Below are positions 1 through 64,000 of a stretch of 64,000 nucleotides of DNA, in pieces; within the stretch, counting starts at the first letter, position 1, and the number at the start of each line of letters is the position of its first letter. The DNA lies in assembly GCA_050575255.1 (NCBI GenBank), contig JBNZDD010013704.1:6925006-6989005 (forward strand). The letters are read 5' to 3'. Origin of the DNA: Harriotta raleighana (Eukaryota). The notes under the pieces were generated by a model. It did no database searches. It was not told the origin of the DNA and worked only from the letters and a program-made list of their open reading frames with translations. A program made the position numbers and the translations under genes.

Positions 1-590
1 GTAGTGGGGATGGGGATGAGGGAGGAGAGGTTAGCCCCCCGGGTCTGTGACCGGTGTGGCTTGCGGCAGTGGTGTGGGATGGGGCAGTCTGTGTGGCTGC
101 TGCTGGACAACCAACGCCGAGTGCCACGGATTCCCAGGCTGGAGCAGAGGGAGGCTGTAGGGGGGTCGAGTGGGGATAGAAGGCGGGGAGAGCGGAGAGA
201 GAGCAGGGTAGAGCGGGAGAGTTGCAGAGAGGGTCTGGAGAGGGGTAGGGAGGGGGGAAAGTGGGAGAGAAGGATAGGATGGGAGTAGAGGATAGAGGGG
301 ATTGGGAGGGCAGACATTTGGGATGGTGGGGGAGGCTCGGGTCGGGACGGCAGCCAAAGTGCGCACGCAGAGAGCCGAGAGCAAGGGATCAGTGGGGCGG
401 CATCATCCCTGAGGATGTGTGGCCATGGCTAGGGGGTGACTAGCCAAATCAGCCCTGCCATTGACACCTATCCTGAGGGTGGGGGAGGGTGATGATCTAT
501 CTGTACAGCTGCTGATGATCTAATTCTAATGTGCTGATGCTCTATTGTGTGGAGGTGATGCGCTGCTAATGATGGGAGGAGTTGCGCGGG
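1..590 (-). mobile_element. Probable 5' region of an L2-clade LINE, continuing off the window start
   Basis: GC/CpG-rich. The minus strand ends in ...TRGANLSSLIPIPT at the window edge, resembling the segment before the endonuclease in fish/shark L2 ORF2. Confidence 0.45.
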
Positions 591-603
591 TTAGTTTTTT
601 TTA

Positions 604-731
604 ACAACCGGGTTCCTACTTACTGCAAGGTAAACAGAGGCCTGTGGGGTAGGGAAACTTACCAAAGGTTTTCTCGCGACCAGGAATCGAACCCAGGTCC
701 CCTCGCTTGTGAGGAAGGTGCTCTAACCAAC
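604..731 (-). mobile_element. tRNA-derived SINE head plus CORE-like segment
   Basis: Reverse complement TGGTTAGAGCACC...GGGTTCGATTCC (A and B boxes), then CCTTTGGTAAGTTTCCCTAC...CCTCTGTTTACC. Same head as the full SINE copies. Confidence 0.85.
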
Positions 732-1139
732 ACATTATAGGACTCTAACAAATAGTAAAAGTGATATGTGTATGGTGTCTTTCATATCAGGAGTACCCTT
801 CAAAGCTTTTGACTCTGCTGACGAGGCACCTGGGCTGAGGTGGGAAGCCAAAGGGCTGAGGAAAGGAACGATGGTTTGGTCATCATGATCAAAGAGGTAA
901 GAATTGAGAAAGACCAACTATGAATTACCATTTGTTCGTTGAACTGAAATGTGCGACTGCAGCTATTCGGACTAATAATTCAGATGTTTTGCGCTGGAAA
1001 CATTGCTCGCGTTTAAATTATTTCACATATTTTAACTCACTAAAACAGACCGCTGCGTTAAGAGTCCAATCGATAGCAGTTCAGACACTGAGCCTTTGGG
1101 TGCCAGCCAAATAAGAAATATTTCATTCTCTTGTGGTTT

Positions 1140-1300
1140 CATAGAATCATAGAATCATGGAGGGTTACGGCATAGAAGGAGGCCATTCGGCCCACAGAGC
1201 AATGTCACTTTTATTAACCCCAATCACCGGCTTTCTCCCCATAACCCTGCAAACCCGTCTTCCCCAGATACCTATCCAGTTCTCTCTTAAAACCCAATCC
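1140..1300 (-). mobile_element. CR1 LINE 3' end
   Basis: CATAGAATCATAGAAT tail and GGAGGCCATTCGGCCC, the reverse complement of the CR1 3' end at 63735-63782. Confidence 0.85.
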
Positions 1301-1426
1301 CCTGTAAAAAAAAATTGAAACCGATTTGTCCAAGTAGAAATGGTTAAAGATAAAGGACTTCTATCCAACTGGAGGAGGACGAGGAGGAGGATGAGGGTGG
1401 GTGTCTCTTCTTTTATTCAAATGTAC

Positions 1427-1460
1427 CTGCGATCGGCGAAAGTGCACATATCGAATTCAT
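1427..1460 (-). other. Candidate short first coding exon (MNSICALSPIA, phase-1 donor)
   Basis: ATG at 1460 and CAG|GTACAT donor at 1427/1426 in non-repetitive DNA that retains CpGs. Gene not recognised. A plus-strand donor AAG|GTAGGT at 1489/1490 competes. Confidence 0.25.
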
Positions 1461-2916
1461 GAAAAATGCAGTTTTTGTCTATGGGCAAGGTAGGTGGGGG
1501 GTGGTGGTGTTACAATAAAGATGTAGCGTGCAAAGACTCCACCTAAGTCGCTGACACACCTGCTCCCTCTCACGGAAATCTGTGGAGGACATTCTGTGAA
1601 AGCAGCAGAGTGTCACATTGCAGGAAAGGGCTGGCTTTGTTCCTTTGTGTCTTGCAGGCTTTGAAGTCGTTGTTCTTCAGTTGTCATGACACGCAACTGT
1701 CAGTTGCTTGTTAATTGGATGGGGAGTGGGAGGGGGGGGAGGAGAAGGAGAAAATAGTTTTATGATTATCTCACTTCTATTGTGTTTGGATGGAAACGTG
1801 CAGTCAATCTTAAAAATAAAAATCCTGATGGGGAAGGAGCTCCATAACTCTAATTTTGTTGTTGTTGTTGGTTTACTTCACACTCCAAGAGCTTGGAACA
1901 TAACACAGACAATAGCATATCCAGGGAGATAGACTGCTCCACCGCCCCACCCATCTCCCCCCCCCGCCCTCCACCATCCCACCATCCCCCACCTACTAAC
2001 AAGCATATTGATTTGATTTCTCCCATTTGGGCTCTGTCATCATGGTGGGGTCGAAATTGAGGTGATTTACAACAGGGTTCATCAGCGATGACTCCCAAGT
2101 CCCCTAGAGGAACTCCCAATGGTAAGTGGATTTACAGTGCACTTCAGATGCCAATGTATTCCCTGTTTGTGACTCAAAGTAATTGTAATAGAATCCTGTT
2201 ACAAATCACTGCAATTTCAACCTATTAATAGGAATCATTTTTAACGATAGGCACATAGTTTAACACTGTTCTGTAGACTCAGACTTGAGCCTAATTCAGG
2301 GCACACTATAGCACTGACTACTGGTCGCTCATTCATCATGTCACGTCCTGTGAGCTGTGCATGTGTTTAGTATGCACAACACTGCTGACTGCACTTGCAA
2401 GCATTTCCAATATTTGGTCTGTACAGGCAGCTGGCCATTCAATAAATAATAATACGAAGAAAAAGCAGTGATCCGCACGTCTGATGTACCTCAGGTCCAC
2501 TGTTTAACTATGCTATAAGTGGATTAGTGTTATACCACAGGTATGACGGGGTCAGTTGATATTTGTCTCAAACAAAACAAAGGCTACAGATTGGAGGGGG
2601 AAAGTGGGCAAAAGCTCTTGCAGATGGAACACGAAAGAATACAGTGTTTCTGGCCTCTAATCATGAAAAGGATGTAAATGATGTCCCCTTAGGAAATTAG
2701 CTCCTGCCTATTCATACACAAAATATACAGTCAATCCACTTTACAATATAATCTGTGAAGTGCTTTGAGACGTCTCAATGACGTGATATAAAATGCAAGG
2801 ATTACTTATTATTATTACGTAAAAATGGAACTGTGCTTTGACCTGAGTCCTGGTGATGCTGTGGTGGTTATGAATGGGTGATCATCGAATGGGGTGTAAT
2901 AATAGCAAAATAATAA

Positions 2917-3355
2917 AAATAATAATCCTTGCATTTGATATAGCGCCTTATCACATCTTCCAGATGTCTCAAAGCCCTTCACAGAATATAGTGTAAAGTT
3001 AAATGACTGTATATTTTGCATGCAAAATGTAGACTCAATTTGGCCCAGTAATGTACAACAAACATCTGTGTGAAGAGTGACCAAATGATAATTCCTTTTT
3101 TAAGGGATTATTACCCACAGAAAAGCGATTCAGCAATTAGTAACAACTGGGTTCTTACTAACTATTTCTATAGAAATAGAAANCCCACAGAAAAGCGATT
3201 CAGCAATTAGTAACAACTGGGTTCTTACTAACTGCTAGGTAAACCGCTGTGGAGTAAGGAAATTTAGCAAGGCCAATGTTTCGCCCTGTCTGGATATCGA
3301 ACCCGGTCCGCACGCTTGCGAGGTGCGTGTTCCAGCCACTAAACTACAGGACTCC
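2917..3355 (-). mobile_element. Full-length tRNA/CORE/Deu-type SINE
   Basis: Head at 3300-3355. Tail AATAATAATCCTTGCATTTGATATAGCGC at ~2917-2948. N-junction duplication inside. Confidence 0.85.
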
Positions 3356-3879
3356 ACATGTGAGTGTATGTGTGAATCTCCTGGTAATGTATCTTATGGT
3401 TTCGGCAGAATCTCCCAGTCTTTAGCCAGCGGGAAGGGGAACTAAACTGCGGTCGATTACAACAGCATGTATGTGTGTGATTGCTGATGTTGTGGACTAT
3501 AGGCGAGTATATAAATATGAGTACCTGCTTAAGTCTTGTAGCTCCAATTTTATATTATTCTCATTTCTGACAATGTAATAAAATAATAATCCTTGCATTT
3601 GATATAACAATTTTCACGTCATTGTAGTGTCACTGCCACTCCCACCCCAACCCCCAACCCCCCCACCCAAAATTAATTGGAGTGTCAGCCCAAACCAAGA
3701 GCTCAAAGTCCCCAAATGAAACTTGAACCCATAACCTTCTGACTGAGAGGCATGAGTAGCAATGTTGCCACCATGCACTATTTACACTCCCTGGTTCTGG
3801 ACAAGGAAATGCATCAGCAAATGCCCTTCCATACCCACCCATACATTGAATTGTTGCCCGCCAGTTCCTTGTTAAACTC

Positions 3880-4080
3880 CATGTCACAGAGTGGATCAAT
3901 TTCAAGCTCCTCACTCATCTATTTAAATCCCTTCACACCCTGGCAACTTCCTATCCAACCTAGTCTCCCTATACTGCCTCCACTCGACTGGCTCTGCCCT
4001 CTGCCCTTTCAGCCCCCATGCCCCGAAACTGCAGAACTCTCCACCTCCAGCCCTTCGCCTTCCCCCCACCCTCTATCCCC
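3880..4080 (+). mobile_element. L2 ORF2 C-terminal fragment, degenerate
   Basis: Encodes WINFKLLTHLFKSLHTLATSY, matching the RIDFKILVLTFKAIHSL motif of the L2 copy at 44165-44864. Confidence 0.6.
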
Positions 4081-4131
4081 ATTTTCAGTTTGAGCTTTGA
4101 GTTTGAGCTCTTTGATCATGATTACAGTTAC

Positions 4132-4318
4132 CTTCCCCTCCCCCAGGCTCATCATCGAGCTCCGCCACTGTTAAGTGCTCCGTCGCATGTGTGTGCGTTC
4201 TGCTTATCTGGTAACAGTTATTTGTGATGCTTCTGGTGATTGAGAAAGGAATGTTCCAGTCTGCTGTCCATATGATCTGTTTCGGATGTCCTAGCTCATG
4301 TATCTCTGAGTCAATGTC
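4132..4318 (-). other. Candidate exon (187 nt)
   Basis: Acceptor CCTTACCGTTTCAG| and donor GAAG|GTAACT. Open frame DIDSEIHELG...AELDDEPGGGE, or internal start MMSLGEGK. Local CpG retention. No recognised homology. Confidence 0.25.
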
Positions 4319-4879
4319 CTGAAACGGTAAGGATGTCAAACTGTATGCCTTCAAAAAGCTTTTTTGGCACAATAACAATTGACATAAGCTAAGAGGCTCC
4401 TATGGGAAACCAATACAACTGAACCTTCCTATCTGCCATAAAACCAAAGACTACAATATTTTGTTGATATTGTTGTTACCCATATGGCTGTGCGATCTGT
4501 AACGATTTCTCAGATTTCCAAATTCCAATTGTTTGTTGATTGCCAGGTAATAAAATGATCATCAGACTTTTTAATAAATTGCTATTGTTTTGTTCACGCC
4601 TTACGGAGATTCACACATTTTAAATAAATCCATCCGAGGGAGTTTTCAATGTTTATGGCCTCAATAAAATCTCCTTATTGATACTACAGGAAATACACTA
4701 GGAGAGGATTTCTTTTCATTCGTGATATGTCTTGAAAAACAGTCAAAACATTTATTTTCAAAATAATTGCTGGATGGAACATAACATGCATTGTATACAA
4801 CTCTTTTCTTCCTTCTTGGCAAGCAATTAACTACCATCTGTTTCAACTTAAGTTATCCCTCAAGTATCATCAGTTCGAG

Positions 4880-5160
4880 CACGCAAACACATACACAAAC
4901 ACACATACACTTGTAAACATGCAGACAGACATACCTCTATATCAACATACATCCACAAAATAGTCATTCCATTTTACAGTATATCCTGCTAAACACTTTG
5001 GAAAGGTCCTCCTGATGTGAAAGATGTTTTTCCAAATGTAAGGATTATTTTACATATAGACACAGACACACCTCTGCAAACACATCACTGTACACACAAA
5101 CATCACCTATACACATGCTCGGACAGATCTCTCTACACACACATAAATACACACATCTAC
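4880..5160. repeat. Degenerate (CA)-rich low-complexity region with a SINE tail inside
   Basis: Runs such as ACACATACACAAACACACATACAC. Confidence 0.6.
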
Positions 5161-6253
5161 AATGATCTAACTGGACTGCTCTCCTTTTAGTGATCAAGGA
5201 GAAGGAAGAAGATGTAAGCCTACAAATACGACTTACATTTATATAGCGCTCTTCACTTAGGAGAGCATCCGAAGCTTACTCTGACAGAAGCATATGTCTT
5301 CACATCTATGTGGGTTCTCTAACATTCAGATTTTCTTTCTGTGACTATCAAAATCATTGCTCCCCTCATATTATGCACTGTAGAGTATTTCCAGAATTTA
5401 TTTTATTGAGGCTATAAACATGAAGAATCCTGCAAATCTATTTAAGCGCATCACGTGATTACAACAACAATAACAACAATACTATATTATATTTGTTTAG
5501 CGCCTTTCACATCGGGATATATAAATAAACCTCTGGCAAATGTTGTAACACCATTTAAAGCTAACTTCCTATCTTGAAGGCGTTTAAAGTCTCCTTTTAC
5601 TGGGGTATGGTTCCTACGAGCACTAAGTAAACCACTAATACCTTATCCAAGTGACTTATTAATTCCTGAGATTTTAAATCAAATTTTCACAAGCTCTTAT
5701 CCATGGAGAGAGAAGGAAGAATTACAGCCAAGCCTGATTGTACCTTTGCCCATTTACCATCATCAAGTAATGCTCCTTCCTGGAATTAGATATTAATTTC
5801 TCTATGAACTTGTGTTGCGGGTTGTGTGTTAAACATTTACCAGTGTTCTCAAGTTTGGGCTTTAATTTTTACAATTCAACTAACTAGGCACAATTCAACT
5901 AACTCTAGGAGTTGCTTGATGATTGGATCAGCACAGCTAAATGGCTTCCTTCTGCAGCATAAACTTTCTGGGTATCTCTGGGTATATTCTAGGAAATCTC
6001 ATAGATTACAGATGTTTAGTGAAAAAGTTTGAAATTGAATAAGCCTCTGGCAAGTGGGTGAAATACTTTCTGTTGATCGACAAGAGATTTTTTAAAGTAG
6101 TGTACATCTGCTTAGTCCCCTTTCATTGGGTCAAAAATAAGGTTTGAGCTGGCTGATGGTGAGAAATGTATTCCACCTGAATCTAGATTTACTCTATTGA
6201 TTTAGTATTTCAGACTGTGCAGAATTTTTCAAATTCTGTTTGTTGTAAGATCT

Positions 6254-6533
6254 ATAATAGTAATAATCCTTGCATTTAATATAGCGCTTTTCACATCTTC
6301 TAGACGTCTCAAAGCACTTCACAGAATATTCTGTAAAGTAAATTGACTGTATAATTATGCGCAAAACGCAGCAGCCATTTATGGACAGCAATGTCCCACA
6401 AACAGTCATGAATTGAGTGATCAAATTAATATTGTTTTTTGGAGGGATTATTATTAGGCATGTGGAGAAAGAAAAGTTGCCCAAGATTTCGCCCTGCCGG
6501 GAATTGAACCCGGGAATGAGAGCTCTAACCACT
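6254..6533 (-). mobile_element. tRNA/CORE/Deu-type SINE, near full length
   Basis: Tail, Deu-like CAGCAATGTCCCACAAACAG and head GCTCTAACCACTGAG. Confidence 0.9.
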
Positions 6534-6819
6534 GAGAAGCTCTTCCAAAATTAAGACTGATTTGAATAATTTGCTGAAGTCTGGCTGCTTCACAATAAAT
6601 AGAATAAACCTAGACTTGGGTGAAATCAGTATTTAGTTACCCGCTAAACACAATTTTAATGCTGAATACAATCCTTCTTGAAAGCAAAGATGAACTCTAC
6701 CATAACTCTACATTAACTCCAGCAGAGCATTGAACATCCTAACAACTCTATGTAAAACAAATCCCCCCCAATCTCCTCTGTTGATCCCTTGATAACTATC
6801 TAATCTGCACACCTGATAA

Positions 6820-7012
6820 AAATCCCTTAAAAAAAAAAAATTGGTCATTTCAATCTATGACTGTTTGTGGGACACTGCTGTGCACAATTGGCTGCCGAGT
6901 TTCGTGTACATATATACAGTCAATTCATTTTACAGTATATTTTGTGAAGTGCTTTGAGATGTCTAGAAGATGTTAAAAAGCTCGATATCAAATACAAAGA
7001 TTATTATTATTA
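6820..7012 (+). mobile_element. SINE 3' half
   Basis: CTGTTTGTGGGACACTGCTGTGCACAATTGGCTGCC, ending in (TTA)n. Confidence 0.9.
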
Positions 7013-7824
7013 TCGTTATCGATGCCCTCTGATCACTAATTCCTTTAGAATCTTGCTCATCCATTAAGTCTGATAAATCTTTTCTCTGAAGTTCATAGGA
7101 TTACAATGTTCTTTTCGTACATTTCCCATTTTGTACATTACAATGTACTCTACATAGCACTCTACAGACAACAGAAGCCTAAAGAAAACTGTTCACAAAT
7201 ATTCGAACTCAATGAGGTTTCAGTGTACAGTGCGTTCTAATGACAAATTGCTAATTGGATAATTTCAGCAAAACTTACATAGTGCCTTCCACATAGGAAT
7301 TTCCAATAAAGTGCATCTGCTGTGTGCAGAGCAAGCTCACAAATCATAAGCAACAATGGGGTTGAACAAGCAATCCTCAGGAAAACTATAATATTACTGG
7401 CTGCTCGCCACGAGGCAATCATTTCAGGATGTAAATTGTATTGTCTACAGGGAAACCCATGCACACGAGCCCTTGGCTCTGACCCGATATTGTCTTTCCC
7501 TAAAGGAGCACAGTTTATGCAGGGGGATTTTCAGCATGTTTCACGTTGACTCACATTCACGCTACAAAGTTCTTCACAAATTGTCACAGAAAAAGATTGA
7601 GTGCAACATTACAATAGAAAAAGAATTTGTAGGAAGGAAGATATGTAGCATGAATGAATGAGAAAAGCTAGTAATCATTTGTTTTTTTAAAAAAATATTG
7701 GAGAGAATAAGCCAGGAGTGATAATGGGTGGGAGCGATAAGCGTCTACCACAACATAAACAATTTGCATTTATTTAGCACCTTCAGGTAGGGTGCTTCTT
7801 GGAATGTTTAAAAGTAATGAAGTT

Positions 7825-8118
7825 TATAATAATCCTTGCATTTGTTATAGTCCTGTTCATGTCTTCTAGACATCTCAAAGCGCTTCATAGACTATACTCT
7901 AAAGTGAATTGATCTTTTACAGTATTTGTAGGCGAAACTCGGCAGCCAATTGCACACCGCAATGTCCCACGAACAGCAATGAATTGAAGTGGCCAATTTA
8001 TTATTCTGAGGTATTATTATCAGGCATGTGGACTAAGGAAACTTGTCCAGGGTTTTGCCCTGATGGGAATCGAACCCAGGTCTATCATTTACAAGGCGAG
8101 TGCTCTAACCACTGATCT
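7825..8118 (-). mobile_element. Full-length tRNA/CORE/Deu-type SINE
   Basis: Tail, body and head GGAATCGAACCCAGG...GTGCTCTAACCACTGA. Confidence 0.9.
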
Positions 8119-8744
8119 AGAGGGGAGATGAACAAAGACCTGGTTGAAGAAGAAAGAAGTATACTGGAGAAAATAAGAGAGAGTGTATAATAGGAATGTA
8201 TAAGTAATGGAAGGGGGAGAGAGTTTTTTAGCCCTTGGGATGTCATCCCGACATGAAAGGCGCTATACAAATGTAATTTTTGTTGTTGTACAGTATATTG
8301 TATCATTGATCATAACACGAGCAATAATACCAGATAGTGATATCAAAGCCAAGACATTACAGAGTACATGAAACAGAACTGGCAAAAAACATGTAACCGA
8401 CAGAAAAAATATCCTGTTGATCTAAGCACACTGAGGACCCCATTCAACACCTCTTTAAATCAACACTGCTTTCAAGACAGGAACTGGCCCGTGGTTCCCC
8501 TCTAACTGCAGGTGGCAAAGGAAACTCCTGAACTGCATTTTAATTGTTGTCTCTTATGAAGAATTCTTGGCGTATAGATCAGAAATGACTGTTTACTATT
8601 TGTGGTGTGTGATACTGTTGCTTCTGGCATATTTCAACATTCATATCAAAGATGATGGAAGGAAAATAACATCTTCCAGAGTATTGTCTTACATTACAAA
8701 ACTTGGGTCAGACTAAGTTCACGAGGAATTTTTTTTTCCCAAAA

Positions 8745-8876
8745 GAGCTGCTGTTCCGAATTTTGAGGGATTTACCGGACACGGGGAAAAAAATGAACAG
8801 TGTTTGGATTTTGAAATCTTGCCGGTTTTAGGGAGTTGCTGAATTACGGAATGTCAGATTATTGAGGCTTTACTAT
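8745..8876. mobile_element. Probable end of a Tc1/mariner (pogo/Tigger-like) MITE
   Basis: Repeated CCGAATT/CCGGTTT/CGGAAT subterminal motifs ending GATTATTGAGGCTTTACTATA. Partner TIR not found. Confidence 0.4.
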
Positions 8877-9460
8877 ATAGAGCTTTTCGCATCTTCTAGA
8901 CATCTTAAAGCGCTTCTCAGTGAACGCTGTAAAGTGAATTGACTGTATATAAAAATGTGGTCAAAATGCGGCAGCCAATTGCATACAGTAGTGTCCCAGA
9001 AACAGTCATGGATTGAAGTGACACATCTATTATTTTTTATAGGGATTATTATTAGAGATGTGGACAGAGGCGTGTTTAAGCCTTCACACTACTCGGTACA
9101 TTTTCCTAGGAGGCCTATCACTGACGTCACGTTTAACAAGTGTGCATGTACGCTTTAATAAGTGCACGCTCATGTGCAAAGTTTTTTTAAATTAACTTTC
9201 AACGGATGTGATGCCTCTTTAGGCAGACTGCCTGTACCCCGGGTCGGGGAGAGCTCTGGTGTACAGTTATACAGTTATGTAACATAGATAAGAGCACAGC
9301 ACACTCAAATCCTCCCATTTCGACGAATCTTTGCATTACTTTGGGGGGCCCGTCGGCCCACAATATGAGAGGCCTGTGGGTGCTTTGCACCGATTGCACT
9401 GACGTTAAAAACCCCTCTGGATGTGGATTAAGGAAATTTGTCCAAGGTTTCGCCCTCATC
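8877..9460 (-). mobile_element. tRNA/CORE/Deu-type SINE interrupted by a hAT element
   Basis: SINE body 8877-9064 resumes at 9420 with GATGTGGATTAAGGAAATTTGTCCAAGGTTTCGCCC. Confidence 0.85.
9065..9419. mobile_element. Non-autonomous hAT transposon (355 bp)
   Basis: Perfect 8-bp TSD GATGTGGA (9057-9064 and 9420-9427). Imperfect TIRs CAGAGGCGTGTTTAA / TTAAAAACCCCTCTG. Confidence 0.9.
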
Positions 9461-10204
9461 GCCATACCCCTTATTCCCTTTATAAATGAGAAATCTATCT
9501 AACCCAGTCTTGAATATGTTCAAGGACTGAGCATCAACAGCCCTTTGGGGTAAAGAATTCCATACATTTTGCAACTTTCCCTCACCTGTGGAATTTAAGA
9601 AATCATGGCATGCATTATGTGGTGACTAGTGACATAGAGCACCTTGATCCTTCGATGTTTTTGGCATACAGTCAATGTTAGGATGGTGTACATGACCAAT
9701 GTTGTGTGATAATGTTTCAAGGAGCTATGTTTTCGTAATACCAATCGTGAGACAATCTGTTTGACACTGATGGTTACTGCCACACTTAAAGCACAGCACA
9801 CTGGAAGGATTAAAGGAATTCTAAATAATTTTCTTCCATCACTACCCACAAAATCACAAGATTGGTCCAAATGAAAAATGTCCTTCGGCCCATTTAATCT
9901 CATTGTCAACAAATTACAATTATAGTGACCTTTATTCTAGGAGCATCTCAGAACTTCAGTGGCAGAGCTTGAAGCTGAGCAGCGGAGATATCCTTCCAGA
10001 ATACCCATCCCACTGTCTTCAAGGTGCTTTTTTTAAAATGACACCAACCTGATCTCATTCCACAAATGTCTTTGGTCTTACNGCTTTTTTTAAAATGACA
10101 CCAACCTGATCTCATTCCACAAATGTCTTTGGGCTTACAGATAGCATCAAGAAAGGTGACTGGCCCAAAGTTATTCCTGTGATGTGAAATTAGCCTCCTC
10201 TCAC

Positions 10205-10322
10205 TCACTACAAATATACAGTCAATTCACTTTACAGTATATTCTGTGAAGCGCTTTGGGACGTTGATAAGATGTGAAAAGCGCTATATCAAATGCAAGG
10301 ATTATTATTATTATTATTATTA
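10205..10322 (+). mobile_element. SINE 3' tail
   Basis: CTGTGAAGCGCTTTGGGACG...GCGCTATATCAAATGCAAGGA(TTA)n. Confidence 0.9.
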
Positions 10323-11899
10323 CAGGAAATGTGTGTGTTTATACTGTATATACAAACAATACACTTTGTATAGCACCTTTCATGTCAGGATGACATCTCA
10401 AAATGCTTCAAAGTGCTGGACTGATGTTCATATAACACTATCACAGCAAAGAAAGTGATTCCCATCACAAAGGGAAAAATGGCCATGTAACAAACACACA
10501 CCAAATATTGTAAATGAACAGCAGGATAATTTTTTGGAAAGTTTTCTAAATAAATTGCTTATTTGAGAAACAAATTTAATAACACCAGCTGGTGAGATGT
10601 GGATGCAAACTTTGGTCTGAGTCAGTATGCAGGCCGCAGCCAATCTTTAATTTGGTAATCTGGTGTTCACTTCCAGATTATGTGTCTTTAATCTTTAAAT
10701 GAACACCTTAAATTTTAGAGATGGGGTGTAAAATGAAGGTTAGAAGGTTTGGTTAAGGTTAGTTGTAATTGAAAGCATTTTCCCCTTTTAGAGTTAGTTT
10801 TATGGTTCAAATTAGGATTGGCAATCTAGATGGGTTAGGTCAGATTAGGTTGACCCAGAGAAGGTGCATGGTTTCAACATGGTGCTGATGGCGGCAGAAA
10901 AAGAACACTTAAATAAGTAGATCAGGAGCTCAGGTTGATTCAAGTCATATCTCTCAAGGTGAAAGATAAGAGGAGCACTAGTCTTATATTGAACTAGGGT
11001 TCTAACAGAGAGAAGTTGGAAGCAAGAGGTAAAAGAGGATCATCTAACAGACTTGCATCCTGTTTGGAGCACAAGAAGAGGTGATAGAACTCACAGTGAA
11101 CTTGCTTCATTTGGTTGGTGTGGTTTGTACTATGGGAAAAGTGCTTCCCAAATCAGAATTTACAATTGAAAAGCCTGAAGTAATATGCTACAGAAATCTA
11201 GGTCATAGAATGGGAAACAACCCCTCCCTCCCTCGCTGGAACATTCCTGTTATTACTTGCATGAAAGTAATCAACAAGCGTCTGCTTTTCATTTCCATTC
11301 AAGCAAGGAACTTGCATTTCCGACATTATTTGTCACCTGAAGCAAGATACCATCCGGGCGTTGATTTTAACCCATCAGGAAACCTTTCGTTTCATCTGGT
11401 TGTAACAAACAAATTCCCCAAACGTTAAGTCGCACAGTGAGCTGGCCAGAAACATGCAAAGGTACTTGTCAGGGGTTGCCTCAATGGTGTTGCTGACCAA
11501 GTTGTGGCTCTCACACCAACTTCAAGTGGATTCAAGTTGTATCAGGTGTAGAGTCATTCCTTGGAATCTTAAATGGATTTCATCCAGATTGAGTCACAAT
11601 CATTCTTGTACAATTGCCATGCTCCTGCAGCTGCCCGGTACACATTTCGCAACCCAATGATTCACTCACTGCACGCCAAACCGAGGCCCTGTGCAATTTG
11701 GATTGATTGTGGTGATCTTTATTTACTCTCAGAGCCTGATAAAGAGGACAGGGGCACCTTTCCTATTTTGATTTCTTTTTGGTTGCTCATCAAACCAACT
11801 GGTTAAGTCTTGGGAATGGAGTACTGTACTTTTTTGCTCCAGTTACCTTGCAGTTCACCGCAGGCTGTTAGCACAGAAATATTATGGACCTGCAATGTT

Positions 11900-12325
11900 A
11901 TAATAATCTCTACATTTGATTTAAAATCTTTCACACTGAGAGGACAGGCCAGAAAGCTTCATAGTATATACGGTAAGGTGTACTGACTGTGTCTTTTGTA
12001 TGGCAAATAAGGCAGACAATTTGTACATAGGAACGTCCCACAAAGAGCCATGAAGTGAATGATCAATATTAACTGCGGATTATGTTAGTGGAAGAAACTC
12101 CCTTTAGTTTCCAACCCATGCTTTGGGATCATCAATATCCATCTGAACTGACAGGTGATTTCCGTGTCACCCGAAGGACAACACCTTCAACAATGCAGCG
12201 CACCCCAACAATGGGGTAGGCTATGATTTTCCAGTCCAGAGAGGGAGGTTGAACCCACCACCTTCTGATTCTTAATGGGAGACGGTTCAAATGTGCTAGC
12301 ACTCTACCTGATCCCAGCTGACACA
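11900..12325 (-). mobile_element. Old DeuSINE (SacSINE1/AmnSINE1-like)
   Basis: GTCCCACAAAGAGC, CCGAAGGACAACACCTTCAACAATGCAGC and GAACCCACCACCTTCTGATTC are DeuSINE-type motifs. Confidence 0.7.
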
Positions 12326-12589
12326 TATACAGAAGTGCTGCATACTTAGAAGGATATTGGCCAGCTTCGGGAGCCTAATGTGGAGGAGCATCGAACCCTG
12401 GATAAGCCCTGGAAATGCTTGAGACAACGTTCACCACTGACCAGCCTGGTCTCAGCACGCAGCACACAGGAGCAGTGAGGCTCAGTGACAGTAGAGGCAG
12501 GCTGGAGCCTTCTTCCTGTAACATCTTATTCAGAAGAAATAATCAAATAATAAGAATCCAAGATGATTTAATAATCCTTGTAATAATTC

Positions 12590-12968
12590 TTTGATCTAGC
12601 ACCTGCATTGTTGGGAGAACATCACAAGGTGTTCCACAAGATTTACTCTATTTTGTGGGTGAACACGGTAATTTCCCATAAACTGCATGAAGTGAATGAT
12701 TGATATTATCTGGGGATTGTTGGTGAGGGCACCAAAATAAATTTTCTTCTCTTGCAAAAAGTGGCATGGGATTTTTAACATCCACCTAAACAGGCAGAAG
12801 GGTCCTCATTTCAACATCTAATCCGATGGATGGCACATCTGATGAAGCAGCTCACCTCCTAGCACTGCATAGGAATGTCGTAGTCAAGCTCGTAGTCCTG
12901 ATGTGGGGTTTGAATTCACAACAATATGATTCAGAGAAAAGAGTGATAACAGCTGAGCCAGGCTGACA
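12590..12968 (-). mobile_element. Old DeuSINE
   Basis: GGCATGGGATTTTTAACATCCACCT, ATGGCACATCTGATGAAGCAGC and head CTGAGCCAGGCTGACA. Confidence 0.75.
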
Positions 12969-13514
12969 TCAAAATACTGCTGAAGTTGATGTTATATCAA
13001 CTGAAGGTTGTGTTCAGTTGATATAACATGGAGTAAGATAATATAGATTTGAGTCCCACTTGCAAGAAGCAAAGTGCATTAAATAAATTCAAACTTTATT
13101 GAAGTACTATACTAGGAAATATGATCCATTTTAATGAGGAAACGAGTTGAATTCAGCGACTTGATAATCAAACATTGAGCTGACAACAGATGTCAGTGAA
13201 GGATTTCTATAATGCATAAATGAGTTCAAAACATACGCCCAGGAAGAAACAGCAGGGAATAAAAACAAAATAAACTTGCATGAGTCAAAGGAATAAAAAA
13301 AGTACAAAAGCTCAGAAAAGTACACCAACAAAAAACAGCTGTTAAACTATACCTTTACAGGAAAGAATAAATAGACCAGTAAAATACATCCTTTTCCTTT
13401 CATGGAAGTGTCAAGTATCTTCATCTTTCTTTATTATTTAATTCACATCCATGTTAACAGGTTTGTTCTTTGAGAGATGAATCATTACATCATTTACAAC
13501 CTTTATAATTTAGC

Positions 13515-13925
13515 TGAAGTATTGTGTCCAATTCTGGGCACTACCCTTTAGGAAGGATATCAAGGTTTGGAGAGGTTGCAGAGAAGATTTATGAAAACAA
13601 TACAAGGGATGAGAGAGTTTAGTTATGTGGAGAGAGAATAGAGAAGCTGGGGTTGTTCTCCTTAGAATCGAGCAGGTTAAGGGGAGATTTAATAGAGATG
13701 TTCAAAATCCTCAATATTATTTACCATATGTGGGACATGATTAACAGCAGTTTTTCAGTGTTTCAGTGTCCGTGCATTATTTGGTATTCACTTATTTCTA
13801 GGTGCATTAAAATATCAGGATTATCTTCTTTTGCTTTCTATAAAACTACTTGCTTCGGGAGCTGGTGCAGATTCAATCAGCCAAATGGCCTTTTTTTTCC
13901 GCTGTAACTATCTGTGACTCTATGC
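13515..13925 (+). mobile_element. CR1 ORF2 3' fragments
   Basis: YCVQFW / [19 protein letters not shown] motifs (13515-13712) and a degenerate tail at ~13860-13925. Confidence 0.8.
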
Positions 13926-14411
13926 CCCACGTTAATAAGATCTTATCCTCCAAAAGATGGCTTGATCCATTATTACCACCCCCATTCAGCAAAAACAAAT
14001 TCCACTGGGGGTGAGTGGGAGGAAAGTTGCCAACATCACAATCAGTTAAGCTTTTTACATAAGTTGATACTGTAGTTTTATAAGGAGTAGGGGTGGGTTA
14101 TCAAATGTTCTAGTAAATTGACACCCATGCTAAGGTATTAAATAAACTGCAATAATTATGCCTTGAATATTATGTATTATGTTTGTCTCCTTTCCTGCAG
14201 ACAAGCAAATAATGAAAATCATTAAAAATCCTGTTTGTTAATTATAAGCTTTGGACTTGAGCCTGTCTCAGCGTGAACAGAGGACTTAGGATGCCATAAA
14301 CCCTGACTCTCCCAAAATATGTTCATTGGCATAGAATATGTCTTGAATGTAGAAAAGATGATCATTTAAATTCCTCTTGCAGAGGTGGGATAATGTTTAT
14401 GCAGTGTGTTT

Positions 14412-14915
14412 TATGTCAACTTACTCAGTTGGTAGCATCCTTACCTCTAAGTCAGCGCCTTGGGACGTCCTCCCGACATGAAAGGTGCTCTATAAATGTA
14501 ATTTTGTTGTTGTTGTTAAGTCAGGTGGTTGTAAAGACCATGGGGACACTTGAACTCACAGACTGTGTTGACACGACAAAGTGCAGGGGTCTTATTTCAT
14601 TATTTATGGTGCTATCCTTCAGATGATTCATTAAACCAAGATCACACCTGGCTCTTCAGGTGAACATTAAAGATGCCATACACCCCTTAAAAAGAAAGGA
14701 GTGAATTTCTCCTGCTGTCCTGGCCAATAATCCTCCAGATAAAATTGGTTATTCACTTCACAGCTATTTGTAGGACATTGCTGTGCATAGATTAGGCTGG
14801 AGGGATCACCGACAAACACATAGTCACTAGACGTTCAGTATATCATTACTCTGTCCTGTAAAACGCTGTTTCGACGATGTGAAAGGCGCTATACCAAATG
14901 TAAGGATGATTATAA
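14412..14915 (+). mobile_element. Old DeuSINE with an L2-type 3' tail inserted at ~14455-14517
   Basis: Head CTCAGTTGGTAGCATCC and Deu-like body. The insert is flanked by duplicated TAAGTCAG. Confidence 0.75.
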
Positions 14916-15404
14916 TAACATGATCTGTTGCAGCCCTTACTATCACTGACAGAAGAGAGAGCTGGCCTGAACCGGGAGAAATAGTTAGTACAGTATAAAT
15001 CCACATGAACATGAATTCTGGGCGATTGATAAGTGTGAGCCCATAGTAGCGATTTCCATGTGACAAACAAGGTAAAGTGAGTGATGCACAGAAACCGTCA
15101 AGAGATGAGAACATTGTCATAAATTCAGTGATGAGCCAAATGTATGTATGTATCAGCCCTGAATGTACAAGTGTTGAGAGATAAGAATATTTCTGGAAAA
15201 TGTGGAGACAGGAGACCACAAATGTCAAAGGTGACAGAAGAAAACAAGGTTCTGAAAGGGAAGCACTTAAAGCTGAGGTGAGATCATTACTCAAAAGTTG
15301 AGATCATTGCACAGAAATGTAGTCAAAAGACAGGATTATATAGAATAGATGGGATCAGACTCAGCAGATAGCAGAGTAATACAGTGCAATATTATTACTG
15401 TACT

Positions 15405-15612
15405 AATAAAAATAATAATAAAAATAATAATCCTTGCATTTGATAAGGGGCCTTAGCATGTTGTTGAGATGTTACAAACATAATAATGATAATAATAATC
15501 CTTGCATTTGATATGGGGCCTTATAATGTTGTTGAGACATTTCAAAGATATTAATAATAATCCTTGCATTTCATACTGTGCCTTCAAGTCGGGAGGTTGT
15601 CTCAAACCACTT
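15405..15612 (-). repeat. Tandem triplication of the SINE 3' tail (~65-bp unit)
   Basis: Three AATAATAATCCTTGCATTT starts. The first two share GGGGCCTT...ATGTTGTTGAGA. Confidence 0.85.
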
Positions 15613-15639
15613 TCTAGTATTCTGTGGTTCTTTCTTTAT

Positions 15640-15970
15640 CAACAATAAAAAAAAATTTGTAGAGCGCTTTCCACATTGGGAGGACGTCCCAGGAGTCAGG
15701 GAGATGATGGAGCCTAGTGAGGACTGGATGAAAGCAGTCAAATTTATAATAGCCACGGGTCAGGACTCGAGAATGGAGGGATAGGGGGGAACAGGATTGG
15801 GATGAGGGAGGTCTGAGAGGAAGGCAGTTGAAGGCATGGTCGAAAAGGAGTGTCTTGAGACTGGCCTTGAAGGAGGCAAGGGAGGGAGCAAGGTGAAGGG
15901 ATTGTGGAATAGAGTTCCAAAGCCTGTGGGGTGAGGCCGTGGCAGAGACGGGCAGAGGGGGTGGAAGGCA
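15640..15970 (-). mobile_element. L2 3' fragment containing a 55-bp inverted-duplication insert
   Basis: Encodes LWNSIPQSLHLAPSLASFKASLKTLLFDHAF. Confidence 0.85.
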
Positions 15971-16204
15971 GTGCTGGTCATGGCATAGTTTGGGGGAAAA
16001 AGACAGTTCAAGGTCAAACAAGCACCCAGTTTCCTGACTGGCTCAGGAATGTCTAGGCTCTCTAGAATCACCAACATCCTAGTCATTTGATATTTCAAAA
16101 ATTTGACTGCTTTCATCCAGTCCTCACTCGGCTCCACCATCTCCCTGACTCCTAGGCGATTGATTTCAAGTACCTCAACCTGACCAACAAATCTCTACAC
16201 ATTT

Positions 16205-17085
16205 TTGCTTCTCCCTATCTCTGCCCTATTGCAGCCTCTCTCTCCTCCTCTTCTCAGTAAATTGATGTGTTCCTCGCTCTCTCCATTTTCCAATTGGCAG
16301 CCTTGCCTTCTATACTCAATTCTTCTTCTTCCCTATCTCCCTTTCCCCCCTTCACTCCCTCTTCCCTCTTGCCCCCCTTTCTCCCCATTTCTCCCTGATT
16401 TTACCCTCCACCCACCTTTCCCTCCCTCTTCCCCCTTGCCACCATTTCTCCCTCCTTGTCCTCCCTGATTTCCCACTTGTCCCCCTTTCTCCCCCCATTT
16501 TCCTCCCTGATTTTACCCCACCAGCTTTTCCCTCCATCTCCCCCCTTGCCATCTTTTCCCTCTTTCTCCCCCGGCTCCATTTCTGTGTCTGTTTGTGGGA
16601 CACTGCTGTGCGCAATTTGGCTGCCGCATTTCACCCCCAAATTTACATCTGGTTTTCCTGCTCTCTTCCCCCTACCCCGAACCCTCGCCTTACCCTCTTT
16701 CCCCCTTTCATCCCTGGCCCCCTCACTTCCACGACTGTTTGTTGGACACTGCTGTGCACAATTCGGCTGCCGCATTTCACCCACAAATATACAGTCAATT
16801 TTCCTACGCCTTCCCACTACCACGACCCCTCCTCCCCTGCTCTAAGACACCATTCAGTGTGGAGGGCGCTATATAAATTGAAGTTGTTGTTGTTGTTGCT
16901 CTGGCTCCTACCCCTTTCCCCCCTTTCTTCCCCCTTTTTTCTCCCTACCCCGACCCCCACCCCACCCCCCCACCTGCTCTGGTCCCTACCTTGGGACGTT
17001 GTCGTATTCTGTAAAGCGCTTTGGGACGTCGATAAGATGTGGAAAGAGCTATATAAATCTAAGTATTATGATTATTATTATTATT
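16205..17085 (+). mobile_element. Pyrimidine-rich tract with duplicated Deu segments and SINE/L2 tails
   Basis: Two GGACACTGCTGTG...GGCTGCCGCATTTCACCC copies (~16590 and ~16735), C/T-rich linkers, and tails ending (TTG)n and (TTA)n. Confidence 0.75.
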
Positions 17086-17899
17086 GTTCTTTGGATCTCT
17101 CTTCCTAAATCCCTTTACTTTGTGGCCTCTCTATCTTCCTAACTCTTCAACTGTGTCAACAGTTACGTCCCTCCTTCCCTCAACCCATGTCTTGAGGAAT
17201 AAGCTAGAGTGAGGAAGTGTCGAGATTTGGGTTCAATTCAGTGAGAACACAGGGGAGAGAAAAGAATTCAGGTGATATGTACTGTATTTCAAGCTTGGAA
17301 GGAACATGTGAGGAAAATACAAAGAGCAATATGCTGTATTGATAACATAGAGTGAGTTGGGAAAGATTGACATAGAAAGAGAAGCAATATGAAGGCTAGA
17401 CAAAACAATCGAGGAAGGATCTTATTATAACAATAATAATAATTCCTGTGCAGGAGTTCAAGAGAAGCGCTGGATAAACTGCCTCAGATATGGGAGCAGT
17501 ATTCATATCCGAGGCAAAATAAATGTTTGACACAACAGATAAATTGAATTTACCACCGACTATAACCAGCATGTCAGAAATTCGTGATGAAGAGGATTGC
17601 AGAATATATTTACTCTAGTTCCTCAAAAATTGCAAATGCAGAGCATTGTGTCCCAGTTTAAGACATCATTGTGTAATAAAACCTGTTTTGATAATGAAGT
17701 AAGTATTCATTGTGGGAACATGTAAAAACAGGAGAGGCTACTCAGCCCATCAAGTATGTTCTACGCCTTCTAAAATGAAAGACGCTTTATAATTATAATT
17801 TGTTGTTGTTATTAGATTTTGGCAGATCTTTTAATCCCGATGCCCATAAACTATACTTCTAATACCTAAATATCTGTGTGTCTTTTGTTTATGTATATG

Positions 17900-18155
17900 T
17901 GTGTTTCGAATTCAGGCAGGTCAGTGTGAAACCTTGGGCAAGTTTCCTTACTCCACACACCTAATAGTAATCCGTCAAAAAAAACACAAAAATAAAAATC
18001 GGTCACTTCAATCCACGACTGTTTGTGGGACACTGCTGTGCACAATTGGCTGCTGCGTTTCACCCACAAATATATAGTCAATTCACTTTATAGTTTCTTC
18101 TGTGAAGCACTTTGAGACGTCGCTGAGATGTGAAAAGTGTTATATCAAATGCAAT
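17900..18155 (+). mobile_element. tRNA/CORE/Deu-type SINE, 5'-truncated
   Basis: TTCGAATTC B-box remnant, CCTTGGGCAAGTTTCCTTACTCCAC and Deu-like body. Confidence 0.9.
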
Positions 18156-18359
18156 AGACTGGCAATATATTCTAGAGCAGCAAATTATAATCTCAGTTTT
18201 GCTCTCAATGTGTGAGCATAATAAATTATATTAGATAGTTGCTTAGCAGTTAAAAAGAAACTACGTATGTTAGAAATTGATGTTACAGACATAATTCACT
18301 CCTGTGGTAACAATCATTAACTAACACCTCAAAATAGTTCCATGCTGCATTCTCCAAAC

Positions 18360-19097
18360 GAAAGTCTAGGTCTCTTGTTTGATCCTTACTGTCTTTCCTC
18401 CCCCACACCCAAACCATGACCTGCTCTGCCTTCCCTCACTTCCGCAATATTGCCCAACTCCACCACTACCTCTCACCTCAGGCCGCTGAAACCCTCATTT
18501 ATGACTTCATCTCATCTAGGCTCAACTAGGCCATCGCCTGCTTGTTGGCCTTCCCAATTCTTCCCTCTATAGGCTGCAGATAATCCAGAACTCTGCAGTC
18601 CATGCCCTCTACCACTCCGAGCTCCGTGACCTCATCTCCTCCATGCCCGCCTGACTCCTTTGGCTCCCCACCACCCAGAAGATTCAATTCAAGATCCTGG
18701 TCCGCATCTTCAAAGACCTCCAATGCCCCTTCCCACCCTACCTCTGTGACCTCCTAACCCTCTAACAGCCTCCCCGGCCCCTCCACTCAGCAGACTCTGG
18801 GCTGCTCCACGTTCCCCGACCCATCCATCTCACCATCGGCGGCGAGCCTTCAGCCACTCTGCCTGTAACCTCTGGAATTCCATCCTGTAGTCTTTCTGCC
18901 ACACCCTCTTCCTAGCCTCCTACAAGTCCCGCTTCAAGACCCTCCTTTTCAATTATCCCATCGGTCACCCTAATTCCCCCCTTTCTCTCCATCCTCCCCA
19001 GCTCGGGTCTGAAACATTGACTGGCCAGCACCTTGGGACGTCCTCCCGATATGAAAGGCGCTATGCAGTACAAGTGTAATTTTGTTGTTGTTGTTGT
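18360..19097 (+). mobile_element. L2 LINE 3' fragment
   Basis: AETLIYDFISSRL / LQIIQNSA / FKILV motifs. Tail GAAAGGCGCTAT...(TTG)n. Confidence 0.9.
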
Positions 19098-19354
19098 AAT
19101 ACAGCTTTCTGGGACAGAACATCTTCACAACCATGTGAACCATGCTTATTCATGAATAATGATCATTCTCTTAGCTCATTACTCCAAAACCAATGTATCT
19201 ACTAGTTGAATCTTGCTAGAAGTGTGACTTCTTGAAGAAAAATGAAGTTTTATCCAAACATTTAATCATTTCATTATTGAGTGTGATTCAACATTGTGAA
19301 TCATGCTTTGCTGGGTTCATTTCACATGTGTAAAAGATTTTAAATGTTGATTCA

Positions 19355-19915
19355 CGGAGTTAGCTTGGCTGAGTCGATAACAATCTTGAATGTGGTTGAA
19401 AAGGTTGTGAGTTCAGGCTCTATATCAGAACGTGAGTTGCTTGACTGGGCTCACACTCTGGTGCAGTTCCGTTGTTGTGAGAGGTGCCATTACTGTATGT
19501 AGATGAGATGTTAAGCCAACTTTTTGTTTGCCTATGACCAGTTTTGCATTTAATAGATCCAGCTGCCTCCACTTGCTCTGAATCTATGATGGTGACAGCC
19601 TGCTCATTGAGTAGCAATCCTGTTTCTGAATCAAAAGTTTGTAGGTTCAACTAGCTTGTGTCCAGGCTGACACTTTAGTGTAGATCTGAGGATGCCCTGG
19701 AATGTTGGAGGTGCTGTCCTTTGGATGATATGTTCAGTCTAGTTCAGGTGGATGCAAAAGATCTCGTGTATTATGGCTGTCCTGTTGCAAATTGGCTGCC
19801 GAGTTCACCTACAAAATATACAGTCCCTACACTTTTGCAGTAAATCCTGTGAAGTACTTTGAGACATTTCAATTAATGGATAAGGTGCTTTATCAAATGC
19901 AAGAATTGCTATTAT
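19355..19915 (+). mobile_element. Old DeuSINE with internally duplicated 5' part
   Basis: Head/GAGGTGC(C/T) segments repeated at ~19360-19560 and ~19600-19770, then ATTGGCTGCC and tail. Confidence 0.6.
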
Positions 19916-20557
19916 TCTTTGTGACTGATGATAGTTTAAAAAAATCACTACACTTAACAGCATCTGTTTGTGAAGTGTTGTGAGATATTTTAACATGATA
20001 AGCCACTTTAAGTTGAAAGCTCCTTCATTCTTTACTGGACAAAGGCCCAAGGAATTGTGAACTTTCCACAACAGCAAATAAAACCATTTTACATTGAATT
20101 CATTGTAAGACTACGAAGATTTTTCTTTCTAAGCCAACACATTTTTTGAGTGGGGATTTTCTTTAAAAAACTTCACAATTGACACCAATAACTTGTGAAG
20201 AGCTTTGAGATGTATTGACGGAGTCTGGCATAAATATTCCCAATCAATAATTGTGCCAGACTGCAGTTTTACCTTCTGATTGATACAGTTACCAGTCCAG
20301 CAAACCTTTTCCTCATATTCAATATCTTCAATACCTCTGCAAAACATAACAATAAATAACAATCCTTGCCATTTGATTTAGTGCCTTTCACATCTAATGG
20401 ATGGATGGTGCAAAGTGCACACAGCAATGCCCCTCAAACAAACAGGAAGTAAATGACTAATTCTATCTGTAGGATAGTTGGCCTGTACAACAGAATAAAC
20501 TCTCTTCTCAACGTTTGACCCACCATTCCTTTCCTAGTAAACATGCATTGGTCAAAA

Positions 20558-21100
20558 CAACAACAACTTTGATTGATATAGTGCCCTCCACACCGGGTGT
20601 CTCAGGGCATTTCACAATAACAGATCCCGAGCCTGAACCGGGGGAGAGCGAAAAAGATAACCGAAGGCGCGGTTGAAAAGAAAGGTCTATAGCGAAGACC
20701 TGAAACTAGGAAGAGAGAGGGCAAGGTGAAAAGAGTGAGGAAGAGAGTTCCAGAGCTTCGTGGCATAGTGANATTCCTTTCCTAGTAAACATGCATTGGT
20801 CAAAACAACAACAACTTTGATTTATATAGTGCCCTCCACACCGGGTGTCTCAGGGCACTTCACAATAACAGATCCCGAGCCCGAGCCAGGGGGAGAGTGA
20901 AAAAGGTAACCGAAGGCGCAGTCGAAAAGAAAGGTCTAAAGCGAAGACCTGAAACTAGGAAGAGAGAGGGTGAGGTGAAAAGAGTGAGGAAGAGAGTTCC
21001 AGAGCTTCGTGGCATAGTGACTGAAGGCACGGCCGCCGATAGTGGAGCGGAGGATTTGGGTGACAAGGAAGAGATCAAAACCGGAGGAGCAAAGGCAACG
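20558..21100 (-). mobile_element. L2 3' fragment of a second subfamily, partly duplicated across an N junction
   Basis: (CAA)n tail, ATAGTGCCCTCCACACCGG and GAGTTCCAGAGCTTCGTGGCATAGTGACTGAAGGC. Confidence 0.8.
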
Positions 21101-22199
21101 GGTGCTGTTTTGCACAGCTTGGTTGGTTCAGATGTTTACGCAAATTAACTAGACATTTACTCNCACGGCCGCCGATAGTGGAGCGGAGGATTTGGGTGAC
21201 AAGGAGGAGACCAAAACCGGAGGAGCAAAGGCAACGGGTGATGCAAATTAACTAGACATTTACTTACAAATAAAGNGCAAATTAACTAGACATTTACTCA
21301 CAAATAAAGTCACTAAACCCTAGTAAAATCCTGTGAAGTACTTTGAGATGTCTCGACACATGATAAGACATTATACTAAATGCAAGGAATATTATTATTA
21401 TAATTCCTGGCATTACAACAGTAAACTGAACACACATCCTGTGCTCTACCCTAGGTTTGCTAACAATGGGAACAATAAATTATCCATAAATTATTTGCAG
21501 AAACTGTTAGATGAAACAGTATTTCAGCGGGAAAATACAGGCTACAGGTTCCGAACAGTTGGCAAAGCTGTCTAAAGTTTCTGTTTGTAAAATTGAATAG
21601 CTTCCTCTTTAAAACCGTTTTGTTGTTGTTGTAGGCATGCTTCCACTCCCTCATGTTCATTAATCACATGTTTGTGACAGTGTTTGGATTTCCATTCATT
21701 TGTAGGTATAACTTGATGTATGTAAGTGTCAGATTTAGTTTTAGATTAAGCAAATATCAGATTGAGTGAATGTTATTGGCATAGATCTTAATCATTCCAG
21801 TTTTCATGAAACGCCCCTGTAATTTTAAATTTCAGCAAATTTTAATCCCACTTTCTTCCTACAATTTATCTTCCAACAGAGCTCCCAAGCCGTCCCTCTT
21901 GCCTGTGGTTTGAGGCAGAATCCATATCATCTTCTTTGAGGGAATTAGATCTGAAAAGGAGGAATAAAAAAAGAAGAGTCTATGAAAAGGCAGGAGAATG
22001 GAAGTAAACAGATTGCTCTTTCACATGGATAACAAGCACAATGGGCTAAATGGCTTCCTTGTTTGCTATGTATTTCTATGATTTATTAAGCAAATATTAC
22101 CAGTACCACAAAGTAGTTGTTAAGTAGTGTACTGATGAGAGGATGGATTTGGGACGTCGATGTGGAAAGCGCTATATAAATCTAAGTATTATTATTATT

Positions 22200-22550
22200 A
22201 TTTAGTGATTGTAGCACTCTCCTTGCAAGAGAGAGAACCAGCATTTCATTCCAGGGCAAGGCAAAACATTGGACACGTTTCCTTACTTAACACTGATTAT
22301 CTAGCAGTCAGTAGGAACCCAGTTGTATGCTTTTCTGGGGTTAATATAGTAATCCCTTTTTAAAAATGATTTGGTTACACAAATCCACAAATGTTTGTGG
22401 GACACTGTTGTGTGTAATTTGCTGCCATGTTACACCCACAAAATATAGAGTCAATTCACTTTATAGTATATTCTGTGAAATGCTTTGAGACATCTCAAGA
22501 ACCTGATAATGCGGTTTAACAAATCCAAGAATTATTATTATTATTATTAA
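22200..22550 (+). mobile_element. tRNA/CORE/Deu-type SINE, diverged
   Basis: AGTAGGAACCCAGTTG, TGTTTGTGGGACACTG and a (TTA)n tail. Confidence 0.8.
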
Positions 22551-24369
22551 AATATAATACAGATTATACAATAATCCTCGCATTTATTTTTCTGATTTAT
22601 CACATCAAAACATCTCAAAGTGCTTCTTGGTAGTTTCTGTGAAGGGTAGTGTACTTGTAGGCAAGTCAGCATCCAATTTACATACAGCTACGTGTCACAA
22701 ACAGGCAAGAGGTGAATATCTGATTCAATTGAAGGAATGTTGAACAGAACACAGGGAAAAACTTCCTTCTCTTTTTGAATATGGTTCTTACCATCTACCT
22801 AACATCTTGTCTGAAGGACAAAACCTCCGTCAAGGATTCCCCCAAACCCAACACAAGACAGCCGTGGAAGCAAGTCTCACATTGAAGCAGTTTATTCTGG
22901 ATAAAGCAATCCAGTTGATGTTTTTTTTTAGTTTGTTTCTTGCCAATTATCAACTGAGCAGATTGAGGCCATGTCCTTCTGATCTTTGCCAGAAAAATAA
23001 AATATAATTTACTGTGTTTCAGGAATGTCCTTTTCCCCATCCCAACAACTGACTAAACAAGCTACAAATTATTTCAAAGAACCCAGTGCCCAAGATGCAT
23101 AAAGAGTGTTGTAACCAAAGGATAACACTTCTACAGGGTGGCTCCTGTTGTGAAACAGAACAACTGAAACGATGTGTAACCACTGAAATTGTTTAATGAT
23201 AAATTGCCACTGTCAAATGAATAGGACATGCTGACTATTGTTTTAAATGGCAGTTGGATTTACTTGCTTTTCCCTTATGTACAATAATAATGTGTACAAT
23301 GGACTAGAGAATGATTCCAAGAATAATAAGTGATAACTCTAAAGGCAATTCATCTGACACAGATGTTCTCCCCTCCCCCCATCCCACACCCAACAGTGTT
23401 CACAGAGAACCATGAAGTACACTGTTGTATGTGCTGAAAAAAATGCAGGTTCTTTGTGTAACAAAAACATCAGCAACAACTTGTATTAATGAAGCTCCCT
23501 TCACCCCGGATGGTGTCTCAGTGCACTTATGTCAATCCTGCTCTCAAATAAAGAATACTGACTCAGATGATAGGCGAGCAGAGATTCATGAGTATGCAGA
23601 TGTGGGCAGTGGACATTCACTAAATGTTTTACAGAACCTGCTCTTCCGACAAATCTCATTAGGTTTATCTCATATTAATCTTATCTGACTTCTTTCTGTC
23701 CGTATCCCCAACTTCTCCAGATTTGTTTCAAATTTGTGCACATCTGATTTACATCATTTGCTAGTGCTCCCAATTGGTCAGGAGTTGGCTACCTTTGGTA
23801 TGACTATAACTTTCTTCTTTTCCACCAGGGTGGATTTCAATATTATCTCTGATATTATTTAATAGGCTACGCTTTTCGTTTCCTCAACCAACTGAAAGAT
23901 CTGTTACATCTCACCTCAATGGGTGTGGGGGGGAAGAGCAAATTTATTAATGTATAGAGAATATTGTTCATTCAGAAAATTGGCAAAATTAAATATTGAG
24001 GTAAAATTGGTGGGGGTTATTAACTTGTTCATTACAACAAGAAACGAGAGTGAGGTGCACTGGTAATTTGTTCCTTAAATAGCACTCATAGAATACTCTT
24101 CCCCCACCCACCCAGTGACATAACCTCTACTCCCAAGCACTCTGCTCTTCCTGATCATCTGACATTGATTGGTTTAAAAGAAATCTACAGCTTCATTTAT
24201 CACTAAGTTAATGGCATTGTCTGCAGAAACACATGTTGATTTATTACTCTCTTTAAAGGAGAAAAATCAAGAGAGCGAATGTTTATTTGTTTTACCACTT
24301 GAAAATCAAAATCATAAATTAAATGCTTGTGTTTGCACGTCATTATAAAACTCACACAAAAGTTTTAGC

Positions 24370-24678
24370 AATAATAATAATCCTTATATTTAATATAGCA
24401 CTTTTCACATCTAGATGTTTCAAAGTGATTTACAGAATATACTGTAAAGTGAATTGACTGTATGTTTGCAGGAGAAAATGGCAGCCAATTCCACACAACA
24501 GTGTCCCACAAACAGTCGTGGATTGAAATGACCAATTTATTATTGTTCTTTTCTCTTGATGGATTATTATCAAGTGTGTGGAGTAAGGAAACTTTTCCAA
24601 GGTTTTGCTCTGCCTGGAATCGAATCCAAATCTCTTGCTTGTAAGGCGAGTGCTCTAACCACCGATCTACAGGACTCC
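24370..24678 (-). mobile_element. Full-length tRNA/CORE/Deu-type SINE
   Basis: Tail through to head GTGCTCTAACCACCGATCTACAGGACTCC. Confidence 0.9.
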
Positions 24679-25021
24679 AAAACCCTTATTGACACAACCA
24701 AACCTTCCACTCTTTTGATTTTACCCACAAAATGTACGTTTTAATTTTTAAAATGTTCAGTTAATTCAGTCAGTGCACACAGTGATACAATACATGCAAT
24801 TGCACCTTCATGTTATTTCACTTATATCTGGAGTCTACCAGTAATGCCTTTCTCTGTGAATAAGATCGATAGCTATGAAGAGGTAACCATAGTTTCTGAT
24901 TTCCTGAACAGATTCGCTCTGCACCTGCTAGTAACACAAATCTAATGGTGGGCCACACTCACACTCCATATGGAATAAAAATTGAAGTCATAACAAATCT
25001 GATCCTACTCTTTGCTTTTAA

Positions 25022-25400
25022 GGTGTCAGCCTAACTCAGTTGGTAGCATGCTCGCTTCTGCGTCAGTAGCACGTTGGGACATCGAGCTCATAGTCTGACT
25101 CTAGGCTGACAATTCAATGCAGAGCTGGGAAAGCGCTGCATTATCAGAGGTGTTGTCCTTTGGGTGAGACATTAAATCAAGGTCCCGATAGCTTGTTTAA
25201 TTAGATGTTAAAAATTCCTTAGCACTATTTGGGAAGAGAACAGTTTCCCCTGGTGTTTTGACAACAACGAGCCAGATAACATTGCTTGTTCAATTTGTAA
25301 CTGTTAATGGTACATCTCTGTGTGCAAATAAGATGCTGCAATACTTGCAGATTCAGTCGCTACATTTTGCGAATGGGATGTTATGAATTGTTCTGATAAT
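25022..25400 (+). mobile_element. Old DeuSINE
   Basis: GTGTCAGCCTAACTCAGTTGGTAGCA head and GCTGCATTATCAGAGGTGTTGTCCTTTGGGTGAGAC. Confidence 0.75.
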
Positions 25401-25539
25401 GCAAAGTGTATTTATTAGTGATATATTAATATTGAACACAATTGAGGGCAAAAAATTACACCTCTAGAACTGGCAATTCGGATCATATTGTTCAAAGCCC
25501 AAAGATTAGTAGATAAACTTATTTTTAACCTAGAGTTGG

Positions 25540-25682
25540 AGGAAGGAAAAGTGAGTCAGTTCTGACGAAGGGCCGAAACGTTGACTAATTTTTCCTTTCT
25601 CCATAGATGCTGACTGATCTGCTGAGTGTTTCCAGAGATTTCTGTTTGTGTTTCAGATTTCCAGCATCTGCAGTATTTTTTG
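25540..25682 (+). mobile_element. Penelope-like terminal fragment with hammerhead core
   Basis: CTGACGA-AGGGCC-GAAA-CG-TT, then GATGCTGACTGATCTGCTGAG...CCAGCATCTGCAG. Flanked by direct repeat TTTAACCTAG(A/T)GTTG. Confidence 0.75.
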
Positions 25683-36983: not shown

Positions 36984-38360
36984 CAGTGATCCTAGAAAGA
37001 TCTTTTTGAATCAAATCCTATAATTTGATCATTGTGATTTTTGTGGCCACTCCCTTGTCTGGCAGTGGCTCATACATAACTTTGCCCCGTAGGCATCTAT
37101 GTTTTTTCTGCGAGATTAACAACAACAAAATGTACAGGCTTGACAGTAATGAACAAAACCCAAGATGTAAACAGACTTTAAAACTATTCTCACTTGAGGC
37201 TCTCTATATAACCCAGATCATTCGCACACACGTCTCGACCAAATCAGACCACAATATTTCTAAGCACCTTCTGAAGGCAAACCAATGATTCACACCCATA
37301 GAAGCGTTGATATCGTTCCGTTTTTCATTCATGCAATCAAATCTTATTTTTAAAAACAGAAATATCCATTTGCATCAGTTCTGAGCAAGATTTATTCACA
37401 AGAAAGTTTGTTAAACTTTCTGTTAACCCACAGGAATCAGCATCCTTAAGAGTCTCCAAACTGTACTAGTGAGAGTACCACATATGTATGGCTTACATTT
37501 TTCTTTCACCTAAGGAATGTACCCTGCTTACTTAACCCTGGAGGGTTTAAGTGCAATGTAATAAGTGCCAAGGCTTAAGACAAACTGGGGTTCTGCTGGA
37601 GTTTAAACATCTTGTCACTGTAAACATTTTGACTGGCAAGATTCCTGTTGCTTCCTCCACATAGGAAAATCCTAAGGGCTTTGACTCAATAATATGGTTA
37701 ACAAGAGTTAAGTGAGAAGAATTCCCAGTGACCTCACCTTCAAGCCCTCATGGCCTTGTTCCCCACTACCTAAGCCAACCCCTAACCCCCTACCAACCTG
37801 CCCGCTCCCTCCGCTCAGCAGTCCCCAGCCTGCTTCAATCCTCAGCCTTGCCAGCCCCACCATTGTGGGGCAGCCACTCTGCCCCTATCCTCTGGAATAC
37901 AGTGGACACTTGCCTAAAGAATCGGATTATCTAAATGACCACAGCGGATCAATTTGATTCCCATATTTAATTAACAGGTATGTCAACTTGCAGATAGCTC
38001 AGTCACAAATACACAATTTATCTTCCCTTTCCATCCAATGGAGATCATTTCCCCAACCCACTAGACTTTATTGTTGCCTTCTTCAAGCACTCTGAGTCGC
38101 CATCCGGCATGAAGGGCACTATATAAATCGAAGTAGTTGTTGTTGTTGTTCAAGGCCAGTCCTTTCCTCTGTGACTGCCCATTTGGTCAACTTTCCAAAC
38201 CCCCCACCCCCCCATTCCATCCCATTTATCATACATCCCTCTTGACTCCAGCACACAGCTCAGGTGTAAACCCTCAACTGTCCAGTGGCTTTGTTGTTGT
38301 TTAGCATGAAACAGACCCATGTTTGAGCCCTTATTCGGTGAAGAGGCATCAGAAGCTCAT

Positions 38361-38905
38361 CATAGAATTTTACGGCCCATCTAGTCTGTGCCGGCTCTTT
38401 GAAAAGAGCAACTCAATCCCACTGCCCAGCTTTCTCCCTATAACCTAACAGACCTGTTCTCCCTAAATAAAGATCTAATTCTCTTTTGAAAGCTGTTATC
38501 GAATCGGCCTTCACCACCTTTTCAGCCAATGCATTCCAGATTCCAACAACCCGCTGAGTGAAAAAATTTCTCCTCAGCTCCTCTCTGCTTCGTTTTGAAA
38601 CTATTTTAAATCTGCGACCACGAGTCACTGATTCGTCCACCAGTGGAAACAGTTTTTCCTTATTCACCGTGTCATCAATACCCTCATGATTTTATAAACC
38701 TCTATTAGGTCTCCTCTCAACCTTCTCTGTTCCAAAGAGAATAAACCTAGCCTATCTAGCCTTTGCTCATTACTGAAGTCCCTCAATCCTGGTACCATTC
38801 TAGTAAACCTTCTTTGCACCCTTTCCAATGCCTTAACATCCTTTCCATAGTGTGGTGACCAGAATTGGACACAGTACTCCAGCTGAGGCCTAACCAAAGT
38901 TTTAT
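38361..38905 (-). mobile_element. CR1 LINE 3' fragment
   Basis: [16 protein letters not shown]...[11 protein letters not shown]...FFTQRVVGIWNAL, one frameshift, CATAGAAT tail. Confidence 0.95.
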
Positions 38906-39379
38906 CAGAAGATGTGTGGTGAGCAGTCAGGGTATATCACTTGAAAACATTGTCATCAATTATCCTGCCTATAGGCCAGACATACATCGCTGCTCACTGA
39001 GCATGATCCCTATTTGTATGACTCACATTCTGGAACTTGGTTAAGAAATATCACCAATTAGACTCTGTGAGGGCAGGGACTGCTCATTTTTGACATTGAG
39101 TATAAAGACTGGAAACAATTTTCATTCCCCAGCTCCTCCCAACACAAGCTGCAGAGCAACCAGAGCTCTGCCGCCCGTGTCCTTTCGCACACCAGGCTCT
39201 GTGAGCCTACCAGCTTTTTCTTCACTCAGCTCCCCATTTCCCAACACATCAAATTCACATTAAAATCTCTGTGACTCCTGAGCGATCCTACCTCCCCAGT
39301 TGCTCCCTCCATTCGGAAGCATCATTGTGACATAAAAAAAACACAGAATGACATCCAACAAGCACAGGTTTGAAAAAAA

Positions 39380-39779
39380 AACCACAATAATAAAATTGGT
39401 CATTTGAATCCACGACTGTTTGTGGGACACTGCTGTGTGCAATTGGCTGCCACGTTTCACCCACATATGTACAGTCAATTCACTTTACAGTGAAGTGTGA
39501 GGTGTAGAGTGCATCCATAGTCTCAGGATGAAAAATCAGCCTTTTAAAACTGAGTTGAGAAAATATTTCTTCACTCAGAGGGTAGTGAATTTATGGAATT
39601 CTCTACCCCAGGAGGCTATGGATATTCAGTCATTGAACATACTAAAGACTAACATCAATAGTTTTTTTTAAAACGTTAAAGGGATTAAGGGATATGGGGC
39701 TTGGGCGGGCTGTGAAGTGCTTTGAGACATCTAGAAGATGTGAAAAGTGCTTATCAAATGCAAGGATTATTATTATTAT
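39380..39779 (+). mobile_element. SINE 3' half split by a ~200-bp inverted copy of 40269-40464
   Basis: Body stops at ~39497 and resumes at ~39712. GTGAAGTG occurs at both junctions. Confidence 0.85.
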
Positions 39780-40155
39780 GAACATATATCACTTTACGTA
39801 CTTTCCACACTTTTTGTTTTTCCCAAAACTAAACTGTCTAAATATTTAAAAATGCAATTCCTCATTTTTTACTACTCAATGTGTGAAGTAAACAAAGCAC
39901 ACAGCAGGAAACCAACACTGTTTGCAGTTAACTAAACTCGTGAGAAAGACCTTCATTGCTTTGTCATCATGACTGATAACTTCTTCCTCAGTGACAAAGG
40001 TCACTATCCATCCAAACGTCCGCTTGATGCATCCTCTATTTACCTCATGTAACAGTGATCTAACTTCATACAGTTGAATGTCAACAAGACTGTGGCCCTC
40101 CTGTTTGGCGTACGTCAGAACCTCCATACATTGACTCTGACAGCATCACCCTCCA

Positions 40156-40440
40156 TAAGAACATAAGAAGTAGAAGCAGGAGCAGGCCATTCAGCCCCTG
40201 AAGCCTGCCTCACTATTTAACAACATCATGGCTGATCTTCCATCCTAATTCTAGTTATCCGTTCAATTCCCATATCCCTTAATTCCTTTAACTTTTTTTT
40301 TAAAACTATTGATCTTAGTCTTAATTATGTTCAATGACTGAGTATCTATAGCCTTCTGGGGTAGAGAATTCCATAAATTCACTACTCTCTGAGTAAATAA
40401 ATATTTTCTGAACTCAAAGGCCGACCTTTCATCCTGAGAC
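40156..40440 (-). mobile_element. CR1 3' end
   Basis: CATAAGAACATAAGAA tail and FTQRVVNLWNSLPQKA motif. Confidence 0.9.
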
Positions 40441-40444
40441 TCTG

Positions 40445-40930
40445 GATGCACTCTACACCTCACAGCACCAATACAGAACTTCAACATCCCGTTTGATCCT
40501 CAACTGTCCTTCATCCCCCAAATCCATCCCATGGGCTGCTCCGCCTTTCCCCAATTCCACAATGAAGCCCAGCTCTTCCACTGTCTTACCCCAGGCTGTC
40601 GATAACCTCATCCACACATTTATCACATCCAGACTACTACACAAACTTCCTGCTTGTCGGCCTCCCCAACTCCTTCTACAGGCAGAAGATCATCTAGAAC
40701 TCTACAGCCCAAGGCCTCTTCCATATCAGGCTCCACAACCCTATCACGCCCATCTTTGCCTGACTCCACTGGCTCCCCATCACTCAGAGGATACCGTTCA
40801 AGATCCTGGTCTTCACCTTCAATACTCTCCATGGCTTTGCTCCTCCATACCTCTGCGACTTGCTAAACCGCTACCAAACTAACTCAGATTCCTAACTGTC
40901 CAGCGCTTTGGGACGTCCTCCTGACGTGAA
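40445..40930 (+). mobile_element. L2 LINE 3' fragment
   Basis: LIHTFITSRL motif, TTCAAGATCCTGGTC and tail GCGCTTTGGGACGTCC. Confidence 0.85.
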
Positions 40931-43900
40931 CGACAACAACAACAAAATTACACTTGTATCGCGCCATTCACGTCAGGAGGCCATCCCAAGGCACTGGACA
41001 GTCACTGTCAGGTGTCAGGAATTGAGCATGGGGGAGGGCGCAGAGTAGGACAGAGGGAAGGGAGAGAGGTGGGAAGGCATAATACAGCATACACATAATA
41101 TAGACTGAGACTCCTCATTGTGCTGGTCATTGTCCGAAGGGCACAGGTTCCTGTGAAAGAGTTTTACTTGTGATCTGTGCTGATGTGATACATGGCAGAT
41201 GCAGCATTTCCATGTACAATTCTGAGGTGAGAAGGTCATGGATGTAGGGTGGGACGAGGTTGTGGAGGGCTTTAAATGTGAGGACCAGGCGACACACAAA
41301 TGCAATTTGTTGTTGAAACACAACAACTTTAGGTTAAAAAGTTCAAACGTGCTGTCATTGTGTATGTAAAGGAAAAACAGGATTTTATTTTAAATTAACT
41401 TGTTAACAGTAAACACAAACTGGATTTAGTCAATAGCATTGTGGGAACCCTTTTTGTCTGTGTGTTTCTGTGCTCATGACTGTGCATCAATGAAAGACAG
41501 CTGTTTAAATTCCACGGAATTCTCTTTTGTTCCTTATAATGATAAATTCATTGTATGCTTATTCGAGAGAGTGTGCTTTGACTCGATGGGTAAAGGGACT
41601 GGATTAAATTGCAAAATGCATTGTATGCCTTGAGAGGTTGACAACATTTTCTCAGAATTGTGCAGTATATGGAAATGTGGGTGCACTTCTGACAATGACC
41701 AGCACAATGCAGAGTCTCAGTGTATATTATGTGATGTTATCATTTCGGATGGAATTTAGGTGTTAAAAATAGCCATGAAATAATGACGCAAAGACAGTGG
41801 AAAAGTGGACAAAGGCATTTCTATTAATAACAACCACCATTTCTCCATTTAAACCATAACAGGTATAATTGGTTTAAAAATAAATGTCTATAAGGTCTCT
41901 CAACCGACAAAGTATATTTTTAAGAGTATATTATGCCCTCCCACCTCTTTCCCTCCCCTCTCTCCTATCCTGCCCCTTGCCCATGCTCAATTCCTGACAC
42001 CTGACTATTTAGCACCTTTGAACGTCCTCACAACGTGAAAGGCGCTCTATAAATGTAGTTTTTTTGTTGTTATTGTTGCATACAGCATACAGGCCCCAAA
42101 AGAGCATTAACAGAGCTGATCTAGTGGCTTTCCGTGCACAGCGTCATGCATTGATGTCAGCAGTGACCTGATAACTCAGAAGCTCCAACCAGCAGCCCAA
42201 ATAAATAGCCCAATACAAAGCGGGGCTAATGGACCCGATATGCCACCTTATCATTGGATGTAGCACTATGTATATGAGAAACTGGCAAGTGCTTGACTGC
42301 TAAAAGTGACTGAAGTTTGTAGTTGCCATCTCTAAGATCCCAAACAAAAATACTAAAGGTCTGTGTAATGATGATGTTATCATTTCAGCTGGAATTTAGG
42401 TGTTAAAAACAGCCGTGAAATAATGACGGAATGACAGTGGAAAAGTTGGCAACGACGTTTCTATTAATAACATCCACCATAACAGGTATTATTGGTTTAA
42501 GAATAGATGTGTGTAAGGTCTCTCAAACAGACAAAGTATATTTTTAACCAAATGTAGAAATAACAGGAATGTACACAATCTACAGAACAATGCACCAGGA
42601 CAAGGAAAGGTATTGATACTAAATCTGACCTAATGCTGTATAAATGATGTATGGTGCTCCCTCCTTTACCATCACTTCCTGCAACTCCATATATAAATAG
42701 ACTTCTGCCCTTTCCCTTAAGGGCACCACTTTCTACCAATTGGCAGATGATATACTACCTGACCTCTGTTGACGGATTTATAATCCAGAAAAATTTCTCA
42801 ATGATGCAAGGAAAACATCTGATGCTGTTAGTATAACAGTAAACCTTACATTAGATTTTGTGCTTTTCACATCATGTCTCAAAACGCTTCACACGATTAA
42901 ACAGTAAAGTGTGGCGACTTTGTATTGTTTAGGTGAATCCAGTCGCCAATTTTTCACACAGAAATGTTCCACAAACTTTTTTTGGCCCAGTGATTTTTGG
43001 CCTGGATACAGGGAGAAACTCGTTTTTCTTTTTAAATCATGCCATGGAATCTTTCAAGTGCCCCTGACAATCCCCTCCCCCATCATTTCACTGGATAGGT
43101 AGCCTATGTGAGTTCAAAGTCCTGATGTGCGGCTCGATTTAAAAAGTGAGCTTGACTGAAGAAGGCTTCCCATTAACACAATTTCTCAGGTCAATAATAT
43201 AACTTTTTAAAAATTATATCAATACAAAATATTAATGTTACACTCATAGGTTACATTAGTCAGTTTTGTATGCTCACAGCTCCTTCCGATCATAAAATTG
43301 CTCCTCGGTACATGGTATTCGGTGTCCCAGCACTATTGTGAGCAGAGACTTACTTCTATTCTATTGCACTAGAGATAATAGGTAAAGCCAACAATAACAT
43401 CATCAACAAATGCAACAATTATCATGAAATTCAATTTTTCTTTGCCAATATTGACCTTGGCAGAAGGTCTCTGCTTGGAGAATTGAATGCTGGGTGGATG
43501 CCAAGTGAAATGTCAGCAAACAAATCTCAGTAATGGATATCACGCTCTCTTTACCATATCAGAGGTTGTAGACTGAGACCTGGGCTCGCGACTCCATGAA
43601 ACCAAAACCATGTTTAGGACAGGGGAAATATATACCATGTTAGACTGACTATTAATAATCTATCACTATGGTTTGAAGCACCAATGCATTGTTGTTAATA
43701 ATGGGTGAAAACAGGTTGAAGTCTCAGCCCACCCTTCCTATTTCATTGAATTCCAGTTCTCCAGATAGGCACAAGATGGAATCCGGGCATTTGCTCCAGA
43801 GAGTGTGGGAGAGGAAGAGAAAAATGCAATTGGAAATATCCAACACCACCAATAACAACAACTTGCATTTATATAGTGCCCTTCCTGCAGAGTACCATCC

Positions 43901-44010
43901 AGGAGTGTTTGACCTTGCCAGAGTCTGACACCTACCCAGGAGGAGAGGGAGGTGGCAGGATGAAATAGGAAGGTATTTTAGGCGGGATTTGAAGGTAGGC
44001 ACTGAGCGGG

Positions 44011-44150
44011 CAACAACAACAACAACAAAATTACACTTGTATAGCAGCTTTCACGTCAGGAGGACGTCCCATGGGGTAAGGTGGAAGGTTTGAGGGAGAG
44101 AGTTCCAGGGTTTCAGGGAGTAGTGGCTGAAGGCACGGCCATCAGTGGTG
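44011..44150 (-). mobile_element. L2 3' tail fragment
   Basis: (CAA)n tail and RAFSHYSLKPWNSLP. Confidence 0.8.
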
Positions 44151-44164
44151 GAGCCGAGGAGCCA

Positions 44165-44864
44165 TCCATCATTGTCCATCACCTCCACAACATCGCCAGA
44201 TTCCGCCACTACCTCAGCCCCCGCACCGCCAAAAACCCTCATTCACGCCTTTATCACCTCCAGGCTTGACTACAGGGATTCTCTCCTTGTCGGCCTTCCC
44301 AACTCCTCCCTTCACAGGCTGCAGATCATTCAGAATTCTGTAGCCCGTGTACTCTCCCACACCAGGCTTCGTGATCACATCACTCCCATCCTCGCCCATC
44401 TTCACTGACTCCCCATTCCCCAGAGGATTGACTTCAAGATCCTCGTCCTCACCTTCAAGGCCATTCACAGCCTTGTCCCCGCCTATCTCTCTGACCTGCT
44501 GACTCCCTATCAGCCTGCCCGCACCCTCCGTTAAGCAGACTCAGGCCTGCTCCGTGTCCACCGTCCTAACCACCCAACCATCAGTGGTCAAGCTTTCAGT
44601 CTCTCTGCCCCCACATTATGGAACTCCATCCCACAGTCCCTCCGCCTTGCTTCCTCCCTTTCCTCCTTCAAGGTCGGTCTCAAGACCTTCCTCTTCGACC
44701 GCACCTTCGGTTTCTCCCCCCCCCCCAACTCTTCCCACTCTCCTTCCCCCTCCCCCTACCCCCTCATGCTCGGGTCCCGACCTGACTGTTCAGCGCTTTG
44801 GGACATCCTCCTAACATGAAAGGCGCTATACAAGTGTAATTTTGTTGTTGTTTTTGTTGTTGTT
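44165..44864 (+). mobile_element. L2 LINE 3' fragment, well preserved
   Basis: KTLIHAFITSRLDY...LQIIQNSVARVL...HITPILAHLH, RIDFKIL motif and (TTG)n tail. Confidence 0.95.
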
Positions 44865-45549
44865 GACATAATTTCCTGTTCTTTTGTAATAAACAAAATA
44901 TCAAATCTCCTCATTATTTCATGAAATTAAGCATTTGGATCATACCCATTATTAATCACCATATTTTTCAAAGAGAAGGTAAGTTTAGAACCTGTACTAT
45001 TCTTACTTTCCTTCTTTGAACCATATCCATTGCGTCTTTTGACACGCAATGCCATGACAAACAGGCCAGCAAAAGCCAGTCCACAGTTTAGCAATTGGGC
45101 CTGCGAACACTATGGAACAATTCTGTACACAAAACGCCTCTATGCTGTGCCCAGTTCCCTGAAAAGGAAAAGATTTGAAGATTTTTTCCTTTTGTGCTCA
45201 ATGCCATCTTCTGAATCTGCTTACTCTCAGCCAGTTTCACTTCTTACTTGATCTCAGTTTATCCATCGTACAAGCAATTTAAAACAAAGCAGAAGACTAC
45301 TGAAACCTACAACTCCCAACTTCTGCATCCTATTTTAAACCAAGAAGCTACAACATACATTGAAACATTTAAAATGGTTTGCTTTCTCTGCTGACATTTA
45401 CAAGTATGGTAGTACTCAGTGAGAGAATGATTAACAAAGGGTACAACTAACTAAACGACAAGTGACTGTTGTGTTACTCTTCCACTGTGATGAGTGAAAG
45501 AAATGCCATCTCAAAGGTTGATTTGGGTTGATTGGGTTGCTCTTCCAAA

Positions 45550-45637
45550 GAGTTCTGACGAAGGTCGTGAACCCGAAATGTTGACTCACTGGTGCCTAAC
45601 CAGCTGAGTGTTCCCGCAATTTCTGTTTTGTTTCAAC
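45550..45637 (+). mobile_element. Penelope-like fragment with hammerhead core
   Basis: GAGTT-CTGACGA-AGGTCGTGAACCC-GAAA-TG-TT-GACTC, then CAGCTGAGTGTTCCCGCAATTTCTGTTTT as in the 25540 copy. Confidence 0.7.
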
Positions 45638-45789
45638 CAGAGTTGAGTGATATCAATCTTTTAGTAGAACCAGATGAGATCTTAGAGGTGGACGAGTTAT
45701 AGGAACATGGGATTACACAAGGTGAAAGCACTATCGTCAATCCATCAACATCCATGTAAAAATATGAAGCACGAGCAAGAGAGAGCACT

Positions 45790-46015
45790 TGTGAGGGACT
45801 GAGGTGGAAGCTTTTTCCAGGGGAGGAAAAAAAATGGTGGAGGGCTTAGAAGAGGGGGGTGGGGGCGATATGGGAGGAGAGAGAGAGAGACAAGAAAGTG
45901 GTCCAAGATGGCTTGGCTGTGATAGATAGGTCAGAAATGTCAAGGCCATGTTTGATGATAAGGTTAAAGACATGGCCACAGTTGTGGGTGAATTGATATG
46001 GAGGGTGAAGTTTAG
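45790..46015 (-). mobile_element. L2 endonuclease-region fragment
   Basis: NFTLHINSPT motif, shared with NFSLHINSANHIHGH at 51432-52030. Confidence 0.7.
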
Positions 46016-46037
46016 AATAAACTTAATCGACATAAAA

Positions 46038-46452
46038 ATGGCGGCGGAGGAGGGTTTGGCGCCGCCGCCGCCACCGCAGCCGCTGTCACGACCAGAACCG
46101 ATACTGCTACCGAGGACCGCGGGCGCACGATGCAGATCTACGTCGCTTGCGTCTGTGTGTGCGGGGAACTGGGACAGGTACACCAGAGCACGGCGTCGTC
46201 TTCAGCGCCCATGGACGAGATGAGCTCGCTCGTCAGTGACATCTTTGAGCAGCTCACCTGCGAGGCCTTTTGTCTGGTCAGGAGCTGCAGGCAGAGGACC
46301 ATCTCGTCATGGCGGACCATCTCGTCACAGGAGACTATCGCGTCCCGGGAGATCCCGACCAGTGGTCGAGCTGTTGCTGCCAGGCGAACTCGCCAGATAT
46401 ACCGTGTCCAAGGTACCAGGGCCATCACCGAATCATCTGGTACAGCAGCTGA
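46038..46452 (+). pseudogene. Divergent, intronless histone H2B-like gene with frameshifts
   Basis: Reconstructed core VCVCGELGQVHQSTASSSAPMDEMSSLVSDIFEQLTCEAFCLVRSCRQR(TISS..)TIASREIPT/VVELLLPGELARYTVSK/GTRAITE/YSS* aligns to the H2B histone fold at about 43/85 identities. ATG in AAAATGG context at 46038, TGA at 46450-46452. Confidence 0.9.
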
Positions 46453-46515
46453 GGAGCCAGTCAGTTTTGGGGCCTTTTCACCACACTGGGCCTGGTTCCC
46501 GCCTTTTTGATGGAC

Positions 46516-46603
46516 TGTTGTTAATTGTTGTTGTTGCTTTTGCTGTTGTTTCTGTTGCTTTTTTTGTTTATTGTTGTTGATGTTGTTGTTTGTTGTTGTT
46601 GTT
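46516..46603 (+). repeat. Imperfect (TTG)n microsatellite
   Basis: Direct reading. Confidence 0.9.
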
Positions 46604-46639
46604 TAAATCCCCCGTGCCCCCTGACCTTTTCCGCTCACA

Positions 46640-46933
46640 AAAATAATAATCCTTGCATTTGTAATAGCGCTTTATCACATCGTCTACACATCTCAAAGTA
46701 CTTCACACAATGTACTGGAAAGTGAATTGACTGTATATTTGTGGGCGAAACCTGGCAGCCAATTGTGCACAGCAGTGTCCCACAAACAGTCATGGCTAAA
46801 TTATTATTATTGGGTATTTTTGAGGGACTATCAGGCATGTGGAGTAAGGAAACTTGCCCATAGTTTTGTCCTGCCAGGAATCAAACCCAAATCTTTCGCT
46901 TATGAGGCGAGTGCTCTAACCACTGAGCTACAA
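46640..46933 (-). mobile_element. Full-length tRNA/CORE/Deu-type SINE
   Basis: Tail through to head GTGCTCTAACCACTGAGCTAC. Confidence 0.9.
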
Positions 46934-47089
46934 GGTGGTGGTAGTATAAGAGAAAACCAAGGGATGTGCCACTCAACTACCAATGGTGAATCACCTCCTA
47001 ATTAAAGGGATTTAATATCAAAGGGAACCAATTATGCATTGCATTTGTACATTGAAATATTTCAGGTAAGTACTCTGACAAGTTAAGCT

Positions 47090-47773
47090 TTTAAAAAAGA
47101 GTATGGGATCCTTGGCTTTAGAAATAGAAGCACAGAGTACAAAAACAAGGAAGTTATGCTAAACCTGTATAAGTCACTGGTTAGGCCTCAGCTGGAGTAT
47201 TGTGTCCAATTCTTTTTGGAAGAATGTCGGGGCCTTGGAGAAGGTGCAGAGGAGATTTACCAGAATTTTACCAAGAATGAGGGACTTCAGTTATGCGGAA
47301 AGACTAGAGAGGCTTGGATTGATCTACTTAGAGCATAGAAGGTTAAGGAGAGCTTTAATAGACATGTTCAAAATGATGAGGGACTTCAGTAGGGTTGATA
47401 GGGAGAAACTGTTTCCTCTGGTGCCACAGCACACAGATTTAAGATAATTGGCAAAAGAATCCGAGGGAAGGCAGGGAGCATTTTTTACGTCCAGCGAATT
47501 GTCATGATCTGTCTAGAAGCATTGTGGGAGCAGATTCAACAAAATACAACAACAAAATTGCATTATAGCTCCCTGCACTTCGAGAGGATGTCCCAAGGTG
47601 CTGATTTGATAGTAACTTTCAAAGGTGAGTTGGATATGTATTTGAAAAGGAAGAATTTGCAAGGCTACGGAGTAAGAGTGGGCAAGTGGGACTAGTTGGA
47701 TATCAAAATACCAGCACAGGTATAATGGGCTGAATGGCCTCCCTCTGTGCTGTAATATTCTAAGATTCTATGA
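47090..47773 (+). mobile_element. CR1 LINE 3' fragment with an L2-tail insert at ~47538-47603
   Basis: [28 protein letters not shown] and tail AATGGCCTCCCTCTGTGC...ATTCTATG. Confidence 0.95.
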
Positions 47774-49107
47774 GTTGACCTATCAGGGAAAGATACAGTG
47801 TGGGATGTCTATCAAATGCTAAATTGTTAGCACTAGCGATTGCTATGAAGTACTCATAAGTTGTTATCCCACTATAAGCACACGGCTGAGTGCAAATTAG
47901 CTGCCTTGTTCATCTAAAAAATACAGTCACCACATTTTACAGTGAATCCTGTGAATCACTTTGACACATCTCATTGACATGATAAGGCATCTCTCGATTG
48001 CAGGGATAAATTAATATTTTCAAAATTATAAAATCTCACTATTATCAATTGGTGTGTGATAGTTGTAAAGTACCAATATCATTTGCCTCAAGGAAAATTC
48101 CCTTTTTTTCTCTCAAACCCTGTTCTGAGCTTCCTGTCAGAAGCTAATGAATTGCAGATGAATGTAGCTCTCTGTTTCAACGCGTTTCCATTGAATTGTC
48201 TCACCCCTCTTGACAAACATCTGCCAAATATTTTAACATTTTTGCATAGTTGCATGATGAATAGAGTGCAACGTTAGAGGATTCTCAGGAAAAGCACCAG
48301 AACACAAGCGAAAGACACATTAAACCAAACGCTAGTTATCACAAGAAAGGAGAGGCAAAGGTAAGTTAGGAAAACAAATTATTCAAATTATTCTACTAAT
48401 TAGTCATAGCAACCCATTTCAGGTCTATGTTATACAGAAAAAACACTGTGTCCTCTTGTGACTGGTACCATGCGTATCACTATCAACTGTCTTCAGTCAC
48501 TCATTTCCACAGAGGAATCCTTGCATTTGACATAATACTGATAACACCTCTAAGTGCTTCACAATGGAGTAAAGTGAAATAATTATGAATAGACAAATGA
48601 GGCAGAAATTTGCACCATAAGCAGCCATAAGATAAATGATCAACCAGGATGATTGTTGGCCTGGATACCAAGACGTGCCCTTCTTACGAATATGCAATCA
48701 ACCCAATTAAAAGTTATCCTACGTACTTCCTGCTTCTAATGATATCTGTACATTAGGAACACCCTAGGTTATGCAGGTGTTCTCTGCTGTCAGAGTTCCA
48801 GTATCAATACATCATATCAATGCCAACAGTATAGGCTTGCAGGCAAGATCCAAATTCCTGCTTTCTGCTGACAATCAGTACATTATTTTTAAATTGCAAA
48901 GATGTTTCAAAAAATGTTTATTTTGAGCTGTGTTTAATCATTACAGTACATAATACACCACAATCAAATACATAATGAAACAGGTTTGTATACAGAAATA
49001 ACAATTTGATGTTGCAATGGGAGACAGTAAGATGGGTGTCCTGGAAAGATGAGATTCATTGCATCGGTATCCAGGCCAGAAAGGGAACAACCACATCATT
49101 TTTATAA

Positions 49108-49525
49108 CAAACCTTGCATTTAATACAGTGCCTTCCACATTGGGAGGTGTCTCAGAGCTCTCCACAGGATTTACTATAAAGTGTCGTGAGTGTGAAATTT
49201 GCAGCTAAATATGGTACCTGATTAACATACTGCCATAACCCACAAATGACCACTGGTATTGTAGTGAATGATCAATTTTAATCTGGAGAAACTCCCTTCT
49301 CCTTTTGATCATCGGATTTTAAACATCCACCTGAATAGGTAAGACCAGACCTCAATTTTGTGTTTTATTTGCAAGACGCCATGTCTGTCGATGCAGTACA
49401 TTCCCCGCACTGCATTGCAGTGTCTGCCTGGGGTCAATCTGTACATTCAAAGTTCTAACGTTGTGCTTGAGCCCACAGTCTTCTCACTCAGAGGTAAGAG
49501 AATGCTAAAAACTGAGCCAGTCTGA
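49108..49525 (-). mobile_element. Old DeuSINE
   Basis: AACATCCACCTGAA, GATGCAGTACATTCCCCGCACTGCA and TTCTCACTCAGAGG...ACTGAGCCA. Confidence 0.7.
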
Positions 49526-51431
49526 GACCCTCCGATTGACACTTAGTTTTTAACTGATTGCTAACTCGTTACTGTACTCCTGGGTGGGGTGGGGTGAAGT
49601 GGGGTCTCCTTGGAACTGAACTGGCTGGGCAATGCAAAATCAGAATCCTTTGTGGTGGTCTCAGTAGTCTGATTCCTGAGCCAGATGGGTAGGCTGGTCC
49701 TAGCTGGATAACCAGTGGGAAAGCTTGCCAGGCAGTGATATCAGTGGCAAGCTGTGCAGTTTTAGCTGGTTACAGCACTATCCCCAATGTACGCTGTAGT
49801 GTACCCAAGCCTTGGCTCTTGCCAATTTGCGCCTAATACATTCCAGAGTTAGGTAAGCCGGATACGTCCCTCCAGGGAAAAAGTGCACATACGATTCCAA
49901 CAATATATCTTTGGAATATCCATGGAATGGAGATGCAAGGAATTCTCAGTTTGACTTTGATACTCTTAAACATGGTGACGGGTTTCTGCATGTATTAAAC
50001 GCCTGGTTGACTGAATTAAAGCACTTGAATGCCTCTGTTTCCGGTGTGTAAAGGTAATTTTGGGTAGAGTTTATTCATCTTTAGTATGTAAAGCCTTTGC
50101 TGAAATAGCTACTGTGTTTAATGTTATAGAGAATTCTCAAGCTGTAGGACATCCTCGGTTAATCCAAATACTGCAGTATTTTCTCTACTTGATGCCAAAG
50201 GGTCTNGAGAATTCTCAAGCTGTAGGACATCCTCGGTTAATCCAAATACTGCAGGACAGCAGAACCAGTTTAATGCCATGGACTCATTAACACAGAAAGA
50301 GGACTAACATAAACATAAGGAAATAAAGCTGCTTATCTAAAGAGCACAGTGGCAGTCTAAGCTGGATGCATTCCTGTTCAGGTTTATATGAGGAATTAAA
50401 CCTCTCAAACAACACATGCGAACTCTCAGCTTGAGTCCAAGATAATTTTCTGAGCAAACAAACTTTGTGGTGTAACATGATTGCGTGACAAGGCTCAGCT
50501 TCTGTGCTTGGCAGAGCAACAGATCACCTCAATTGAGCAACGCACTCTACTGCACAGATACAATGCAAAGAGAGCTGCCGCGAGTCAGTCTGTCTAAAAT
50601 GCATTAAAAATATTGTAGCGTGTACTTCCACAATTGTGAAGATCCCACCAAACATTTAATCTTCTGCTAACAGGACTGAAGGATATTTGAACCTAGAATG
50701 CATTCTATTCAGCTAAGTGAGCTAGACTAAGTGCGTGACAAGGAATTACGTATCTTCAAACAATACCTGGGTTAAAGCTCTCTGAATACCAGGGTAATCT
50801 AGCATGCCAATAAATGGCTTGTATGCATAATAGAGAAAATACTGATCACTGATAGCCAGTGACAGAAAATCATTGTCTTCCTTTATCATCAGAAAATGCA
50901 TCTGTAGATAGCCATGTTCCTCTTTGTTTCAAACATCTGACAATATTTTGAGGAAAATTATTTTCAAAACAACAGTAAATGCTAATCGGCCGTAGTTAAG
51001 TCTCATGATTTATTCTGTACAGCGTGCATGCCTGACAACAGAAGAGGAATCTGGTATGGCTGATGTGGGAACATTCATGAGGTTGGGTTTACTCGGATTC
51101 TCACAGAGTGACAGGGTTCAAAGTGGATTCCGCACCTCTTGGTTTATCAGTTAGGGTTCTCGTTCCTGATTTCTTATGTATTAACCCTCTACCCAACTAT
51201 AGAATGTGTGTGTGTGTGAGAATATTCGATGAAAACAGAATAAGGCTTTGGTGTGATCTTCTAGAGTCAAATAATTGGGCAACATTCATTGACAATCTTA
51301 CATTTGAGGGCATTTAGAGGCCACTGAACCTAAAACTATATCCATAATCAGTCAGTTTGACACAGTTAGTAGCATTCTCACTTCTGGGTTAGAAGCTGGT
51401 GGGTTTGATATAGGCTGATAGACCAGCCTAG

Positions 51432-52030
51432 TTTGGAGGGAGATGACGTGAGGGAGATAATGGGGGCAAGTGTGTCGAGGATGGCCGAGAGTGAGTTGTT
51501 TAGAAAGGTGACCAGGGAAGGTAGGTCATTGCAGGAGAAGGACCAGAGGGTTAGGAGGTCACGTGCCTCCAGGGCAGCAGAGAGGGCATGGAGGGCAATT
51601 TTTCTCCAGCAGCAATAGGAGTTGCAAAGGAGAAAAAATAGTGATCTGGAATATCTTTGTCAGTGATAGTGAAATCACAGACGACACAGAGGTGGTAAGG
51701 TCCTGGGTGATCATCTATTGTTTCTCCCAAACCTTTCTCCAAGGTTTAGAAGGTGGCCATGGATGTGATTGGCAGAATTAATGTGGAGGGAGAAGTTTTG
51801 AGAGGAGAGGATGGAGGAGAAGTCAGTAGATGTGGAGCAAGAGCGGGTGAAGTGGAGGTTAATGTTGCCTAAATTGATGAGGTGTTCAGAACAAATGAAG
51901 AGGGAAGACACGAAGGTGGGGATGTCAGAGAAGAAATTGGAGAATTGGAGAAGGGGGAAACAATAGATGAAGAGGATTTTTAAGGAGAGATTGGAAAGAT
52001 GGTAACCAGTGAAGTGCTCAAATGAGCACA
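51432..52030 (-). mobile_element. L2 endonuclease-domain fragment
   Basis: LINLGNINLH...NFSLHINSANHIHGHLLNL and ITDKDIPDHY, a decayed APE endonuclease. Confidence 0.8.
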
Positions 52031-52989
52031 TGGCAACTCTGCGTTTTCAGAGCTTGTTTTTCCAGGAAACAAGCCCACGCAAAAACTCCCCCTTTTAATG
52101 TATATATCACACTGGTTCTGCAATCTTTGATTTTATTAAACTAGTTTGTAAAACAGAAATCCCTGCTGATATCTCCCCCAAACTGTAAGTTATTTTGTTT
52201 GCTCCATCCACCTGTGCACTTAAGTGCTCTCATTCCCTTTCTTTTCCCAGACTTGATATTTTAATAGGTTCTTTTTACTCTGGGGCTCGAGGTGCGCAGA
52301 ATTAGCTGTCATTGAAGTGAGGGAAGTGAATGGTATAAAACATCTTGTTTAGACACCCATTGCCAGCATCCCAAAGGTGGATTATTCATTTCCCACATCG
52401 ACCAAGCTTTCAAGCCTCAGTGCATATGTTGATGTGCTGCTCTTTTGCAAACATCAGCTTTGAGTTGACAAGTTCAGGAACAGTTTTGTGCATTGGGTTG
52501 TGACAAAGTAAACTTGGTCATAATCCAGAGCCAGCTAAGTGTGAACAAATTGCATTGTATCACTGAAAGACTCGTGTGGAGAAACTCCCAATTTGACAGA
52601 GAAACAAAGCAAGGTATTGAGAACGCAGTTGAAATGCAACTTCTAAATGAGCAAGTTAGGTGTATGTTTTTTTAAATGAGCAAATTAGGAAAGGCACACC
52701 AAGTGATTGATTTATTTGTATGAATTCAGGACAATTGCCTGTGGGCTTATGAGGATTTTATGAATAGCATTTGTAGCTCTGCCAGAGAGCTCCCAGATTG
52801 GAGTTGTTACATCATATTCCCAATTTGTCAATGAAATTCATGGCATTGAACGAGATTGAAGGGGGTGAATGAAAATATATAAAAATACAGCTAAAAGGGA
52901 AAGGCGCAGGAAGGGTAATGGTATATCAGTATTGTAAGAAAGATAAAATATATAAAAGCAGTGAGTGCAATAGATGCAAAAGTTATTAA

Positions 52990-53255
52990 ATAATAATAAT
53001 CTTTGCATTTGATATAATGTCTTATCATGTCTTCGAGATATCTCAAAGCGCTTCACAGAAAATAATTATAATCCTTGCATTTAATATTGCAACTTATTAC
53101 GTCTGTGAGATGTCTCAAAGCCACTGTAAAGTGAATTGACTATATACAGTTTATGTGCAGTATATTGTGGGGGAAACGCAGTAGCCAATTGCACACAGCA
53201 GTGTCCTACAAACAGTCATGGATTGAGTGACCAATTTATTTATTTATTTATTATC
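52990..53255 (-). mobile_element. SINE 3' half with duplicated tail
   Basis: Two TTGCATTT tails and a Deu-like body. Confidence 0.85.
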
Positions 53256-53433
53256 AGTTGCATAGCAGAATATATTTATATGCCTTATATTTATTATTAG
53301 CAGTATAACAGAATGACGTATCTAAATAGTAGTTGAAGTACATGGAATTTAAATGATAATTACTTTAAGAAAAATATAAAGAGATATGGATGAAAGGCAG
53401 AGATGCAAGACTATATCAATAGAAAACTCTACT

Positions 53434-53900
53434 ACAACAACAACAACTTGCATTTATACAGTGCCCTCCATACTGGGCAGCGTATCAGAGAGCTTCACAG
53501 TGACGGAGCCCAACCCTGAGCCAGGGGTAGGGGGAAGGTGACTGTAAGCATAGTCGAAGAGAAAGGTGTTCAGGCACGACCTGAACGTGGGAAAGGAGGG
53601 GGCAAAATGAAGTGGTTGAGGGAGGGAGTTCCAACATTTCAGGGCTGTAAAGTTAATTGACTGTATATTTCATAGGCGAAACACAGCAACCAATTGCAAA
53701 CAGCAGTGTCCCACAAACAGTCGTGAATTTATTATTATCCTATTTAATATGTTTTAGGAATGCAATCCACCAATTAACTGACCACCAGGTTCCTACTTAC
53801 TGCTGGGTAAATAGGCATGTGGAGTAAGGAAACCTGCCCAATGTTTCCCTCTGCCAGGAATCAAACTGAGTGCTCTAACCACTGAGCTACAGGATTCCAC
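53434..53900 (-). mobile_element. L2 3' tail (53434-53645) joined to SINE body and head (53646-53900)
   Basis: (CAA)n tail, CAGCAGTGTCCCACAAACAG and GTGCTCTAACCACTGAGCTACAGG. Confidence 0.8.
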
Positions 53901-54689
53901 CTAAAGGCTGGGTATTTACATGGGCTGAGTTTGTTTTCACCAATGTTAGATGCAAAACTATCCGGTCACATCATCTGTAAAGAAAAGCACTCAAATTGAA
54001 GGAGGCATGGGAAAGTGCGAAGAGAAGTGAATGTGGGATAGAGAAAGGCTCAACCGCAGATGGTGAGTCTAGCTGGGTGGGGACTTGGAGCAGGTCACAG
54101 CTTGCTGATCAGAGGGACAGGTTAATATGGGGTCAGCGGGTCGCAGAGGTATGGAGGAGCGAGGCCATGGAGAGTTTTGAAAGCAAGGATGAGGATTTTG
54201 AACGCTATCTTCTGGGGGATAGAGAGCCAGAGGAGCCAGGTAATGTGTAAGTATTTGAAGGCAAGAATGATAATTTTAATAATCCTTGCATTATGTTTTT
54301 AATGTTAATCCTTGCATTATCATTTTAATGCTAATGTTAATCTGTTGGAGCACAGGAAGCCAAAAGAGCTGGGCCAGGATGAGGGTAATAGGTTTGTGCA
54401 GCCTAGGATATGATATAACAAAGTTCTGTTTGAGAACAGTGGAGCTGGAGAAGATGAACATGGTTCTGAAAAATTCTAGAAATGTGCTCCAACAGATAGG
54501 ATTTTAGAACAGTATTGAATGTAGAGATCGGGTGTGAGTCAGAGGGATTTAGGGGAGTTCCAAAGTACGGGGTACTCACTTGCACTTATATTCTGTATTT
54601 ACAACCTTTATGACGTATTTGTGTATACACAGTTCGTTTCACAGTAAATCCTGTGGGACATATTTCCGATGTGCTAAGGTGCTATACCA

Positions 54690-54992
54690 ATAATAATAAT
54701 AATCCTTGCATTTGATATAGCAGTTTCCACGTCTTCTAGACATCCCAAAGCGCTTCTCAGAATATACTGTAAAGTGAATGGACTTTATATTTGTGGGCGA
54801 AACGAGGCAGCCAATTGCACACAGCACTGTCCCACAAATAGTCGTGGAATGAAACGACCAATTTTTTTTTGAGGGATTATTATTAGGCATGTGGAGTAAG
54901 GAAACATGCCCAAGGTTCAGCCCAGCCAGGAGATGAACCCAAGTCTCTCGCTTGTAAGGCGAGTCCTCTAACAACTGAACTACAGTACTCCA
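54690..54992 (-). mobile_element. Full-length tRNA/CORE/Deu-type SINE
   Basis: Tail, body and head CTCGCTTGTAAGGCGAGT...CTACAG. Confidence 0.9.
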
Positions 54993-57749
54993 CAAATGCA
55001 AATACAACAACAACAAAACAACAAAATTACACTTCTACAGCGCCTTTCACGTAAGGAGAACATCCCAAAGTGCTGATACATCAGATACATCAGATTCAGG
55101 ATAGGCCATAAATCCAGGATTATTTATTTTCAATTTTTTTTTGCAAAGCGCCTTGGGATGCCCTGCCTATGTGAAAGTCACGATGTAAAAGTAAATTTGT
55201 GTAACATTACATTGTAGTTGTATTGTAATATGGCAAATGAGGACCTCATTGTGGCATCGTGTTATATTTCCATCTTGCAGATCACTACTGGATAAACCCT
55301 CACATTCCAGGCATCTTCCACAACCACATTGTGTAATCATTCACTGAGTATTCAATGTACAGCCTGGGAGCCACTTGCAGTGTTCCTTCCCTTCTCTAGA
55401 GGACCTTGCCAGAACAACTGATCCTTATTTGCCTGACTTGGGATGATACCAACTGGAATTCAACACAGTTGCCTCTGCTGCTCAGCTGTCAAGTGGGAGA
55501 AGAGGGAAAATTTTAATTCAAGTCAGTTTTATCCCTATATCAATAGAAACAAGTGAATTGCAGGCTCAAACCTCTAATCCAACACTCAGTGCAGAGAGTT
55601 GGGGCATTCCTGAGAGAAATCCACAAGCAAATTAGTCATTAACGACAAAACAACTTGCAATTGCATAGTGTCACTCATGCAGGATAGTGTCCCAGAGTGC
55701 TTGACTGTTTGACAGTGGTGGAGCATGATGCTGAGTCGGGGAGAGGGGTCAGTGACCATAGGGGCAGTCGAAGAGGAAGATCTTCAGGTGCCACCCCCCG
55801 ATGGGGATGGGGGGGAAAGACAGAGGAATAAACGAAACGTGCAAAAGGCATGTGAGAGAAAGAGAATGAAGTAAAGTGCCTCAATGTTTTCTAATTTTTC
55901 TAATGATGAGTTATTTGCCCTCTGCTTGTTGCCACCAAGGGTTGGCTTGGGGGCCAGAGTGTGTGTTTTAGGTACTGTTTGATTTTAACTTGAGGGAACC
56001 TCACTGCTTGCCATTGCAAACTAATGAAAGTCAATATGGTGACTGCTGAGCACGTGAGTGAACAACCTTTGACATTTCTGATTTCCGCCATCGTCTGACA
56101 AAAGACACTGGTTTATGGTACAAAGGGTAGAAGACATACTAGAATTAGACAACTGATTGCTCATGAAACCCAAACTGAATAGAGAACTGAAAGCCTAATA
56201 CGTAAAAGCACTTTACACTGCCTCTTTTCTGAAAGTATAATTTGGTCAATGTTATGTAATAATAACAAGCAAGTCTCTGATTTATAATGTAAACAGTGCA
56301 TTCTTGATTCTTATAGTTCATGTCACAACATGCCCACCGTCCAAGGCTCTACTTGAGAAATAAAGCGAGGCATTTTTTCCAATCATTCTTGATGAATATG
56401 CAAACATAGTGCAAGAGATTTTAAATTCTGCACCTTTTTCAGTTGCAGATAAATTACTTTGTTAACTTCTTAGTTCAGAATTCTGATTAATCATGCCTTA
56501 AATAGATTTTCAAAGATCGTCATGCATTGGAATAAATTCGAACTCCTACTCTTATATGGCCCCATATAAAGATAATTTTGTTGTTGTTGTTATCACTATC
56601 AGAACACCGCTGATAATGTATCCTTGAATGGTATCAAACTACATTCCATACAAGCGAGATGAAATCTGTTCAATGTTATGCATAGCACATTCAGTGATGC
56701 ATATTATGGAAATATCCCATTTGTTGGTAACATTACCAAAGGTCTGACAAATTCATTCACTAGAATTTTGGACCAAATAATTATTTCATAAGAACAGGAT
56801 TAGGCCAATCAGCCCTTCGAGCCTGTTCCGCCATTTCATTAGATCGTTGTTGATCTGTACGTCAAGTAATCCTTTCAATTCCAATTTCCCGTTTTCTCCC
56901 CATGTATGCTTGAAAGTAATTACTGTAAAACTGTTAGACATTCTAGGTGTTTATCAAATGGAAGAATCATTCTTTTATATTTTTACAAGATCTGTTTAAA
57001 AAAATACACAAAGCAATGCCCTTCACTTGTTCTAAAACACTCCAGGTTATTCAGACTCTTCAATGCTGATTCCATATTTTTCTCTCCTTCAAGCTCTCCC
57101 AAACCCTCAGGCTGTCACACCCGGCATCGCAGAACTTACAATAACATCTTTTTTAACTTCATTCTTTTTTTGTGCGGATAGATTAAGAAACTTTGTGTAG
57201 CCAAACCCAGAAAGTAAGAACACGAATAGAACTCTTGACCCTTGCTTCTCACATAGAAAGGATTATTCTCTGGTCTTGTCAGTCTCTTTTCAGTTCCGTT
57301 CTTGCTGTTATCATTTAGTAAAGTTTCCAAATACTGTAGTTTCAATAGTCAAAGGTCCCATTTATTTCAAGGAGTAGGGTAATTATGTTCCCTTTTATTT
57401 TAACCAAACTGATTGAGGTGAGCATATAGTATTTTAAACATCTCTGCCAAGCTTTCTTCATAGCTCTGTCAAAGATCGGGAATAGCTTGAGTAAAGCTTT
57501 GCTACAGTTTGGGTTGTTTTGAGAGGAAATTTTGTTTGTATTAACTTAAGATTTTAAGCAGAAGGTATCAGAAACGGTACCAGTGAATTCATTCTACTGT
57601 ATATCTTTTGTGAGTGAAATGTGACTACTAATTGCACTCAGTAGTGCCCCACATACAGTTATGGATTGATGACCAATTTTTTTTAAAAGGAATCATTACC
57701 CCGGAAAAAACAAATCAACTATCAAATGAATCGGCAATCGAATCAGAAC

Positions 57750-58975
57750 TTGGAAAAAAAGGAGTGAGTGGTCAAGGCGGAGGGATTGAGGGAGAGTGTA
57801 CCAGAGTTTCGGGGGTGAACTAGCTGAAAGCGAGACCTCAGTGGTGGGGCAGAGGGTAGCAGGGACGAACAGGAGGTTGGTGTCAATCAAACAGAGACAG
57901 CGTGTGGTGGATTGGGGAGGCAGAAGGTTGGGGACATAGAGAATGAATGGATTTGAACACAATTGTGAGGATCTTGAAGCCGATTTGGAGTAAGGTATTG
58001 GAGGAAGGCAATGTGGCTGAGGTGGAAGAGTCCTAGTCAGGAATCGGATGTAGGGGAAGAAGGACTGCTGTAGGTTGTAGGTGTAGGTTGTACCAGACTC
58101 CTAGATTGTGCACTGGTGAGCTAAGTGTGAAAGAGAGTTTAGATCCACAAGAATGAAGACGTTGAATGAGAGCCAAGGAGTATGGCTTCTGTCTTGTCAA
58201 TATTCAGCTGCAGGAAACTTACACTCATCCAGGCCTTGATGTCTGCCATACAAGCTGATAGAACATCGACAGACTTGGAGTCAATAATGGAGTGGACAAA
58301 GTAGGTTTGTGTGTCATCTGCATACATGTGGAACTTCACCCCATTTCTGCAGATGATATCGTCCAAAGGGAGCACATAGATAAGAAAAAGAAGAGGGCCA
58401 AGGATGGAGCCCTTGGGTACTCCGGGTGGGGGTGAGAGGAGAAACTATTTGCCGAGGTGAAATGGAGTCGTTGGTTAAATAGCGCTTGAATCATGTGAGT
58501 TCAATCCCACCATGAGGGAGGAGAGACAGTGGAGGAGGATGGCATGGTCAACTGTGTCGAACACTGCAAAGAGATCCAGGAGAACGAGGAGGCAGAAGGA
58601 ACCCTGGTCACAGAGTGAGGCAGCATTTGTGACTTAGACACGCGTTCCTTCTGGGTAGGGCAAAATCCAGACTATAGGGGCACAAGGAGGGAGAGGTATG
58701 ACCAAAGTTGACCTACAACATAGCTTTCCAGGACTTTCGCAAGGAAAGGTAGGTTGAAAACAGAACAATAATGTGAGAGATTAGAGGGATCAAGTGTGGC
58801 TTTGATGAGGAAGGATGTGATAACAGAAGTTTTCAGTGGGCAGTTGAAGAGCCTAAGGAGAGAGACTGGTTGTTCGTGTCAGCCAACAACAGTGAGAGGA
58901 AGAGTAGTTGAGTGACCCGCAGCTCAGTGGGGAGTGGGGGATCGAGGCAACAAGCGGCGGCTGAAAGTCGGACTA
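57750..58975 (-). mobile_element. L2 reverse-transcriptase fragment
   Basis: GVPKGSILGPLLFLIYVLPLDDII...FHMYADDTQ (YADD motif), FLQLNIDKTEAIL and FDTVDH. Confidence 0.95.
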
Positions 58976-60834
58976 AGGGCAATGTTGCACAGCAAGATCA
59001 CAAGAATGCTCTTCAGCATTTAATAGTATGTTATAGTAGGAGAAGCCAAGATCACAACAGAGGTTCAGATGAAGAAAGCTTTATGTCCCATATGATCACA
59101 TCCCTTCCAGAATATCAACCCATCTCTCTTTCACAGCATCAAGCTACGTCTAAAATCCAAAGAAATCTAAGCTATTTCTTAAATAAGTACCACCCTTCCT
59201 GATAACCGGTTCCAACTGTCAATTATGCTGTGAATATAGATACTTCCAGTTGCCTCTCCTAAAATTGTCCATTACAATCCCGAACCTGCGCCTTCTTGTG
59301 CCNTCCAGTTGCCTCTCCTAAAATTGTCCATTACAATCCCGAACCTGCGCCTTCTTGTCATATCTGAAAGTATTGTTCTGTGTTTTCTTTCTCAGTCCCA
59401 TTTAGCAATGATCCGATTTATCCCCCAAATGCTCCATTCCATCGTCGGCGGCCTTGCCTACAGCCACTATGCCCCAAAGCTTTGTGCTTTCACTCTCTCA
59501 CTCCCATCATCCCCTCCTGTATAAATCCAAGTTGTTGTTATTGTTGTTGTAGCGATCATGACATAAAGAGGGAAAAGTGTGCAAGTCATGTTCAAGCAGC
59601 TCAAGAGAGTCATGTCAGAATTGTGGGGGAAGGTTTATGGAAAGCAGTGGAGCAGAAGGGGAGTCAAGATCATTTAAGCAATATCTGCTAGCATATCCTG
59701 CATGAAGAGAACTTCGCACATAACTGGGCAGCCAAAATACCTGAGACTGAATCTGCAACTTCATCTCATCCGAAGTAATGGAAATATGCTATTAAATACT
59801 AAAGAGCTGTGTTGAAGAGTGAGAGCAAACTAATATTGCTTATGAGAATAAAGCATACTTATTTTATCCAACATACAAAAACTTCAAAAGTTCGGCGTGT
59901 GTTTCCTGCGCTGTGATTGAGCACATGTCTTGCTAGCTTCACAAACTCCCATGAACTCTCTTCAATGTCAATGAACATATCCAGAGTTAACAGCAAGAGT
60001 TTCCTTGTGGTCATTGCACTTCTTTTTCCCATTACAATGTAAGTAAAGGTACTCAATTTTTCTCCGCCCTCTGCTTCATCGCTCTTCCTGCCTGAATAAG
60101 AGAGATTAATAATAATAATAATTCTTGCATTTGATATAGCACCTAATAGCTATATTAAAGCACATCTTAAAGCACTTCACAGGATATACTGTAAAGTAGA
60201 TTGATTGTATTTTGTGGATTACTGATAGGGTAATATGATCCCACTTATGTTATGCTGTGCAATTTTAATGGGCTTGTGCTGTTACATTGTTAATCATTAA
60301 CATTTATGGCAAGTGACATATGTCACCTTAAAGCATTAAATTCAAACCACATTAACAAAGAGTAAAACTCTCCTTACACGAGGTATTTACAGTAGGTATC
60401 TGTCATGAAAATCAAAGGCACGTACATAGCTTTGCCCATAAAATCCACAGTCAATTCACGTGACAGTATATTCTATGAAACAATTTGAGATGTATAAAAG
60501 ATGTGTAAAGGCACTATATCAAACGTAAGAATTATTATTGTCTTGGGAAACAAAGGGACTGAAACAGACATTGCTGTCCATCTGGCCCATCCTAAAGTTG
60601 GGAGATTATCCCATCACCATTCTTTAATACCAATATATGAAATCACAAATGATTATTCCAAAAAAGCCTTTCCTTCACAGTAATAACCAATCGAATATAA
60701 CCTATTCTCCTCCAATTGACCAAGTTGGTTGAATCCCCCAAGTAAAATTGATCTTTCACTTCAAGGCTGTTTGTTTCGCTGTGCAAAAATTGGCTGTCGC
60801 GTTCACCTACAAATTACTCAGACACTACATTTTA

Positions 60835-61352
60835 ACAACAACAACTTTGATTTATACAACGCCCTCCACNCAAGTAAAATTGATCTTTCACTTCAAGGCT
60901 GTTTGTTTCGCTGTGCAAAAATTGGCTGTCGCGTTCACCTACAAATTACTCAGACACTACATTTTAACAACAACAACTTTGATTTATATAACGCCCTCCA
61001 CGCCGGATGGCATCTTGGAGCGCTTGACAATAGTGGATCCCGGGACCGAGCCAGGGGCAGGGGTAGAAAGGTGACCAAAGGCGTGGTCGAAGAGAAAGGT
61101 CTACAGCTGGGACCTGAACTGGAAAAAGTGAGTGAAGAAGGGAATTCTAGAGCTTCAGGGCATAGTGGCTGANGTGAGTGAAGAAGGGAATTCTAAAGCT
61201 TCAGGGCATAGTGGCTGAAGGCACAGCTGTCGAGGGTGGAGCGAGGATTCGGGGGACATGGAGGAGGTCAGACCCGGTGGAGCGAAGGTAAGGGGTGTTG
61301 GTTTGAGGAGAGAGGAGGTCAGAGAGTTAGGGAGGTGCAGAGGAGTGGAGGG
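60835..61352 (-). mobile_element. L2 3' fragment of the second subfamily, with N-junction duplications
   Basis: (CAA)n tail and GGGCATAGTGGCTGAAGGCAC. Confidence 0.8.
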
Positions 61353-62871
61353 ATCCTGTGAAATGCTTTGAGAAATGCCATTGAAAGCTCTGGATTAAAT
61401 GCAATGATTTGTTGTTATTTTTCACAGCTAGCATGCAGGTAACTGCAAAGCCGTGAAGCCAAGAACGACTAAATTAAAGCAGCTTTGTTTTTGGCTACTA
61501 CATTTGAGAAAATCAAAAAGCATTTCCTCAACAAAAGCATTCCCCTAACCTGCACACCTTGTGATCTTGCTTTCTCGCTATTAAAAACCAATGCAGTGAG
61601 ATCATCACAAATCTACCAATATGGCCCTAAGTAATGTCTTTAGAATTTACATATTGAGGCAAAAATGGTAGCTTTGTCATTTGGAGTGGAGACAGTGGCA
61701 GTGCTTCTGACTATAGTATATGGTTGGAGATCTTCCCACCCATCCCTTTCCTGCATCTGCCTTGCTGCACTCGAGAGACGTTTTTTTATTGCACATTGCC
61801 TGTCAGAAGTCAATGAGGAAGGGCAGTTGTTGCTCTCAACTTTCCTAGCTCAGCAAGGACCCCTAGTGCCAGTCCTCAATACAACCTTGTAAAATATCAG
61901 GAGTGTTCACCTTAAAAGTAATGTACATACAACATACTCTTCAGGTCTGAGAAAAGAAACTAGAGCAAATACTAAAACATGAGGAATTTACTGATACATT
62001 TACCGATGTACATCTGAGATCATGAAACTGGTATTACTGCCTAAAGAAAGCATTTGTACACACCACTGTTCTGTGGATCTAGCAGTGAGTGCTACATGAT
62101 CCCACACACATTAAATTACCTTGAGCCACAGCCAGCAAAAAGGTTCAAATAGAGAACAAATGAACCTGTGCCAGTATTCAATAACCACCTTCATGGCAGC
62201 ATTGACACAATCTTGAGGCAAAGATTCCTAGTTTCCACTCTCAGTCAAAAGCTACCAAAGAATTCTGGGGCAATTCAGCAAGGATTAGGCATATTGGTAA
62301 TGAATACAAACAGCATTTTCTGCAACATCAGACATAGTTTCATGAACATGATTTTTTATTTCCACACCTTTATCTAGACTGGGAGTCATTGATGTAAGAG
62401 AGGAAACATAATCTATTCCCTAAATCTGACATTAAACCTAGATACACACAAAAAAATTCAAGGTGCAAAGTTTGTGAATGTGAGGTGAGGTACAAGTTTT
62501 CAACTGATGCAAAGACAGTGAAGTTACAAGGCTGCCTGCACAATGCCTTAGTCTCTGTGCAATCTTATGACCCAGACAACCATTGGTTTGTAATTCAAAA
62601 TGATACAAACGTTTTTAAAGAAAAATGTAACAATGGAAATGTATTTTCCTCAATTGAAAGAAAATTGGAAAACCTAGTGAATAATGATTTATGTCAATTA
62701 AAATTACAAATCAACAAGCCTATACCTGTATTGGAAACATCACATTTGCCACCCCCATTATTTGCAAATATTGCATCAGAAAATAGTATGTAATTCGATT
62801 ATGATTTGGTATTTTTTAAATCTTATTGGAGGAATGTTTAATTTAATCTCCGTAGAGGTTTAGTTAATCAT

Positions 62872-63782
62872 ATGATACAAAGTTAGGTAGGGTGGTAAAT
62901 AGTGAGGAGGACTGTAACCAACTGCAAGCAGACACACACAGAATGATGGAATGGGCTGACATGTGGCAGATGGATTTCAATGTGGATAAGTGTGAGGTGA
63001 TACACTTAGGTAAGAAAAATGATAGGAGGCAATATAGTCTTGGTAGCTCAATCTTAAGCGGGGTGAATGTATAGAGAGATCTGGGTGTTCAAGTAAGCAA
63101 ATCATTAAAGGTAGCAAGGCAGGTAGATAAGGCAGTAAAAAAGGCATTTGGTCTACTGAACTTTATTAGTAGGGGCATAGAGTTTAAGAGTAGGGAAGTT
63201 ACGGTTAATCTNNNNNNNNNNNNNNNNNNNNNNNNNNNNNNNNNNNNNNNNNNNNNNNNNNNNNNNNNNNNNNNNNNNNNNNNNNNNNNNNNNNNNNNNN
63301 NNNNNNNNNNNNNNNNNNNNNNNNNNNNNNNNNNNNNNNNNNNNNNNNNNNNNNNNNNNNNNNNNNNNNNNNNNNNNNNNNNNNNNNNNNNNNNGCGGGG
63401 ACCTGATAGAGGTCTTCAAGATCATGAAAGGTTTCAACAGGCTGACTAGGCAAAAGATGTTTCCGCTGGTAGGTGTGTCTGTGACCCGTGGTCGCATCTT
63501 AAGATATCTACCAAAAGAAGCAGAGGGGAGGTTAGAAGAATTTTCTTCACTCAGAGTTGTTCAAATTTGGAATGATCTGCCTGAAAGGGTAGTGAGGTCC
63601 GATTCGATAGCTGCTTTTAAGAGAGAACTGGATAGGTATCTGGGGAAGATGGGTTTGCAGAGTTATGGGGAGAAAGCTGGTGATTGGGGATAATAAAAGT
63701 GACATTGCTCTGTCAGAGAGTCAGCACAGACTTGATGGGCCGAATGGCCTCCTTCTGTGCCGTAACCTTCTATGATTCTATG
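62872..63782 (+). mobile_element. CR1 LINE 3' fragment spanning an assembly gap
   Basis: EWADMWQMDFNVDKCEVIHLG, RGDLIEVFKIM and tail GGGCCGAATGGCCTCC...TTCTATGATTCTATG. Confidence 0.95.
63212..63393. other. Assembly gap (N run)
   Basis: Run of N. Confidence 1.
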
Positions 63783-64000
63783 AAATCCCATTAATTTATT
63801 TCCAAGTTCCTTTTTTTAAAATTTCTATATTATACAGTAATATGTTTTTGAAAAGGTTCTTTACTCAAACATTTGTAGATATTTCTCTCTCCTCTCTTTA
63901 GATATATTGCAATATTATCATCAATTCCCTGACTGAGATCTTAAGATCTGTCTGTCTCTTATTATCTGACATCAAAGTTGGATGAACATCAATTTTCTTC

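Follow-up and report, generated by a model that had tools for sequence, protein, structure and literature searches.

The histone-like locus of the analyzed window (64,000 nucleotides of the Harriotta raleighana genome) is a dead, cut-short copy of a dispersed repeat, not a lone histone gene. Very probably, it is a neutrally decaying, 3'-truncated member of a composite family with a head derived from an H2B variant and RUNDC1, a family that likely was spread as RNA by a LINE. The copies fall into subfamilies O, M and Y. The histone part of the element is carried along as a passenger, and no histone is made from it.

The locus in the window

Inspection of the open reading frames and their translations reveals an intronless H2B fold, the relic being scattered over three frames, with 41 of the 81 aligned residues identical to the canonical H2B of the same genome; in this respect, the preliminary description, which reported a split, intronless fold with about 50% identity, was accurate. 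The Pfam Histone match is weak (E 0.068), and the PDB matches are to H2B. There are three frameshifts in total, one of them family-wide; in addition to those listed for the fold (Table 1), the head, which is lengthened by short tandem duplications, carries a private +1 at ~46119 relative to the Y majority. Within the fold, an 18-bp unit is present in three copies (46296, 46314 and 46332) compared to two in the Y majority, and the RUNDC1 relic carries a private 39-bp deletion after 46510. These indels, for which confirmation in the reads had been proposed, are genuine and not assembly errors: in the evidence at hand, which consists of contigs only, with all four sequencing runs coming from one study, a contig at single-copy depth (run X1) spans 46090-46454 free of gaps, with 8 substitutions, another (X2) spans 46090-46250, likewise free of gaps, and a third joins the 5' flank to the element over 45914-46195 with 6 gap letters (X3). 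When runs X5 and X6 were compared, matches to simple repeats only were obtained.

Table 1. Parts of the truncated repeat and related elements in the window
Feature	Coordinates	Strand	Evidence
5' part of the ~1.1-kb composite repeat, Y subfamily, 3' half absent	46035..46636	+	80% over 644 columns to Y majority; start and end common to copies
Head: AAAATGGCG start, then sequence of the parent H2B variant's N-tail, rich in Gly/Arg	46035..46129	+	aligned with parent-type pseudogene L105 and O, M and Y copies
Relic H2B histone fold	46130..46449	+	private +1 at ~46360; family-wide -1 at ~46413
Relic of RUNDC1 coding exon 1, contains the supposed stem-loop	46451..46515	+	continuity through O, M, Y and the window copy
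(TTG)n tract, belongs to the element	46516..46605	+	found in O, M and Y majorities
Start of pyrimidine tract; the window copy ends at 46636	46606..46636	+	
Separate tRNA-headed SINE adjoining the break	46642..46934	-	Rfam tRNA 46870-46934 minus, 43.1 bits
LINE 3' end, candidate partner family, with the tail common to full-length elements	44726..44844	+	81.5% over 119 nt
Second relative, 5'-truncated, without H2B head	16320..16843	+	82% over 328 columns to pyrimidine tract

Two features ascribed to a histone gene in the preliminary description have other origins. The head aligns with the Gly/Arg-rich tail of the parent variant, and therefore the proline-rich N-terminus (MAAEEG...) is an off-frame reading, which is closed by TAG in 22 of the 32 copies with a readable site. 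The supposed collapsed stem-loop at 46469-46484 is RUNDC1 coding sequence, with a predicted fold energy of -1.0 kcal/mol and no match to the Rfam histone 3' stem-loop at E<=1. Of the features of a replication-coupled H2B gene, neither an intact ORF nor a 3' stem-loop is present at the locus.

The central piece of the SINE that adjoins the break corresponds to a piece in the missing 3' half of the element (92% over 60 nt). In the head-less relative, traced over 16320-17080, the SINE piece is duplicated and three tails of different LINE/SINE types are stacked.

Structure and abundance of the family

The locus was previously considered solitary, but in a DNA search of the same genome all 40 scored candidates (of 2123) match, with the main matches at 69-79%. 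The copies are spread over many contigs and share common boundaries but lack a reverse transcriptase of their own. Exact 16-mers yielded 94 Y-type and 31 M-type matches compared to 0 in reversed controls. In copies drawn independently of the pattern, the matching 16-mer is carried by 9/25 in Y and 13/32 in M, so that these counts translate into ~260 Y and ~75 M copies; a second estimate for Y, from carriage in 10/39, is ~360. Thus, the H2B-bearing copies are estimated at about 300-450 in the genome, the head-less copies being additional.

In the unit of ~1.1 kb, the AAAATGGCG start is followed by H2B-derived sequence and the RUNDC1 relic; (TTG)n and a pyrimidine tract come next, and a SINE piece and a tail complete the 3' end. 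The start motif, presumably YY1-like, was found by a crude pattern in at least 21/45 Y, at least 11/32 M and at least 4/7 O. The SINE piece (~70 nt) is common to the tRNA-headed SINE of this genome; we would liken it to a Deu domain, with sequence sharing seen only with the local tRNA-SINE. The 3' tail, which terminates in ATTG, TTG or ATT repeats, is present in 32/45 Y, 22/32 M and 2/7 O, and many copies are 5'-truncated. A tRNA, 5S or 7SL head was sought, and no Rfam match was found over the head in four full-length loci or in the window; a tRNA head of the element is accordingly ruled out.

Several copies deviate from this plan. In L082, L012, L013 and L034, the ATTG tail is replaced by the ATT type of the tRNA-SINE, pointing to tail exchange. 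Six copies (L023, L032, L040, L046, L049 and L050) form a branch of Y whose 5' end differs and is longer. Old copies L102/L103 and L107/L116/L139 are part of a more extensive duplicated block, the flanks of which are shared.

The RUNDC1 relic was identified through the old copy L133, which is 81% identical to Callorhinchus milii RUNDC1 over 95% of 62 aa; the 16-aa RUNDC1 piece of the window alone yields no BLASTP match. Exon 1 was not found at the actual RUNDC1 gene (C13201), where the assembly has gaps. Three relatives (two in L146, one in L196) carry RUNDC1 sequence that reaches further upstream and no H2B, suggesting from sequence comparison that RUNDC1 was the first of the two captures. 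The M majority contains a continuous 130-aa H2B-RUNDC1 frame that starts at a new ATG, so that this middle subfamily may briefly have carried a predicted in-frame fusion.

Subfamilies and neutral decay

From the 104 projected rows, we removed 11 that represent genes or their pseudogenes and 7 with poor alignment, leaving 7 O, 32 M, 45 Y and 2 intermediate copies. Some of the 7 O rows, from which the ancestor was reconstructed with the C. milii protein P0002 as guide, are segmental duplicates. Diagnostic changes separate the subfamilies, which move stepwise away from the histone in the order O, M, Y. The -1 frameshift at ~46413 is present in all readable copies of M (26/26) and Y (33/33) and in 0/7 O. 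The window copy belongs to Y and differs from the Y majority at 6.2% of the non-CpG sites (Y mean, 6.4%).

The copies decay neutrally, as a selection analysis suggested beforehand shows: the raw pN/pS ratios are 0.94 (Y) and 0.72 (M), and omega on all private changes is 0.96-1.15 after correction for the mutation spectrum. Purifying selection in M was rejected because the raw 0.72 rose to ~1 upon this correction. The frame is still open in only 3/29 M and 4/37 Y near-full copies. The abundance of CpG at the locus (o/e 0.90 for the H2B-like stretch vs 0.36 for the whole window) had been considered a poor fit to neutral decay. The source, however, was CpG-rich (o/e 1.09), and the value for the window copy, 0.82, is within the Y range of 0.67-1.09; the locus remains rich in CpG because the CpG bases in Y have decayed by only ~14%.

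A>G excess on the source lineage

Changes on the source lineage, in contrast to those in individual copies, are dominated by A>G. In the H2B part, 22 A>G vs 4 T>C are found among 39 changes (p = 0.0025), namely, 13 A>G of 23 changes from the parent to M and 9 of 16 from M to Y, with 2 and 8 ambiguous codons masked, respectively; among 1622 private changes, A>G accounts for 5%. The RUNDC1 part points in the same direction (of 11 changes, 4 are A>G and 0 are T>C), and the conserved 3' end does not (1 and 4 of 12).

ADAR editing of the RNA intermediate is our leading candidate for the cause of these changes, with a likelihood slightly below even. Both components of an ADAR-type pattern, strand-specific A>G and a 5' neighbor bias, are present: A was changed in 11 of 16 cases after U or A compared to 11 of 39 after C or G (p = 0.007, the sites being not fully independent). 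The ten diagnostic M/Y sites, 9 of them A>G, travel almost as a block, with only two mosaics (L130 and L023) among 79 copies, and A>C and A>T changes are few.

Against these observations has to be weighed the possibility, to which we give an even chance, that the same retroposon acquired the A>G changes without ADAR, through selection for A-poor RNA or misincorporation by the LINE reverse transcriptase. A-poor RNA could be favored through escape from silencing or from premature polyadenylation. The A content of the fold falls from 0.22 to 0.17 to 0.14, and the whole element is A-poor. Furthermore, the candidate edited sites are not enriched in predicted intramolecular pairing (p = 0.79; 8/60 random sets are equally stable), and no single copy is hyper-edited, the mean being 1.5 A>G per copy and the maximum 6. 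Among private changes of low count, A>G and T>C hardly differ in number (M, 32 vs 36; Y, 36 vs 34); when all private changes are included, A>G (67/2294) exceeds T>C (56/3025) in Y (p = 0.013), with p = 0.61 for M. Rarity of G 5' of the edited A is a signature of ADAR, at 5.8% in the Xenopus data given in PMC2873906; in the element, G precedes 4 of the 22 changed A, a weaker depletion.

Two further proposals were rejected. GC-biased gene conversion would lift T>C equally and does not fit, and long-range pairing of the head with the pyrimidine tract as an editing substrate finds no support. The fuller scenario, in which successive source copies of a histone/RUNDC1-headed SINE-like family were founded by ADAR-edited RNA, A-to-I editing thereby entering the germ-line genome and driving subfamily evolution, with a transient fusion frame in M, is tentative, and we judge the odds to be somewhat against it.

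Partner LINE and mode of spread

In at least 15 of 20 LINE loci, the 3' end matches the last ~120 nt of the element at 81-87% identity. The LINE that shares this tail encodes Exo_endo_phos_2 and RVT_1 domains, that is, it is an APE-RT LINE, and is abundant (7632 candidates); we take it to belong to the L2 clade. Target-site duplications of at least 8 nt were found in 2/23 copies vs 0.6 expected, none above chance; such duplications are often lacking with L2/CR1 partners. The 5' start of the element is not common to the LINE copies examined, which rules out a 5' end shared with the LINE in these copies. In L048 (55-1143, minus strand), a partner-type LINE fragment is inserted inside a Y element. 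It sits within the pyrimidine tract of the element, so that this arrangement is a later insertion and not a template-switch chimera; therefore, the LINE must still have been active once Y insertions had started.

We infer that RUNDC1 exon 1 was first joined to a body consisting of the TTG tract, pyrimidine tract, SINE piece and LINE tail, the front of which would then have been replaced, probably by template switching, with H2B-variant coding sequence. The GC-rich head, a putative promoter, could have provided pol II transcription in the germ line, and the LINE would have copied the element RNA via target-primed reverse transcription, recognizing the shared 3' tail. New source copies would have founded M and then Y, bearing the A>G changes that most likely come from ADAR editing.

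It seems quite improbable that the copies instead arose as plain processed pseudogenes from a single, rapidly evolving H2B-RUNDC1 fusion gene with high expression, without any element-to-element amplification step, even if the frame of the M majority is what such a gene would leave behind, the subfamilies could be its stages, and germ-line H2B variant retrocopies are on record in the relevant part of PMC8857922. Short repeats and no poly(A) mark the LINE-type tail of the copies, and it is this 3' tail that is conserved whereas the coding part is not. In the H2B part, 32 of the 39 source-lineage changes are non-synonymous, and the Y fold has lost all its K, Y and N residues. Finally, no intact source gene was found among the 150 scored of 600 candidates.

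Parent H2B variant

The preliminary description derived the locus from a divergent H2B variant and not from canonical H2B, and this part of it stands. For the intact old copy L082, the best named vertebrate matches (83-84%) are the C. milii proteins annotated as 'late H2B.L4-like' (P0002/P0003), with 84% identity to the C. milii variant over 83 aa; the element shares PNTGISSSAM, CEA and YYLIQYSKRQ with this variant, and the Y majority fold is identical to it in 56/81 positions. In the fold tree, the element and the C. milii variant, the source of its head sequence, form a group with a support of 97/94. The AU test rejected a clade with canonical H2B (p = 1.5e-5) and a clade with H2B.K (p = 1.7e-5), the latter being represented by proteins, either named or inferred as such, of birds, fish, amphibians, reptiles and the coelacanth, with no mammal; both origins are hence ruled out.

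In the present genome, the parent variant is represented, among the 150 scored of 600 candidates, only by the pseudogene L105, which has a stop and a frameshift and, being intronless, may itself be a retrocopy. A 5'-truncated young element lies ~350 bp downstream of it on the same strand (L105/L148 7352-7800; G000:C13655).

A functional or recently functional, H2B.K-related gene at the locus, as the preliminary description hinted, is refuted and has next to no probability left. Its FEQLTCEA does resemble FEQLACEA, which is indeed present in human H2B.K (PMC8857922), CpG content is high, and the locus is present in other samples; but, apart from the AU test, the three frameshifts, the neutral decay and a separate two-exon H2B.K-like pseudogene elsewhere in the genome all speak against this reading. 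The Q and T of EQLTCEA in the window are private CpG transitions from the ERLACEA of the family, and the H2B.K rows of dog, rabbit, elephant, cow and zebrafish given in PMC8857922 lack the Cys. Common to H2B.K and the element are the variant H2B and the occurrence of intronless retroposed copies. H2B.K differs in belonging to another clade and in having an intron and REVQ, and the H2B.K retrocopies (PMC8857922) are few and, unlike the element, form no self-standing family.

Other H2B variants were encountered in the search. The H2B.K-like pseudogene just mentioned (L190, 2423-2301 and ~706-457, minus strand; G000:C13502) has an intron after YKVLKQ and stops in both exons. Two proteins from sharks and rays, P0269 and P0330, are likewise placed close to H2B.K (90/77, unstarred). 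The sequence relationships suggest that H2B.K is older than bony vertebrates. Of a second H2B variant (MPEVVGK..., RQTISS), one intact and one broken copy as well as a distant pseudogene were encountered (L065, L067 and L188; G000:C13217 and C13689).

Implications and comparison with known retroposons

No histone-headed retroposon was met in the searched literature, including the pertinent part of PMC8232201, with Repbase, Dfam and subscription journals lying outside its scope. Here, outside primates, an amplified SINE-like element takes its head from protein-coding exons and not from a small RNA, and fossil intermediates record how the element was assembled. The element preserves a chimaera H2B variant that is seemingly lost in this genome, which implies germ-line expression of that variant. 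If the A>G series reflects editing, it would document a rare natural case in which retrotransposition has fixed RNA edits in DNA, with a polarized protein outgroup. In practical terms, hundreds of false H2B matches will confuse histone annotation in chimaeras.

By analogy, the family appears to work like a SINE with a LINE-derived tail, yet it lacks a pol III head. SINEs of this type, among them the DeuSINE SacSINE1 and SINE2-1_CM (PMC3747384, PMC4824008), resemble the element in the LINE 3' tail and the short terminal repeats, and a further parallel is the central piece that the element has in common with the tRNA-headed SINE of the genome. Unlike SINEs with a LINE-derived tail, the element has no tRNA, 5S or 7SL head but a protein-coding one, and it is ~1.1 kb long. 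The nearest analogue is SVA_F1, which, as outlined in PMC3287187, arose by gaining sequence of the host gene MAST2. Both are composite, non-autonomous elements with an internal low-complexity tract; SVA is LINE-mobilized and very likely transcribed by pol II (PMC3287187), and the same would hold for the element. According to the same account, SVA has poly(A) and target-site duplications and uses L1, whereas the element has a LINE-homologous tail and no such duplications. Moreover, the element made two coding captures, the H2B variant and RUNDC1; no sequence shared with SVA is expected.
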